From: Candidatus Hydrogenedentota bacterium
GTDB taxonomy: Bacteria > Hydrogenedentota > Hydrogenedentia > Hydrogenedentales > SLHB01
Length of the DNA: 60,797 nucleotides
Assembly (NCBI GenBank): GCA_045863335.1
Contig: BTVY01000045.1
Coordinates: 1 to 60,797 of the forward strand
Direction: 5' to 3'
A program made the translations under genes and the position numbers. Within the stretch, counting starts at the first letter, position 1. Every line of letters starts with the position of its first letter. Positions 1 to 60,797 of the stretch are shown in pieces. The notes under the pieces were generated by a model. That model ran no database searches, was not told the origin of the DNA, and saw only the letters and a list, made by a program, of their open reading frames with translations.

Positions 1-48
1 ATGCGCCTTGACGCTGCGTGCATTTCGAGCGGTACTGCAAGAACTGCA

Positions 49-77
49 CCCCTTCGAAGGGGGACTGAGGGGGATGT
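49..77 (-). repeat. REP-like palindrome, family A (CCCCCTTC[A/G]AAGGGGG core with C-rich leader)
   Basis: Reverse complement reads acatccccctcagtcccccttcgaagggg; same motif as the copies at 6709, 23982, 24132, 58546, 60621 and 60745. Confidence 0.8.
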
Positions 78-108
78 CGTATCGGGTAGCCCCGACAGCC
101 GCACTGCG

Positions 109-1473
109 CTAACGGATCGAATCGAGCAGCGACCACACGTAACCGGACGGTCCAGCCATCTTGTAGCCTGCCAAAGCTAGGGAGAAGAGCAGGCTTGCCA
201 CGAGGAAGGTGTTGCGTCCAAGGTTGGCTTTGTAATCGTGCATGAGCGATCGCTTGTTGATGAGGTAGAGGATGATGGCGATGGCCAGGGGGACGATCAC
301 CGCGTTCAGACCCATCAAGAGCAAGATCTTCAGCAGCGCCGGGAACTGCCAGAAGGGCGCGATGACGGCCGGCACGAAGATCCAGAGCGCCAGCAGGACT
401 TTGAAGGGCCGGTTGCCTTCACGGTAGCTCCAGTCCATGCGGGCGGCGTCGAGGCAGAAATAGCACATCAATTGGGCGACGACGACGAGGGTGGTCAGCC
501 CGCAGGCGAACAATCCCGCCGCGAACAACTTCGGCCCAAGAGCCGCGAGCGCGTACGGCATGGCGTGAGTCAGCACCTGGCCGGCCTGGTAGACCTTGTC
601 GATGTTGGCGTGGTTTTCGAGCGGATAGAGCGCGTAGCCGCCCGCGACGAGGACCAGCGTCGAGTAGAGCCCAAAGATCACCCCCAGCGAGATCACGGCC
701 TTCCAGAAGTATCGCGGCAGGTCTTCCGGCTTCGCCTTGTCGTCGGACGTGAAGTAGGAGAAGCTGAGTATGGGCGCGGCGGCGAGCGCGCCTCCGGCGA
801 TCCCCATGAGCGAGGAGAAGGCGTCGCGCGTTTGATCGGCGCCGGGGACGGCAAGATCGGCGGGAACGCGTGGCATTAATCCGGCGAGAATCGCGGGGAG
901 TTCGACAAATCCCTTCAGCGCCACGATGAGGAAGCAGATGAACATGAAAAACAGGAGGCCCGTCATAAGCTTCTGCGCGCGCTGATAGCCGCCTGTCAGG
1001 AGCAGCGCGAGGATGGCGATGGGAAAGAACACCGAGAGGCCAATTTGGGCGTTGCGGAAGAACGCGGCGTATTTCGCGGAATCGCCGTCGACGGGCGGGT
1101 AGTAGCCGAGCATGGCGAGAAAAGAATCCGTCATGACGGAGGTCTGGCCCATGTTCACGAAGATGTTGAAGAGGACCATGACCACGAGTACGAACCAGGT
1201 GATGCCGGGATGAATCTCGTCGCGAATCACCGAGAGCATGCCTTTGTGTCCGGACATGACGCCGACGCGGGCGCCGGAGTCGAGACAGACGACCACGAAG
1301 GGCAGCGTGATGATGGCGACCCAGAGCAGGTCGTAGCGGAACCAGGCCCCGGCGAGGACAAGGGCCGTTGTGGAGCCCGCTCCCATGATACCCGCCGTCA
1401 TGACAGCCGCCGGACCGACGACCATGGCGATCACCTTGAGCCAACCGGGGACCTTGCTGGTCTCATCTGACAT
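109..1473 (-). CDS. NRAMP/MntH-superfamily (non-canonical, Nramp-related) membrane transporter
   Basis: About 11 hydrophobic segments; N-terminal GPAAVMTAGIMGAGSTT-AGAWFRYDLLW pattern typical of Nramp-like proteins. Start moved to ATG 1473, which has an AGGAG RBS at 1481-1485. Confidence 0.7.
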   Translation of the reverse strand: MSDETSKVPGWLKVIAMVVGPAAVMTAGIMGAGSTTALVLAGAWFRYDLLWVAIITLPFVVVCLDSGARVGVMSGHKGMLSVIRDEIHPGITWFVLVVMVLFNIFVNMGQTSVMTDSFLAMLGYYPPVDGDSAKYAAFFRNAQIGLSVFFPIAILALLLTGGYQRAQKLMTGLLFFMFICFLIVALKGFVELPAILAGLMPRVPADLAVPGADQTRDAFSSLMGIAGGALAAAPILSFSYFTSDDKAKPEDLPRYFWKAVISLGVIFGLYSTLVLVAGGYALYPLENHANIDKVYQAGQVLTHAMPYALAALGPKLFAAGLFACGLTTLVVVAQLMCYFCLDAARMDWSYREGNRPFKVLLALWIFVPAVIAPFWQFPALLKILLLMGLNAVIVPLAIAIILYLINKRSLMHDYKANLGRNTFLVASLLFSLALAGYKMAGPSGYVWSLLDSIR

Positions 1474-1503
1474 GGCGCGCCTCCTTCCCGCGGATCGGCA
1501 TTG

Positions 1504-1532
1504 ACCGTAGACGAGCGGAAGTGCAAAGTCAA
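1504..1532 (-). promoter_or_regulatory. Putative sigma70 promoter of the transporter
   Basis: TTGACT-N17-TACGGT on the minus strand, 30 nt upstream of ATG 1473. Confidence 0.4.
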
Positions 1533-1576
1533 TCGCATCAACGTGTTCCTTAACCAGCGAGGACACGTGAAGCATA

Positions 1577-1585
1577 TGGTATAAT
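1577..1585 (+). promoter_or_regulatory. Putative extended -10 promoter
   Basis: TGGTATAAT (TGn + TATAAT) about 50 nt upstream of ATG 1635. Confidence 0.5.
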
Positions 1586-1634
1586 TCGGCGGGATCGTGT
1601 GACTCCGTGCAACCTCACAGGAGGGGGATTGGCT

Positions 1635-2660
1635 ATGGCACGGTGGCGCACGCTTGTTTTGGCGCTATTGTTGGTTGTGGTTGGATTGGGCTGTCCGGCG
1701 CCGGACGATCCTGGTGTCACGGATAATCCGCCACAAGACCCTCCTACCGATCCCGAACCGCCAGGTGAAGAGGGCTATCCCGATCTGGGCGTGAACGCCG
1801 ACCTTCATGGCGCGCAAGTCTTTCCGCCGGACAATCCTTGGAACACGCGCGTCGATACCCTGCCGGTCGACCCGAATTCGGACACGCTGATCAACAGCAT
1901 CGGACGATGGGACCATCTGCATCCCGACTTTGGGGCCAACTGGAACGGGGGGCCGTTCGGGATTCCGTACATCGTGGTGTCGGGCAGTACGCCGGGGAAG
2001 CAGGTTGAATTCGACTACTGGGATGAAAGCGATCCGGGGCCGTATCCGATCACGGCGAATACGCCCATCGAAGGCGGGCCGAACTCGAGTGGCGACCGGC
2101 ACATGATCATGATCGACCGGGACAACTGGTTCTTGTATGAGCTGTACGCCGTCTACCCGCCGGACCGGCCGGGGGAACCATATGAAGCCGGTTCGGGCGC
2201 GATCTGGGACTTGACCTCGAACGACCTGCGTCCTGCGGGCTGGACGTCGGCAGACGCGGCGGGGCTGCCCATCTTTCCTGGGCTGGTGCGGTACGATGAG
2301 GTTGTTGGCCAGGGCGAGATCAAGCACGCGATTCGCTTCACCGTGAGCCAATCCCGGAAGGCCTACGTGTACCCGGCGCGACACTATGCCAGCAACAACA
2401 CGAGCGCGTCGTTGCCGCCCATGGGGATGCGCGTGCGGTTGAAAGCGGGTTTCGACATCTCCGGGTTCTCGGCGCACAACCAGGTGATCCTCCGGGCCAT
2501 GAAGAAGTACGGCATGATCGTGGCGGATAACGGAAGCGACTGGTATTTCTCGGGGGCGCCCGACGCGCGATGGGACGACGACGAGTTAAGCGAGTTGAAG
2601 TCGCTGGTTGGCGATGACTTCGAGGTCGTCCAAATGGGGACTATCGTGACGGGCAAGTGA
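1635..2660 (+). CDS. Uncharacterised lipoprotein with Pro/Asp-rich linker
   Basis: Signal peptide with lipobox-like VGLG-C, PAPDDPG...PPTDPEPP linker, then a globular domain (PPDNPWN, GDRH, TSADAAGLPIFPGL, GMIVADNG); GGAGG RBS. Confidence 0.7.
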   Translation: MARWRTLVLALLLVVVGLGCPAPDDPGVTDNPPQDPPTDPEPPGEEGYPDLGVNADLHGAQVFPPDNPWNTRVDTLPVDPNSDTLINSIGRWDHLHPDFGANWNGGPFGIPYIVVSGSTPGKQVEFDYWDESDPGPYPITANTPIEGGPNSSGDRHMIMIDRDNWFLYELYAVYPPDRPGEPYEAGSGAIWDLTSNDLRPAGWTSADAAGLPIFPGLVRYDEVVGQGEIKHAIRFTVSQSRKAYVYPARHYASNNTSASLPPMGMRVRLKAGFDISGFSAHNQVILRAMKKYGMIVADNGSDWYFSGAPDARWDDDELSELKSLVGDDFEVVQMGTIVTGK

Positions 2661-2743
2661 ACAAGCAGTAGGGTTTTTCGGACGGATTATGGATCGCGAG
2701 TTGAACAGATGACCTTGGGCGTCGTTGGGGGCGACAAATCTGC

Positions 2744-2838
2744 CGCCCCTTCCGGGGCTTGGTGAACAGGGTGGATCTGTTAACCCAACGTTCCGCTTCG
2801 CTCCACGTTGGGCTACAACCTTTCGCCCCTACCGGGGC
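2744..2838. repeat. Three-hairpin REP-like element (family B)
   Basis: cGCCCC-ttcc-GGGGC at 2744-2758, CCCAACGT...ACGTTGGG at 2784-2812, cGCCCC-tacc-GGGGC at 2824-2838. Confidence 0.65.
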
Positions 2839-3196
2839 GGAAGACCTGCGACGTATATGGCGTGAAGCCGGGCTGCATCGTTTCACTCCCTAGGGCGGAC
2901 CGCGTGCGCCGTATCTGGGGTCTGCTTGACTTACATTTCGCGAGACGCCCTACCATTCGTACCGGCTATTTCGCCCTGTACCACCAGCGACCGGCCCGCG
3001 CAGTATTCGCAATACTGGCAGTCGCATTCCTTCATCGTGTACCATGGGGGCGTGGCTGGGATTCCCCGGACATTCTACGGGCATTCCTAAACTCTGAAAA
3101 GCTGTGGGCGGTGGCCTGACCGGGAATCGATCTTTTCGATAGCCGGGGGAACATTCTTTGCCTGCGCGAAATTGTGGAAGAGAAGTAGGCAGCACC

Positions 3197-6100
3197 ATGA
3201 AAAAACGCGAACCGGGCAAACACATTACGAAACTGATGGCCGCGAATCGGAGCGAGATTGCGATTCGCGTGTTCAGGTCCGCCCACGAAATGGGTATTCG
3301 GACCGTGGCGATCTATTCCCATGAAGACCGCTACGCACTGCACCGCTTGAAGGCGGATGAGTCGTATGCGGTGGGCAAACCGGGAGAACCGCTTCGGGCC
3401 TATCTCGATATCGAGAACATCATTGCCGTTGCGAAACAGTGCGGCGTCGACGCTATCCATCCCGGATACGGTTTTCTTTCGGAGAACCCCGATTTTGCGC
3501 GGGCGTGCGAAGAAGCGGGGATTCTGTTTGTAGGTCCGCCGGTGGAGGTGCTCAAACGGCTTGGCGACAAGATCGAAGCGCGGGAGATTGCACGGGCGGC
3601 GGGAGTCCCTATCCTTTCCGGCGGTTCAAAGCCCATCCGTAACCTTCGCGATGCAAAACGCCTGGCGGACGAACTCGGGTATCCGGTGATGCTCAAGGCG
3701 GCGAAGGGCGGCGGCGGCCGGGGCATGCGGGTCGTGCATTCCGAAAAAGATTTGGCCGACGCGCTGGGTCAGGCGCAGCGCGAGGCGCTCACGGCGTTTG
3801 GCAGCGACGACGTATTTCTGGAGAAGTTCATTGCGCGCGCCCGGCATATTGAAGTGCAGTTGCTTGGCGACAAGCACGGCAACCTGGTGCATCTGTTCGA
3901 GCGGGACTGTTCGCTGCAGCGGCGTCATCAGAAAGTTGTGGAGATTGCGCCCGCATTGAACCTGTCGGAGGAGGTGCGGCAGCAACTTTGCGATGCGGCG
4001 CTCGCGATTGGTAACAGCGTCGGTTACGTGAGCGCGGGCACGGTGGAATTCCTGCTCGACACGGATACAAACAAGCCCTACTTCATCGAGGTGAATCCGC
4101 GCATCCAGGTCGAGCATACGGTTACCGAGGTCGTAACCGGCGTCGATATCGTCAAGGCGCAGATTCACGTGGCGCAAGGAGCCCGGCTGGCAGACCGCGG
4201 GATCGACGTGCCTTCGCAGGAGAGCGTGACGACGCGGGGATACGCCTTCCAGTGCCGCGTGACAACGGAAGACCCGCAGAACCAGTTCGTGCCGGATTAT
4301 GGCCGTATTTCCCACTACCGTTCGGCGAGCGGGTTGGGCATTCGCCTGGATGCGGGCACGGCGTTCTCGGGCGCGACCATTACGCCGTTCTACGATTCGC
4401 TGCTGGTCAAAGTGACCGTATGGGCGCGCAATTTCGAAGACGCGACCCGGCGCATGGAGCGGTGTTTACAGGAATTCCGCGTGCGCGGCGTGAAGACGAA
4501 CATTCCGTTCTTGATCAACTTGATCGAGCATCCTTCGTTTATCCGGGGCGAGTGCACGACGCGGTTTATCGATGAGACGCCGAAGCTTTTCGAGATTGCC
4601 GCTCGAAAGGACCGCGCCACGAAGGTGCTCACGTATCTTGGCGAGATCGCGGTGAACGGCCACTCCCTGGTCAAAGGTCGCGCAGTTCCAAGTTCCATGG
4701 AACCGCCGACTCCACCGGAGGTCGCCAAGTTTGTCGCTCCCCCCAAAGGCACGCGGCAGCGGCTCGCGGAGTTGGGCCCGGAAAAATTCAGCGAGTGGGT
4801 GCTGAAACAGAAGCGCTTGCTCTTGACGGACACGACGTTCCGTGACGCCCACCAGTCGCTCCTGGCAACGCGGATGCGAACCTATGACATGCTGGCCATC
4901 GCGGACGCGTATGCACGGCTGGCCCCGGAGATGTTCTCCATTGAGATGTGGGGCGGCGCGACGTTCGACACGTCTATGCGGTTCTTGAATGAATGCCCCT
5001 GGCAGCGGTTGGCGGCATTGCGCGAGCGGATTCCGAACATCTTGTTCCAGATGCTGATTCGGGCGTCGAACGCGGTGGGGTACACGAGTTATCCCGACAA
5101 CGTGGTGCGCGAGTTTGTCAAGGAATCCGCCGACGCAGGAATTGACGTGTTCCGTATCTTCGACGCGCTGAACTGGGAACCGAATCTCAAGGTCGCGATT
5201 GAGGCGGTGCAGAAGTCCGGTAAGATTTGCGAAGTGGCCATGTGCTACACGGGCGACATCACGAATCCCGAACGCACCAAATATTCCCTCGAATACTACG
5301 TGAAGCTGGCCAAGCGGCTGGAGGAAATGGGCGCGCACATCCTGGCGATTAAGGACATGGCGGGACTGTGCAAACCTTTCGCGGCGGAATTGCTGGTGCG
5401 CACGCTGAAGCAGGAAGTGGGCATCCCCATCCATTTCCACACACACGACACGAGCGGCGTGCAGTCCGCCGCGTTGTTGCAGGCGGCCAACGTCGGCGTG
5501 GATATTGTGGACGGCGCCAGCGGCCCCATGTCGGGCATGAGTTCGCAGCCGAACCTGGATTCCCTGGTTGAGGCGATGCGGTTCCACAAGCGGGAGACCG
5601 GGCTGAATCCGGACAATCTCCGCAAACTGGCCACGTACTGGGAGAAGGTCCGGGAACAGTATGCGCCCTTTGAGTCGGGGCAGAAGACCTCGACGGCGGA
5701 AGTCTACCAGCACGAGATGCCAGGCGGGCAGTACACGAACCTGTATGCGCAAGCGCAGGCTTTGGGCGTAGCGGATCGCTGGACTGAAGTCTGCCACATG
5801 TATTCGGAGGTGAATCAGCTCTTCGGCGATATCGTGAAGGTGACACCCAGCTCCAAAGTCGTCGGTGACATGGCGCTCTTCATGGTCGCCAACAACCTGA
5901 CGACTGCCGACGTGCTGGAATCCAAGAAGGAACTCGCGTTTCCCGAGTCCGTGGTCGAGATGATGATGGGACGGCTCGGGCAGCCGCCGGGCGGATTCCC
6001 GCCCAAGCTGATCAAGCGCGTCCTGCGCGGCAAGAAGCCGTTGCGGGGGCGTCCCGGCGCGAGCATGCCGCCCGCGGACTTTGACGCGGCGGCGAAGAAG

Positions 6101-6661
6101 TTGGAGAAGATGCTGGAGCGGCCGCCGACGAAGCAGGAGGTGCTTTCGCATTTGCTGTATCCCCGGGTGTACGAGGACTTCGCGCGGCATCAACAAACCT
6201 ATTCCGATACGAGCGTCTTGCCGACGCCGGTCTTCTTCTATGGCCTACAACCGGGTCAGGAAACGGCGTTCGAGATCGAGCCGGGCAAGACGTTTATCGT
6301 CAAGTGCATCACGATCGGCGATCCGCATCCAGACGGGCACCGTACGGTGTTCTTCGAACTGAACGGGCAGCCCCGGAACGCAACCGTGGTCGATACGTCG
6401 CTTGAATCGCAGGTGGTCAAACATCCAAAGGCCGATCCTGGCGATCCGGATCAGGTGGCGGCTCCGATGCCCGGTCTCATCGTGAACGTGGCCGTGCAGG
6501 CGGGCGACGACGTCGCGGAGGGTCAGAAGTTGCTGACGCTGGAGGCCATGAAGATGGAGATGACCATCTACTCGCCGCGCAAGGGAAAGGTCGCGGAGTT
6601 GCTGGCGGGGCCGCAAACGCAGGTGGAAGCGGGCGATTTGCTCGTGCGGTTGGGCGACTAG
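3197..6661 (+). CDS. pyc: Pyruvate carboxylase (single-chain BC-CT-BCCP)
   Basis: ANRSEIAIR and GGGGRGMR (biotin carboxylase); DTTFRDAHQSLLATR and HFHTHDT (carboxyltransferase); C-terminal EAMKM biotinylation motif. Confidence 0.97.
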   Translation: MKKREPGKHITKLMAANRSEIAIRVFRSAHEMGIRTVAIYSHEDRYALHRLKADESYAVGKPGEPLRAYLDIENIIAVAKQCGVDAIHPGYGFLSENPDFARACEEAGILFVGPPVEVLKRLGDKIEAREIARAAGVPILSGGSKPIRNLRDAKRLADELGYPVMLKAAKGGGGRGMRVVHSEKDLADALGQAQREALTAFGSDDVFLEKFIARARHIEVQLLGDKHGNLVHLFERDCSLQRRHQKVVEIAPALNLSEEVRQQLCDAALAIGNSVGYVSAGTVEFLLDTDTNKPYFIEVNPRIQVEHTVTEVVTGVDIVKAQIHVAQGARLADRGIDVPSQESVTTRGYAFQCRVTTEDPQNQFVPDYGRISHYRSASGLGIRLDAGTAFSGATITPFYDSLLVKVTVWARNFEDATRRMERCLQEFRVRGVKTNIPFLINLIEHPSFIRGECTTRFIDETPKLFEIAARKDRATKVLTYLGEIAVNGHSLVKGRAVPSSMEPPTPPEVAKFVAPPKGTRQRLAELGPEKFSEWVLKQKRLLLTDTTFRDAHQSLLATRMRTYDMLAIADAYARLAPEMFSIEMWGGATFDTSMRFLNECPWQRLAALRERIPNILFQMLIRASNAVGYTSYPDNVVREFVKESADAGIDVFRIFDALNWEPNLKVAIEAVQKSGKICEVAMCYTGDITNPERTKYSLEYYVKLAKRLEEMGAHILAIKDMAGLCKPFAAELLVRTLKQEVGIPIHFHTHDTSGVQSAALLQAANVGVDIVDGASGPMSGMSSQPNLDSLVEAMRFHKRETGLNPDNLRKLATYWEKVREQYAPFESGQKTSTAEVYQHEMPGGQYTNLYAQAQALGVADRWTEVCHMYSEVNQLFGDIVKVTPSSKVVGDMALFMVANNLTTADVLESKKELAFPESVVEMMMGRLGQPPGGFPPKLIKRVLRGKKPLRGRPGASMPPADFDAAAKKLEKMLERPPTKQEVLSHLLYPRVYEDFARHQQTYSDTSVLPTPVFFYGLQPGQETAFEIEPGKTFIVKCITIGDPHPDGHRTVFFELNGQPRNATVVDTSLESQVVKHPKADPGDPDQVAAPMPGLIVNVAVQAGDDVAEGQKLLTLEAMKMEMTIYSPRKGKVAELLAGPQTQVEAGDLLVRLGD

Positions 6662-6708
6662 TGTAGTGAATTCGAGATTCGTTTCTTTTTTTGTCCCGGT
6701 ATCTGCGG

Positions 6709-6740
6709 GAACACCCCCTGAATCCCCCTTCAAAGGGGGA
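6709..6740 (+). repeat. REP-like palindrome, family A
   Basis: gaacaccccctgaatCCCCCTTcaAAGGGGGa followed by cTTTT; may also act as a terminator or mRNA stabiliser after pyc. Confidence 0.8.
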
Positions 6741-6841
6741 CTTTTAGCGACACGTGACACAAGATTTTTGAGAAGGAACTTAAGGTTCAGGACACTAGCG
6801 ATGCCGAGAGACCGTGTTATAACGAGAACCCGGGTACAGTC

Positions 6842-7651
6842 ATGATCCGAAAGACATCGGGACGCTCATCGCGCAATGCGATCTCCGTCGCGCGGGTCAA
6901 GCGCGAGACCTTTGTGCGGTCGATTGAATACCACCGCGCGTACCCTTCCACAAACACGCGCGCCATGGAGATCGCCGAGGATGCGAGCAGCGCCGTTCCG
7001 GCATTGGTTATCACGGAGATCCAGACCGCGGGCCGCGGCCGCGGCGACAATGTGTGGTGGTCGGCGGCGGGGGCGTTGACATATTCGCTCGTGCTCGACC
7101 TCAAGAATCGTCAGTCGAATCCCCTTTCGTGGCCTACCTTTGCCCTCGCGACGGCCGTCGCCGTGTGTGAAACACTCGAAGCGCGGGATCCGGAACTTGA
7201 GTTCGGGATCCGCTGGCCCAACGACGTCTTTTGTGGAAACCGGAAGATTTGTGGGATTCTGCCCGAATTGTGCGGGACATCACGGCTCGTGTTGGGAATT
7301 GGCGTGAATGTCAACAACGCGATGGTCGAAGCGCCGGAAGCGCTGCGGCAAACCGCAGTCTCGTTGATCGATTTGACGGGAAAGCGATGGAACCTGACGG
7401 AAACGCTAATCGCCCTGCTCCAGACGCTGGAGCGGCGCTTCGACGACCCAGAGCTTCCAGCGGCATGGGCGAAGCGGTGCTTGCTCCGCGGCCACCAGGT
7501 AACCGTCCGGTTTGAGACCCGGGAGTCCACGGGGCTGTGTAAGGGAATCGAGCCGAACGGAGCTTTGCTGCTCGAAATCGGAAACACATGCGAGCGTTTC
7601 TACGGCGGAACGATCGTGCGTATCGACGATGAACCAACCAGTTCCGCGTGA
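6842..7651 (+). CDS. birA: Biotin--protein ligase (no N-terminal HTH)
   Basis: PSTN, QTAGRGR, WPND and KICGIL motifs, GIGVNV, C-terminal SH3-like domain; adjacent to pyc. Start uncertain. Confidence 0.92.
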   Translation: MIRKTSGRSSRNAISVARVKRETFVRSIEYHRAYPSTNTRAMEIAEDASSAVPALVITEIQTAGRGRGDNVWWSAAGALTYSLVLDLKNRQSNPLSWPTFALATAVAVCETLEARDPELEFGIRWPNDVFCGNRKICGILPELCGTSRLVLGIGVNVNNAMVEAPEALRQTAVSLIDLTGKRWNLTETLIALLQTLERRFDDPELPAAWAKRCLLRGHQVTVRFETRESTGLCKGIEPNGALLLEIGNTCERFYGGTIVRIDDEPTSSA

Positions 7652-7660
7652 GGATAACTG

Positions 7661-8392
7661 CTATTCGCCGACGACCGGCGCCTTTTCTGTCTCGGAAGTC
7701 ACACCTGGCGGGAGTTCCAGGATTTGGATGTTCCTGAAGTGAATCTCCGCGCCTTCGGATTCGAGGCAGAGATACCCCTTCTTCACCGATGAATTGCGAA
7801 TCCCGTTGACGAACTTGCCGTTGACGGACAGCTTGATGACGCCGTCCACGCAGACCACGTCGTAGACATTCCACTCGCCCTTGCCTTTGCACCGGTTTTC
7901 GATGGACTTGCTGCGGTTGCCGCGCGGGTTGTCCGGTTCCGTCACCGCGCCGTTGGCTCCGAACAATTCGCCGTGCACGTATGCAATAGGCGGAAGTTCG
8001 CCGTCGGCACCGCGATGCTGGTTGACCCAGTCCAGTTCCAGCATCTGGACCTCGACCCCTTTGGGAAGGTCGCGTCCTTCCGGCACGGTTCCCTCGCTCC
8101 ATACGAACACGCCGGAATTTCCACCCGCTTCCATGTGCCGCCATTCGATGTGGAGGATGAAGTTCTCGTATTGTTTCTCGCTGCGCATGACGCCGATGGG
8201 GTTACCTTTGCACACGAGCAAGCCGTCCTGCACGGTCCAGGTGTCTTCCGCGGTATTCACATTGACCCAGCCGGAGAGATCCGTTCCGTTGAAGAGAGGC
8301 CGGAACGCTCCAGGTTCTTCCGCGTATGCCAGGAAAAGACCCGTTGCCATGACCCAGGCCGTGAGTGTCAGTGTGATTCGGAGCGGTTTCAT
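7661..8392 (-). CDS. DUF1080 / 3-keto-disaccharide hydrolase family, secreted
   Basis: [29 protein letters not shown] and [17 protein letters not shown] motifs; signal peptide. Confidence 0.9.
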
Positions 8393-8657
8393 TGTCGTTT
8401 CCCTCTATTCGTAAAGATCCCGATGAGCAATAAAACGTCAAGTCGTATCGCCCATCCTATCAACCGTCCCGGTGAATAGCCAATGTGGGCGCGCTCGCGC
8501 GGATCGGGGCACGATTGAGCCACATGTCCCGAATGGGGTAGATTACCGATTGCGTGTCCGGACGATGGTTTGGATCCGGAAACGGTTTGGATGCGGCGGC
8601 GGGGAAATGCGCGCAGCGCGGCAGAGTCTCGGCACCGGCGGATTCGGAGTCACTATC

Positions 8658-9992
8658 ATGAAGCAAGACATCTCACGCAGGACCTTTCTCAAGCGCGCGG
8701 CCGCGACGAGTGTGGCGGGGCCATTGATACTGCCGCGGCTCAGCTTTGCGTCGCCGGCGAACAGCCGGTTGCAGCATGCCGCCATTGGCGTGGGAGGCCA
8801 GGGCGCAGGCGATTTGGGGAACATCTTCAGCAGCGACAAAGTTGATGTCGTGGCGTTGTGCGATGTGGATGAGAACAATCTCCAACGGGCGGCGCAGACC
8901 TATCCGAACGCGCGGCTCTACCGCGATTGGCGCGAGATGCTGGACACGGAGGAGAAGAACATCGATTCCGTGAACATTGCGACTCCCGACCACACGCATG
9001 CGCCGGCGGCGATGACGGCGATTCGAAAAGGCAAACATGTCTATTGCGAGAAGCCGCTGACCCACGAGGTACACGAAGCGCGCAAGTTACGCCTCGCGGC
9101 GCACCGCCAAGGCGTGGCGACCCAGATGGGCAACCAGATCCACGCCCACGAGTTCTACCGGACGGCGGTGCAGTGGGTGCATGAAGGCGCGATCGGCAAA
9201 GTGAAGGAATGGCATTCGTGGAGCGCGGCCATCTTTACAACCGATGACAAGAAACGCCCGGAAGGCCGCGATCCGATTCCGCCGACGCTGGACTGGGAGT
9301 TGTGGATCGGAACCGCGCCGGAGTGCCCGTACGTCGAGGGGGCCTATCACCCGTTCTGGTGGCGGCGTTATCGCGATTTCGGCGGCGGGGCCGTGGGCGA
9401 TTTCGGCTGCCACATTTTCGATCCCGTGTATTCGGCGCTGGGCGTCGGCGCGCCCTTATCGATCATGTGCGAGGCCGAAAGCGTGAGCGACGAGGTCCAT
9501 CCTGGCTGGACCATCGCATACTACGAGTATCCGGGAACGGACATGACGGCGGGAAAGACCATCAAGGCCACCTGGAGAGATGGCGGTAAACAACCGGACA
9601 AGGGTCTGTCTCCGCACTTGCCGAAGGACTACGCCATGCCGCCGAGTGGGTCCATGCTAATCGGCGAAGACGGTACGTTAGTCATCCCGCACGTTGCGGA
9701 ACCGCAACTGCATCCCATCGAGAAGTTCCAGAACTATCCGAAACCGGAACTGGAACCGCGCAGCCATTATCATGAATTCGTCGAGGCGGCGCTCGGGAAC
9801 GGCGTGTGCGGCTCGAACTTCGATTTCGCCGGGCCCATGGCGGAAGCCGTGCTGCTGGCGAACGTGGCGAACCGGTTCCCTGGGCAGACGCTGGAATGGA
9901 ACGATCGCTGGATGCGATTTACCAACTTCCGCGATGCCAATAAGTACCTGCGCAGGCGGTATCGCGTCGGCCACGGTGTCTGGGGATTGTGA
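8658..9992 (+). CDS. Gfo/Idh/MocA oxidoreductase, Tat-exported
   Basis: SRRTFLK Tat motif, GVGGQG, ATPDHTH, HVYCEKPL, GDFGCHIFD. Confidence 0.92.
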   Translation: MKQDISRRTFLKRAAATSVAGPLILPRLSFASPANSRLQHAAIGVGGQGAGDLGNIFSSDKVDVVALCDVDENNLQRAAQTYPNARLYRDWREMLDTEEKNIDSVNIATPDHTHAPAAMTAIRKGKHVYCEKPLTHEVHEARKLRLAAHRQGVATQMGNQIHAHEFYRTAVQWVHEGAIGKVKEWHSWSAAIFTTDDKKRPEGRDPIPPTLDWELWIGTAPECPYVEGAYHPFWWRRYRDFGGGAVGDFGCHIFDPVYSALGVGAPLSIMCEAESVSDEVHPGWTIAYYEYPGTDMTAGKTIKATWRDGGKQPDKGLSPHLPKDYAMPPSGSMLIGEDGTLVIPHVAEPQLHPIEKFQNYPKPELEPRSHYHEFVEAALGNGVCGSNFDFAGPMAEAVLLANVANRFPGQTLEWNDRWMRFTNFRDANKYLRRRYRVGHGVWGL

Positions 9993-11116
9993 CGGGAGTC
10001 CTTACACGCCGGAGTTTTTTCGCCGGTGCCGGCGCGGCCTTGGCGGGAATGGCATTGTCACAAACGTCTCGTGCTGCAGACAGGGACGTGCCGTGGCTTG
10101 GGGACGTGCAGCGTCCACCGACGGCACCTGCTACAAACGGCGAAGTGCTCGAACCGCTCCTTGTGGCGGATGACGGAACGCCAATCGAAACCCTGGACCA
10201 GTGGATCGCTCAACGAGTGAAGATCCACAAGCGATGGGATGCGTTTCTCGGCACAATGCCGGACCGGCCCCGGGTGCGACGGGAGGTGTTGCGTGAAGAG
10301 ATCCTGCCCGGTGCCCGGCGGCTGCTGATCCGGTACGAGTGCGAGCCTGGGATTCCAGTCGAAGGCTACCTCCTCTATCCCCATCCCGTCGGGACTACGC
10401 CGCGTGCAGGGCTGGTCGCGCTGCATCCCACCACTGCCAATACCATTGACGAGAGCGCCGGGGTGTCGGGACCCGAATCGAAGGCGCTGGGATTGCAGTT
10501 GGCGCGCGAGGGTTTTGTCGTGTTCTGCCCGCGCTGCTTTCTCTGGCAGGACCCGTCCCTCGAGTACGAGGAAGCGGCGCGCCGCTTCCTGGAGCGCCGG
10601 CCGGGCGTCTTGGGCATGCGCAAGATGCTGTACGACGCGCAATGCGCGGTGGACGTGCTGGCGAGCTTACCGGAAGTCGATCCGGAGCGCATCGGCGCGG
10701 TGGGTCATTCGCTTGGCGCAAAGGAGACGCTGTACCTGGCGGCGTTCGACGAACGCATCCAGGCGGCCGTGGCCAGCGAAGGAGGCATCGGGTTGACGTT
10801 CACCAATTGGCACGACCCGTGGTATCTCGGCCCGGCAATTCATAAGCCGGGCTTCTCCTTGAACCACCATCAACTGTTGGCGCTCATCGCACCGCGCCCG
10901 TTCCTCATCCTGGGCGGCGAGTCAGGAGGGCCTGCGGGCTCCACAACCGTTGACGGGGACCGGACTTGGCCGTGTGTGGAGGCGGCGTTGCCGGTGTACC
11001 GGCTATACGGTGAGCCCGCGCGAATCGGTCTCTACAACCACCGCCAGGGACACACCATCCCGCCGGATGCCTACGACCGGACGGTTGAATGGCTTCGTGC
11101 CTACCTCGGCGCATAG
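9989..11116 (+). CDS. Alpha/beta hydrolase (dienelactone hydrolase / Abhydrolase_7-like), Tat-exported
   Basis: TRRSFF Tat motif, GHSLG nucleophile elbow, LIAPRPFL, C-terminal His (GHT); GTGA overlap with the upstream gene. Confidence 0.85.
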   Translation: MTGVLTRRSFFAGAGAALAGMALSQTSRAADRDVPWLGDVQRPPTAPATNGEVLEPLLVADDGTPIETLDQWIAQRVKIHKRWDAFLGTMPDRPRVRREVLREEILPGARRLLIRYECEPGIPVEGYLLYPHPVGTTPRAGLVALHPTTANTIDESAGVSGPESKALGLQLAREGFVVFCPRCFLWQDPSLEYEEAARRFLERRPGVLGMRKMLYDAQCAVDVLASLPEVDPERIGAVGHSLGAKETLYLAAFDERIQAAVASEGGIGLTFTNWHDPWYLGPAIHKPGFSLNHHQLLALIAPRPFLILGGESGGPAGSTTVDGDRTWPCVEAALPVYRLYGEPARIGLYNHRQGHTIPPDAYDRTVEWLRAYLGA

Positions 11117-11247
11117 GGCTGAACCACACACGCGCCACTGTGATAAAATAATGGCGGTCAACGCTGCCGGGTAGCGGGCCATTCAAGGCGAGGCTCCGCG
11201 ATTCCCCACGCCCGGACAGCGACAAGGTGCAAGGCAGGAGACGTACC

Positions 11248-12792
11248 ATGTTTTCCCTGGGCAATGCCCCGTTGGATGCGGAGGCACTTACACGCGAGCT
11301 CACCAATCCGCAAGCGGGCGCTTGTGTGACGTTTGAGGGCTGGGTCCGGAACCACCACGAAGGACGGGCTGTCACCCGGCTGGACTATGAGGCCTACGAC
11401 ACCGTGGCGGTTGCGGAAGGCGAACGCATCCTCGCGGAAGCGCTTGAACGCTTCGAGCTTGTGGACGCGCGCTGCGTGCATCGTGTGGGATCGCTGGACA
11501 TCGGAGACCTCGCGGTCTGGGTCGGCGCGAGTGCCGCGCATCGTGATGACGCGTTCCGGGCGTGCCGTTACATTATCGACGAGATCAAGTCCCGCGTGCC
11601 CATCTGGAAGAAAGAGCATTATGCGGAAGGCGACTCCGGTTGGGTCAACTGCGAGCACGCTGGGGGCGGCAACGGATCGCACCGGCCGCAGCCGCAACCG
11701 TCATTCACGGAGGCGGACTACTACGCGCGGCAGACGCGCCTTCCGGAAGTCGGCGCCGAGGGGCAGGCGAAGCTTCGCGCGAGCAAGGTGCTGATCATTG
11801 GCTCGGGCGGATTGGGATCGCCGGCGCTCAGTTATCTGGCGGCCGCCGGCGTGGGAACCTTGGGCATCTGCGAAGGCGACCGGCTTGAGGCCAGCAATCT
11901 CCATCGCCAGACCTTGTACCACTACGCGGACGTGGGCGAATTCAAGGCGGTGCTCGCGGAGAAACGGTTGCGCGAGCAGAATCCGTTCATCGATATCCGG
12001 CTTCATACGAACGGTCTCACGCCGGAGAACGTTGTCGAGACGCTCGCACCGTACGATCTCGTTCTGGATTGCACGGACAATTTTGCGACGAAATTCCTGT
12101 TGAACGACGCGGCAGTGCTGACGGGCAAACCGATCATCTTCGCAAGCATCTATCAGTACGACGGGCAGTTATTGTTTGTACGCCCCGGCTCCGGCGGACC
12201 CTGCCTGCGTTGCCTCTGGCCGGAAGTGCCCGAGGCGGGATGCGTGGGTTCTTGCGCGGAGGTGGGCGTGCTGGGCGCGGTGCCTGGTATATTCGGCGCG
12301 ATGCAGGCCGTGGAGGCGATGAAGTACATCCTGGGCTTGCCCGATCAACTGGGCAACGAGATGGTCATCTTCAATTGCCTGACGTATTCGTCGCAGCGCG
12401 TGAAGATGCCGCGGCATCCCGCGTGCCCTGTGTGCGGGTCTGCGCCGCGCATCCGGTCGATTGTACGCGACGAGTATCTGCCGCCGGAAGACATCACGGT
12501 GGACGTTTCCGAAATGGATGAAAATCGGCTGCGCGCATACCGTATCTTCGATATTCGTGAAGCCGAAGAAGTCGCCATGCAACCGTTGGAAGGTGTCGAT
12601 CACGAACATCTGGCGATGAGTGTTTGGAACACGGAAAGCCTGCCCATAGGTGTTGACGAGCCTTGTCTGCTCTGTTGCGCACGCGGCATGCGCAGTCTCA
12701 GGTTGGCGGAGCAATTGCGCAAACTCGGATACGCGCGCGTGTATTCGGTGCGTAACGGATGGGAAGCCTTTCACCAGTTGGCGAGGAGATAA
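11248..12792 (+). CDS. moaE-moeB: MoaE - ThiF/MoeB (E1) - rhodanese triple fusion
   Basis: MoaE motifs FEGWVRN, HRVG, HRDDAF, PIWKKE; E1 motifs YARQ, GSGGLG, SNLHRQ, DCTDNF, CLRC/CPVC, GSCAEVGVLG; rhodanese loop CARGMRS; AGGAG RBS. Confidence 0.9.
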   Translation: MFSLGNAPLDAEALTRELTNPQAGACVTFEGWVRNHHEGRAVTRLDYEAYDTVAVAEGERILAEALERFELVDARCVHRVGSLDIGDLAVWVGASAAHRDDAFRACRYIIDEIKSRVPIWKKEHYAEGDSGWVNCEHAGGGNGSHRPQPQPSFTEADYYARQTRLPEVGAEGQAKLRASKVLIIGSGGLGSPALSYLAAAGVGTLGICEGDRLEASNLHRQTLYHYADVGEFKAVLAEKRLREQNPFIDIRLHTNGLTPENVVETLAPYDLVLDCTDNFATKFLLNDAAVLTGKPIIFASIYQYDGQLLFVRPGSGGPCLRCLWPEVPEAGCVGSCAEVGVLGAVPGIFGAMQAVEAMKYILGLPDQLGNEMVIFNCLTYSSQRVKMPRHPACPVCGSAPRIRSIVRDEYLPPEDITVDVSEMDENRLRAYRIFDIREAEEVAMQPLEGVDHEHLAMSVWNTESLPIGVDEPCLLCCARGMRSLRLAEQLRKLGYARVYSVRNGWEAFHQLARR

Positions 12793-12793
12793 C

Positions 12794-13870
12794 ATGGCGA
12801 AGGTACTGTTGATGGTGGGAACGCAGAAGGGCGCGTTCCTGCTGACCTCCGACGAGCGCCGCGAATCCTGGAGCGTCGAAGGACCCTTGCTGAAGGGGTG
12901 GTCGGTGTTCGATCTGATGCTCGACCGGCGTCAGGCGCCGCTGATGTACGCGGCTGTGGGGCACTTCATCTATGGTCCCGCCGTCCATATCTCCGACGAT
13001 TTCGGGCAGACCTGGAAACAGGTGGAGCACGTGCCCAGGTACGAATCCGGCCACAAGCTGAACAACGTGTGGTGTGTCGTGCCCGGTCGAGAAAGCGAGC
13101 CGGGGGTCTTGTACGCGGGGGTCGACGAAGCGGGGCTCTTCGTGAGCCAGGACAGCGGCTGGCACTGGGAAGAGGTGAGCGGGCTCTCCGGTCACCCGTC
13201 GCGGGAAGAGTGGTGCCCGGGCGCGGGTGGCCTTTGCTGCCACTCGATTCTGCTCGATCCTTCGAACGATCGGCGCATGTGGGTCGGCATTTCCGCGGTG
13301 GGTGTGTTCCGCAGCGAAGATGCGGGAGATTCGTGGAGCCCGAGCAACGATGGACTCGACATCATCATCGAAGGCAAGACGCACAAGGACGTCGGCACTT
13401 GCGTGCATCGGATGATCCTGGACCCGCGCAACTCGGAGCGGCTGTTCCAGCAGAACCATCGGGGCGTGTTTCGCAGCACCAACGGCGGACAACGGTGGGA
13501 ACGAATCGAAAACGGGATTCCGAACAATTTTGGTTTTCCCATGGTCATGCTGCCGAACGATTCCAACACGCTGTTCGTTGTACCGCAGGAGAGCGATGAG
13601 TTTCGCTTCGCCGCGGATGGACGGCTCACGGTCTATCGCACGACGGACAGCGGCGATTCGTGGTCCCCGTTACGGACCGGACTACCAGAGAATGCCTACG
13701 TGGGTGTGTTACGGCAGGCCATGGCGGCGGATTCGTTCGAGAGCCCCGGCGTGTACTTCGGGACGACCGGCGGGCAGGTGTACTTCTCGCGCGACGGCGG
13801 AGAGGACTGGCAGGCGATACCGTGCGCGCTGCCGCGCATCAGCAGCATCAATGTGGCCGTGATCGACTGA
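12794..13870 (+). CDS. BNR/Asp-box beta-propeller protein (sialidase-like fold, cytoplasmic)
   Basis: Six Asp-box repeats (SDDFGQTW, SQDSGWHW, SEDAGDSW, STNGGQRW, TTDSGDSW, SRDGGEDW); no signal peptide; GAGGAG RBS. Confidence 0.85.
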   Translation: MAKVLLMVGTQKGAFLLTSDERRESWSVEGPLLKGWSVFDLMLDRRQAPLMYAAVGHFIYGPAVHISDDFGQTWKQVEHVPRYESGHKLNNVWCVVPGRESEPGVLYAGVDEAGLFVSQDSGWHWEEVSGLSGHPSREEWCPGAGGLCCHSILLDPSNDRRMWVGISAVGVFRSEDAGDSWSPSNDGLDIIIEGKTHKDVGTCVHRMILDPRNSERLFQQNHRGVFRSTNGGQRWERIENGIPNNFGFPMVMLPNDSNTLFVVPQESDEFRFAADGRLTVYRTTDSGDSWSPLRTGLPENAYVGVLRQAMAADSFESPGVYFGTTGGQVYFSRDGGEDWQAIPCALPRISSINVAVID

Positions 13871-13882
13871 GGAGGATTCGCT

Positions 13883-14167
13883 ATGGAGACCGTGACGACG
13901 CAAGTATCCATCCCCATGTTGCTCGGCAATTCCACCGGCGGCGCCAACGAGGTGACGGTCCGGGGCGCGACCTTGCAGGAATGCCTGGACGACTTGGTGC
14001 GGACCTACCCGATGCTGGGCTCCCACCTCTTCGAGTGCGACGGCGGGCTGCGGCGGCACGTGCTAATCCTCTACAACGATCAGAATACGCGCTGGTTTGA
14101 TACCTTGGATTTCCCCATCCACACGGGGGATCGCATCACGATTCTGCAGGCCGTGTCCGGCGGCTGA
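13883..14167 (+). CDS. MoaD/ThiS-family ubiquitin-like protein (CysO/SAMP1-like)
   Basis: 94 aa beta-grasp pattern, LRRHVLILYND segment, ends GDRITILQAVSGG-stop (free di-Gly); GAGGAGG RBS. Confidence 0.92.
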   Translation: METVTTQVSIPMLLGNSTGGANEVTVRGATLQECLDDLVRTYPMLGSHLFECDGGLRRHVLILYNDQNTRWFDTLDFPIHTGDRITILQAVSGG

Positions 14168-14176
14168 TTATGCGCT

Positions 14177-14248
14177 AACCCGGATTCCTCACCGCTTCTG
14201 ATGCTTTGTTACGAAGGTGGCGTTGCCGGGCGGTGAGAAATGCGGGCT
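14177..14248. mobile_element. 72-bp MITE-like element bounded by imperfect 19-bp inverted repeats
   Basis: aacccggattcctcaccgc (14177-14195) versus gcggtgagaaatgcgggct (14230-14248), 16/19 complementary. Confidence 0.45.
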
Positions 14249-14355
14249 GAACGTTGACAGTGTGCTGCTGCGCCGGTATCCTGAAACCACTGCAAGGACC
14301 GGGTCCGCGACAAACGCGGTTCCAAAACGATTATGGCCGGGCGATACGAGTTTCT

Positions 14356-17300
14356 ATGGGCAATCACGCAGGATCTGCGCCGCGAGCGCTTCTTCTCTGT
14401 TTGTTGGTTGTAACGGGGCTATGCGCCCATGCGGCAGCCGACGGAAATCTCGAGTTCTTCGAGCGCGAGGTGCGTCCGGTCCTTGCGGAAAACTGCTTTG
14501 CCTGCCACGGTCCCGAGAAGCAACGCGCGGGCTTGCGCCTGGACCACATCGATTTCATCCGCACCGGGGGCGACAACGGTCCGGCCATGGAACCGGGCAA
14601 TCCGGATTCGAGCCGTCTCGTCGAAGCCGTCGAGTATGGCAACGTCGATCTCCAAATGCCGCCCAAGGGGAAGTTGGCGGACGAGCAAATCGCGGCGCTG
14701 AAGCAGTGGGTGGCCATGGGCGCGCCATGGCCGGACGAACCGGTTCCAACCGGCGAGACGACGGAAGAGACCTTCGACCTCGAAGCGCGGCGTCAAAGCC
14801 ATTGGGCCTGGCAGCCGATTCAAGCGCCGCCGCCACCGCCGGTAAACAATGCTGAATGGGCCACGACGGACATCGACCGCTTCATCCTCGCCAAGCTTGA
14901 AGCGAATGAGCTTACGCCTGCGCCCCAGGCGGACCGGCGCACGTTGATTCGCCGCTTGTACTTCGACCTGATTGGGATGCCGCCAACGGCCAAAGCGGTG
15001 GAGGCCTTCGTGGCGGACGAATCGCCGGACGCGTATGAACGGCTCGTGGACGAGCTACTGGCGTCACCGCACTTCGGCGAAAGGTGGGCGCGGCGCTGGA
15101 TGGATTTGACGCGCTACGCGGAGACGTACGGTCACGAGCAGGATTACCCCATCGAGCACGCGTGGCGGTACCGGGACTATCTGATTCGAGCGTTCAACGA
15201 TGACGTGCCGTACGACCAGATCATCCGCGAACACCTGGCGGGGGACCTATTACCCTCGCCGCGCGTCAATCCTACCGACGGCACGAACGAATCCATCCTG
15301 GCGACCGGGTTCTGGTACATGCACCAGGCTACCCATGCGCCGGTGGACGTTCGCAAGGACGAAGCCGATCGCATCGACAACCAGATCGACGTCGTGTCGA
15401 AAACGTTCCTTGGCATGACGATCTCCTGCGCGCGTTGCCACGATCACAAGTTTGACGCGATTTCCGCGAAGGACTACTTCGGCTTGTCCGGATTTCTGCG
15501 GAGTTCGCGACAACAGTTCGCCTTTCTCGATCCCAATGGGAAGATTGAGGACGCCGCGCGCCAGGCCGATGCGGTGCGCGCGGAGGGCGAGGAACTGCTG
15601 GCCAAGGCCGCGTTGGCGTTGGCAAAATCCGAGGGTGACAACGCCCCCCCCGAATCTCGGTTCGCTGACGGGGCGGGCGTGATACGTCCCGCCGTGCTGC
15701 TCGCGGCGGACGGCCGGTCTCAAACGGGCGCGACGGCCAACGAATCGGGCGGGGATGCAACTGCTGCTGCACCTAAACCCAATGAACCTGAAATCGACGG
15801 GACATGCTACGAGGCCTTTGACACGGGTACGTTCAATGGGTGGACGGCGACGGGGCACGCGTTCGGCGGCACGCCTACCGGTCCGGGGTCTTGGGACCCA
15901 TGTTCCGGTCCGGTCAAGGCAGGCCTTGCGCACAGCGGTTTGCGTGGCCGCGCGTTTCAAGGGGTCTTGCGATCCCCGGCGTTTACGATCGAGCACGACC
16001 AGATTCACATTCGCTGCGCGGGTGAAAAGACCAAGGTCAAGCTCATCGTCGAAGGGTATCAGCTTCGCGACTACAATGCGCTGTTGTTCGACGGCACGGT
16101 CATTGACGCCGATTCGGGCGACGACTTCGTTTGGAAGTCCATGACGAAGGGGCTGGCCAAATTCAAGGGGTGCAGGGCGTACCTGGAAGTCCGCGACGAG
16201 AGTGACGGCTGGATTGCGGTTGATGAAATCTGGTTTTCCGACCATGATCTGCCACCGCAAGGCGCGCAAGAATCCCCAGCGGCCGCGACCGACGATGCTG
16301 CCGTAAAGGACGCCTTGCTCCGCTGGCAAGATGGAAGCGCAACGTTCGGCGATGCGGCACTGCTGCGGGCGCGACTCCGGGAGAGCGGTCTCCCGGCGGA
16401 TGCGGCGCTGGCTCAACGGCTCGCGGAGCTATCCGAGGAATGCACAACGATCGCGGCACAGACTCCTGCGCCGGTACGCGCGCTGGCGATTATGGAGAGC
16501 ACGCCCATCGACGAGCCCGTGCACATCCGGGGCAATCCCAAGATGCCGGGCGATGTTGTGCCGCGCAGGATCCCTGTGGCCATCGGCGGCGCGGATCAAC
16601 CGCCTATTTCGTCGGGCAGCGGACGCCTCGATCTCGCCGAGCGTTTATTGGACGACTTGAATCCGTTACCCGCGCGGGTCGCGGCGAACCGCATCTGGCA
16701 ACACCTGTTCGGCCGTGGCATCGTGCCGACGCCGGACAACTTCGGCGTGTTGGGTCAGCCTCCCTCCCACCCTGAGTTACTCGATTATCTCGCGAACGAA
16801 TTCCGCGACGATGGCTGGTCGGTGAAGCGCATGGTCCGGCGGCTCGTGATGACGAACACCTATCGCATGACAAGCGATCGCGTGAATCCGGAGTTCGAGG
16901 AGAAGGACCCCGCGAATGTGTGGTTGCATCGCATGCGCATGCGCCGGCTCGAAGGCGAGGCGATCCGCGACGCGATGCTGACCGTGGCAGGCACGCTCAA
17001 CCCGCAGATGTACGGCGAGTCCGTGCCCACGCACTTGACCGAGTTCATGGGCGGGCACCGGCGGCCGAAGCAACAGGGTCCGCTGGATGGTGATTGCCGC
17101 CGCAGCATCTATCTGGAGGTGCGCCGGAATTACCTCTCGCCCATGATGCTGGCCTTCGATACGCCGTTGCCGGATTCCACATTCGGACAACGCAATACGT
17201 CGAATGTGCCCGCGCAGGCGCTGATCCTGATGAACGACGCCTTTGTTGTGCAGCAGGCGAGGGCCTGGGGCGAACGTATCGCGGCGCAGGATGGCTCGAT

Positions 17301-17502
17301 TTACGAGCGCATCGATTCGTTGTACCTGGACGCGTTTGCGCGGCCGGCAACGGATGTGGAGCGCGTGCGCTTGCGTCAGTTCATTAACGAGCAACGCGCG
17401 ATATACGGCTTGTCGCGAGAGGATGCCTTGGAGAGCCCGGCGCTGTGGTCGGACGTGTGCCACGTGCTGTTCACGCTGAAAGAGTTTGTCTTCGTCGGGT
17501 AA
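14356..17502 (+). CDS. Planctomycete cytochrome c + DUF1549/DUF1553 (PSD1) protein
   Basis: FFEREVRPVLAENCFACHG, HWAWQP, LIRRLYFDLIGMPP, GERWARRWMD, CARCHDHKFD, NRIWQHLFGRG, PSHPELLDYLA, QALILMN. Start uncertain. Confidence 0.92.
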   Translation: MGNHAGSAPRALLLCLLVVTGLCAHAAADGNLEFFEREVRPVLAENCFACHGPEKQRAGLRLDHIDFIRTGGDNGPAMEPGNPDSSRLVEAVEYGNVDLQMPPKGKLADEQIAALKQWVAMGAPWPDEPVPTGETTEETFDLEARRQSHWAWQPIQAPPPPPVNNAEWATTDIDRFILAKLEANELTPAPQADRRTLIRRLYFDLIGMPPTAKAVEAFVADESPDAYERLVDELLASPHFGERWARRWMDLTRYAETYGHEQDYPIEHAWRYRDYLIRAFNDDVPYDQIIREHLAGDLLPSPRVNPTDGTNESILATGFWYMHQATHAPVDVRKDEADRIDNQIDVVSKTFLGMTISCARCHDHKFDAISAKDYFGLSGFLRSSRQQFAFLDPNGKIEDAARQADAVRAEGEELLAKAALALAKSEGDNAPPESRFADGAGVIRPAVLLAADGRSQTGATANESGGDATAAAPKPNEPEIDGTCYEAFDTGTFNGWTATGHAFGGTPTGPGSWDPCSGPVKAGLAHSGLRGRAFQGVLRSPAFTIEHDQIHIRCAGEKTKVKLIVEGYQLRDYNALLFDGTVIDADSGDDFVWKSMTKGLAKFKGCRAYLEVRDESDGWIAVDEIWFSDHDLPPQGAQESPAAATDDAAVKDALLRWQDGSATFGDAALLRARLRESGLPADAALAQRLAELSEECTTIAAQTPAPVRALAIMESTPIDEPVHIRGNPKMPGDVVPRRIPVAIGGADQPPISSGSGRLDLAERLLDDLNPLPARVAANRIWQHLFGRGIVPTPDNFGVLGQPPSHPELLDYLANEFRDDGWSVKRMVRRLVMTNTYRMTSDRVNPEFEEKDPANVWLHRMRMRRLEGEAIRDAMLTVAGTLNPQMYGESVPTHLTEFMGGHRRPKQQGPLDGDCRRSIYLEVRRNYLSPMMLAFDTPLPDSTFGQRNTSNVPAQALILMNDAFVVQQARAWGERIAAQDGSIYERIDSLYLDAFARPATDVERVRLRQFINEQRAIYGLSREDALESPALWSDVCHVLFTLKEFVFVG

Positions 17503-17517
17503 GGAAACGGTTTCGGT

Positions 17518-18948
17518 ATGGCCCATTGCAACAATTATCGGCAGTGTTCGCTGACGCGGCGCGAGATGCTGCGGCAGTGCGCGAACGGATTCGGCGCGGT
17601 CGCCTTGAGCGCACTGCTGGCCGACAAGGCCTTTGGCGCCTCGACAGCAGCCGATGGGCAGAACCTCCTGGCGCCGCATTTCTCGCCTAAGGCGAAGAAT
17701 GTCATCTTTCTATATATGGACGGTGGCGTCGCGCAGATGGACAGCTTCGATCCCAAGCCGCGCCTGACAAAGGAAGACGGCAAACCCTTCGGCATGGAAA
17801 TGGAGCCGACGCAATTCGACAACAACGGCGCGACGCTGGGCAGCCCCTGGGAATTCCACCAGTATGGCGAGAGCGGGTTGCCTGCGAGCGATCTCTACCC
17901 GCACGTGGGCCGTTGCATCGACGACTTGTGTATCGTTCGCTCCATGGTGTCGCAATTCAACGAACACAACCAGGCGAATTATTTTCTGCACACCGGACTT
18001 GGTCTCTCCGGCCGGCCGAGCATCGGCGCGTGGGTGACGTACGGGCTTGGCAGCGAGAACCAGAACCTGCCTGGGTTCGTCGTGCTGGATAGCGGGCTTA
18101 TTCCGTCCGGCGGCGCGGACAACTTCGGGTCGGGGTTCCTGCCGCAGTCGTATCAGGCGTCATTCTTCCGCGCGGATCAGCCGACGCTCGCGAACGTGAA
18201 CCCCTATGAACCGGCGCCCGGTGCGCAACGAAACAAGCTGGCGCTGATGAACGACCTCGATACGATGGCGCTGGCTCATGCAGGCGCGCGCGACGCGATG
18301 GAGTCGGCCATCGCAAACTATGAGCTGGCGTTCCGCATGCAAACAGCCGTACCCGAGTTGACCGGTCTCGAAGGGGAAACGGACGCCACGAAGAAGCTCT
18401 ATGGCATGGATGCGGACTACGAGCCTACACGGATCTACGGGCGGCAGTGTCTCGTGGCGCGACGCTTGATCGAACGGGGCGTGCGGTTTATCGAGATTAC
18501 GTGTCCGCGCATTGATGGCGTGGACCGCTGGGACGCGCACGGGGATTTGCGCAAGAATCACTCGCTCAACGCCAAGGCGACGGACCAGCCCATCGCGGGT
18601 TTGCTCATGGACCTGAAGGCTCGGGGCCTTCTGGATGAGACGCTGGTTCTGTGGGCGGGCGAATTCGGCCGTACGCCCTTCGCACAGGGCCGGGACGGAC
18701 GCGATCACAATCCACACGGGTTCACGATCTGGATGGCGGGCGGCGGCGTGAAGCGCGGGTTTGCGTACGGCGCGACGGACGAGTACGGCTACAAGGCCGT
18801 CGAGAACCGGGTCGAGATCCACGATCTGCACGCGACGATGCTGCACCTGCTGGGATTCGACCACACGCAACTCACGTTTCGTTACAGTGGCCGCGACATG
18901 CGGCTCACGGATGTACACGGAAACGTGATTCACGATTTGCTTGCATAA
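17518..18948 (+). CDS. DUF1501 (sulfatase-like) protein, Tat-exported
   Basis: TRREML, KAKNVIFLYMDGG, FDPKP, WDAH, GEFGRTP, GRDHNP, DLHATMLHLLG; usual partner of DUF1553. Confidence 0.92.
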   Translation: MAHCNNYRQCSLTRREMLRQCANGFGAVALSALLADKAFGASTAADGQNLLAPHFSPKAKNVIFLYMDGGVAQMDSFDPKPRLTKEDGKPFGMEMEPTQFDNNGATLGSPWEFHQYGESGLPASDLYPHVGRCIDDLCIVRSMVSQFNEHNQANYFLHTGLGLSGRPSIGAWVTYGLGSENQNLPGFVVLDSGLIPSGGADNFGSGFLPQSYQASFFRADQPTLANVNPYEPAPGAQRNKLALMNDLDTMALAHAGARDAMESAIANYELAFRMQTAVPELTGLEGETDATKKLYGMDADYEPTRIYGRQCLVARRLIERGVRFIEITCPRIDGVDRWDAHGDLRKNHSLNAKATDQPIAGLLMDLKARGLLDETLVLWAGEFGRTPFAQGRDGRDHNPHGFTIWMAGGGVKRGFAYGATDEYGYKAVENRVEIHDLHATMLHLLGFDHTQLTFRYSGRDMRLTDVHGNVIHDLLA

Positions 18949-19014
18949 TCTATCGCGGGCGTCTGGCTGCGTTCGCGTTTCTTTTCACAATGGACATGCA
19001 GAGGGGAGAGCATT

Positions 19015-19791
19015 ATGACGAGCAATGCGCCGCACACACCTTTTCGCTTGGACGGCAAGGTGGCGCTCATTACGGGGAGTTCCACGGGGCTCGGGAAGTC
19101 CATGGCTATGACGCTGGGCGCCGCCGGGGCGAAAGTGGTTATCAACTACGCCAACAACAAAGAGCGGGCGGAGGCGACCTTCAAGGCGTATCGCGACCGG
19201 GGATATGAAGGCATTCTCGCGCGCGCCAGCGTCGTGGACAAAGGCGAAGTCGACGACCTCTTCGACCAGATCGAGACTGAACTGGGCCCGGTGGAAATCC
19301 TCGTGATCAACGCCACGCCCGATCAGCCGCACAAGCCCATCGAGGAATACGACTGGGACTTCTACCAGAGCATGATCGATTTCTTCATCAAAAGCCCCTT
19401 TCTGCTCTGCCGCCGCGCCTTGCCGAGCATGAAGAAACGCAAGTGGGGCCGGATCATCAATATTGGATCGGAAGTGTTCCAGTGCGGTGTGCCGAACTTT
19501 ACGGCGTACGTGGCGGCCAAAGGCGGACAGAACGGATTCAATCGAAGCCTTGCGCGGGAACTGGCGCCCTGGGGCATCACCGTGAACATGATCTCCCCGG
19601 GCTGGATCCCCGTAGAACGGCACGAGAAGGACCCGCAGGAAGAGAAAGACGCCTACCTGGCCGAGCTTCCCATGAAGCGCTGGGGCGTGCCGAAGGAAGT
19701 GGCGGATGCCGTGTGCTTCCTCGCGAGCGACGAGGCCTCGTACATCTCCGGCGAGAACATCTGCGTCAACGGCGCGCACACCGTGGCGTGA
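19015..19791 (+). CDS. Short-chain dehydrogenase/reductase (FabG-like)
   Basis: TGSSTGLG, YVAAK catalytic motif, VNMISPGW. Confidence 0.9.
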   Translation: MTSNAPHTPFRLDGKVALITGSSTGLGKSMAMTLGAAGAKVVINYANNKERAEATFKAYRDRGYEGILARASVVDKGEVDDLFDQIETELGPVEILVINATPDQPHKPIEEYDWDFYQSMIDFFIKSPFLLCRRALPSMKKRKWGRIINIGSEVFQCGVPNFTAYVAAKGGQNGFNRSLARELAPWGITVNMISPGWIPVERHEKDPQEEKDAYLAELPMKRWGVPKEVADAVCFLASDEASYISGENICVNGAHTVA

Positions 19792-20061
19792 TCACGCTCC
19801 GTACTTCTGTTTCATCGTGCGCTCGTATTCGGGGAAATAGCGTCCAATCACGGGCAAGTCGAAGCTGCGCAGGATGCTGGTATTGCTCTCCCGTTCGAGC
19901 AGGAACTCGAATGACGCCTTGAGCAAGTCCTCGGCCGAAACCTTGCCGCCTGTCAACGACTGGTGAACCTTTGACGCAACGGTGACTTCGTGAACGGTCG
20001 TTTGGCCTTGGGCAACGGTAACTTCATACCGGTCGCCCGTGAGCGGTTTGACTTGTATCAT
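19792..20061 (-). CDS. Small hypothetical protein
   Basis: 89 aa, GAGGAG RBS, natural-looking sequence (SFEFLLERESNTSILRSFDL); convergent with the SDR, with abutting stop codons. Confidence 0.7.
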   Translation of the reverse strand: MIQVKPLTGDRYEVTVAQGQTTVHEVTVASKVHQSLTGGKVSAEDLLKASFEFLLERESNTSILRSFDLPVIGRYFPEYERTMKQKYGA

Positions 20062-20237
20062 GGCATCTCCTCGCAGCGGAATCTGCGGCAGGCATCCGCA
20101 TACTCGTCTGGTTGACCTCGGTTTCCATCACAAAGTACATTGGACCCGCGGAGCGATCAAACGCCGGGCGCAAGACGTGCGACAGGATTTGAGTGAAACG
20201 CGGCCAGCCTGGCCGCCCAACCATGAAAGCCATACCC

Positions 20238-21518
20238 ATGCACGAGTCTATCGATCGACGACAATTCCTGAATAGAACCGCGGCCGGCGCGGCGGGCGTT
20301 GCCATGACGCTTGCGGCGCGCGCAGCGGAGAACCCTGAACCGGAGCGCGTGGTGGTGGGCGTTATGGGACTCTCCCGCGGCCGCACGCTGGCGATCAACT
20401 TCGCGCAGCAGCCAGGAGTCGAAGTGCGCTACGTCTGTGACGTGGACTCCACGCGCGCGGCGAAAGGCGCTGAGGAAGTCGCCAAGATAGCCTCGACTCC
20501 GCCGCAGCCCGTTGGCGATTTCCGGCAGATTCTCGACGATCCCGAGGTGGACGCGCTGGTGTGCGCTGCGCCAAACCATTGGCACGGTCCCGCTACGATT
20601 CTCGGATGCTCGGCGGGCAAGCATGTCTACGTGGAGAAACCGTGCTGCCACAACCCGCGCGAAGGCGAGTTGATGGTGGAAGCGGCGCGCAAACACAACC
20701 GTGTCGTACAAGTCGGCACGCAACGCCGCAGCAGTCCCAGCATCCGCGCCGCCATCCAGGCCTTGCACGATGGGGAGATTGGCCGCGTGTACTCGACGCG
20801 CGGCACCTACACGAGCTTGCGCGGATCTATCGGCACCGGAAAACCCGTCGACGTACCGGAGTTCCTGGACTACGAGCTTTGGCAAGGCCCCGCGCCACGC
20901 AAACCGTACATGGACAACCGCGTTCCTTACAATTGGCACTGGTTCTGGCATTGGGGCAACGGCGAACTCGGCAACAATGGCGTCCATTACCTCGACATCT
21001 GCCGCTGGGGCCTGGGCGTCGATTATCCGATCAAGGTGACGTCCTGCGGCGGACGCTACTGCTTCGACGACGATCAGGAAACGCCGGACACGCATTCGGT
21101 GTGCTTCGAGTTCGAGGACGAGAAGATGGCGACGTGGCAGAGTCACAGCTGCAACCAGTACGGCAACGAGTTCGTCAACTTCTACGGCGAAGGCGGTACG
21201 CTGGTGCTGGGCGGCGAAGGCGAGTACACCTTCTACGATAAGGACAACAAGGAGATTCGCAGCGACAAGGGCAGCCGCGGCGATATCGAACATATCGACA
21301 ACTTCCTCACGGCAATCCGCGAAGGGAATCCGGCGCTGCTCAATTCGGGCATCGAAGATCACAACCCGGGCACCTTGCTGTGCCACCTCGGCAACATCGC
21401 GCAGCGCACCGGACGCACGCTGCACTGCAGCGCTGAGAATGGCCACATTGCCGACGACCCGGAAGCCATGAACCTTTGGGCGCGGGAGTATGAGCCCGGC
21501 TGGGAGCCGACGGTATGA
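20238..21518 (+). CDS. Gfo/Idh/MocA oxidoreductase, Tat-exported
   Basis: DRRQFL, APNHWH, HVYVEKP, QVGTQRRS, GNNGVHYLD. Confidence 0.92.
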   Translation: MHESIDRRQFLNRTAAGAAGVAMTLAARAAENPEPERVVVGVMGLSRGRTLAINFAQQPGVEVRYVCDVDSTRAAKGAEEVAKIASTPPQPVGDFRQILDDPEVDALVCAAPNHWHGPATILGCSAGKHVYVEKPCCHNPREGELMVEAARKHNRVVQVGTQRRSSPSIRAAIQALHDGEIGRVYSTRGTYTSLRGSIGTGKPVDVPEFLDYELWQGPAPRKPYMDNRVPYNWHWFWHWGNGELGNNGVHYLDICRWGLGVDYPIKVTSCGGRYCFDDDQETPDTHSVCFEFEDEKMATWQSHSCNQYGNEFVNFYGEGGTLVLGGEGEYTFYDKDNKEIRSDKGSRGDIEHIDNFLTAIREGNPALLNSGIEDHNPGTLLCHLGNIAQRTGRTLHCSAENGHIADDPEAMNLWAREYEPGWEPTV

Positions 21519-21528
21519 GCGCGACATC

Positions 21529-22656
21529 ATGAGCGAGCCAACGGATCGACGCGCGTTTCTCCGTAGTTCCGCGATTGGCGCCGCCGGCCTCGCCGCCGCG
21601 ATTGCGCCGCGAAGCGCGGGGCAAGCACATCCCGAAAGTGGAATCAAGGTTGGCGTTATCACGCATGCCGGTGGCGCGCACTTAGGCGCTTACTTTGACG
21701 GTCTGGCGAAGACGGAGGAAGCGTCATCCGTGGTGCTCGCCGATCCCGATGGCAACGCGGAATCGATGGCGCGCGAAGCCTTGGGCGAAAAGCTTACGAC
21801 GGTGTATGCGGACCGCGATGAACTTCTCGCCAAGGAACAGCCCGGGATGGCGCTCATCAGCATGGAGGCCAAACTCGCACCGGCGGCGATTGATGCCGCT
21901 CTTGATGCGGGGTGCCACGTCTTCGCAGAGAAACCCGCCTGCACGAACGCGGAGGATTTCGCGCGTCTGACGGCGAAGGCGAATGACAAGGGATTCCACC
22001 TGATGCTGGCCCTTGCCAACCGGTTGAATCCGGAGGTCCAGGAAGCGAAGCGGGTCATCGCCGAAGGCGAACTTGGCGATATCTACAGCGTTGACCTAAT
22101 GCTTATCGAGGACCAAACGCGGTTGACGAGCGCCGGCTATCACGCGTCCTGGTTCGCGGAAAAGTCCCGCGCGGGCGGTGGACATCTCACCTGGCTCGGC
22201 ATACATTGGCTCGACCTCGCCATGTACATTACCGGTTCCAGCATCGAACGCGTGACCGGGTTCACGGGCAACGTCGGTGGGCAACCCATCAACATCGAAG
22301 ATTCCGTGGCCATGGCCATGCAGTTCGAAAACGGCACCTTCGGCACGCTCACGTCCGGCTACTACCTCGACAAAGGTTACGAGTCGTCCCTCAAGATCTG
22401 GGGGTCGAAAGGCCGGTTGTCGATCACGTCCGAGGCGCTGCGTGCGATGAAGTTGTATCGCAACGACGAAGGGCCTTCGGAGTTCACTGGACCGAATGAT
22501 TTCGAGGTGTACACCACGTTTGTAAGGGCGGCCGTTCGCGCGAGCGCGGGACTGGGACCGCCGCCGATTACGGCCGACGAGTCGTTGCGGGTAATCCGCA
22601 CGGTGTACGGCCTCTATGACGCCGCGGAATCGGGCTGCGCCGTTCGCGTGCGGTAG
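21529..22656 (+). CDS. Gfo/Idh/MocA oxidoreductase, Tat-exported
   Basis: DRRAFL, HVFAEKP, GGGHLTWLGIHWLD, ED motif. Confidence 0.88.
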   Translation: MSEPTDRRAFLRSSAIGAAGLAAAIAPRSAGQAHPESGIKVGVITHAGGAHLGAYFDGLAKTEEASSVVLADPDGNAESMAREALGEKLTTVYADRDELLAKEQPGMALISMEAKLAPAAIDAALDAGCHVFAEKPACTNAEDFARLTAKANDKGFHLMLALANRLNPEVQEAKRVIAEGELGDIYSVDLMLIEDQTRLTSAGYHASWFAEKSRAGGGHLTWLGIHWLDLAMYITGSSIERVTGFTGNVGGQPINIEDSVAMAMQFENGTFGTLTSGYYLDKGYESSLKIWGSKGRLSITSEALRAMKLYRNDEGPSEFTGPNDFEVYTTFVRAAVRASAGLGPPPITADESLRVIRTVYGLYDAAESGCAVRVR

Positions 22657-22659
22657 ATT

Positions 22660-22811
22660 GGAGGGTGGGTTTTCCAACCCGCCGCCACGAATGCTTTCGA
22701 ATGCGACTATCGAGAAGGGATTCTGTTCGTTTCCATAGGCCGTTTTTAGTTTTTGGAGTCTTCGCACTGAACCGCAACTGTTGGTGTGGCGGGTTGGAAA
22801 ACCCGCCCTCC
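22660..22811. repeat. REPIN-like doublet of GGAG-class REPs (family C)
   Basis: ggagggtgggttttccaacccgcc (22660-22683) and its inverted copy (22788-22811), 23/24 identical; each is a GGAG tetranucleotide plus a palindrome. Confidence 0.8.
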
Positions 22812-22840
22812 TGTAGTACCCTGCTTCTAAAGGATGAGCC

Positions 22841-23914
22841 ATGATTCGCAATCCTTCGACCGTTCTCGCCATATTTCTTTTCACACTCCCATGCATTGCT
22901 CAAGAGACGCCGAATAGCCAGGTGTTCACCTATCTCGAGCGGGAAGCGGAAACGGTTCATCCGCAGCTTGCATGGAGCGCGGCGACTCCCGACGAACATG
23001 AAGCGTGGCGTACGGCATTTCGCGGGAAGCTCATGGAACTGTTGGGAGAATGGCCGGAACCGGTTCCCGCGGACGTCCATTGGGATGATGCGGACGTGTT
23101 GGAGACGGATGCCTTCACGCGGCGCAAGGTTTACGTGCGCACGGAAGAAAACTACTGGGCGCCGGCGTATTACTACGTGCCGAAGAACGTCGAGGGCAAG
23201 CGCCCGGCCGTGATGTGCTTTCACGGGCACAGCGGTATCATGCCGTACATTCGCGAAGGCACGGACGCGGAGAAAAAGAAAGGCGAAGAGCATCACCTCG
23301 ACTACGCGCCCTACTTTGCGGAACACGGCTACGTGGTCCTTGCGGTGGTTCAGCGGGGCTGGAACGAGACGAGCCACGACAAGCCGCACAGTTGCGAACG
23401 CCTCAGCCGGGCGGGGTTCCTCACCGGGAAGACGCCGATTGGCATGCGCGTGTGGGATGGGATGCGGTTGGTGGATTTCCTCGAGACGCGCGAGGAGGTC
23501 GATGCGTCGCGCATCGCGGCGGCGGGCTTGTCCGGCGGCGGCACGACGACGCTGTTCTTGGCGGCATTGGAGGATCGAATCCGCGCCGCGATTGTGGCAG
23601 GCTACTTCTGCACGTTCCGCGACTCCATCTATTCGATCCACCACTGCATCTGCAACACCGTGCCCGGCATCATGAACTGGGGCGAGATGAGCGACGTGGG
23701 CGCACTCATTGCGCCGCGGCCGGTGTTGATCATCAGCGGCGACGAGGACTCCATTTTCCCCCTCGACGCGACGAAACGGGCCTACGCGGAGTTGAGCAAG
23801 ACCTACACGTTGCTTGGCGTGCCGGGCAATCTCGAGAGCGACTTCTTTGAAGGCGTGCACGAATGGAGCAACGCGAAGACGCTGCCCTTTCTCGCGCAAC
23901 ACCTTGGGGAGTAG
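22841..23914 (+). CDS. Secreted alpha/beta hydrolase (Abhydrolase_7 / acetyl-xylan-esterase-like)
   Basis: Signal peptide, FHGH, GLSGGG nucleophile, HHCICN, LIAPRPVL, GVHEW. Confidence 0.85.
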   Translation: MIRNPSTVLAIFLFTLPCIAQETPNSQVFTYLEREAETVHPQLAWSAATPDEHEAWRTAFRGKLMELLGEWPEPVPADVHWDDADVLETDAFTRRKVYVRTEENYWAPAYYYVPKNVEGKRPAVMCFHGHSGIMPYIREGTDAEKKKGEEHHLDYAPYFAEHGYVVLAVVQRGWNETSHDKPHSCERLSRAGFLTGKTPIGMRVWDGMRLVDFLETREEVDASRIAAAGLSGGGTTTLFLAALEDRIRAAIVAGYFCTFRDSIYSIHHCICNTVPGIMNWGEMSDVGALIAPRPVLIISGDEDSIFPLDATKRAYAELSKTYTLLGVPGNLESDFFEGVHEWSNAKTLPFLAQHLGE

Positions 23915-23981
23915 CAGGGCCTTTCAACAAGGCACACCGCCGTTGATCGGTGGCTCCCTTGGTTGTCTGCACGAGCTAAAG

Positions 23982-24167
23982 AACATCCCCCTTGATCCCC
24001 CTTCAAAGGGGGAATGGTCGCAACGCTTCGCGTTGCGGGCAGGTTTGACCAAGATGCACTCCCTTGCGCACGGTACAGATGCGCACTGTCTTGCGCACGG
24101 TACAGATGCGCCCTCCCAAGACGTCGCACAGCCATTCCCCCTTTGAAGGGGGATCAAGGGGGATGTT
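23982..24167. repeat. REPIN-like doublet, family A: perfect 36-bp inverted repeats around a small hairpin and a tandem duplication
   Basis: aacatcccccttgatcccccttcaaagggggaatgg (23982-24017) is the exact reverse complement of 24132-24167; inner cgcaacgc-ttc-gcgttgcg hairpin (24019-24037); 22-bp direct repeat at 24063-24084 and 24090-24111. Confidence 0.9.
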
Positions 24168-24228
24168 ATTTTCGCATGCGGAAGTTGATTCTATGTTGCA
24201 CACGCGGGTGGCGCGGCACCTTAGAAAA

Positions 24229-26538
24229 CTATGGTTTCTGCATGTCGAAATAGTCGAGAAGCCATCGGCAGTTGACGACTTTTTCCACGAGATCGAGGGG
24301 CAGATAGAAGTACTGGCAGGACGGCTCGAAACCGATGCGGGAGTCCTGCTGCACGAGCGTGTAGAGTTCGCGGGCCAGATCGATTTCGGAGCGAAGGGTC
24401 TGGTCGATCGTCGCCAACAGATTCTCGCGTTCTGCATCTGACACCGTAACTGTTGAGTCGGCCAGTTGGTCCCGCGCGTGGACGAAGCGGGATTGATTTG
24501 CGACCGCCTGGAAATGGATGGCGGCGGCGCGCGCGTAACGGAGGTCCGCTTCCGCGCCATTGCGCAGGTCCGGCGGCGCGTGACGGACGGCTTCCTGCAA
24601 GGCCTCGATTCCCGGTTGCCAACCCTTCGCGACTCTTTCGAACTGGTCCGCAAACACGTCCGGCGGGTAGGGTCCGCGCCAGCCGTTCAGATCGTCGTAC
24701 GGAATTCCCCACATGGTCGCGCTGTAGCCCGTCTTTTCCGCGTACACGGGATTCGCCGCGCCCCACTGCACGGGACAGGTGTAAACCACGCTGATGTGGA
24801 AGGGATATTCGCGGAAAGCCTCGCTGGTGAGGGTCCACGCCTTACGGGCGTGCGGGGCACCCTCCTCGCCGAAGCGCGCCCGCGCGAGGTCGTCCAGCGC
24901 GGCATTCATGTCGAGGCGCGGTGTCCGGCTCATGCGTTCGGCCAGTTGGAAGTTGGGCGACGGGTATCCGCCCATGGTCCACCCGATGAGCATGGCGTTC
25001 AGCTCGAAGGGCTGGAGGTTGCGGCAGTGTTCGCCGATGAGATCGAGCACCGGCAAATAGGGGATGCTTGCGATCTCGCAGGTGTTGTTGAATTGGATCT
25101 CCGTGCCGATCTTCAGGGCACGGTCGCGGGCGACTTTCCAGTGGGCCTGAGAGCGGGGACCGGGACCGACGGAGGAGATGGAGTACTCGCCGACCGTGGA
25201 TGCGACACCGCCGCGCTCGATGGGCAAGTGCCATTCGCTGACGGACATGAGCGTGACGTTCTCGGGCAAACGTTCGATGATGTCTGGCGCGTCGCCGTGG
25301 CCGCGCCAGCCCCAATCCGAAATGAGAACGGACGCATCGGGACTGCCCGCATGGACGCCTGCTTCGAGCACTTCGACCACCTCGGTGAGAATGTCGGCGT
25401 CCGTTCGTTCCCTGCAGCGCGGACAGGATGTCCAGCCGCCGTGGGACGCGCAGTTGGTCAGGTTTTCGGAGGCAGTGATCGCGTAGATACCACCAAGATC
25501 GGGGACTTCGCGAAATACATGGGCTAGGGCGTTGCGCATCCAGTCGCACACGGCGGGATGTGACGTGCACATGGCGGTCAGTTCCGCTTCCTGGACGCCG
25601 GCCATGTCGGGACGCCCGGCATAGAACGCGGCGGGCATGGCACGCGGCTCGTTGATGTAGAGGTAGACGGAGATGCCGTACTGCTTGGCGCGATCGACCA
25701 TGCCGCGGAGCGCGGCCAGTCGCGCCTCGTGGCCTTCGCCGAACTCGGGTAACTCGGGTCCGCCGGGAGCCAAATCGCGAAGGACGCCCTGCAACCAGAC
25801 GCCGTTGACGCCGGACGCCGCGAGGCGTTGCAGAAGCCCGTCGGGATAGGGGTTCAATTCCGGATTCAGCAGAGGATCGCCGTACACGGCCACATACGAA
25901 TAGACCAGACGCTCGACGTCCGATTTGTCCTGCGCGTTTACGCTGAGCGATGGATCGGGCTGGCTTAGCTGCTTCACGAAATCGAAGCGCGGTTCACGCG
26001 GTTGTAGAAGGACATCGCCGAAAGATCCTTCGACCACCGCCCGGATTTCCGCGGCCCGCACTCGCGCGGCTTCATTTGGCGCCGAGTATTTCAGTGGCTC
26101 ACTCGCGGGCTTTCTGCGTCCCAATTTGACCCACAAGAAGTCCTCTTCGCGCAGCATGTGATCGAGGCGTTCCGGCGTCATCTCCAGCAGTTCGAGCAGT
26201 TGGTCGTAGGGGAGCAAATGCCAGTTGCGCCGAATGAGCGTGACGTAGCCGCGCTGCAACATCGTTTCGGGATCGCCGGAGAACGCGGGCAGGCCCATGG
26301 ATTGCGCGACAGCAATTATGTCTTCTTCCGTTGCGCCGATGATGCGCGCCAGCTTGTCCGGTTCGACGGCGTCCCAGTTTCGCCAGATAAACTCATGTAC
26401 GCGATCCGGAAAGTGCCGGCTTTCGACCGGCGCGGGCGCGTCGCCCATGGGAAGCTGCACGTCCTGGCACAAGGCAGGCAGCGCGGCAAGGGCAAACGCC
26501 GCGTATCGCATAACGGAAGAAAGATCTGGGTTGTTCAC
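24229..26538 (-). CDS. Secreted hypothetical protein, possible glycoside-hydrolase-like TIM barrel
   Basis: 769 aa, signal peptide, GVNGVWLQ...AKQYGISVYLYINEP...VPDLGGIYAITASE pattern; AGAGGGA RBS before GTG. Confidence 0.6.
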   Translation of the reverse strand: MNNPDLSSVMRYAAFALAALPALCQDVQLPMGDAPAPVESRHFPDRVHEFIWRNWDAVEPDKLARIIGATEEDIIAVAQSMGLPAFSGDPETMLQRGYVTLIRRNWHLLPYDQLLELLEMTPERLDHMLREEDFLWVKLGRRKPASEPLKYSAPNEAARVRAAEIRAVVEGSFGDVLLQPREPRFDFVKQLSQPDPSLSVNAQDKSDVERLVYSYVAVYGDPLLNPELNPYPDGLLQRLAASGVNGVWLQGVLRDLAPGGPELPEFGEGHEARLAALRGMVDRAKQYGISVYLYINEPRAMPAAFYAGRPDMAGVQEAELTAMCTSHPAVCDWMRNALAHVFREVPDLGGIYAITASENLTNCASHGGWTSCPRCRERTDADILTEVVEVLEAGVHAGSPDASVLISDWGWRGHGDAPDIIERLPENVTLMSVSEWHLPIERGGVASTVGEYSISSVGPGPRSQAHWKVARDRALKIGTEIQFNNTCEIASIPYLPVLDLIGEHCRNLQPFELNAMLIGWTMGGYPSPNFQLAERMSRTPRLDMNAALDDLARARFGEEGAPHARKAWTLTSEAFREYPFHISVVYTCPVQWGAANPVYAEKTGYSATMWGIPYDDLNGWRGPYPPDVFADQFERVAKGWQPGIEALQEAVRHAPPDLRNGAEADLRYARAAAIHFQAVANQSRFVHARDQLADSTVTVSDAERENLLATIDQTLRSEIDLARELYTLVQQDSRIGFEPSCQYFYLPLDLVEKVVNCRWLLDYFDMQKP

Positions 26539-26557
26539 GTCAATCCCTCTTAAGAAG

Positions 26558-26589
26558 CGTGGCGGCCCGACATCTTCAGGGCCGCCACG
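26558..26589 (-). terminator. Stem-loop / possible intrinsic terminator
   Basis: 11-bp stem cgtggcggccc/gggccgccacg, about 30 nt downstream of the stop at 26622; weak U tail (cttctt). Confidence 0.45.
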
Positions 26590-26621
26590 TGTTCATTGTT
26601 TTCGACTCAGAGCGGCTACGA

Positions 26622-29303
26622 TCATGGTTCCGACACGCGGAGTTTGATGATCAAATCGTCCGCTTTTTGGTTCTCCAACTCAACCTTAGGGTTGTGGACA
26701 AGTTTGACGATCCGGTATTTGGCCGTCATCGGCGGACCGCTGTGGAGTTGCGTGGCGATGAGGCCGGAGCGCTCCGCAGTCTCGTTGAGGTCGAGAAACG
26801 CAGTGCCGAGCGTACCGTTGATGGCGGACCAAATCGCGGGGCCGACCGCAAGGATCTCGTAGCGGTTCCACTCTCCCGGCTTCACCGCCGCTTCGGCCGT
26901 GTCTACGGGATCCAACATTCCACGTCCGTGCTCGTGATACAGCTTGCCCCACCAGGTCTCACCGACATCCGCTTGATAGCCCTGCGCCTGCCCGCTCTCG
27001 TCGGCCTTTGACGAACGGATTTGTATACCCGCGTTCGCCGTGTTGGGATCGAGCAAGACGTCTACCACGAGATAGAAATCGCCTACCTCGACGTTGGACC
27101 ACAGAAATTCGTTTTTCGGGATCTGGCTGTCACTGTGCCCGACGATCGCGCCGTCTGCCACGCTCCAGTAGGGGGCGTTGCCTTGCCACCCCGTCAGGTC
27201 CGTTCCGTTGAAGAAGGCGGTGTCTTCCGATGCGGACGCGCCAAGGCCGCGGGCAATGTTGATAGCGGCCTGCATGGCCTCGCCTTTGACAGCCTCGTTG
27301 CGGAATTGTGCGAATACCCATTCGAGCGCCTGCTTGTCGGTGACTTGCCCCAATCCGGCGAGCACGACCTTCATCTCATCGTCCGTGGACGCGAGCTTCA
27401 TCAGGATGCCGTAGTCGGAGAGTAACTGCTCGGAACCTGCGCCGCTCTGGCCCAGCAGACGCACCGTGCCTCGGAGGGCCAGCAACTTCAGTTGCGGATC
27501 GCTTGATGTTTGGGCGAGACCCATTACCACCGGCAACGCTTCCGGCGACGGCCAGTTGCAGAGCGTTTGCTGCGCTGCGTCCTTCACCGGCGCGTCGCTG
27601 GAGCTTGCCAATGCCTGGACGGTTTCGAGGGCATTCGCGCTGCCGGTCGATCCCAGCAGGCGGATCATGCCGAGCCGGGCATCGCCTTCGGACTCTTCAA
27701 GCGTTGCGGTGAAGGCGTCGACCACCGCGGGCGGCGCGGCGACCGTTGCCAGTTTGATCGACTGGTTCTCATTGACGGTCTTGCTGAGAGATTCACCGTT
27801 CGCCTGGTAATCGATGCGGAGTTTCTTCGGAGTATTCGGCGCAGGGTCGCCGAAGTTGGCGTTGGTCGCGTCTACGGACGGCGCACCCGCATCGACGAGT
27901 TGCTTCACTTTGTCCGTCACATCTGCCGATTGTCCGTCGGGCAAATCGCCGTATACGGCCTTCTCAATGACGATACCACCGGGAGCCTTCTTCTGCCGTT
28001 CGCTAATCGATGACAGAACGGCTTCCATGGTCTGACGCTCTTCAGCGGACTCGATCGCGGCCATGCGATCCAGGAGCGCGCCGAGTTCGTCCATACCTGC
28101 GGAGCTTTGCAGGGCCGTGAGCGCCGCGATGCGTACCGATTCGTCGGTGTCGTTCTGTGCGACCGTCAGGAGCAACCCGGCGGGCTTTTCAATGCCGCCT
28201 TGCCCGATGAGTTCGACGCCGACGCGCCGCGCCTCGGGACTGTCGGCCTTCAGCATGGCTTTAAGCGCGTTGTCGCCCTTGCTACCAGGGAAGTAGCTGA
28301 GCGAGTCGCGGGCCGCCTTTGCCAGGTCCTCGTCTTCGGCCCACGACAATTCCTCGAGCAGCGGGAGCACTGCATCGTACTCCATGCGCGTCGCCGCTTT
28401 GATGGCGGCAATACGGACCGGGGTCGCGCCGACCCGCGCCTCCGCGAGTACAGCCGGACCCGCGGCCGCGGTGTCCGGTCCGCAGACACTCATCAATTGG
28501 ATTTTGCGGTCGTCGGACAAGGCGGGCAATGCTTCGGCCAATGCTTCCGCTACGGCCTTCTTGCCGTCGAGTTCGCGCGCGACGCGCAGGGCCATAGCAA
28601 ATCGATCGGCGTCATCGCTTGCGAGCGCTTCCTTCAGAATGGGGGCACCATCGCGCATATTGCGCGACAGAATCGCGCCGCGCATCGCTGCCGTCGCGAT
28701 GAACGGCGGCGCATCGGAAAGTTCGCGGAGTCGGTCGTAGATCGCAGCGGCCTCGTCCTTCTTGCCTGCGGCCGCGTAGGTTTCGGCGCAACCGAGCAAG
28801 GCGTCGCAGATTACCACGCGGGTCGCGGAAGTTATGGCGGTGTTCCCCAACGCCGCGTCCAAACCGGCCGCGGCTTCCGGCGTGGCGATGTCGCCGAGCG
28901 CTTTTGCGGCGGCCTGGGCGACTTGTTCGTCGCTGTCGGACACCAGCGCGACGAGGGCGGGCACGGCTTCCGCATCGTTCCGTGTGGCGAGCGAGCTGAT
29001 GACGCCTACCTTCAATAGTCCGGACGTCTTGCCCAAGGCATCGCGGAGCGCCGCGCCGGCTTCGGGATACGGCATCGGTTCCAGCGCGTACCGCGCCATG
29101 TGCGCGAGCTGTTCGTCGAGCAACAGACCTGCCAGGACAGGGATAGCCTCTTCCGTTCCTTGCCGCGACAGTACGCGGCAAGCGTCCATCTTCTCGACGA
29201 GTGGCGCGTCGGACTGAAGCACGGCAATGGGGTTTGAATCCTGCGCGGCCGCGCCGAAAGCCAGCACGAGGGCCAGCAGGATGGTTGTGATGTGGTACCG
29301 CAT
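26622..29303 (-). CDS. HEAT-repeat protein with SUEL-lectin/DUF3395-like insert and C-terminal DUF1080
   Basis: Signal peptide; many HEAT-like helices; IEKAVYG...FGDPAPNTPKKLRIDY insert; FFNGTDLTGW, NAGIQIR, GYQAD, GEWNRYEI, QLHSG. Confidence 0.85.
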   Translation of the reverse strand: MRYHITTILLALVLAFGAAAQDSNPIAVLQSDAPLVEKMDACRVLSRQGTEEAIPVLAGLLLDEQLAHMARYALEPMPYPEAGAALRDALGKTSGLLKVGVISSLATRNDAEAVPALVALVSDSDEQVAQAAAKALGDIATPEAAAGLDAALGNTAITSATRVVICDALLGCAETYAAAGKKDEAAAIYDRLRELSDAPPFIATAAMRGAILSRNMRDGAPILKEALASDDADRFAMALRVARELDGKKAVAEALAEALPALSDDRKIQLMSVCGPDTAAAGPAVLAEARVGATPVRIAAIKAATRMEYDAVLPLLEELSWAEDEDLAKAARDSLSYFPGSKGDNALKAMLKADSPEARRVGVELIGQGGIEKPAGLLLTVAQNDTDESVRIAALTALQSSAGMDELGALLDRMAAIESAEERQTMEAVLSSISERQKKAPGGIVIEKAVYGDLPDGQSADVTDKVKQLVDAGAPSVDATNANFGDPAPNTPKKLRIDYQANGESLSKTVNENQSIKLATVAAPPAVVDAFTATLEESEGDARLGMIRLLGSTGSANALETVQALASSSDAPVKDAAQQTLCNWPSPEALPVVMGLAQTSSDPQLKLLALRGTVRLLGQSGAGSEQLLSDYGILMKLASTDDEMKVVLAGLGQVTDKQALEWVFAQFRNEAVKGEAMQAAINIARGLGASASEDTAFFNGTDLTGWQGNAPYWSVADGAIVGHSDSQIPKNEFLWSNVEVGDFYLVVDVLLDPNTANAGIQIRSSKADESGQAQGYQADVGETWWGKLYHEHGRGMLDPVDTAEAAVKPGEWNRYEILAVGPAIWSAINGTLGTAFLDLNETAERSGLIATQLHSGPPMTAKYRIVKLVHNPKVELENQKADDLIIKLRVSEP

Positions 29304-29332
29304 GATCGCTGTTCTTCCTTTCGCGTCCATCG

Positions 29333-30631
29333 TTATATGACCCACGGCGCGCGTTGCGCACGGGAGCGCAGACGGTTGGCCTCGTCGTCGTTGATGAATT
29401 CTTCCTTCACAGGGTCGTACTCCATGTCGCGCTTGAGCCACATGCAGATGTTCGCCGCGTGGACGGTGCTCATGGACCGGTGCATGACGGTGGGGTTCGC
29501 GACGGTCTCTTCGCGGGACTTTACGCAGTCGAGGAAGTTGCGCATGTGGTCCAGCGAACGGCCGGTGCGTTCGACGTATTCGCCGATGACCGTCTTGTAC
29601 TCCGCGAGAATGTCCGGCGACGACGCCTCGGGCATGGCATATCCGTCCGCCGACCCGACCCAACCGCGTTCGCCGTCGAAGCGTTCGCCGCAGGAGCCGT
29701 GCCAGTAGACGTCGTTGCGCGAGAGGATCATCTCCTGGCCGCTGGCGAAGGTGCAGACCATGCCATCGCCGGAGTCGTTATTCACATAGCCATAGTGGAC
29801 GGGCGATGTGTCGCCGGCGTCGATGCCGGCCTGGGCCTGCGCGAAGGTGTGAGCGCCCCACTCGCCGATGCAGCTCGTGTGAAAGTCATAGTCGTCGCGC
29901 CAGCCGCCGCTGACGTAGGAGCTGTTGTAGGGCCGCCACGGGCAGGACCCCAGCCAGATGTCCCAGTCCACCTCATCCACGGGCGGCAGGGGCTCTTCCG
30001 GTTTCCACGTGTGCTGCATGGTCGCTGAATCCCAGGGCGCGATATGCGCGTAGGCGCGCGAGACCTTGCCCAAACGGCCCGTGCGCGCCATCTCGATGGC
30101 GAATACGTGATTGGCCTCGCTCAGGCGCTGCGTGCCGGTCTGATAGACCCGGCCATAGCGGCGCGCGGCTTCCACAACGGCCTGGCCTTCGGCGATGGTC
30201 ATGCAGGAAGGTTTTTCCGTGTAGACGTCTTTTCCCTCACGCATCGCGCGTACGGACGCCTGGGCGTGCCAGTGGTCGCCGGTGGCGATGAGCACGGCGT
30301 CGATATCCGGCCGGTCCGGCAGGAACTCGCGCAGGTCGCGGTACATGGCGCAGTCTTTGGTGCCGTAGTAGTCGTCGACGAAGGCCTTGACGGCTTCCCT
30401 CTGCTGCTTCCAGAGGTCGCAAATGGCAACCACCTGGACATCCTTGTTGCCGATGATCCAGCGCAGGTCGTGAAACCCGCGGCCATGGATTCCGATGCAT
30501 CCGACGACGATGCGTTCCGACGGCGCGACCGATCCGTCTTTCCCGAGTGCCGACGCGGGGATGATGTAAGGCGCGGCCACGGTGGCCGCCGTCGTCGTCA
30601 AGAACCGGCGGCGAGAAATCTTCGTGCTCAT
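29333..30631 (-). CDS. Gfo/Idh/MocA oxidoreductase, Tat-exported
   Basis: SRRRFL, GIHGRG, ATGDHWH, DVYTEKP, QTGTQR, EWGAH; GGAGGAGGAG RBS. Confidence 0.92.
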   Translation of the reverse strand: MSTKISRRRFLTTTAATVAAPYIIPASALGKDGSVAPSERIVVGCIGIHGRGFHDLRWIIGNKDVQVVAICDLWKQQREAVKAFVDDYYGTKDCAMYRDLREFLPDRPDIDAVLIATGDHWHAQASVRAMREGKDVYTEKPSCMTIAEGQAVVEAARRYGRVYQTGTQRLSEANHVFAIEMARTGRLGKVSRAYAHIAPWDSATMQHTWKPEEPLPPVDEVDWDIWLGSCPWRPYNSSYVSGGWRDDYDFHTSCIGEWGAHTFAQAQAGIDAGDTSPVHYGYVNNDSGDGMVCTFASGQEMILSRNDVYWHGSCGERFDGERGWVGSADGYAMPEASSPDILAEYKTVIGEYVERTGRSLDHMRNFLDCVKSREETVANPTVMHRSMSTVHAANICMWLKRDMEYDPVKEEFINDDEANRLRSRAQRAPWVI

Positions 30632-30835
30632 ATGCTCCTCCTCCAAGGACAGTGATATCGGGTGTGGGTGGGATACGTGAAGGCTGTGTCAGTCGACTTC
30701 GACAAACCGAAACGTACACTTAGGTGCGGAGGCATCGAGGCCGAACACCGATAGCCCAAGTTTACCCCGCCGCATCCGCCGCCGCGCTATCCGCTGTCAA
30801 ACGCTCCCCCTGCCCGAATCCAAGATACTCGGTAC

Positions 30836-30864
30836 ACGATAGGACGCGACGGGCGGCGAATCAA
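30836..30864 (-). promoter_or_regulatory. Putative sigma70 promoter
   Basis: TTGATT-N17-TATCGT on the minus strand, about 200 nt upstream of ATG 30631. Confidence 0.35.
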
Positions 30865-30918
30865 GTCTCGCCGACACGGATACCATGACCGTAGGTAAAA
30901 TGTCCGGAACTGGCAAGA

Positions 30919-30944
30919 TGGACCCCCGCCTTCGCGGGGGTGAC
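30919..30944. repeat. Solo palindromic repeat (family D, TGGA-CCCCCGC-CTTC-GCGGGGG-TGAC)
   Basis: 7-bp GC stem flanked by TGGA and TGAC; matches the widespread GGA-palindrome-TGAC repeat pattern. Confidence 0.6.
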
Positions 30945-31035
30945 GGAGGGGGTCTCCAAGCAATTGAACTACGGCCGTGCAGGTGCTCCTGCGCGAAGCA
31001 CGGTACCGGGAACGTTGGGATGGGGCCGCCGGCGA

Positions 31036-32406
31036 TCAGGACGCGCTGGCGAGCCGTTTGCGGAGGTAGTCCAGCAGGACGTTTCCGTGGAGGTCGATCT
31101 GGGCAATGGCGCCATCGGGGCCGACGATGACGGTCGTGGGTACGTTTACGACGCGGTAGTCCTTCCGGATGGGATTGACGGACCAGGAGCCGGCATAAAT
31201 CACAGGATGAGCGAGGCCTTTCTGTTGCGCGAAGTCGCGGGCCTCCTGTTCGCTCTCGTCCAGACTGATACCCAGGACAACCACGTCAGACGTGCCCCCC
31301 AATTCCGGTGTCAATCGGTCGAAGGAGTCAATGGTGTCTACGCAGGGCTTGCACCAGCCGGCGTAGAAGTGGATGACGACATACTTTCCTTTCTGACCGG
31401 CCAACGCGAAGGGGTGTCCGTCGAGCGTGGTGCTGGTGATATCCGGCGCGGGCTGACCCGCTTCGAGGGGCATGAAAGGCGCCAGGTCGATGGCGACGTT
31501 GAACTGCACTTCATTGATCGCCGGGGCGACGTTCAATTCGGAGATGGATTCCAGCGTTCGTCCCCCGTCGTTCAGCGCGAGGCGGCGGAAACATCGGACT
31601 TCGTAGTCGCCCGGCGGCACGTCGAAGACGCTATACGAGCCGTCGTGTTCGGTCACCGCGGAATGCACGATGGCGTTGCGATCGCGTGAATCCGCTCCCT
31701 TGGGAAGCAGCCGCACCCAGACCCCGTGCAGCGGTTCGCCTTCGGTACTTGCGACCGTGCCGGACACGCGGGGCAGTTCCGTACCGCCGAGTTCAACGAT
31801 GGTATTCGTATTCGACGGCAAACTTACTTGCTTCGAACGGGTAATCACACTGCGAAAGCAGCAGCCAACCTGCGGGACGTCTTCCCAGGTGGTCACGGTG
31901 TAGTCGCCCGGCGAAAGCGCGGGGAGACGAAGCAGGCCGTCCGCGTTGGACTTGCCGGTGTAGACGAACCGGAGATACGGCACAGGCGTGTTTCGAACCA
32001 AGGTCAAGTTCTCTCTGGGCGAAGGACTCGAACCTCGGTACACGCGGACCTCGCCGCGCGCGGGCGACTCCATGGTTATCGCCAGAGGTTGGTTGGTACC
32101 CTGAAGATCCACAACGGCGACAACATCCTGCATATCCTGGACGAGGAGACAAACGGCGCCGACGATGTTCTCGACGAATGCAAAACGGCCTTCGCGATCC
32201 GTAAGCGCGCGCGGCACCGATTCGCCGACCATGACACTATTGTTGTTCACAGTGAACGGCTTTCGGCCGTCCAGCGCGTAGACGACGGCGCCTCCGGCGG
32301 GCGAACCGTCGGCATACGTGACGGTGCCGGACAGGGATTCGGCGTGAGCGCAGAAGGCGGCGCCGGCCGCAAGCATCGGTGTCAGGGCGATCGGGAGTAG
32401 TCTCAT
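31036..32406 (-). CDS. Secreted redoxin (TlpA/AhpC-TSA type) with carboxypeptidase-regulatory-like beta domains
   Basis: Signal peptide, repeated SGTV...G.P domains, C-terminal GQPAPD...GKYVVIHFYAGWCKPC...VNVPTTVIVGPDG. Confidence 0.85.
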   Translation of the reverse strand: MRLLPIALTPMLAAGAAFCAHAESLSGTVTYADGSPAGGAVVYALDGRKPFTVNNNSVMVGESVPRALTDREGRFAFVENIVGAVCLLVQDMQDVVAVVDLQGTNQPLAITMESPARGEVRVYRGSSPSPRENLTLVRNTPVPYLRFVYTGKSNADGLLRLPALSPGDYTVTTWEDVPQVGCCFRSVITRSKQVSLPSNTNTIVELGGTELPRVSGTVASTEGEPLHGVWVRLLPKGADSRDRNAIVHSAVTEHDGSYSVFDVPPGDYEVRCFRRLALNDGGRTLESISELNVAPAINEVQFNVAIDLAPFMPLEAGQPAPDITSTTLDGHPFALAGQKGKYVVIHFYAGWCKPCVDTIDSFDRLTPELGGTSDVVVLGISLDESEQEARDFAQQKGLAHPVIYAGSWSVNPIRKDYRVVNVPTTVIVGPDGAIAQIDLHGNVLLDYLRKRLASAS

Positions 32407-32423
32407 GTCTGCAACGCCTCGCG

Positions 32424-33212
32424 TCAGTGGCTCAGGGCGTAGGCCACGATATTGATTCCGGTTCGGATGCTCTCTTCATGATGAGCCCGTTTAATCCAAG
32501 AGTTTCGCGGATCGGTCCAACCGCAATGGATATCGGCGTCGCACAGCACGACCGCAAGGCGATCTTCGATAAACACGCCGACATTCCCGGGACTCGGCAC
32601 ACCCGTGCGCACCCAGCGGCGATAGTTGGGCTGGCTGATGTCGTACACGTTCCGATAGATCTCGTGGTCCTCCGGGATCGGCCGGATGGCTTCTTGCCCA
32701 AAGGCGCTGACCAGGGAGAGGTAAGCGCTTTGATAGAAATCATCCGCCCGGCCGGGATGGGCGCACTCGTCCATCAAAACGAAGCCGCCGCTGCACACAT
32801 AGTCGCGCAGATTCTCCGTCTGCGTCTGACCCAGGCGATAAACACCCATGCCGGTCATGAAGAGGAACGGGAACTTGCGCAGGTCGTCTATGGACGTCAG
32901 GTCGACCATGGCGTTGAAGTGTTCGGGCTTGCCGCGTTCCGGGTTTTCATCGCGAGTATTGGGCTGAATCTTCACTTTGATCCGGAGCACGTGGCTGAGC
33001 TGTTCCAGAAGATTCTTGTCGCCTCCCGGAAAGTACTCCCAATCGGGATTGTTGTTTCCCACGCGGGCAATGAGGAAATCGTAGTCGTCCACATCTCCCG
33101 GAATGTACTGCTCCGCGTGGGCGATACCGGCCAGCCCGGCCGTGGCGGCGGATACCGCGGCGACACGGCCCATGAAACCACGTCGCGTCAGTTCCTCGTG
33201 TCGTTCTTGCAT
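32424..33212 (-). CDS. DUF4159 protein, Tat-exported (paralog 2)
   Basis: TRRGFM, FPFLFMTG, GGFVLMDE, IPEDHEIY, GINIVAYALSH. Confidence 0.85.
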   Translation of the reverse strand: MQERHEELTRRGFMGRVAAVSAATAGLAGIAHAEQYIPGDVDDYDFLIARVGNNNPDWEYFPGGDKNLLEQLSHVLRIKVKIQPNTRDENPERGKPEHFNAMVDLTSIDDLRKFPFLFMTGMGVYRLGQTQTENLRDYVCSGGFVLMDECAHPGRADDFYQSAYLSLVSAFGQEAIRPIPEDHEIYRNVYDISQPNYRRWVRTGVPSPGNVGVFIEDRLAVVLCDADIHCGWTDPRNSWIKRAHHEESIRTGINIVAYALSH

Positions 33213-33231
33213 GGTTGCGCCTCCGCGTGCG

Positions 33232-34026
33232 TCAATGGCTCAGGAAATACGCCACGATGTTGATGCCGGTTTTGATGCCTTCCTCGTGGTAAGCGCGTTT
33301 GCCCCAGGAGTCGCGCGGGTCTGTCCAGCCGCAATGGATGTCGGAGTCGCAGAGCACCGCCGCGAGCCGATCGCCGACGAACAGGCCGACATTGCCGGGG
33401 CTGGCGCCGCCGGGACGCTGCCAGCGCTGGAAGTTCGGACGGCTAATGTCATAGACGTTGCGGTAGACCTCGTGGTCTTCGGGAATGGGGCGCACGGCCT
33501 CTTGCCCAAACATGCTGACGAGCGCGAGGTAGCTGCTCTGGTAGAAGTCATCCGCGCGACGGGGCGACGCGCATTCGTCCATCAACACGAAGCCTCCGCA
33601 GCAAATGTACTCTTTCAAGACGTCCAATTGTGGCTGGCCAATGCGAAAAGAGCCGGTTCCCATCATGAAGAGCATGGGGAACTGTCGCATGGCCTCGATG
33701 GAACCCAGGTCCACGAGGGCGTTGAAGTGCTCGGGCAAGCCGTTGCTTGGATATTCGTCGCGGACGTTAGGCTGCAATTTAACCTTCACGCGGAGCACGT
33801 GGCTAAGCTGTTCGAGGAAGTTTTTGTCGCCGCCGGGACCGAAATCCCAGTCAGGGTTGTTGTTGCAAATGCGCGCCATCAGAAAGTCGTATTTGTCCGC
33901 ATCGGCCGGGGCGTAGGCGCCGTGTTGCGGGATCGCATTCGCTGCGAGGGGGAAGGCCGATGCCGCGGCGACGGTGGCGGCGGATTGCTTCAGGAAACTG
34001 CGGCGGTCCAGGGCGTGGCGTGTCAT
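33232..34026 (-). CDS. DUF4159 protein, Tat-exported (paralog 1)
   Basis: DRRSFLK, FPMLFMMG, GGFVLMDE, IPEDHEVY, GINIVAYFLSH. Confidence 0.85.
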   Translation of the reverse strand: MTRHALDRRSFLKQSAATVAAASAFPLAANAIPQHGAYAPADADKYDFLMARICNNNPDWDFGPGGDKNFLEQLSHVLRVKVKLQPNVRDEYPSNGLPEHFNALVDLGSIEAMRQFPMLFMMGTGSFRIGQPQLDVLKEYICCGGFVLMDECASPRRADDFYQSSYLALVSMFGQEAVRPIPEDHEVYRNVYDISRPNFQRWQRPGGASPGNVGLFVGDRLAAVLCDSDIHCGWTDPRDSWGKRAYHEEGIKTGINIVAYFLSH

Positions 34027-34919
34027 GGCGTGACTCCTTCCTCTTCCGTGGAAGGTTGAACGGGGTGAACAGCCTCAGTCGCAGTATAGCACAGGTCCCA
34101 GGTATCTACGGCGACGGTTGCGGCGACCGCGCCGTCGTTGCCGCTCTCTTGGTACGTCCAAGGTTGTTGGCTCGGCGTGGTATCGCCATTGTCTTCGAGA
34201 AGCGCATTCTCCGACTTCATGAGATTCTGATCGCGGAACAGCGCGTCGATCTGTTGCACGGTGTGCTGGAATGCTTCCAGCAGCGTCGTCGTGCCGTCGC
34301 CGTCCACGTCCGATTCCGGCAGCATGAGGGCGGGCACGAAGTAATCGGAGAACCGGGTGCTGACGGGCTGATCGCTGCGCGCGCTGTAGATCAGGATGCG
34401 ATTCGGTCCCGCCAGGGCCTCCGCGGCCAATCCCGCGCCGGGACAATCCAGCACGAGGGTCAACTGGCCGGGATCGAGCGGCGCGAGAAGCGCGGCGAGT
34501 TCTGTGTGGGTGAGGTCGGGACCCGGGATATTCAGTCGCAATTCGTCTCCGACGATGTTGGCTTGCCCAGTGAAGTAGATCACAAGCCGATCTTGGGGAG
34601 TGAGCGAATGCAACTTGGAGAAAGCAGCGTTTATCCCGTCCTTCGTCGAGGAGCCTGTGATTCCCGATACGAACGAGTCTGGCGCAGCCAGCACCGCGAG
34701 GTTCGTGGAATCGACGCCGACCTGTTGGAGGAAGTATTGGCCGAGCCTGGAGATTGCGCGGTCTTTCGAGCGAGTCTCCTCGGGATCCTTGTTGACGCCG
34801 CCGATAAGCACCACGTGAAGGTTTGAACCGGCCGGGGTTTCATACGCGTTGTCTTCTTGCGCGGTGGCGAAGGAAGCCGTGACCGCGAGCAGCAATCCAT
34901 ATCGTACGCAGCGTGTCAT
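34023..34919 (-). CDS. Secreted caspase-fold (peptidase C13/C14-like) protein, probably inactive
   Basis: VVLIGG, STKDGINAAF, DRLVIYFTGQ, LVLDCPGAG, YSAR, DVDGDGTTTLLEAF. Confidence 0.65.
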   Translation of the reverse strand: MTRCVRYGLLLAVTASFATAQEDNAYETPAGSNLHVVLIGGVNKDPEETRSKDRAISRLGQYFLQQVGVDSTNLAVLAAPDSFVSGITGSSTKDGINAAFSKLHSLTPQDRLVIYFTGQANIVGDELRLNIPGPDLTHTELAALLAPLDPGQLTLVLDCPGAGLAAEALAGPNRILIYSARSDQPVSTRFSDYFVPALMLPESDVDGDGTTTLLEAFQHTVQQIDALFRDQNLMKSENALLEDNGDTTPSQQPWTYQESGNDGAVAATVAVDTWDLCYTATEAVHPVQPSTEEEGVTP

Positions 34920-34920
34920 G

Positions 34921-37083
34921 TCAGACCATCCCCGCAAGACGGCGAACAAACCAGCCTAGCGTCAACAGCGCACACAGCGCGCCGAGCCATACCCAGTTCC
35001 GCCACGCGCTCCGGATCTCGCTGACCCGGTCCACGTGCGAAATAGCGGGGAAGCGTTCCGCATCGGCAGGGCTGAGCTTCTCTACGTCCGTGTAACCGGC
35101 ATTCAAATGCTCTGCCATGGCCACCATGAACTCGCGATTGCGCTGGACACGGTCCATTTCGCCCCTGGGCAAAGGCAGACGCGCGGCGACCGTCGTTTCA
35201 CCGATGAACACCCCTCCCACCGCCGCTTCTGCGCGGGCGATCAAGGTCTCTTCGCCGGCAGTCTGAACGGAGGCCTGGTACTCGCCGTCTTTGGCGGGGT
35301 CCATCCGGGTCACGTTGTCGTTGACATGCAAAAGAACCGTCGCTCCCGATTCGGGTTTGTACAGGGCGTCGCGAACGATGGCGGTGAACCGCACGACGCG
35401 GGGGTCGTCGCTCGCGCGCTGCGCCAAGAGCTGAACGCGCGATTCCTCATGAACGGCCGCCCCCAAATGGGTGACCAAGCCGGAGGCCAGACTGCGCAAG
35501 GCGCCCCCTTCCTCGTCTTCACGGTAGAGCCGGTACAAATGGCGAAGATTCAGGAGCGCCACATTGCCCCGGCCCACGCGGTGCGAAACGATGGCGGGCA
35601 TGCCGCTCAGCGTCGCGGCGGTGGTCGCTGCGGGCTTCTTCGTTACGGCGTAGTAGGCCTGCAACTCCACGGGGTCGTCGGCATTCACGCCGGCGGTAGT
35701 TAAGCCCAGCGCGGCGCCTTCCGGCGTCACTTCCATGGATTGGACCGGACCGGCGGAGCGGCCCTGCTCCGGCGAAAGAGTGCCCGGCATCAACGCCTTC
35801 ACCATGGGTTCGCGTGACTGGGCGAGATCGAATTCGTCCTGTCCGGGTATCAGCAGCAACCCGCCGCCCCGCTCGGCCACAAAGTTGTAGAGATTCTCCA
35901 ACTGCACGGACGTGAAATCGCGCGGATTGCACGGACCAAGCACCACGACGTCGTATTCGAACAGTGTCTCCGCGTCTGCCGGGAAGCCCTGTTCGGGTTG
36001 CGGGATGCGGTACGGGCCTCGGCCGCGGTCGGGACCGTCGAGGAGGGCGTCCATGACGAAGTTCAGCGATACTTTCTTCTCGCTTTCGAGCACCTGGCGA
36101 AGTTTGCCGATGTCGAAGCTTGCCCATTGCGAGTAGAACAACACGCGCAGTCTCGGTTCGTCGACCACCTCGAAGGTCGCCTGACGCGCGTTGTTCGCCT
36201 TCGTAATCTCGATGACTTCCGAAGTGGCGCGCGCCTCCAACGTATGTACGCCGAGCGTGTCGGCAGGCACGGGAAACTCGACCGTCGCGCCCTGGGCCAC
36301 TTCCGCGCCGCTGAGATCGCGGGTGGCCAAAGGCAGATCGTCGATGCGGAGTTCCAGGTGTACGACGGAATCGTCTGGAGGCGAACCGGCAATTCGCACG
36401 GCGACCGAACCTGTGGCGTCGAGCCGAAGTCTCGGTGGTGCATCCAGCCCTTCGACCACAATATCGGCATGGCTCGCGTCGGACCCCACGCCCACGATCA
36501 AGATCTGGAATTTCTCACGGTCCGTGGCCGCGATCGCGGAAACATTCTTCTCCAAGGCCTGGCCATCGGTGAAGACAATGGCGCCGACGGCTTCGCTCTG
36601 TTTGTCGGCGTCTTCGACCGGAGCGTACCGGGCAAGCAACTCCGCTACGGGCTTGATGCTCGTCTGGTACCCCCAGCGCGGGAGCGATTGCGCGGAAGCA
36701 ACTTCGTGCAGCGTGCCGTCGAACCCATAGTAGACGTACTGGGGACGGTCTTCCGCGCCCGGCGCGAAGGTGGATTCGAATGCGGCGATTGCTGCGTCGA
36801 GGCGGTTGGAACCGTCCATATCCTCCACGGACATGCTTTCGCTGGTGTCAAACGCAACGAGCACCGTGTTCGGCTGTTCTTCGGAACGGGTGAGCGCACG
36901 CGCCGGGTCCCACAATAGAATCACGAGCAGCACGATGGGGATGAGTTGCAGCGCGGGGATTACCCACTTGACGAGTTTGAGCTGACGCCAATGATCTGTA
37001 CGGAACGCGAGCACAAACAGACCGATGACCGCGAGCAACGTGAGGGCCGCCAGAACGTGGCCGGGGTATTGCAGCAAAGTCAT
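34921..37083 (-). CDS. Membrane protein with vWA, Ig-like and glutamine-amidotransferase-like domains
   Basis: Two N-terminal TM helices, DTSESM MIDAS, FTDG, NNARQATF, YDVVVLG...FVAERGGGLLL, C-terminal TM. Confidence 0.8.
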   Translation of the reverse strand: MTLLQYPGHVLAALTLLAVIGLFVLAFRTDHWRQLKLVKWVIPALQLIPIVLLVILLWDPARALTRSEEQPNTVLVAFDTSESMSVEDMDGSNRLDAAIAAFESTFAPGAEDRPQYVYYGFDGTLHEVASAQSLPRWGYQTSIKPVAELLARYAPVEDADKQSEAVGAIVFTDGQALEKNVSAIAATDREKFQILIVGVGSDASHADIVVEGLDAPPRLRLDATGSVAVRIAGSPPDDSVVHLELRIDDLPLATRDLSGAEVAQGATVEFPVPADTLGVHTLEARATSEVIEITKANNARQATFEVVDEPRLRVLFYSQWASFDIGKLRQVLESEKKVSLNFVMDALLDGPDRGRGPYRIPQPEQGFPADAETLFEYDVVVLGPCNPRDFTSVQLENLYNFVAERGGGLLLIPGQDEFDLAQSREPMVKALMPGTLSPEQGRSAGPVQSMEVTPEGAALGLTTAGVNADDPVELQAYYAVTKKPAATTAATLSGMPAIVSHRVGRGNVALLNLRHLYRLYREDEEGGALRSLASGLVTHLGAAVHEESRVQLLAQRASDDPRVVRFTAIVRDALYKPESGATVLLHVNDNVTRMDPAKDGEYQASVQTAGEETLIARAEAAVGGVFIGETTVAARLPLPRGEMDRVQRNREFMVAMAEHLNAGYTDVEKLSPADAERFPAISHVDRVSEIRSAWRNWVWLGALCALLTLGWFVRRLAGMV

Positions 37084-40000
37084 AGGGCGCCTCCCGGCTC
37101 GTACTGGGCGGCCCGTTCGAAGAACTGCTCTTCCAGTTGCACGAATCCCGGATCGGAGGGGTCGTACTTTCGCAACTCGCCGGACTGCTTCTGCGCGGCA
37201 ATGGCCATCGTCATGTACTGCTCGGCGAGCCAGCGCGCTTCGCGAGGCGGTTCGAGATCCTGCCAATCGGTTGGAAGGTTGGACTTGTCCGTGCCCGGTA
37301 CCAGCGATCGCGTCAACGACGTGTAGTTAGGCGGCCGGCCGGCGCCACCGAAATGATTGACGTAGTCAGGGCCGCCCTGTTCGAGAAACTGTTGTTCGGC
37401 CTGTTCCAACTGGGCTAGCAAGTCGGCGCGTTCGGCGGGATCCGTCACGCCATCCAGGGCTCGCGCGAGGCGCGCCATGGATTCCGCCTGGGCCATCATC
37501 TCCTTGGAGGCCCGTTCCTGTTCATCGAGCAGGGCCGCGCGTTGCAGCGCAAACAAGGCCGTGTCGAAGTGGCGCATGGACTGCATCAGCGACTGCGCCG
37601 CTTGATTCAATGAGTCCTCGCTGCCGGTGAAGAACGCGTCCGCGGCAGCCTCGTCGAAGTCCTCCATGGCTTCCAAGGCGAGTTTCAGTTGCTCCAATGC
37701 GGCCTGCGTGTCCTCGGAGGAGTTGGCTTGACCGGACAGTTCTTCGGCCAACTGTGCGGCTTGCTGCCGGAGCGCGGCTTCCTGGGCGCGCATCATCTCG
37801 AGCCTGTCCTGCGTGCTTGCGCGGTTCTGGGACGCCTCGACAGGCGCAGGCGGGGCCGATCCGCTGCCACCTTGCGACGGCTCCAGCGCGCCTTCGAGCG
37901 TCGTGCGCCCCTGCTCTCCCCCGCCGCCGGAACTTTCGCTCTGAGCGGTCTGGGCATTGGGATCGCGCCAGGATTCCTCGTCCGTCGTGGATTGCGCGTG
38001 GCCCTCTTGCTTGCCGTAGTCTTTCATGAATTGGTCAAAGCGTTCCTTGATCTGTTCCTGCTGCTCCCGGATCTGCGCGAGCGAATTGGCGAGGCGCTTC
38101 AATTCCCACTGCTCCTGTTCCTTCTCGAAGCGGGTGAGGTGAACCTGCTCTTCCATCTTGAGCCGTTCCGGTCCCTGTTGCGGGCTGCCTCCGGAGCCGG
38201 ACATCATGGATTTCTCCAATTCACGAACGAGCATACGCAGCTTCTGATAGGCGTCCTTCTCGGGCGGAACCGCGGCTGCGGCATCGGTCTTGAGAAGATG
38301 CTGCTGCGCCTCGGCGAAGTGTCCTTCCACCTCGGCGAGCATTCCAATTTGTTCACTGGAAAAGCGGTATCGCGGGTCTTCCTTGATCAGGCGAGTTTGC
38401 TCCTGCACGTGACCCGCGTCTTTCGCAATGGACGCCACCTGGCCGCGTTCGCGCTCGTCGAGTTCCGTGTCGTTTGCGAGGGGCCAGGTCTTCTTCAGAA
38501 TCGCGCGCGTATATTCCAGCACAGCCAGCATGCCCGCGTGCGCTTCGAACATGCTCCCCAACCCGGGCTTTCCGAACTCGGACGGCAGAGACGGCGGAGG
38601 CTGGTGCCAAACCTGTCGGTACGGCTTGATTTCGATAAAATAGATGTCGCCCGCAGCGGTTTCGCCTTCGGCCTTGATCCCGGTGGCGATGTCCTTCGCC
38701 TCCGCATGGAATAGGATCGCATCGCCCAATACGAGGTCGTAATCCTCCAGCTCAAGCGTGTGCGCGAGGACGGTTTCACGCGCGCCCCGTTCAACCGCAC
38801 CGGGGACGCGTATGGGCGGACTGCCAGGCACTTCGATCATCAGCTCCGCGGAGTCCAGACCGTAATCATCCGTCACTTTGATTTGCAACGGCACACTGGC
38901 CACGTTGGTTGCGAGGTAGTCGCCGCCCGGCGTTTCAAGTTCGAACTCGGGTGCGCCGTCGCCGTGAAGGATGATCTGGAGCGGCGGTTCCTTGTCGTTG
39001 ACGAGGCCGCTTTCTCCGCGCAACGCGAATCGCATCATGCCCGGCTCCGTGGCCGTGAACCGATGCTGAAAGGACGGACCGGAGTCCGAAGCGACGCTGC
39101 GCTCTTCCCCACTCGCATCCACAACGGTGACTTCGCTGACGGGTTCTGAGGTCTCGACGGTGAGGGTGACCTCGGCGCCTTCCAAGACTTCCAGTGCGAA
39201 TTCGCGCACGTCTTCATGGTAGGGCGGATCCTGCGTGCCTGCTTCGATATCGGCTGCGATCGACGTAATCCGAGGAATCTCGGCTACCGAAATCGTGTGC
39301 CAATCGGTCGCCGCGTCGCCGCCCCGGAACTGATAGCGATAACTTCCGACAGGCAATGAGGTCATCGTGGAAATCCGGGCGCCGCCCGCTTCGTCCAGCG
39401 CGGGCGAAAGCAATATCTCCTTAACGATGGATTCGGGTTCGCTGTCCCCGGCATCGGCGACGACGCGGAGTGTCGCTTCTTCGGGCACGTGTCCATCCAC
39501 CCGGGCCGCCAGGCTGATGTTCACATCCGGTGGTGAGGTGATGTCGCCGCTAGTCGTTTCCAGGGTGGTTGCCGGCACCGGTTCAATTGTGGAAAGCGGT
39601 TGTGTCAGGCGCGCGAAGTATCGGGAGAAGTAGGTTGCGTTGCTGAACAGCGCGACGGCCAGCACGATCGTGCCGGCGAAGATTGCGACGCAGGCAGCGT
39701 AGGCCTGCCACTTGGGAACGGTTTCCGTGAAATCGACGTTGCGGCTGCTCTCGTCGACCTGCAGCACGAGGCGCTCAGCCAGGGCTTTGGAGTACGGATA
39801 ATCCGTGCGATTCTCGAAGTACTCGACGGCAGTAACGAGTTGCTGATCGTAGGACCGGAACCGCTCGATGTAATTTGCGGCCTGGTGCGCGGTGAACTGG
39901 CGCACCAGCGCACGCCCCGACCAGTAAATCACCGCGACCAAACCGCCGAGCAGCAGGAGTAATGCGAGGACCCGCGGCGCGGGGCCAAAATGAAACCGGT

Positions 40001-40151
40001 GATCGAGCAGGCTGAACGCGCCCACGAACAGAATAAGAACGCAGGCCGCTGCCGCCACCGTACGCAGCACGATAAGAACGACCAGCCAACGCTGAACGCG
40101 GCGCACGCGATCGACCAAATCCCGCAATCGGATGTCAATGGATTCCGCCAT
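37080..40151 (-). CDS. Large membrane-anchored protein (DUF4175-like) with Ig-like domains and coiled-coil tail
   Basis: Three N-terminal TM helices, LVTAVEY, TDDYGL, GDAILFHAEAKD, FIEIKPY, long Q/E-rich helical C-terminus. Confidence 0.75.
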   Translation of the reverse strand: MAESIDIRLRDLVDRVRRVQRWLVVLIVLRTVAAAACVLILFVGAFSLLDHRFHFGPAPRVLALLLLLGGLVAVIYWSGRALVRQFTAHQAANYIERFRSYDQQLVTAVEYFENRTDYPYSKALAERLVLQVDESSRNVDFTETVPKWQAYAACVAIFAGTIVLAVALFSNATYFSRYFARLTQPLSTIEPVPATTLETTSGDITSPPDVNISLAARVDGHVPEEATLRVVADAGDSEPESIVKEILLSPALDEAGGARISTMTSLPVGSYRYQFRGGDAATDWHTISVAEIPRITSIAADIEAGTQDPPYHEDVREFALEVLEGAEVTLTVETSEPVSEVTVVDASGEERSVASDSGPSFQHRFTATEPGMMRFALRGESGLVNDKEPPLQIILHGDGAPEFELETPGGDYLATNVASVPLQIKVTDDYGLDSAELMIEVPGSPPIRVPGAVERGARETVLAHTLELEDYDLVLGDAILFHAEAKDIATGIKAEGETAAGDIYFIEIKPYRQVWHQPPPSLPSEFGKPGLGSMFEAHAGMLAVLEYTRAILKKTWPLANDTELDERERGQVASIAKDAGHVQEQTRLIKEDPRYRFSSEQIGMLAEVEGHFAEAQQHLLKTDAAAAVPPEKDAYQKLRMLVRELEKSMMSGSGGSPQQGPERLKMEEQVHLTRFEKEQEQWELKRLANSLAQIREQQEQIKERFDQFMKDYGKQEGHAQSTTDEESWRDPNAQTAQSESSGGGGEQGRTTLEGALEPSQGGSGSAPPAPVEASQNRASTQDRLEMMRAQEAALRQQAAQLAEELSGQANSSEDTQAALEQLKLALEAMEDFDEAAADAFFTGSEDSLNQAAQSLMQSMRHFDTALFALQRAALLDEQERASKEMMAQAESMARLARALDGVTDPAERADLLAQLEQAEQQFLEQGGPDYVNHFGGAGRPPNYTSLTRSLVPGTDKSNLPTDWQDLEPPREARWLAEQYMTMAIAAQKQSGELRKYDPSDPGFVQLEEQFFERAAQYEPGGAL

Positions 40152-42193
40152 CACCTGCTCACCCGGTTTGAAATGAACACATCCGCCAACATCAACCCGA
40201 GAACCGCCCACGCGAACCCGCGCCACAGCGACTGGCGCTCGCGCTCTGTCGTTGTGTCACCCGTTGGCTCCGCCGATTCTTCGAACACCCGCGCGAGCAA
40301 AAACTCAATGGCCGAATCGGTAGACGGCGTGATGTCGGTTTCGCCGTGGGGCACGTTCACTCCCGCATGACGCACCGGCTTCGTCTGGGTCGCGACCCAG
40401 CCCAACTCAGGAATGGGTGCGACCGCAATGGAACCGCTGGAGAATTGCGCGGGCACCGTTGAACCGCCGGGGGTTTTCACGTAGTGGGCCTCCCCGCCCT
40501 TGCTGTGCGCGAGTTCGAACTCCGAGGCGGGCAGCACGATCGCCTCGCCGACCTCGAACGCGAAGACTTCAAGCTGCGCGCCCCCTCCGACGAGGAAGTT
40601 CACGAAGGCGACTGCGCCAGGAGATTTCATGAGCGGCGAAAAATCGTCGTCGGCGCTGGTATTGACGAGCAGCGCCGAGCCACGGCCGGCTGTCTTGTAA
40701 CAGAGAAAGGGATCGCCCTCGCCGAAGGACCACAGCACTTCCACTCCGTCCGCCAGCACGAGGGTATATGCGCCCAAAACCGGCAAATCCTCGAGACGAT
40801 AGTTCTGCAGCGCGTGTATTGCATTCGCTTCCGGTGATAGCGAATCGGTGGAGATGGATTCGCGGAGGTTCGTGGCCAGACGCAAGGGCTCGCGCCGCAA
40901 TTCGACTGGCGTTGCGGGGAAGATGCCCGCTTCCGCGAGCGACTCGTAGTATCCCAGGCCCGACTCCAATTCGGGATCGACGAACCCGATAAGCCGGCCG
41001 CCGGCGTTCACCCAGTCCGCCAATTCCTCGACCCATTGCGTTTTTCGGTTGAGGGCGGACGCCATGATAAGAATCTCCGCGTCGGCCAGGAGATTTTCCT
41101 CGAACCGGTGATGGGATATGACCTGAACGGTCATGGGGTCCATGGGATTCAGTTGCGACAAGGTCTCCAGCGCGGTCTTGAGGAGAAACGATTCTTCCGC
41201 GTCTTTGGCCAGGATGAGCACGCGCTTCGCGCGCTGACGGCCGTGACCCAGGCCCAGAAAATACCGGTTGTCCTCCGGCAAGCCGTCGTCGGAAGCGATA
41301 CGCAGCTCGATTCGGGAGAAGGCCAGGTCGGAAGCTGCGATGGGCAACTGCAATTGCACGGACATGCGCCCTTTCGCCTCAACGCGGACGGGAGTCTCGA
41401 CGGGCGGATTATCGTCAAGTGTACCCGAGAGGATGGCCTCTTCGGTCGTGTCGCCGTAGTTGGCAATCGTCACGGCAAGCGCCAACGTCCGTTCGGCGTC
41501 CGGCAACACGCGCGCGTCGAGCAGCGCGAGGTTTGACGGCGATGCGCCGGCGTCGACACGTTCGTACCGGAACGAGGACACGGGAATCGGCTCGTCTACT
41601 CCGTCGAGGGCAACGCGGGCTTCCGCGGTGAAATCGCTGACCAATCCGGCCGATACGGCGCCGGTGCTGGAGCGCGACGCGCTGTCCAAAGCGGAAAGCA
41701 ACGGGGCGATCTTCATCTTCAATGGCGTAGGACGTAGCTCGGAGAGAAATTGGCGTGCCCCGGCGGCGTCGAGGTCGCGCGACGATGCGCCGGACGCGAG
41801 TCCGATAATGTGGAACCGCGCGTTCGGGTCCGCCGATTCGACGATCGCTTCCGCCGCGTCCAGGGCGCGCGGAAACACGTCGCCATACGCCATGGACAGG
41901 GAATCGTCCACGCCAAGGATGACGGTTGGAAGCGACTGGATGTTTCGCTGGGCAAGGATGCGTTCGGGCCCCGCGAAGAATACGGCAATGAGGATGACAA
42001 TGGCGCAGCGGATGAGCAGCACGAGCAGATTGCGAATGCGGCGGCGGGACTGGGTTTCGATCTCGCCGGTGCGGAGGAAGCGCAGCATGGTGAAGGGCAC
42101 CTTGCGAAAGCGGGGGCGCGCGAGCAGATGCGCGGCGATGGGTCCCGCGACGGCAAGCGTGCCCAGGAGGAATATGGCTTGGAGGAAGGTCAC
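40151..42193 (-). CDS. BatA N-terminal + vWA domain membrane protein
   Basis: PIAAHLLARPRFRKVPFTMLRFL (BatA), DDSLSM MIDAS, VSDF, DDGLPEDNRYF, AGGRLIGF, C-terminal TM. Confidence 0.85.
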   Translation of the reverse strand: MTFLQAIFLLGTLAVAGPIAAHLLARPRFRKVPFTMLRFLRTGEIETQSRRRIRNLLVLLIRCAIVILIAVFFAGPERILAQRNIQSLPTVILGVDDSLSMAYGDVFPRALDAAEAIVESADPNARFHIIGLASGASSRDLDAAGARQFLSELRPTPLKMKIAPLLSALDSASRSSTGAVSAGLVSDFTAEARVALDGVDEPIPVSSFRYERVDAGASPSNLALLDARVLPDAERTLALAVTIANYGDTTEEAILSGTLDDNPPVETPVRVEAKGRMSVQLQLPIAASDLAFSRIELRIASDDGLPEDNRYFLGLGHGRQRAKRVLILAKDAEESFLLKTALETLSQLNPMDPMTVQVISHHRFEENLLADAEILIMASALNRKTQWVEELADWVNAGGRLIGFVDPELESGLGYYESLAEAGIFPATPVELRREPLRLATNLRESISTDSLSPEANAIHALQNYRLEDLPVLGAYTLVLADGVEVLWSFGEGDPFLCYKTAGRGSALLVNTSADDDFSPLMKSPGAVAFVNFLVGGGAQLEVFAFEVGEAIVLPASEFELAHSKGGEAHYVKTPGGSTVPAQFSSGSIAVAPIPELGWVATQTKPVRHAGVNVPHGETDITPSTDSAIEFLLARVFEESAEPTGDTTTERERQSLWRGFAWAVLGLMLADVFISNRVSR

Positions 42194-43089
42194 ATCAGCC
42201 TCCTGCGACGGCCCAGATACGCCATGAAGGCGCGGTCCAACGTCTGCGACGTGTCCATGAGCCAGTAGTCGATTTCCTTCCGGCCCGAGGATTTCTCAAT
42301 CTCATCCAGAAAAGCCTGGACGTTGGATTGATACGTGCTCTTCAGCGATTCGGGATAAGTCCGCAGCCGGTCGCCCGTCTCGAGATCCTCGAACTGAACG
42401 AGGCCCTGGTAGTCCAGTGTAATCTCCTGATGATCGAGGGTGTGGAAGATAATCACGTCATGTTGGAGATACTTCAGATGAGCAAGACCGCTGGCCAGAT
42501 CGTCCGCATCGTCCAGAAGATCGGAAATCAGGATAACGATGCCGCGCCGGGTCGCGGTTTCGGCGAAGGCGTGCAGCACGTCGGTGAGACGGGTCTGCCC
42601 GTCGCCGCGAACGCGTTCCAACGCCGTTAGGATCGCGTAGAGATGCGTTCGCCGCCCGCGCGGGGATATGCGCGTCAGGATGCGATCGGCGAAGACCATG
42701 AGGCCGACGCTGTCGCCTTGCCCCAGCATCATGGATGTCAGCGCGGCTGTGAGGAAGCGCCCGTAGTCGAGCTTGGAGTAGGTAGTACCTTCGCCTTGAA
42801 ACGTCATGCTCTTGCTGGAATCGAGCAGGATGTACACGGGAACGTTGGTGTCCTGGCGAAACTGTTTGATGTAGAGCTTGTTCGTGCGGCCGAACACTTT
42901 CCAGTCCAGGAAGCGCAGTTCGTCCCCCGGCTCGTATTGGCGGTGTTCGCTGTACTCCGCGCTGAAGCCGTGAAAGGGGCTCGGATGCAGTCCGGAGAAG
43001 AAGCCCTGCACGGCGCACCGGGCGACCAACTCCATGTTCTGCAGCCGGCTTAGAAGCGCGGGATCGAGGTATTTCGAGGCGCCTGCCAT
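42190..43089 (-). CDS. DUF58 (vWA-like) protein
   Basis: GLHPSPFHGFSAEYSEHRQYEPGDELRFLDWK, LLDSSKSM, ILISDL. Confidence 0.93.
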   Translation of the reverse strand: MAGASKYLDPALLSRLQNMELVARCAVQGFFSGLHPSPFHGFSAEYSEHRQYEPGDELRFLDWKVFGRTNKLYIKQFRQDTNVPVYILLDSSKSMTFQGEGTTYSKLDYGRFLTAALTSMMLGQGDSVGLMVFADRILTRISPRGRRTHLYAILTALERVRGDGQTRLTDVLHAFAETATRRGIVILISDLLDDADDLASGLAHLKYLQHDVIIFHTLDHQEITLDYQGLVQFEDLETGDRLRTYPESLKSTYQSNVQAFLDEIEKSSGRKEIDYWLMDTSQTLDRAFMAYLGRRRRLM

Positions 43090-43143
43090 GTATCACCAAA
43101 CCCTGAGGTTGCACCAAAAAGAAAACTGTCGCAGCGGTACCAG

Positions 43144-44169
<1,026 letters not shown>

Positions 44170-44217
44170 ACTTCCTCCCCGGATTGGCTAAGATAGAAGA
44201 ATCTCCTCGCATCTAAG

Positions 44218-44246
44218 TAGACGTTTCAGACCGCCAAATGGTGACA
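44218..44246 (-). promoter_or_regulatory. Putative ECF sigma-factor promoter of the MoxR operon
   Basis: TGTCACC-N16-CGTCTA on the minus strand, 48 nt upstream of the moxR ATG. Confidence 0.55.
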
Positions 44247-44382
44247 CCGGACGGTCGACTTCGTCAGATTCAGCGCATCCGGGTGAGGCGACAGCGCGCA
44301 CAAACCGTTGCGAAACCGTAGCTTCTGTCACATCCCAAACTGGTTTTGCAGGAGATGACTGTTTCGCGCGCGACCGATCACG

Positions 44383-46242
44383 TCAGGTCTGGGTCTCGGA
44401 TTTCAATGCTTCGCGTTTGGCCAGGAGACGAGTTCCGTACCGTTTGGTGCCGTCGTAAGGATTGTCCAACGCCTTTCGAGCTGCGTTCTCGACGTTATTG
44501 TCCAGAATTCCCGTCTGCTCGATCGCGTTCATGGCGTACATCCCCACGAGCAGGTTGGGTTCGTCCAGGAGTTTCACCAGTTCGGGTAAATGCGTATCGC
44601 TCTTACCGAGTTTGCAGAGCGCGAGGTGCGCCGCCAACCGAACGGCTGGGATTGGGTCGGCCGCCAGATCCACCACGACGAGCTGACATTCCACCGCGCG
44701 CAGATTCCCCAGCCATGTCGCCGCCCAATACCGGACTGACGGATCGGGATCGGCAACCGCCGCGCAAAGCGCGGCGCGGTCGTTGGTTTCACCCGCCGCT
44801 ATGGTTTCGAGGATGCGCCGGAGGATGAGCTCCATTTCGGGGCGTCGCATGGCGGCGTACTTGCTCCCAAATTCCTTCCCCAGATCTTCGAGTATCGGTT
44901 CTGGAATCACGCCGGGGTCGCGCGTCTCGAGGATGCAGTTGTAAAGCCGTTCTCGCTGCTCGCGCAGCACCATCTCATGCTCGGGGTTGCCTGCGAGATT
45001 GGTGGTTTCGAAGGGATCCGCTTCGAGGTCGTACAGTTCTTCCGGCGGCCGATCGGGCGCGAACAGTCGATCCTGGAGCGGGGTCAGCGCCTCGTGGGCG
45101 TGCAAGGCGCGCAGATGCGCCACGATCTCCTTCCCGTCTTTGTATTGGTTGTGCTGCAGATGGGGACGATAGGACAGGAAATTGCGAATATATTTGTACT
45201 TCGACGTGCGGACACTGCGGATGACGTCAATGGTTTCGTCGCAGCGGTCGCGCGCGCTGACCACGAAAGGCCGCTCCGCGTAATCGGGGGCGAACACATC
45301 CCGTCCCTGCAGGTGCTCCGGAAGGGGTATGCCGGCGAAGGCCAGAGACAGGGGCGCGAGATCGATGTGCAGAGCCAGGTCGCCACGGACGGTACCTGCC
45401 AGACGCCCGTCGGGAAACCGCACGATCATGGGAATGCGGATACCTTCTTCGTACAGGAACTGTTTGCCGCGGGCGTGCGAGATTCCGTGGTCGGTGATGA
45501 AGACCACGAGTGTGTTGTCGTAGACGCGGGCATCCTTCAGCGATTGGACAACTTCGCCGACTTGCTGGTCCACCCGCTTCCAGCTTGCAAGGTATTCCGA
45601 CCAATCCTTCCGCATTACGGCATCGTCGGGGTAGTAGGGCGGCAATTCGAAATCGCCGTATTCGATGGAATCCTGGCGCCATTTACCGCCCTGCAACTGG
45701 ACTTGCGCAAAGAACGGCACGCCGTCCGGCGCCTGCCGCCAGTCGGAACCGTCGTACGGCGTAGCCTTCGTAATGAAGTTGTAGTCCGTCTTGCCCGGTT
45801 TCCCGGCGTCCGGGTCGCGGCCGTTGCAGACATAATATCCCGCATCACGAAAGAGCTCGCCGACCAGGGGGATCGCGCCCGGGAGTTCGTAGCTGGCGAG
45901 ATAGTCCGAGTTACCGCCCGCTTTCGGGCCTTCGTTCTGACTGCGGTGGTTGTGGCTGCCGATCGCGGTCTGATACATGCCGGTGATCATTGCCGAACGG
46001 GATGGAGAGCACACGGGGCAGGTGACGAAGGCATTCTCGAAACGCACGCCTTCGGCGGCGAGCGCGTCAATATGGGGAGTTTGTATTGCAGTTTCGCCGT
46101 AGCAGCCGATGTGTGGGGAGGCGTCTTCGGCGATGATCCAAAGGATGTTGGGTTTCCGTGAAACGGTTTGACCCAATGCATTCGCGGCAATCGCGCCAGA
46201 CACGCCCAACACTGCACATTGCAGAAAATCCCGTCGTTTCAT
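44383..46242 (-). CDS. Formylglycine-dependent sulfatase with C-terminal HEAT repeats, Tat-exported
   Basis: KRRDFL, PNILWIIAED, CSPSRSAMITG, TDHG, EELYDL; C-terminal DPDPSVRYWAA HEAT repeats. Confidence 0.9.
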   Translation of the reverse strand: MKRRDFLQCAVLGVSGAIAANALGQTVSRKPNILWIIAEDASPHIGCYGETAIQTPHIDALAAEGVRFENAFVTCPVCSPSRSAMITGMYQTAIGSHNHRSQNEGPKAGGNSDYLASYELPGAIPLVGELFRDAGYYVCNGRDPDAGKPGKTDYNFITKATPYDGSDWRQAPDGVPFFAQVQLQGGKWRQDSIEYGDFELPPYYPDDAVMRKDWSEYLASWKRVDQQVGEVVQSLKDARVYDNTLVVFITDHGISHARGKQFLYEEGIRIPMIVRFPDGRLAGTVRGDLALHIDLAPLSLAFAGIPLPEHLQGRDVFAPDYAERPFVVSARDRCDETIDVIRSVRTSKYKYIRNFLSYRPHLQHNQYKDGKEIVAHLRALHAHEALTPLQDRLFAPDRPPEELYDLEADPFETTNLAGNPEHEMVLREQRERLYNCILETRDPGVIPEPILEDLGKEFGSKYAAMRRPEMELILRRILETIAAGETNDRAALCAAVADPDPSVRYWAATWLGNLRAVECQLVVVDLAADPIPAVRLAAHLALCKLGKSDTHLPELVKLLDEPNLLVGMYAMNAIEQTGILDNNVENAARKALDNPYDGTKRYGTRLLAKREALKSETQT

Positions 46243-46275
46243 AGAAGTCCCTTTTCATTGGCAGACCAATGAGGT

Positions 46276-47055
46276 CTAGTACGACCACACATCAGGCAGA
46301 TTGGCTTCGACCAAACGCAGCGCGCGATCCCAATCGATCTGCTCGATTGGCGTGCGATGCGTCCCTTCCGGAATCTCGATATAGATGTACGGGGTTCCCT
46401 GGCGCCTCAGGACACCGGCGATCTTGCGGGAGACTTCCGCAATCAAAACGTCGCGTTCGCCGGACTCGATGTATACCGGCATCGTGAGGGCCTTCGCCGG
46501 GCTCGCGTCGGAAAACGGAAGGGCCGGGCACATTGCGATCACCCCTGCGTACTCGCTTGGATTCGCCATGGCCTCCATTAGGGATTGTTTTCCGCCCAGG
46601 GACGAGCCCGAGAGGACGATTGGCCGAGGTCCGTACTTGGATTCCAGCTCACTCCTCAAGCCGTCAAAATCGGCGATGCGCGCCGTGACGTAGATCCAGC
46701 CACGATCCGCAAGAAGCGTCCGCAGGCGCGCGAAAGTTCCTTCGGCATACTCCGGGTCCATCCCTTGAGTCTCATCACCATCAGCGCCGTGCATATAGAT
46801 CATAATCGGTGCGGCGGGTCTGATCGTCGCCGGTTCCTGGACCATGCAGTACTGGTCCTGGCCCCGGGTGGCTGTCATCGGAAAACTCATGGCATCCGGG
46901 TAGCCGATGGCAATGTTGGAAAAGTCCGGGCGGGAGTACGGTCCAGTCATGAGTTCCGAAGCGGCGGGCACCGTTTCCTCGCCGCAGCCACTCGCGAAGA
47001 TGGCCACGAGAAGAAGGCTAAGCGGAAGGATTGCTGCCGGCTTCTTTCGATCCAT
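46276..47055 (-). CDS. Alpha/beta hydrolase lipoprotein (esterase-like)
   Basis: Lipobox ASG-C, YMHG, GSSLG nucleophile, GERD, GTH. Start uncertain. Confidence 0.75.
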   Translation of the reverse strand: MDRKKPAAILPLSLLLVAIFASGCGEETVPAASELMTGPYSRPDFSNIAIGYPDAMSFPMTATRGQDQYCMVQEPATIRPAAPIMIYMHGADGDETQGMDPEYAEGTFARLRTLLADRGWIYVTARIADFDGLRSELESKYGPRPIVLSGSSLGGKQSLMEAMANPSEYAGVIAMCPALPFSDASPAKALTMPVYIESGERDVLIAEVSRKIAGVLRRQGTPYIYIEIPEGTHRTPIEQIDWDRALRLVEANLPDVWSY

Positions 47056-47207
47056 AGGATGCGAGTATACCATGCGGGACCGCGATGCCGAACAATTCCA
47101 GTAGCGTCGGTGGTAGGTGTTGACGCGTGTCAGGACTGGGATTGCGCCTCTTTCTTGCGGCATACTGTTTCTTTCACACGCGGGTGCAACATGGGGAGCC
47201 AGACTTC

Positions 47208-48629
47208 ATGAAGAGACGCGAGTTCATGCAATCTGTGGCGCTTGGCGCGGCGGCCGTGGGCGCCAACCTGACCGCCGGGGCCGAGACGCCGCGGAAACCG
47301 AACGTGGTCTACGTGTTTGCGGACCAATGGCGCGCGCAGGCCACGGGTTACGCGGGCGATCCCAATGTGCAGACGCCAAATATCGATGCCATGGCGGCCC
47401 AATGCCTCAATCTGCCGAATGCCGTATCCGGCTGGCCGGTGTGCTCGCCGTATCGCGGGAGCCTCATGACCGGGCAGTACCCGCACGTGAATGGCATCTT
47501 CTGCAATGACGTGCCACTCCATCGCGGTTCCATTTCGATTGCCGAAGCCTTCAAAGGCGCGGAATATCAGACCGGGTATATCGGCAAATGGCATCTCGAC
47601 GGTCATGGCCGGTCCAGCTTCATCCCGCGCGAGCGGCGACAGGGATTCGAGTATTGGAAGGTGCTGGAATGCACGCACGACTACAACAAGTCCTACTACT
47701 ATGGCGACTCCGACGAGAAATTGGTGTGGGACGGCTACGACGTATTCGCCCAAACCCGCGACGCGCAGCAGTACATTCGCGATCATGCGGCGAAGGGTCC
47801 CTTCGCGCTGTTTCTGTCCTGGGGCCCGCCACACAATCCCTATCAAACCGCGCCGGAGGCGTACAATGCGCTGTACGATCTCGCCACGCTGCAACTCAGG
47901 CCCAACGTGACACCCGAAATCGAAGAGTCCGCGCGCAAGGATTTGGCCGGGTACTATGCCCACTGCACGGCGCTCGACAAGTGTGTCGGGGACCTTCGTC
48001 AAACCTTACGCGAACAAGGCATCGCGGAAGACACCATCTTCGTATTCACCTCGGACCATGGCGACATGCTCGGGTCGCAAGGCGAGATCAGAAAACAGCG
48101 GCCCTGGGACGAATCCCTGCGTGTGCCTTTCCTGATCGAGTACCCCCGCGTGCTGGGGACCGATGCGCGGTCGGACGAACTCATCATCAATTCGCCGGAC
48201 ATCATGCCGACTCTGTTGGGCTTGTCCGGCATCGCCGTACCTCGGACGGTCCAAGGCACGGATTACAGTCCGGTGTTGCGCGGCGAAAGCAACGATCGGC
48301 CCGAAGGCGCGCTCATGTCGTGCCTTAATCCTTTCGGCGAATGGACGCGCGAGAAGGGCGGGCGCGAATACCGCGGCGTGCGCACGGTGCGGTATACCTA
48401 TGTGCGGTCTCTCGACGGGCCGTGGCTGCTCTACGACAACGAATCCGATCCATATCAAATGGAAAACCTGTGCAACACGCCGGGCGCAGCTTCGGTGCAG
48501 GCACATCTCGACGGACTATTGAATCAGATTCTGGACGACGTGGGCGACGAGTTCCTGCCGGGCGCGGAGTATGTGCGGCGATGGGGATATGAGACGGACG
48601 AGCACGGGACCGTGCCGTACAAGCCATGA
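47208..48629 (+). CDS. Formylglycine-dependent sulfatase, Tat-exported
   Basis: KRREFM, PNVVYVFADQ, CSPYRGSLMTG, GKWHL, PPHNP, SDHGD. Confidence 0.93.
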   Translation: MKRREFMQSVALGAAAVGANLTAGAETPRKPNVVYVFADQWRAQATGYAGDPNVQTPNIDAMAAQCLNLPNAVSGWPVCSPYRGSLMTGQYPHVNGIFCNDVPLHRGSISIAEAFKGAEYQTGYIGKWHLDGHGRSSFIPRERRQGFEYWKVLECTHDYNKSYYYGDSDEKLVWDGYDVFAQTRDAQQYIRDHAAKGPFALFLSWGPPHNPYQTAPEAYNALYDLATLQLRPNVTPEIEESARKDLAGYYAHCTALDKCVGDLRQTLREQGIAEDTIFVFTSDHGDMLGSQGEIRKQRPWDESLRVPFLIEYPRVLGTDARSDELIINSPDIMPTLLGLSGIAVPRTVQGTDYSPVLRGESNDRPEGALMSCLNPFGEWTREKGGREYRGVRTVRYTYVRSLDGPWLLYDNESDPYQMENLCNTPGAASVQAHLDGLLNQILDDVGDEFLPGAEYVRRWGYETDEHGTVPYKP

Positions 48630-50914
48630 AACCTGCCGGGGAAAATACGAAATCCGAATCTCGAAATCCGAAACAAATTCGAATGACCAAAATTCAAAAG
48701 CTTGAAAGGGTGATTCGTTTGGCTATTACGCGAACCCATCGAACCGTGATCAACGGCGCGTTCGCTGTCCTTGTGGCTCTAGCTGGAATCACGGCTCAGA
48801 CGGCCGAGTTTTCGGTTGACCCGGTCACGCGCTACGTCCATGTTACGTATGCCGTTCCGGCGGACACACCCGATACGGTCGAGGTCCATGCCGCGTGGTC
48901 CGTACCAGAGTCCGGTGAATGGCGATCGGCGAAGGTATGGCCGTTGGTATCGGAAACCGCCTTGCGTATGGCGACCAGCGCCGACTGGACGGCGTGGCAC
49001 AACGAGGGCCGCTTCACGGAACGCCGCGCGGCGGGACTGGCCCGGACACTCGTCTTCAACCCCTATCCTGATGCACAGCAGGATGGGCACGTCAACGTCC
49101 AATTCCGAATCTCGATCACGGGTCCGGACGGCGCGGCTTTGTCTGAAGAGATAATTACCATCGATGCGGACAACAGTGACGTCATCTATATCGAAGATTG
49201 GTCGAAAGTCACGACCGCCGACGCGATTACCGCTGATGATGCCACGGATGCCCGCCTCTGGACGTGGCGTTCCGGACAGGAAAACGTGACCTTCGGCAAT
49301 GCGTTGTATGGAAACGCGGGGCCCGACTTGCCGTTGCCGCCGCTGTCTTATCCGCTGGACCTGAGGGGCACCTACGTCCTCTTCGCTTGTTCCGCGCCTT
49401 CGTCGGGCGCGATCGAGCTGCGCTTGACGGGCGACGAACGGTCGGACTCGCTGGCGTCATCACGTCCCGGCGAGGAAATTCTCTGGCGCTGGGCACGCAT
49501 GGATCGGCAGCATCTGGTTCTGGAACAACCGCACAATTACACCGGCTACACGACGGGACACATCGACTACGTCAAGCTCGTCCCCTTGACCGATGAAGTG
49601 GCGACGGTACTGGATGGGCAATTCGGCACGGAGACGGACAAGATCGTCGCTGGATATTTTGAACCATACTCCTGGGCCTTCTCCGGAGATGTCACGCGGC
49701 CCCTTCAACATCGCGAACCCTTGACCGCCTTCGCGCAGGCGCGCATTTCCATCGTCGATATCCAGATCGGCCGGTTTGGGATGAAGTCGGTCTTTGAAAC
49801 GCGCTCGACCGATCAACTGCTCCACGCCACTATCGGCGATCCCATCGGCGCGGTGTCCCGGCCGACGACCGACAACGTGGGCCAGATGCAGCAATACACC
49901 AACACGCTCGACGCGGAACTCCGCTACTCCCGCGAACTCGGTTTGAACGCCCACGCCAATTTCGGGGCGAGCAACTGTTATCCCGGCTCGCCCTTGCAGG
50001 GTGATTTCTCGAAGGAACACCCGGACTGGATGCGCGGGAGCACGTTGCGCTTCGAGGTGCCCGAGGTGCGCGCGTACGCCTTGGGACTGTACCGCGAAGC
50101 GCTGGAGATTGGCGCGAAGGCCCTCTCCATCGATTTCTGCCGGTATCCCGAGACCATCGATGCGGTCGAAACCTGCAATACCTTCCTGAAAGACCTGCGC
50201 GCGTTGGCCGATGAGTTCAGTCCGGTCGAGGGCAAACGCATTCCGATTCTCGTGCGGTTCCCCGGCACCGGCGTGCGCCGTGCGGAACTGTTCGACTACG
50301 CGACGTGGGCACGCGAAGCCTGGGTGGATTACCTGTGTCCGAGCAACATCCAGGGCCGCCACATGAATATTGACATATGGCCCTACTTTCAGGCGGTCAA
50401 AGGCACGCGAACGACGCTGCTGCCCGCAACGGACGGACTCAGTTGGGGACTTCCCTTTCCCGGTCCGTACTTGAATCGCGTGGCGCAACTCTACGAACAG
50501 GGCGCGCCCGGCGTGTATGTATATCAGGCAGACGCGCGCGTTCTGGGCCGTCCTGAAGACCAACGCACGATGCGGCTGCTTGCCAGCAGCGACGCCGTGG
50601 AAGGATGGATCGAGCGTGAAGAGGCAATGCGGCCCAATCGATCCAAGGGCATTTACATTACGACGCCGCACCAGATCGAAGGCTACAACAAATGGGAGCG
50701 CATCCGAATCTGGACGGAGGGCGTTCCCATGGGCGAACTGGAAGTCTACATCGACGACACGTTGGTCAATCGCGTCGACGGTCCGCCGTATCTGGTCGGC
50801 ACCGAAGACAACCAATCCGACAGCGTCATCCCTTCGGGCGAACACGTGTTGCGCATCCGCGCGCGCGACGGCGACGGTTGGTTGGAGCAGACATTCACCA
50901 TCACGGGGGCATGA
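48626..50914 (+). CDS. Secreted hypothetical protein with glycoside-hydrolase-like TIM barrel
   Basis: F..EHPDW...LRFEVPEVRAY...LSIDFCRYP...WAREAWVDYLCPS resembles GHL10-type barrels; signal-like stretch about 40 aa in, so the true start may be downstream. Confidence 0.6.
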   Translation: MKPAGENTKSESRNPKQIRMTKIQKLERVIRLAITRTHRTVINGAFAVLVALAGITAQTAEFSVDPVTRYVHVTYAVPADTPDTVEVHAAWSVPESGEWRSAKVWPLVSETALRMATSADWTAWHNEGRFTERRAAGLARTLVFNPYPDAQQDGHVNVQFRISITGPDGAALSEEIITIDADNSDVIYIEDWSKVTTADAITADDATDARLWTWRSGQENVTFGNALYGNAGPDLPLPPLSYPLDLRGTYVLFACSAPSSGAIELRLTGDERSDSLASSRPGEEILWRWARMDRQHLVLEQPHNYTGYTTGHIDYVKLVPLTDEVATVLDGQFGTETDKIVAGYFEPYSWAFSGDVTRPLQHREPLTAFAQARISIVDIQIGRFGMKSVFETRSTDQLLHATIGDPIGAVSRPTTDNVGQMQQYTNTLDAELRYSRELGLNAHANFGASNCYPGSPLQGDFSKEHPDWMRGSTLRFEVPEVRAYALGLYREALEIGAKALSIDFCRYPETIDAVETCNTFLKDLRALADEFSPVEGKRIPILVRFPGTGVRRAELFDYATWAREAWVDYLCPSNIQGRHMNIDIWPYFQAVKGTRTTLLPATDGLSWGLPFPGPYLNRVAQLYEQGAPGVYVYQADARVLGRPEDQRTMRLLASSDAVEGWIEREEAMRPNRSKGIYITTPHQIEGYNKWERIRIWTEGVPMGELEVYIDDTLVNRVDGPPYLVGTEDNQSDSVIPSGEHVLRIRARDGDGWLEQTFTITGA
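48648..48698 (+). repeat. AT-rich ~7-bp periodic repeat tract (CGAAATC-type)
   Basis: cgaaatc cgaatct cgaaatc cgaaaca aatt cgaatga ccaaaatt caaa. Confidence 0.6.
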
Positions 50915-51708
50915 TTGAAGTGAGTGACACCACGAGCCTGGACTTGTTTCGTCTGGATGGCAAACTCGCGCTGGTCACGGGCGGTTCCGGATTCTACGGC
51001 ACACCCATATCGAGGGCCTTGGCGCAAGCGGGAGCGAAAGTCATCATCGCCTCGCGCAACCGTGACAACTGCGAAGCGCGCGCCGCGGAGTTTCGTAAGG
51101 AAGGGCTTGATTGCGTCGCGGAACAGTTCGACATGGGCGATCCCGCGTCCATCACTGGACTGCGGGACCGCATCGAATCCGAACATGGCGTGCTGGACAT
51201 CCTCGTGAACAACGCGCTGCAGCGGTCTCCCACGCACTATGACGAGGCCACGCCCGAACAGTGGGCCGCCGCGCTGCAGGCTAACATCACGGGTATTCAT
51301 CTTTGCACGAGTGCATTTTCCGCGGCCATGCGGAAGCGCGGCAGCGGCAACATCATCAACATCGCTTCCATCTACGGTGTCGTTGCGCCGAATTTTCAGA
51401 TCTATGAAGGCCTCGATTTCGCGTCCCCGCCCGACTATCCTTTTCACAAAGGGGGTCTCATCGCTTACACCCGCTACTGCGCGAGCCTGTTTGGACCGGA
51501 CGGAGTGCGCGTGAACTGCCTGAGCCCGGGCGGCTACTACTCGGGACAGGCGGAAGTTTTCGTCGATCGGTATAATGCGCGGGTCCCGCTGGGCCGTATG
51601 GCCGACGACGACGATATTGCGGGGCCGGTGGTGTTTCTCGCGTCGGAGGCATCGCGCTATATCACGGGGGCGAACATTCTGGTCGATGGCGGCCTGACGA
51701 TTCGATAA
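50911..51708 (+). CDS. SDR oxidoreductase (PtmA-like subgroup)
   Basis: TGGSGFYG, NNA, IASIYGVVAPNFQIYEG, YPFHK catalytic motif; ATGA-coupled to the upstream gene. Confidence 0.88.
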   Translation: MIEVSDTTSLDLFRLDGKLALVTGGSGFYGTPISRALAQAGAKVIIASRNRDNCEARAAEFRKEGLDCVAEQFDMGDPASITGLRDRIESEHGVLDILVNNALQRSPTHYDEATPEQWAAALQANITGIHLCTSAFSAAMRKRGSGNIINIASIYGVVAPNFQIYEGLDFASPPDYPFHKGGLIAYTRYCASLFGPDGVRVNCLSPGGYYSGQAEVFVDRYNARVPLGRMADDDDIAGPVVFLASEASRYITGANILVDGGLTIR

Positions 51709-51735
51709 TCCCGATTCAGCAGAAGGAATGCAGAA

Positions 51736-52626
51736 GTGAACATTACAGGAATTCTCCCGGCCATTGTGACGCCGTTCGGGCCGGACGGCGATGTGAACAC
51801 GGACGCGCTGCGCAGTCTCGCGGCGTACCAGATTGAGAAAGGATGCAGCGGCTTCTTCGTATGCGGCAGCGCGGGCGAAGGCGTGCTCATGAACATGGAT
51901 GAGCGCAGCCGCGTGGTGGAAGCGATGGTCAGCGAGGCGTCTGGCCAGGTGCCGATTATCGTGCACGTGGGCGCGGTGTCCACCGGCGAGGCCGTCGAAC
52001 TGGCGAAGCACGCGCGCAAGTCCGGCGCCAGCGCGGTGTCGAGCATTCCGCCGCTTTATTACAAGCTTTCGTGGGACGCGATCATCGGACATATCAAGGC
52101 AATCGCCGAAGCGGCAGAGCTGCCGACTTACTACTACCACATCCCCTACATTACGAACGTGGTGCCCACTGCGGCCGAACTGGCGCAGATGATCGACAGT
52201 ATCGAAAACCTCGACGGCATCAAGTTCTCGTCGACGGATCTTTACCTGCTGTGGGAGACGCTCGAGATCGCGCCGCGCAAACCGAATGTGTTGTTCGGTT
52301 CCGATCAACAGTTGCTCGCCGGTCTTGCCATGGGCGCGGACGGCGGCATCGGCTCCACCTACAACTACATGACCGGGTGGTTCGCGGAATTGTACTCGGC
52401 CTTCCAGCGCAACGACTATGCGGGCGCGAAGAAGGTGCAGGACATGATCAACCGCGCCATTCAACTCTACTTCAAGTTCGGCGGCAACCGCGGCACGGAA
52501 AAGATGATGACGTCGCTGCTGGGCTTCGAAATCGGCCCGCCACGCCAGCCCAATTCGCCGTTCCCCGCCGAACGGGTGGATGCCTTGCGCAAGGAAATGG
52601 AGGAACTCGGTCTTATTCCAGGCTGA
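51736..52626 (+). CDS. DHDPS / N-acetylneuraminate lyase (NanA-like) family aldolase
   Basis: ILPAIVTPF, VCGSAGEG, IVHVGA, SSIPPLYY, YHIP, GIKFSS (Schiff-base Lys), GADGGIGSTYN. Confidence 0.85.
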   Translation: MNITGILPAIVTPFGPDGDVNTDALRSLAAYQIEKGCSGFFVCGSAGEGVLMNMDERSRVVEAMVSEASGQVPIIVHVGAVSTGEAVELAKHARKSGASAVSSIPPLYYKLSWDAIIGHIKAIAEAAELPTYYYHIPYITNVVPTAAELAQMIDSIENLDGIKFSSTDLYLLWETLEIAPRKPNVLFGSDQQLLAGLAMGADGGIGSTYNYMTGWFAELYSAFQRNDYAGAKKVQDMINRAIQLYFKFGGNRGTEKMMTSLLGFEIGPPRQPNSPFPAERVDALRKEMEELGLIPG

Positions 52627-52653
52627 CCATCGTAGAGGAAGGACGTTGCTGAC

Positions 52654-55200
52654 ATGATAGAACGCCGGCCCGCATTGGCGGCATGGATCGTTGCAGTTCT
52701 GCTGAGTTGGTGCGCGCTTGCGCAGGAAGCGCCGATTCGCGATCGCCTCAAGTGGTCGGAACTTCCGCCGCTTCCACAGGTCATGTCGGGACACTTCGCC
52801 GGCGTGGCCGACGGATCGCTCGTCGTGGCCGGTGGCTCGTATTTTGAAGTGTCGCCGTGGCAGGGCGGCGAGAAGATCTGGCTCGACGGCGTGTATGCCC
52901 TCGGCGATCCCGCAGGGACATGGGCCGAAGCGGCTTCATTACCGCATGCGCTCGCGTACGGCGGTATGGGCAGCGTGTCAAAAGGCATGGTCCTTGCCGG
53001 AGGTAGCGACGGACAGCAGCATTATGCGACCACCTATCTCCTCTCGCGTTCCGGCGATCAACTCGCCATCAGTGAATTGCCAAATCTGCCGGAGGCTTGC
53101 GCATTCTCCGGGTCCGCCGTGTTGGGCAACACCATCTACGTCGCGGGCGGCCAGCGTGCGCCGGATTCGACGGAGGCCATGCACACGTTCTGGGTGCTCG
53201 ACACGTCTAAAGACGACGCCGTCTGGCAGGCATTGGAACCATGGCCCGGCCCGGCGCGTATCTTACCCGTCGTGTTTGCACAGGAGGGATCGGTGTTCGT
53301 CGTCAGCGGTGCCGACCTCGCGCCCGGCCCGGACGGCACCGCGAAACGCACCTACCTGACGGATGGCTATCGCTACACGCCGGGGCAAGGATGGAAGGCC
53401 ATCGCGCCGTCGCCCCAGCCCATGGTCGCGGCCGCCTCCGCGCCGATCGGACCTTCGTCGGTGATGGTGTTCAGCGGCGATGACGGCAGCCTGGTCGACC
53501 GCAATGCCGAACTCGGCGACAATCATCCGGGATTTCCATCCTCGGTCTGGTCCTACAACACGATTACAAACACGTGGACCCAGGCGTCGGAGATGCCCGA
53601 AGCAGTCGTCACGACGGCGGCTGTTCTTTGGAAAGAACATATCGCGATTCCGGGAGGCGAAGATCGTCCCGGCCATCGTGTTGCCGCCGTCCAGAGTGCC
53701 GCCGCAGACCATACCGCCCGAAAAGGTTTGGTCGCGCCGGACTATATCGTCATGGGATTGTACTTCGCCTTTCTTGTGGCGATAGGTTTCTACTTTTCCA
53801 AACGCGAGAAGAGCAGCGCGGACTTCTTTCTGGGCGGCAAGCGCGTGCCGTGGTGGGCGGCGGGCATCAGCATCTTCGGCACTTTGCTCAGCGCCATCAC
53901 GTTCCTGGCCGTGCCGGCGACGTCGTTCCGGACGGATTGGGTGTATTTCGTGGGGAACGCCTCAATTATCATCGTGGCGCCGATCGTCGTGTACGCTTAT
54001 CTTCCGTTCTTCCGGCGATTGGATATTACCAGCGCCTACGAATATCTGGAGAAACGGTTCAACCGCGCGGTGCGGCTGTTTGGCAGTGCAGCATTTCTGC
54101 TCTTCCAGTTGGGCCGCGTCGGCGTGGTGCTCTACCTGCCGGCGCTGGCGCTGTCCACGTCTACCGGGCTCGACATCCGCCTTTCCATCATCGTCATGGG
54201 GGTTTTGTGCACGCTTTACACGGTGCTCGGCGGCATCGAAGCCGTCATCTGGACCGACGTGCTGCAAGTTTTCGTGCTGCTCGGCGGCGCGTTGCTGTGT
54301 CTCGTGGTCATCGTGATTGACGTCGACGGCGGACTGTCCTCCGTCGTCAGCACCGGCATGGCAGACGACAAATTCCGGCTGGCGAACTGGACCTGGGAGT
54401 ACACCGCCGCGGCGTTCTGGGTCGTGGCCATTGGGCGGACGTTGGAAAACATGATCCCCTATACGACGGATCAGACCGTCGTGCAGCGATACCTCACGAC
54501 GCCGACGGAGAAAGACGCGGCACGCTCCATCTGGCTGGGCTCGTTCATTTCCATTCCCAGCGCTATTCTCTTCTTCGGCGTGGGCACCGCGCTCTACGCT
54601 TTCTACAAGGGGCATCCGCAAGAACTCGACCCCTCGCTCGCGACGGACGCGATTTTCCCCTTGTTCATCATCGAACAGCTTCCCGCAGGAATCAGCGGGT
54701 TGATTATCGCCGCCGTGTTTGCCGCGGCCATGTCGTCGCTGGACTCGAGTCTCAACAGCGTGGCGGCCGTTGTGGTGACCGACTTCTACAAGCCGCTCGT
54801 CCGTGGTTCGAATGAAGGGACCGCCTTCATCCTGGCACGGTGGATCACGGTCCTCATTGGCGCGCTCGGCACGGGCACCGCGCTGCTTATGACCTTCATG
54901 GAGGACATCGGCTCCGTCTGGGAACACTACATGAAGTTGATAGGCCTGTTCGGCGGCGGGTTGGCGGGGCTATTCGCCTTAGGCATCTTCACACGGCGGG
55001 CAACAGGTGCCGGCGCGCTCGTCGGCGCGGCAGTTGGCGCGGTCGTGCTGTACTTCGTGCAGTCGCAGAGCAATCTCAGTTTCCTGCTCTATTCGACCGT
55101 CGGCATCGTCACCAGTTTCGTCGTCGGATATCTCGCCAGCTTTGTCATTGGCAAGAACAACGATCTCGCCGGGCTCACCTGGACAACGCGAACGCGCTGA
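52654..55200 (+). CDS. Kelch beta-propeller (NanM-like) fused to a sodium:solute symporter (SiaT-like)
   Basis: Signal peptide; Kelch repeats (VAGG, LAGG, YVAGG, VSG, IPGGEDRPGHR); SSS motifs FFLGGKRVPWW, LSAITF, SAYEYLEKRF, GGIEAVIWTD, DQTVVQRY, AAMSSLDS. Confidence 0.9.
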   Translation: MIERRPALAAWIVAVLLSWCALAQEAPIRDRLKWSELPPLPQVMSGHFAGVADGSLVVAGGSYFEVSPWQGGEKIWLDGVYALGDPAGTWAEAASLPHALAYGGMGSVSKGMVLAGGSDGQQHYATTYLLSRSGDQLAISELPNLPEACAFSGSAVLGNTIYVAGGQRAPDSTEAMHTFWVLDTSKDDAVWQALEPWPGPARILPVVFAQEGSVFVVSGADLAPGPDGTAKRTYLTDGYRYTPGQGWKAIAPSPQPMVAAASAPIGPSSVMVFSGDDGSLVDRNAELGDNHPGFPSSVWSYNTITNTWTQASEMPEAVVTTAAVLWKEHIAIPGGEDRPGHRVAAVQSAAADHTARKGLVAPDYIVMGLYFAFLVAIGFYFSKREKSSADFFLGGKRVPWWAAGISIFGTLLSAITFLAVPATSFRTDWVYFVGNASIIIVAPIVVYAYLPFFRRLDITSAYEYLEKRFNRAVRLFGSAAFLLFQLGRVGVVLYLPALALSTSTGLDIRLSIIVMGVLCTLYTVLGGIEAVIWTDVLQVFVLLGGALLCLVVIVIDVDGGLSSVVSTGMADDKFRLANWTWEYTAAAFWVVAIGRTLENMIPYTTDQTVVQRYLTTPTEKDAARSIWLGSFISIPSAILFFGVGTALYAFYKGHPQELDPSLATDAIFPLFIIEQLPAGISGLIIAAVFAAAMSSLDSSLNSVAAVVVTDFYKPLVRGSNEGTAFILARWITVLIGALGTGTALLMTFMEDIGSVWEHYMKLIGLFGGGLAGLFALGIFTRRATGAGALVGAAVGAVVLYFVQSQSNLSFLLYSTVGIVTSFVVGYLASFVIGKNNDLAGLTWTTRTR

Positions 55201-55216
55201 CCGTCGTCGCTCGCGT

Positions 55217-55558
55217 TCAGCCCGGGGGCCAGGCCAGATCGCGGCCGCCGAGGACGTGCAGATGAACGTGAAACACGCTCTGCCCCGCCTGGGGTCCACA
55301 GTTCACGACGAACCGGTAATCCGTGAGTCCGTCGAGTTTTGCCACGGCATTCCCAACCAGCATCAACCCACCCAACACCTCCGCGTCGCCATCGGACGCG
55401 TCGCTGACGCGGGCGATGTGGCGTCGCGGAACGACCAGCACATGCGTCGGCGCGCCCGGATTGATATCGCGGAACGCGTAGTAGTTCTCATCTGAGTAGA
55501 CTTCCGTGGACGGAATCTCGCCTCTGAGTATCTTGCAGAACAGGCAATCTTCGGCCAT
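55217..55558 (-). CDS. hinT: Histidine triad nucleotide-binding protein
   Basis: DCLFCKI, AFRDINP, HVLVVP, GQSVFHVHLHVLGGR, WPPG; GGAGG RBS. Confidence 0.93.
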   Translation of the reverse strand: MAEDCLFCKILRGEIPSTEVYSDENYYAFRDINPGAPTHVLVVPRRHIARVSDASDGDAEVLGGLMLVGNAVAKLDGLTDYRFVVNCGPQAGQSVFHVHLHVLGGRDLAWPPG

Positions 55559-55678
55559 GTGAATTGACCTCCCATGAGTAATATCATCACTGGGTTAAGC
55601 GTAGAAGAACGGGATCGGTACCCGCAAATCCGTATATGGTTTCACTGCTCCATGCTTGAGGAGTACACTTTTGGCGCC

Positions 55679-56686
55679 ATGGAATCAGGCATCGCAGCCG
55701 GTACGCGGGTTTGGGTCGCTGACAAGAAGACCCCCTCCCTAGCCCTCCCCGTCCACGGGGAGGGTACCGGAAGCCCTACTTTCGATCCACATTTGAATAC
55801 AATCGATGTGTTTGATCTTCGTCCTGTGGAAGATCTGCGGGGCCGAGACGCGGTCTACTCCGTCGATGGTTCGACCACCGCTGTTTTGAGTGCTACCGCG
55901 GCAAAGCAAAATGAATTGATTATCACGATTGAGCCGTGCTGTGATCTGCCCGCGATTTCGGTAACCGCCAATATGCTCATCCTGGGCCGGAGGCGGCCAC
56001 GCTCGCTCGGCGGCAACCGCGATTGGACCGGAAGCCCGGCCGGAAATCAGCCCCACCGAAGACATCTCCGCCGGGAAATGTCGCCGCCGGAACGGGCACT
56101 GTGGCAACGCCTCAAAGGTCAGGCGCTCGGGTATAAGTTCCGCAGACAGCACTCGATCGGCCCGTACATCGCAGATTTCTATTGCCGAGAAGCAAATCTG
56201 GTCGTGGAAATTGACGGCTACTCCCATTCGGGAGTTGATTCCTACAAACATGACCGACGAAGGGATGCGTTTATGCGGTCCCTGGGGTTGCGGGTGCTGC
56301 GGATCAGTGCCAGTACTGTTGGCAAGGAACTGGATCAAGTGGTATCCACAATTGAAGGTGAATGCCAACGACCGCTCGTATCGCTGGAGGACGCCGAATG
56401 GGTTCGAGCAGATCAATTATGCCCGCGCGACATACTGTATGTTCCTGGTCCCAATTCGCAGGATTGTCCGGTACCTTTCACCAAGAACGTTCAAAAATCA
56501 ACGTTAAAGGGAGGTCTTGTTCCCTCCCTGTGGACGGGGAGGGCTAGGGAGGGGGTCTTCAAGTCCACCCGAATCGACTCCATTAGTTCTCAATGCGGCG
56601 TCAACACCATGCATAGCCTGGTACTGGAAAGAGACGTGGCCTGTGCGCTCGAATCAGCATTCGTCCGGTTCCCGCCCGGCGTTTGA
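55679..56686 (+). CDS. DUF559 (Vsr-like PD-(D/E)xK) endonuclease embedded in a degenerate Hint/intein-like scaffold
   Basis: LRREMSPPERALWQRLK...KFRRQHSIGPYIADFYC...VEIDGYSH...DRRRD...VLRI is DUF559; flanks resemble intein blocks. Start could be 55574, 55652 or 55679. Confidence 0.8.
   Translation: MESGIAAGTRVWVADKKTPSLALPVHGEGTGSPTFDPHLNTIDVFDLRPVEDLRGRDAVYSVDGSTTAVLSATAAKQNELIITIEPCCDLPAISVTANMLILGRRRPRSLGGNRDWTGSPAGNQPHRRHLRREMSPPERALWQRLKGQALGYKFRRQHSIGPYIADFYCREANLVVEIDGYSHSGVDSYKHDRRRDAFMRSLGLRVLRISASTVGKELDQVVSTIEGECQRPLVSLEDAEWVRADQLCPRDILYVPGPNSQDCPVPFTKNVQKSTLKGGLVPSLWTGRAREGVFKSTRIDSISSQCGVNTMHSLVLERDVACALESAFVRFPPGV
55726..55767 (+). repeat. Left arm of a 42-bp inverted repeat inside the DUF559 gene (REP-like)
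   Basis: gaagaccccctccctagccctccccgtccacggggagggtac; 40/42 identical to the reverse complement of 56519-56560; internal palindrome CCCTCCCCGT-cc-ACGGGGAGGG. Confidence 0.9.
56519..56560 (-). repeat. Right arm of the 42-bp inverted repeat inside the DUF559 gene
   Basis: gttccctccctgtggacggggagggctagggagggggtcttc. Confidence 0.9.
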
Positions 56687-56799
56687 CTGGGTTTCCGGCG
56701 CTGTTTAGACTGGGGAGTTGAATCCATGCAGTGACCCCTCGCGGCGCCTGTTTCCTGGGCGAATACCAAGCCGCCGCGAGGCGAAAAGGAGGACTTACC

Positions 56800-57351
56800 A
56801 TGGCCAAGGTATTGGTTCCGCTGGCGCAGGGCTGTGAAGAACTGGAAGCCGTTACCATCATCGACCTGCTGCGGCGCGCGGACATCACGGTTGTCACCGC
56901 GGGACTCACGGACGAACCCGTGAAAGCGAGCCGCAATGTCACCATCATCCCCGATAAGAATCTGGACGAGGCTTTGAAGGAAGACTACGACATGGTGGTG
57001 CTTCCCGGAGGCCTTCCGGGCGCGGACAACCTGAACAACGACGAGCGCATCCACGGTGTCTTGAAGAAGATGGTGGAGAGCGGCAAGTTCGCGGGCGCGA
57101 TTTGCGCGGCGCCGATTGTGTTGGCGAAGGCCGGCGTGCTGAGCGGGAAAAAGGCCACGAGTTATCCCGGGTTCCTGGACAAGATGAACTTGCCCGACGT
57201 GACGTACACCGGCGGCGCCGTGGAACGGGACGGCAAGATCATCACCTCCCGCGGGCCCGGCACGGCGATGGATTTCGCCCTGGCCGTCATCGAGATGTTG
57301 AAGGACAAGAAGACGCGGGACACGGTTGAGAAGGCGCTGGTCCGGAATTGA
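56800..57351 (+). CDS. DJ-1/PfpI family protein (YajL/ThiJ-like)
   Basis: GCEELEAV, LPGGLPGA, AICAAP nucleophile Cys, TSRGPGTAMDF; AGGAGG RBS. Confidence 0.92.
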   Translation: MAKVLVPLAQGCEELEAVTIIDLLRRADITVVTAGLTDEPVKASRNVTIIPDKNLDEALKEDYDMVVLPGGLPGADNLNNDERIHGVLKKMVESGKFAGAICAAPIVLAKAGVLSGKKATSYPGFLDKMNLPDVTYTGGAVERDGKIITSRGPGTAMDFALAVIEMLKDKKTRDTVEKALVRN

Positions 57352-57374
57352 ACCGCGCCAGCCTGCGGGTCTGT

Positions 57375-57453
57375 ATGGACGGAATGGACGATATGGACTG
57401 TATGGACAGTGCATGCTCTTGTCCATTCTGTCCATTCTGTCCATAGCGTCCAT
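57375..57453. repeat. Inverted array of 9-bp tandem repeats: (ATGGAC)x4 then (GTCCAT)x4
   Basis: atggac at 57375, 57384, 57393, 57402; gtccat at 57421, 57430, 57439, 57448. Confidence 0.9.
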
Positions 57454-57491
57454 AAAATATGCTTAGTATTTTGCCATCAAAGGAGTAGCAC

Positions 57492-58337
57492 ATGTTTTTT
57501 TCGGGGATTTCGGACGAGGCCGGTCAGGCCATTGAAACGCAGATCAAGGCCCACCAGGACCTCGGTTGGAAACATCTCGAGTTACGGCTGGTGGACGGCG
57601 AGAACGTCACGGCCTTGTCCGACGAGAAGTTCTCGCACGTGTACGGGAAAGTCTGCGACGCGGGCATGAAGGTTTCGTGTTTTGGCAGCGCCATCGCCAA
57701 CTGGGCGCGTCCCATCACCTGCGATCCGCAGATCGATATCGACGATCTGAAGCGGGCGATCCCCCGGATGCAGAAGTCCGGCACACCGTTTATCCGCGTG
57801 ATGAGTTACCCCAATGACTCGAAGCACCCAGTCGAGGAGCCCGAATGGCGCAACGAGGCCATCAAGCGGATGAAGGTGCTGGCGAAGATGGCGGAGGACG
57901 GCGGCATCACGCTTGCCCACGAAAACTGCAGCGGCTGGGGCGGGCTCTCGGCGGACAACAGCAACATCCTCCTCGGCGAGGTCAACAGCCCGGCGTTGAA
58001 GGTCGTGTTCGACACGGGCAACCCGGTGACCTACGGCCAGGACGCGTGGGAGTACTACGAGAAAGTCTACGACGACATCGTCTACGTCCACATCAAGGAC
58101 GCGAGAAAGGTGAACGGCGATGACGTGTACACCTACTGCGGCGAAGGCGACGGGTACGTGCGCGAGATCATCGGCGACCTGTTGAAGAAGGGGTATGACG
58201 GCGGGTTCAGCATCGAGCCGCATCTGGCGGCCGTCATTCATACGGGACAGAAGGCGGACAGCGACTCGGCGCTCTACGATTCCTACACGGAATACGGGCG
58301 GCGGCTCGTGAAGATTGTGGATGAGGTGAAACCGTAG
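57492..58337 (+). CDS. Sugar-phosphate isomerase/epimerase (xylose-isomerase-like TIM barrel)
   Basis: GISDEA, LAHEN, VFDTGN, VHIKD, SIEPH metal ligands; AGGAG RBS. Confidence 0.9.
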   Translation: MFFSGISDEAGQAIETQIKAHQDLGWKHLELRLVDGENVTALSDEKFSHVYGKVCDAGMKVSCFGSAIANWARPITCDPQIDIDDLKRAIPRMQKSGTPFIRVMSYPNDSKHPVEEPEWRNEAIKRMKVLAKMAEDGGITLAHENCSGWGGLSADNSNILLGEVNSPALKVVFDTGNPVTYGQDAWEYYEKVYDDIVYVHIKDARKVNGDDVYTYCGEGDGYVREIIGDLLKKGYDGGFSIEPHLAAVIHTGQKADSDSALYDSYTEYGRRLVKIVDEVKP

Positions 58338-58394
58338 CGAGGGCGTCCGCGGTGGTCGTGGGCGAAGGCGCGCGGAACCGGCAAGGGGTGGGGT

Positions 58395-58535
58395 ATGCGT
58401 AAGACTCAGATTCGGGCGTTGCTTGGAGCGGTATTTGCCATTGTGGTGTTGACGGTGTTCGCGGCCATCGCCGCATCGGCCATGGGCAAGGACGTGCCCA
58501 TCCTCCGGAACATCAGCGGCGCCCTGGGAATGTAG
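58395..58535 (+). CDS. Small single-pass membrane protein, 46 aa (absent from the ORF track)
   Basis: MRKTQIRALLGAVFAIVVLTVFAAIAASAMGKDVPILRNISGALGM-stop; purine-rich AAGGGGTGGGGT upstream; fills an otherwise empty gap. Confidence 0.6.
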   Translation: MRKTQIRALLGAVFAIVVLTVFAAIAASAMGKDVPILRNISGALGM

Positions 58536-58545
58536 GAACGAATTG

Positions 58546-58590
58546 AAGAACATCCCCCGTCGCTTCGCGCCACCCCCTTCGAAGGGGGAA
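58546..58590 (+). repeat. REP-like palindrome, family A variant with a longer linker
   Basis: aagaacatcccccgtcgcttcgcgccaCCCCCTTcgAAGGGGGaa. Confidence 0.8.
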
Positions 58591-58724
58591 TTTGGCCACA
58601 CAGGACCTATCTTGAAATGCTGAAGGCGATGACATTCCGATAGACCCGGATGAAGCGAGCGCGCCGCTGGCGTGGCAGGGGATGTTGCTCCACCGCGTAG
58701 GCTTTTCAATGGAGGTACTTCGCC

Positions 58725-59849
58725 ATGTCGATCAAATGCTTGGGATTTGTCGTTGCCGCGCTGGCCGTGATTCCGTGCATCGCCCAATCCGAGGAAGCGG
58801 GGCGGCCTGAGTTTTCCGTCCAGCCGTATATGCAGAATCGCTTTGACGACGCCGGCCAGGCGCTCCGGTTCGATGGCGATAGCGCCGAAGACGTTCCCGC
58901 GTGGCGCGATGCGGCGCGTGCGAAGCTTCGCGCCTTGCTCGGCATCGATACCATGACGCCCTGCCCGCTGGACCCGGTCATCACCGAAACGGTGGATTGC
59001 GGCGACCACACCCGGCAGCGCGTGGAGTTTCGCACGGAACCGGGCATCGTCATGCCGGTGTACGTGCTGATCCCGAAGCAAGGCGAAGCGCCGTATCCGG
59101 TCATGCTCGCGCCGCATGGGCACGGGGGCGGCGGCAAGATCGCCGTGGCCGGCATCGACGACGATCCGGAGGTGGCGAAGGCGATCGAGTCGTTCAACTA
59201 CGACTACGGCGTCGAGTTTGTCCGCGCGGGGTTCATCACCTTCTGTCCCGACGCGCGTGGTTTCGGGGAACGGCAGGAAGCCATCGCGAAGAAGAACCCG
59301 CTGTCGTCCTCCTGCCAATGGATCAACAACATGGCCATGCCGCTGGGGCAGACCATGACCGGCATGTGGGTCTGGGATCTCATGCGGCTCATCGACTATG
59401 TGGAAACCCGCGACGATTGCGATGCCGCGCGACTGGGCTGCGCGGGACTCAGCGGCGGCGGCCTGCAAACGCTCTGGCTCACCGCGTTGGATGATCGCGT
59501 CAAAGTCGCCGTGGACAGCGGTTACTTCTACGGCGTGAAACAATCGCTGTTGGATATGCATCAAAACTGTTCATGCAACTACATCCCCCACCTCTGGGAA
59601 AACGCGGACCACGGCGACCTGGGCGCACTCGTCGCGCCGCGCCCTTTCATGATTCAGACGGGCGACGAAGATCCGCTCAACGGCGCTGACGGACTCGACA
59701 ACGTAACCCCCCAGATCGCCATCGCGCGCGAGGTCTATGCACTGCTTGGCGCGGAGGACAACCTGCACCACGACGTGTTCCACGGCCCGCACAAATGGGA
59801 CAATACGAACACGGTACCGTTTTTGGTGGAGGCGTTGATGGGGCGTTGA
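58725..59849 (+). CDS. Secreted alpha/beta hydrolase (Abhydrolase_7-like)
   Basis: Signal peptide, PHGHG, GFGER, GLSGGG, NCSCNY, LVAPRPF, GPHKW; GGAGG RBS. Confidence 0.87.
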   Translation: MSIKCLGFVVAALAVIPCIAQSEEAGRPEFSVQPYMQNRFDDAGQALRFDGDSAEDVPAWRDAARAKLRALLGIDTMTPCPLDPVITETVDCGDHTRQRVEFRTEPGIVMPVYVLIPKQGEAPYPVMLAPHGHGGGGKIAVAGIDDDPEVAKAIESFNYDYGVEFVRAGFITFCPDARGFGERQEAIAKKNPLSSSCQWINNMAMPLGQTMTGMWVWDLMRLIDYVETRDDCDAARLGCAGLSGGGLQTLWLTALDDRVKVAVDSGYFYGVKQSLLDMHQNCSCNYIPHLWENADHGDLGALVAPRPFMIQTGDEDPLNGADGLDNVTPQIAIAREVYALLGAEDNLHHDVFHGPHKWDNTNTVPFLVEALMGR

Positions 59850-59853
59850 CCCA

Positions 59854-59951
59854 AGGGACACCAGGGACACCAGAGACATCAAGGACGAAGAGTGCGAACC
59901 TGTGCTCGGCGTGATTTTGTCTCTGTTGTCCCTGGTGTCTCTGCTGTCTCT
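59854..59951. repeat. Inverted array of 9-bp tandem repeats: (ARRGAC)x4 then (GTCYCT)x4
   Basis: agggac 59854, agggac 59863, agagac 59872, aaggac 59881; gtctct 59919, gtccct 59928, gtctct 59937, gtctct 59946; lies between convergent genes. Confidence 0.85.
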
Positions 59952-59956
59952 AAGAA

Positions 59957-60412
59957 CTACACGCCAAACTGCCGGAAGTGGTGCGCCATATGTACGCCGT
60001 GGACGTGTTGCCAGTAGTCCAGCGTGATGGGTCCGAGCAGGGGGCTGACGGTGCGGCGCGTCGGTTCGAGCGTCGCGGCCTCGACGAAGCGGTCCAACGC
60101 CGCGAGGGCCTGGTCGCGTTCGGCTTCAAACTCTGCGGTGGGTTCCGGAGTCCAGTCGTCGGGGGCTTTGATCTTTCCGCCGGGCCACTTTTTGAAGAGG
60201 TGAAAGGCGAGCACGCGGCCGACGGTCCGCATGAAGACGTTGCTGGTATCCTCGACTTCGATTTCGCCGAGCGAGACCTGAAGCGAGTACCGCAGATGCG
60301 CCATGAGTCCCGCCGGTGTGAGCTTCCCCCAGGCCGGGCGGGTGTCCCCCTGAATGGCCATCAGGCGCTGCTTGAACCACGGCGCCGTGCCGCTTTCCAG
60401 ACGTCGAATCAT
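59957..60412 (-). CDS. DUF1569 (DinB-superfamily) protein
   Basis: PAWGKLTPAGLMAHL, PLLGPITLDYW, HMAHHFRQFGV; GGAGG RBS. Confidence 0.85.
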   Translation of the reverse strand: MIRRLESGTAPWFKQRLMAIQGDTRPAWGKLTPAGLMAHLRYSLQVSLGEIEVEDTSNVFMRTVGRVLAFHLFKKWPGGKIKAPDDWTPEPTAEFEAERDQALAALDRFVEAATLEPTRRTVSPLLGPITLDYWQHVHGVHMAHHFRQFGV

Positions 60413-60620
60413 GGGCCGTCCTCCCAGGATCCCGGTTGAGTTCGTGTTCGCGTACTCCCTTGCAGCCGCTGCGACTCGCCAATAACCGCGATCTTAACGG
60501 TTCCCGCGCGAGAGGTCCAATCACTGCCAACGCCGCAGGTCCTGGATACAGCGAGCCCCAAAAAGCGCCGCCGGATGGCGTGGAGCATTTTGGCGGGAAT
60601 TGGATGTCCACACACGGGTG

Positions 60621-60766
60621 AAGAACATCCCCCTAGCCCCCTTCAAAGGGGGAATTTGCGACCCGCATGCTGCCTATTCGTAGACGTTGAACAAAATTCT
60701 GAGTTTGGGGTTTGCGCGCTTCGCAACGCAAAGCGTTGCGGCTTTTCCCCCTTTGAAGGGGTGCAG
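60621..60766. repeat. REPIN-like doublet, family A (right arm truncated)
   Basis: aagaacatccccctagcccccttcaaagggggaa (60621-60654) and inverted ttccccctttgaagggg (60745-60761); inner cgcaacgc-aaa-gcgttgcg hairpin (60722-60740) like the one at 24019. Confidence 0.85.
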
Positions 60767-60797
60767 ATCTGGGAATACCGCGAATTCTGTAATAAAT

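Follow-up and report, generated by a model that had tools for sequence, protein, structure and literature searches.

A predicted splicing-dead, extein-less intein scaffold with an embedded DUF559 nuclease between hinT and DJ-1 in a Candidatus Hydrogenedentota bacterium

An insert between hinT and DJ-1

The analysed window, a 60,797-nt stretch of contig BTVY01000045.1 from a Candidatus Hydrogenedentota bacterium, contains an open reading frame (ORF) of 335 codons plus stop at 55679–56686 (+). This frame lies between the housekeeping genes hinT and DJ-1 and encodes what appears to be a splicing-dead, extein-less intein (a Hint scaffold) with an embedded DUF559 nuclease. Among three candidate start codons, ATG 55679 is the sole one kept in the genomes G000, G005, and G003, and the upstream in-frame extension (55574–55678) lacks conservation in G003; all residue numbers are counted from this ATG. 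The antisense ORF is interrupted by four stops in each of G005 and G003. Every peptide quoted in the initial annotation is present in the translation of 55574–56686.

Comparison of hinT–DJ-1 synteny among relatives, suggested by the initial annotation, reveals an empty spacer of 227 nt in the congener G004. Moreover, a DNA contig from an independent study (run X2) jumps from 55562 to 56673, omitting the insert, and filled and empty hinT–DJ-1 sites coexist. These comparisons establish the insertion and its right boundary. The right junction falls at 56663–56673, inside the last two intein codons, as defined by the X2 contig and by homology to the G004 spacer, which is back at 56671. The left junction of the ~1-kb insert can be placed only approximately, at 55628–55650, with G004 spacer homology extending up to 55627; near this imprecise position, GGTTT (55638–55642) resembles the target. 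The sequence common to both junctions, only the 4–5-nt GGTT(T) or the 9-nt GTTTSACTG with one mismatch, is too short to be called a target-site duplication. At the right end, a promoter-like TTGACT-17-TAGACT element (56683–56711, +) overlaps the ORF stop; this site is a consensus match only, is also found in the empty G004 spacer, and is probably the DJ-1 promoter, outside the inserted element.

An orthologue is present in three of the six genomes of the genus, G000 included, with the congeners G005 and G003 carrying the gene at the same site, and none is found in the other genera sampled. A metagenome scan for close relatives yields nine loci, in none of which the flanks match at high identity; it did not retrieve the contig of P0004, a relative 76% identical to this copy. 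Across three metagenome-assembled genomes, the similarity of the element forms a mosaic that is discordant with the flanking genes, with switch points close to repeats, at which chimeric assembly can arise.

The ORF is further marked by a 47-nt inverted repeat, whose arms at 55721–55767 and 56519–56565 are 91% complementary and supply the "repeat-derived peptides" named in the initial annotation. Both arms are REP-like copies of a dispersed palindromic unit: the left arm is read in frame as ..TPSLALPVHGEG.. and corresponds to a low-confidence loop of the structural model (residues 21–40), while the right arm, in opposite orientation, is read as ..LVPSLWTGRAREG.. The short palindromic unit occurs in many dispersed copies, with 13 sites in the genome at up to 2 mismatches (0 in the control) and 16 at up to 3, and with further sites in G005 (20), G003 (8), G004 (4), G001 (2), and G013 (1). 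Similar hairpin-derived peptides occupy the same loop as the right arm in P0007, P0043, and P0072, and intact DUF559-type inteins carry hairpin-derived peptide inserts in the same two loops as this copy.

The Hint scaffold and its lost splicing residues

The scaffold begins with a block A strand, GIAAGTRVWVAD (residues 4–15; 55688–55723, +), placed by alignment with intact relatives and by an hmmalign table. It continues with N-terminal Hint strands up to block B (55817–55990, +), recognised by BLASTP and by comparison of the family profile with PDB inteins, in which LRPVEDLRGRDAVYSVDG maps to 55817–55870 and the block B segment ISVTANMLIL to 55955–55984. A family-specific linker, RPRSLGGNRDW (55994–56026, +), leads from block B to the nuclease; in the family alignment R106 and W116 never vary, and P107, R108, G111, and G112 hardly do. 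The Hint strand that normally follows directly after block B, AEWVRADQLCPRDILYVP (56393–56446, +), here lies 3′ of the nuclease, carries the W..A..L..GD.V motif, and includes WVRADQLCPRDILYVP; within it W241, G250, and D251 show almost no variation across the family, position 250 being Arg in this copy. From this strand a fast-evolving loop (56444–56518, +; dN/dS 0.73–0.91, pLDDT about 40) extends to the right repeat arm, followed by degenerate blocks F and G, STRIDSIS..MHSLVLERDVACALESAFVRF (56564–56671, +), which are assigned from multiple alignments, a block F HMM, and the model.

Pfam and NCBIfam searches with the whole protein, with E values up to 10 considered, return neither a Hint nor an intein family, so that matching the sequence to families would not by itself have revealed the scaffold. 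Taken on its own, the N flank (104 aa) nonetheless produces a colinear BLASTP alignment with the intact G013 intein (E 2e-6), and the family profile matches solved inteins, namely 2jmz (E 1.1e-6) and the RecA mini-intein (E 3.8e-5). The C flank alone reaches only E 0.055 by BLASTP. Block F scores 3.4 bits against the family HMM, a score reached by 18 of 2000 shuffles, and block G is undetected by sequence alone, both with BLASTP and, beyond block F, with the block F/G HMM; its placement comes from the multiple alignment and the model only (pLDDT 79–97, residues 291–330). Blocks F and G are thus the weakest part of the scaffold, most of which resembles intein blocks more closely than chance would explain. 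The earlier proposal that the flanks represent intein blocks in the correct order is borne out by the N-flank alignment, the matches to solved inteins, and the Hint model. At the level of sequence, an intein ancestry by descent is established by homology to bona fide inteins that reaches beyond the nuclease.

The AlphaFold model (mdcc287c15388) has a mean pLDDT of 81.9, is low in the two repeat-derived loops only, and reaches 83–97 over the N-terminal Hint strands at 55817–55990. It aligns with the Mtu RecA splicing domain (Z 18.0; 132 of 139 residues, rmsd 2.0), the Ssp DnaB mini-intein (Z 18.1; 143 of 158 residues, rmsd 2.4), and Hedgehog (1at0; Z 17.8), and among the matches listed 50 of 50 chains are Hint-fold proteins; both AlphaFold alignments include intact inteins, which may bias the model toward the family fold. 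As modelled, the protein contains a complete Hint β-fold, in agreement, at Z 18, with the fold initially proposed for it. The position of the nuclease within this fold is also resolved by comparison with the Mtu RecA mini-intein, in which chain residues 54–78 and 79–141 are contiguous and correspond to family-profile positions 73–98 and 234–293. This gap in the profile places the DUF559 module after block B and ahead of the W..A..L..GD.V strand, the non-canonical location that had been suspected.

All four splicing positions are substituted. Specifically, the C1 position is Gly4 (codon GGC, 55688–55690) instead of the Cys1 of intact relatives, the block B TxxH motif reads T96-A-N-M99 where relatives show T.DH, the terminal His-Asn is R330-F331, and the +1 nucleophile is P332. 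With the nucleophiles of both junctions, the block B His, and the terminal His-Asn all replaced, splicing should be impossible, which supports the original description of a splicing-dead intein. The predicted completeness of the Hint fold would by itself suit a still-working intein or an auto-processing Hint domain, but the changes from Cys1 to Gly, from block B His to Met, from His-Asn to Arg-Phe, and from the +1 residue to Pro make such a function scarcely credible. Furthermore, three residues (MES) precede Gly4 and four (PPGV) lie between VRF and the stop, leaving nothing to splice.

Traces of a former host are likewise absent. A profile of the 24 positions ahead of Cys1, built from 19 relatives, scores nothing when run on the 39 residues before Gly4, and a by-eye N-extein match of FGAM to FDPM was dropped, the profile being scoreless there. 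The exteins of the G013 methyltransferase find no match in G000, G003, G004, or G005, and a homologue of the host methyltransferase is missing from the genome. Together with the empty G004 site and the insert-skipping contig, these results establish the absence of exteins and of a host protein, as the initial annotation had stated.

The DUF559 nuclease and its constraint

The DUF559 / Vsr-like nuclease core (56057–56365, +) is delimited by PF04480, fold matches, and invariant columns. Its good preservation, remarked on from the outset, is evident from a PF04480 (DUF559) score of 94.7 bits against a cut-off of 20.6 (E 4e-27). Residues E138, W142, F154, R155, Q157, D166, F167, E177, D179, D192, and R195, invariant in 61 and in 42 sequences, are all present here, and H183 is also retained. 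The modelled core matches 3hrl (Z 14.6), I-Bth0305I (3r3p_B; Z 11.2, 96 of 98 residues, rmsd 3.0), and Vsr (1cw0; Z 10.8), and Pfam finds no extra domain besides DUF559 at E up to 10. The catalytic fold is shared with I-Bth0305I and the EDxHD Vsr-like homing endonucleases (PMC3239194; PMC2677866, as far as their available text describes them), whereas the sequence family of this protein is DUF559 (PF04480). According to the same sources, EDxHD / Vsr-like nucleases exist as free-standing genes, within group I introns, and alongside split inteins, where they form separate ORFs between the intein halves; here, in contrast, the nuclease is fused in frame within a Hint domain that is contiguous.

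Stand-alone DUF559 proteins (3hrl; E. coli PRK09767-type) match the core at 39–41% identity and rmsd 1.3–1.6, but they are about 100–130 aa long and have no Hint flanks, unlike this protein, which falls far below the NCBIfam equivalog cut-off for such proteins (61.4 vs 218). Their matches begin at about residue 121–134. Among the near-length homologues, 32 of 41 cover 43–91% of the query, compared with about 28% for the DUF559 core, while the remaining 9 cover 24–31%, the core alone. The flanks are thus conserved, and the coding sequence extends well beyond a ~120-aa core. Translation from an internal Met134 (ATG 56078) could still yield only DUF559 plus the tail, with the N-terminal Hint half an untranslated or dispensable leader: many stand-alone DUF559 proteins, such as P0100, P0128, and P0184, start at the equivalent of residue 134, a Met134 product would be unharmed by the stop at codon 17 in G003, and P0100 consists of DUF559 with a C-terminal Hint relic and no N half. 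Such a nuclease-only product is unlikely, however, given that the N-terminal Hint half is free of indels and has a dN/dS of 0.27–0.57 rather than about 1, that the N half and the C-terminal strands are confidently modelled as one domain, and that start codon 55679 is conserved in three of three genomes.

Across G000, G005, and G003, the 1008 nt of the ORF contain zero indels at dS 0.21–0.30. The dN/dS ratio is 0.29–0.37 for the whole ORF, 0.07–0.14 for the linker plus DUF559, 0.07–0.21 for the post-nuclease strand, and 0.35–0.54 for the Hint parts. In the nuclease, G000 and G005 differ by 5 non-synonymous and 20 synonymous changes (dN/dS 0.07); over 55817–55990 the counts between the same genomes are small, with 4 synonymous and 3 non-synonymous changes. 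As judged from these substitution patterns, purifying selection acts on the frame and on the nuclease motifs, and both have been kept as the initial annotation claimed, while constraint on the Hint parts is only moderate. In G003, codon 17 is an in-frame TAG, which implies that the full-length protein is dispensable there or that this copy is dying. With regard to expression, RNA-Seq library contigs match 55986–56139 and 56193–56690 with zero differences, which gives a hint that the ORF is expressed; these are assembled contigs in which DNA carry-over is possible, and the N-terminal third is uncovered (no X3 contig over 55644–55939), although a gap of this kind carries no weight as evidence. 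Runs with small shares, X19 and X20 among them, contribute to none of the conclusions. A simple scan finds no promoter-like site for the ORF itself.

These patterns bear on whether the protein is idle. In the homing-endonuclease cycle, decay is expected after fixation, and an inert relic, that is, a dead intein fragment in decay whose open frame and low dN/dS would merely stem from too little elapsed time or from recombination between closely related genomes, the protein itself having no function, would represent that stage. The G003 stop, the fast-evolving loop, and the missing promoter-like site are consistent with such decay, as is the relative P0004 (76% identical), which stops soon after the post-nuclease strand and indicates that the C-terminal Hint part can be lost. 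A bacterial precedent is Arth_1007 of Arthrobacter FB24, which in the available text of PMC3196547 is a class 3 mini-type intein that has 66 aa of exteins in all and is judged an inactive pseudogene, and which resembles this copy in being almost extein-less, in the absence of the block B His, and in not splicing. Unlike Arth_1007, this copy has a nuclease under strong purifying selection and occupies one locus in three species. In addition, a neutral frame of this length should have gathered indels and stops at the observed dS, yet only one TAG is seen; non-synonymous changes in the nuclease are few, every invariant catalytic-core residue is kept, and an RNA-library contig spans the 3′ two-thirds. 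An inert relic is consequently considered rather improbable, though it is the weightiest of the competing explanations.

Intein relatives and the origin of the free-standing copy

The intact relatives are inteins inserted in SAM-binding motif I (DPT|CGSGTT) of 1000–1300-aa N6/N4 DNA methyltransferases. A search for longer homologues finds that 35 of 53 are proteins of 590–1340 aa matching 47–76% of the query at 37–53% identity, 27 of the 35 also containing PF01555 and the best in-host match being about 53% identical; inteins in host genes, which the initial annotation proposed to look for, thus exist in methyltransferases. At the DNA level, inteins with C1, T..H, HN, and C+1 are intact in open methyltransferase frames in G013 (1311 aa), L046, and L050, and L045 has the same intact residues in a methyltransferase frame that runs off the locus. 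The intact inteins G013, L046, L050, P0053, and P0139 are homologous to this copy over the whole length (31–45% identity) and share with it the block order, the RPRSLGG linker, and the nuclease position. They retain Cys1, T..H, His-Asn, and Cys+1 in frame within the 1000–1300-aa enzyme, whereas in this copy all four are gone and exteins are absent.

Extein-less relatives also occur in other phyla, as in L048 and L052, which lie amid unrelated housekeeping genes. In a tree of the 73 of 185 sequences that pass the coverage cut, the C-terminal junction is degenerate or absent in 37 of 73, scattered among 29 in-host forms with at least 17 state changes; these "degenerate" labels refer to predicted proteins that are possibly partial, only three cases having been checked on DNA. 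A further candidate, L054, retrieved by a genome scan with the linker motif as pattern, is a 134-aa frame in which family features are absent, and it was discarded. A literature search for a DUF559-type methyltransferase intein family found no description and only three neighbouring types, for which the available text reports Vsr-like nucleases with split inteins (PMC2677866), antisense Vsr-like nucleases in phage inteins (10.1101/2025.01.02.630785), and LAGLIDADG inteins in phage methylases (PMC9957025). A contiguous intein family that carries a Vsr-like DUF559 nuclease in frame, set between block B and the strand after it, and that resides in motif I of large DNA methyltransferases, is thus apparently undescribed.

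Collectively, with moderate confidence, the ORF is predicted to encode a still-active, free-standing site-specific DNA endonuclease of DUF559-type intein descent. Its ancestor was a DUF559-type intein, kin of those in methyltransferase motif I, from which about 1 kb, an intein without recognisable extein, would have lodged in the hinT–DJ-1 spacer before three congeneric species diverged from their shared ancestor. The resulting protein would combine a full Hint fold, despite dead splicing, with a Vsr-like nuclease that interrupts it between block B and the strand that follows. In PI-SceI and HO the Hint domain serves as a scaffold or DNA-positioning module, and we infer that the dead Hint domain here may have become such a scaffold and DNA-positioning module for an active nuclease. 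The element would then persist either by homing into unoccupied copies of the hinT–DJ-1 spacer, in a selfish, WHO-like manner, or by benefiting the host.

Taken to its full extent, host benefit would make the protein a domesticated nuclease maintained by host-level selection, for example by cutting intein-less methyltransferase genes, the ancestral homing site, of incoming phages, plasmids, or restriction-modification systems. The position fixed in three species and the strong constraint on the nuclease would fit such a role, and the genome contains no cognate methyltransferase target, so that the ancestral specificity could act only on foreign DNA. HO offers a precedent in showing that intein-derived nucleases can be domesticated (PMC7282813, in its available text). 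Against domestication stand an orthologue in just half of the genus genomes and in none of the other genera sampled, the copy with a stop, and a mosaic pattern that fits a selfish element at least equally, and domestication is accorded a distinctly low probability.

The favoured reading, a still-active free-standing endonuclease, has an analogue in yeast HO and WHO, which are described in the available text of PMC7282813 as intein-derived, free-standing, situated beside housekeeping genes, and in no need of splicing, like this protein, and whose demonstrated or proposed activity is that of site-specific nucleases. They are eukaryotic and pair a LAGLIDADG nuclease with a zinc-finger, whereas this protein is bacterial and has a Vsr-like DUF559 with no extra Pfam domain; the relation would accordingly be one of analogy and not of membership. 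A bolder interpretation is put forward only tentatively, namely that this copy may be the first recognised bacterial counterpart of WHO/HO. It would belong to a widespread Hint–DUF559 family that repeatedly escapes the methyltransferase SAM-binding motif, with the survivors being free-standing intergenic homing genes whose dead Hint domain has been repurposed for DNA recognition; this copy might then home into the empty hinT–DJ-1 spacer or cleave methyltransferase genes that lack the intein on DNA entering the cell.

The usual view is that inteins survive solely through splicing, which conceals them in essential genes. A complete Hint–nuclease unit that is intact outside any gene suggests that the nuclease and scaffold module can live independently in bacteria, a mode of life that, to our knowledge, is experimentally documented only for HO and WHO in yeasts. 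As the known forms span intact inteins, decaying hosts, and extein-less copies, the steps of intein escape and decay become directly open to study. If active, the protein would represent a compact new type of site-specific nuclease with a testable target, either the empty spacer or methyltransferase motif-I DNA.

Open frame and intein ancestry

The element lies in a plus-strand open frame (55574–56686) between hinT, a HIT-family gene on the minus strand (55217–55558), and a DJ-1-type gene on the plus strand (56800–57351). Three ATGs are candidate starts, and only ATG 55679 is common to all three carrier genomes (the window's own, G000, and its congeners G003 and G005), giving 335 residues. DUF559 (PF04480) is the sole Pfam domain above threshold in the 370-residue frame (E 4e-27, 94.7 bits; residues 162–264, or 127–229 from 55679); even at E up to 10, Pfam reports neither a Hint nor an intein family for it, and NCBIfam returns a sub-threshold DUF559 match only. 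The peptides on which the initial annotation based a free-standing degenerate intein all occur in the translation where it placed them. A 225-codon opposite-strand ORF (55739–56416) was rejected as a shadow frame, with four stops in each of two orthologous genomes. Elsewhere in G000, a second DUF559 gene, which is stand-alone (locus L002, C1:103988–104290; 139-codon frame) is 41% identical over the core and lacks Hint flanks; counterparts are present in G004, G005 and G016. Upstream of the element, an 848-codon ORF (52654–55200), judged from its translation alone, resembles a secreted repeat domain in its N-terminal third and a multi-pass transporter in the remainder.

A search for near-length homologues returned 41 proteins, 32 of which cover 43–91% of the query, far above the roughly 28% that DUF559 accounts for; the remaining nine, at 24–31%, match the core alone. 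Homologues display the pattern Cys-x-Arg-Lys-Gly-Thr-Arg-Val-Trp ... LWLT.DH.VL ... RPRSLGG ... DUF559 ... W..A..L..GD.V ... VYDLEVE..HSF.TE.C.VHN, followed by CGSGTT, which we take to be the methyltransferase SAM-binding motif I. Among 53 matches to longer proteins, 35 are 590–1340 residues long, with 47–76% of the query aligned at 37–53% identity, and 27 of these 35 also contain the N6/N4 DNA methylase family PF01555. DNA of G013, a genome from the same family as the window's organism, encodes an unbroken 1311-codon methyltransferase frame with the element between ...LDPT and CGSGTTAY..., retaining Cys1, T..H, His-Asn and Cys+1. The same intact arrangement occurs in Gemmatimonas (L046), Anaerolineaceae (L050) and Anaerolineae (L045, where the frame runs off the locus), and with the splicing residues present these in-methyltransferase elements are therefore genuine inteins in the enzyme's motif I.

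Against solved structures, a profile of 61 family members matches the Mja KlbA intein (2jmz, E 1.1e-6), the Mtu RecA mini-intein (E 3.8e-5) and, more weakly, DnaX and RadA inteins, in addition to the DUF559 structure 3hrl (E 2e-31). The N flank of this copy alone (104 residues) is colinear with the G013 intein (E 2e-6); with the C flank alone, the best match is the W..A..L..D strand at only E 0.055. A family HMM from which this copy and its near-orthologues were left out gives block F 3.4 bits, in the register first proposed, a score that 18 of 2000 shuffles reach; block G escapes detection when sequence alone is used. Together, the N flank, the profile matches and the homologues with intact splicing blocks uphold the intein-like reading of the flanks.

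Predicted fold and loss of the splicing residues

A first model, whose source alignment misplaced the C-terminus, is poor past residue 260, and mini-inteins superpose on it at Z 14.6. The final model, built from a cleaner 42-sequence alignment, has a mean pLDDT of 81.9 (79–97 in blocks F/G) and falls below 50 only at residues 21–40 and 262–290, exactly the repeat-derived loops. In VIA-align it superposes on the Mtu RecA splicing domain (Z 18.0, 132/139 residues, rmsd 2.0), the Ssp DnaB mini-intein (Z 18.1, 143/158, rmsd 2.4), a bacterial intein-like domain (Z 18.0) and Hedgehog (Z 17.8), and all 50 chains listed are Hint-fold proteins; the folding alignments include real inteins, so that in part the model mirrors the family and not just this sequence. 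For the nuclease part, structural matches are to 3hrl (Z 14.6), I-Bth0305I, a homing endonuclease (Z 11.2), and Vsr (Z 10.8). The modelled structure, at Z 17.8–18.1 to intein and Hedgehog chains, thus favours the Hint fold proposed for the flanks.

Contiguous RecA mini-intein residues 54–78 (ending ...TPDHKVLTE) and 79–141 (starting YGWRAAGEL...) align to family-profile positions 73–98 and 234–293, with the linker and DUF559 occupying the roughly 135 positions between, so that the nuclease is inserted in the turn directly after block B. This point lies upstream of the strand that precedes the endonuclease site in canonical inteins. The non-canonical placement noted earlier for this copy is a feature of the family as a whole, including its intact members.

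Alignment to intact relatives shows that each splicing residue has been replaced in this copy: Cys1 by Gly4 (GGC), block B T..H by T96..M99, the C-terminal His-Asn by R330-F331 and Cys+1 by P332. The Hint domain has only three residues before it and four after it. Searching the 39 residues upstream with a profile of the final 24 N-extein positions of 19 relatives finds no remnant, and the G013 methyltransferase exteins have no match in G000 (99.4% complete), G003, G004 or G005, where only the element itself and an unrelated small DUF559 gene give matches. The ORF is accordingly splicing-dead and without a host protein, as originally suggested.

Insertion between hinT and DJ-1

Comparison of the spacer in five congeners (G001–G005) reveals three states. 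G005 (87% identity, open frame) and G003 (77%; one TAG at codon 17, a second before the start) have the element between neighbouring hinT and DJ-1; in G004 the two genes are neighbours 227 nt apart and the element is absent; in G001 and G002 they fall on separate contigs. The match with the empty spacer ends at about 55627 and starts again at 56671, and a metagenomic DNA contig of an independent study (run X2, about 90% identical in hinT) jumps from 55562 to 56673, with 239 other letters in place of the intervening stretch, which together place the insert's right edge in the codons where His-Asn would stand; G004 supplies the empty site sought by synteny. The terminal ..PPGV-stop is translated spacer DNA. 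The left edge is imprecise (55628–55650), with about 40–50 nt of unassignable sequence before Gly4. A promoter-like TTGACT-17-TAGACT (56683–56711), whose -35 overlaps the ORF stop, is kept in the empty G004 spacer; the insert landed just upstream of this likely DJ-1 promoter. Flanking-gene dS exceeds 1.1 to G004 versus 0.18–0.44 among the three carriers. A single insertion in the carriers' common ancestor is the simplest reading of this distribution, and G004 may alternatively have lost the element precisely.

An inverted repeat inside the frame (55721–55767 and 56519–56565; 47 nt, 91% complementary) was considered as insert termini and rejected. Both arms are copies of a palindromic unit, roughly 45 nt long (stem CCCTCCCC/GGGGAGGG) and dispersed, found in G000 at 13 sites with at most two mismatches (control 0) and 16 with at most three, in G005 at 20 and in G003 at 8, and rare in G004 (4), G001 (2) and G013 (1). 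Since the dispersed copies are commonest in carriers, the arms are REP-like elements of the lineage that inserted in frame into two surface loops. The unit is expanded in the clade carrying the element; sites in G000 include C37:71775, C27:33842 and C5:125943, the last with two neighbouring inverted copies in a REPIN-like arrangement, and in run X2 the short-read contigs are broken at copies of the unit. The hairpin loop (55751–55756 / 56530–56535) reads GTCCAC left and GTGGAC right in G000; in G005 and G003 the two are exchanged, the arms having flipped together with arm-to-arm complementarity preserved. Relatives in other phyla have GC-rich hairpin-derived peptides of their own (such as PPHAGGQ, LPACGEGWGGG and PSPLTGRAREG) at the same two positions, one loop following block A and the other preceding block F. 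Either these loops tolerate insertions as landing pads, or they belong to the biology of the element.

Contigs of an RNA-Seq library match 55986–56139 and 56193–56690 without a difference, and both flanking genes too, DNA carry-over being possible. Similarity is mosaic over 55500–55707 and 54500–57276: in the flanking genes G000 groups with G003 (dS 0.18–0.20) versus 0.35–0.44 to G005, over 55591–55707 (117 nt) G000 and G005 are identical and G003 about 30% different, and in the two variable loops G005 groups with G003. G000 and G005 show only 5 differences over 55500–55590, into the first hinT codons, and 10–19 per 100 nt in the rest of hinT. In these three metagenome-assembled genomes, with switch points near repeats, the pattern suggests exchange between lineages.

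Recurrence, constraint and persistence

An exhaustive profile-free search recovers 22,007 DUF559 relatives at E <=0.001, of which 57, mostly Hint-flanked forms, reach E 1e-30. Part of the scaffold is carried by 108 of 185 collected sequences, nine of these 108 ending within 4 residues of the terminal-Asn position, and several have Gly, Ser or Asn instead of Cys1. On DNA, an extein-poor copy with intact catalytic residues adjoins a GHMP kinase gene (L048, Bacteroidetes MAG) and a degenerate copy lies beside DUF1385 and SpoIIE-type genes (L052); neither has a methyltransferase nearby. Two Armatimonadota MAGs hold decaying methyltransferase hosts, with Cys1 changed to Tyr and the frame broken inside DUF559 (L049) or broken before block A (L047), and look like intermediates between intact and extein-less forms; in locus L051, a further decaying host, the C-extein is truncated. 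In a tree of the 73 of 185 sequences passing a coverage cut, built on columns without blocks A and G, labels taken from predicted, possibly partial proteins (29 in-host, 37 degenerate or absent junction, 7 unknown) require at least 17 state changes, and with cruder labels well-supported branches alone force 7. This copy forms a long-branched clade with homologues P0003 and P0004 (100% SH-aLRT). Further in-frame hosts of this nuclease, carrying just its DUF559 core, are long leucyl-tRNA synthetases, type I N6 methyltransferases, a methionine-synthase-like protein and a helicase (proteins P0219–P0224, P0226, P0229 and P0231–P0234).

Among the three carriers the 1008-nt ORF has no indels, and Nei-Gojobori dN/dS is 0.29–0.37 overall (dS 0.21–0.30). 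Within it, where sub-region counts are small, dN/dS is 0.07–0.14 for linker plus DUF559 (5–11 non-synonymous, 20–22 synonymous differences), 0.49–0.54 for the N-terminal Hint part, 0.35–0.54 for the C-terminal part, 0.07–0.21 for the post-nuclease strand and 0.73–0.91 for the loop at 56444–56518. This copy retains every residue that is invariant across 61 and across 42 family members. By these counts the nuclease is clearly maintained and constraint on the scaffold is weaker but real, in agreement with the earlier view that the open frame and nuclease motifs are kept.

Published accounts place Vsr-like (EDxHD) homing nucleases alongside group I introns and split inteins (PMC2677866, PMC3239194) and antisense in phage inteins (10.1101/2025.01.02.630785), and mention a 'DUF559-containing gene', unanalysed, among cyanobacterial intein genes (PMC9403480). 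Provisionally, in a literature search covering subscription journals thinly, we came across no account of DUF559 inteins that are contiguous and in frame in bacterial methyltransferases, nor of their extein-less derivatives.

By descent the ORF is an intein; its fold is complete, it is splicing-dead and without a host protein, and it constitutes a ~1-kb insert carrying a nuclease under purifying selection. It may persist as a selfish gene that homes to its own spacer, as WHO elements do to FBA1 (PMC7282813), or as a domesticated function; it may also be in slow decay, with Arth_1007 as a precedent (PMC3196547). On balance, the protein probably still acts as a site-specific endonuclease, with the Hint domain as its scaffold.
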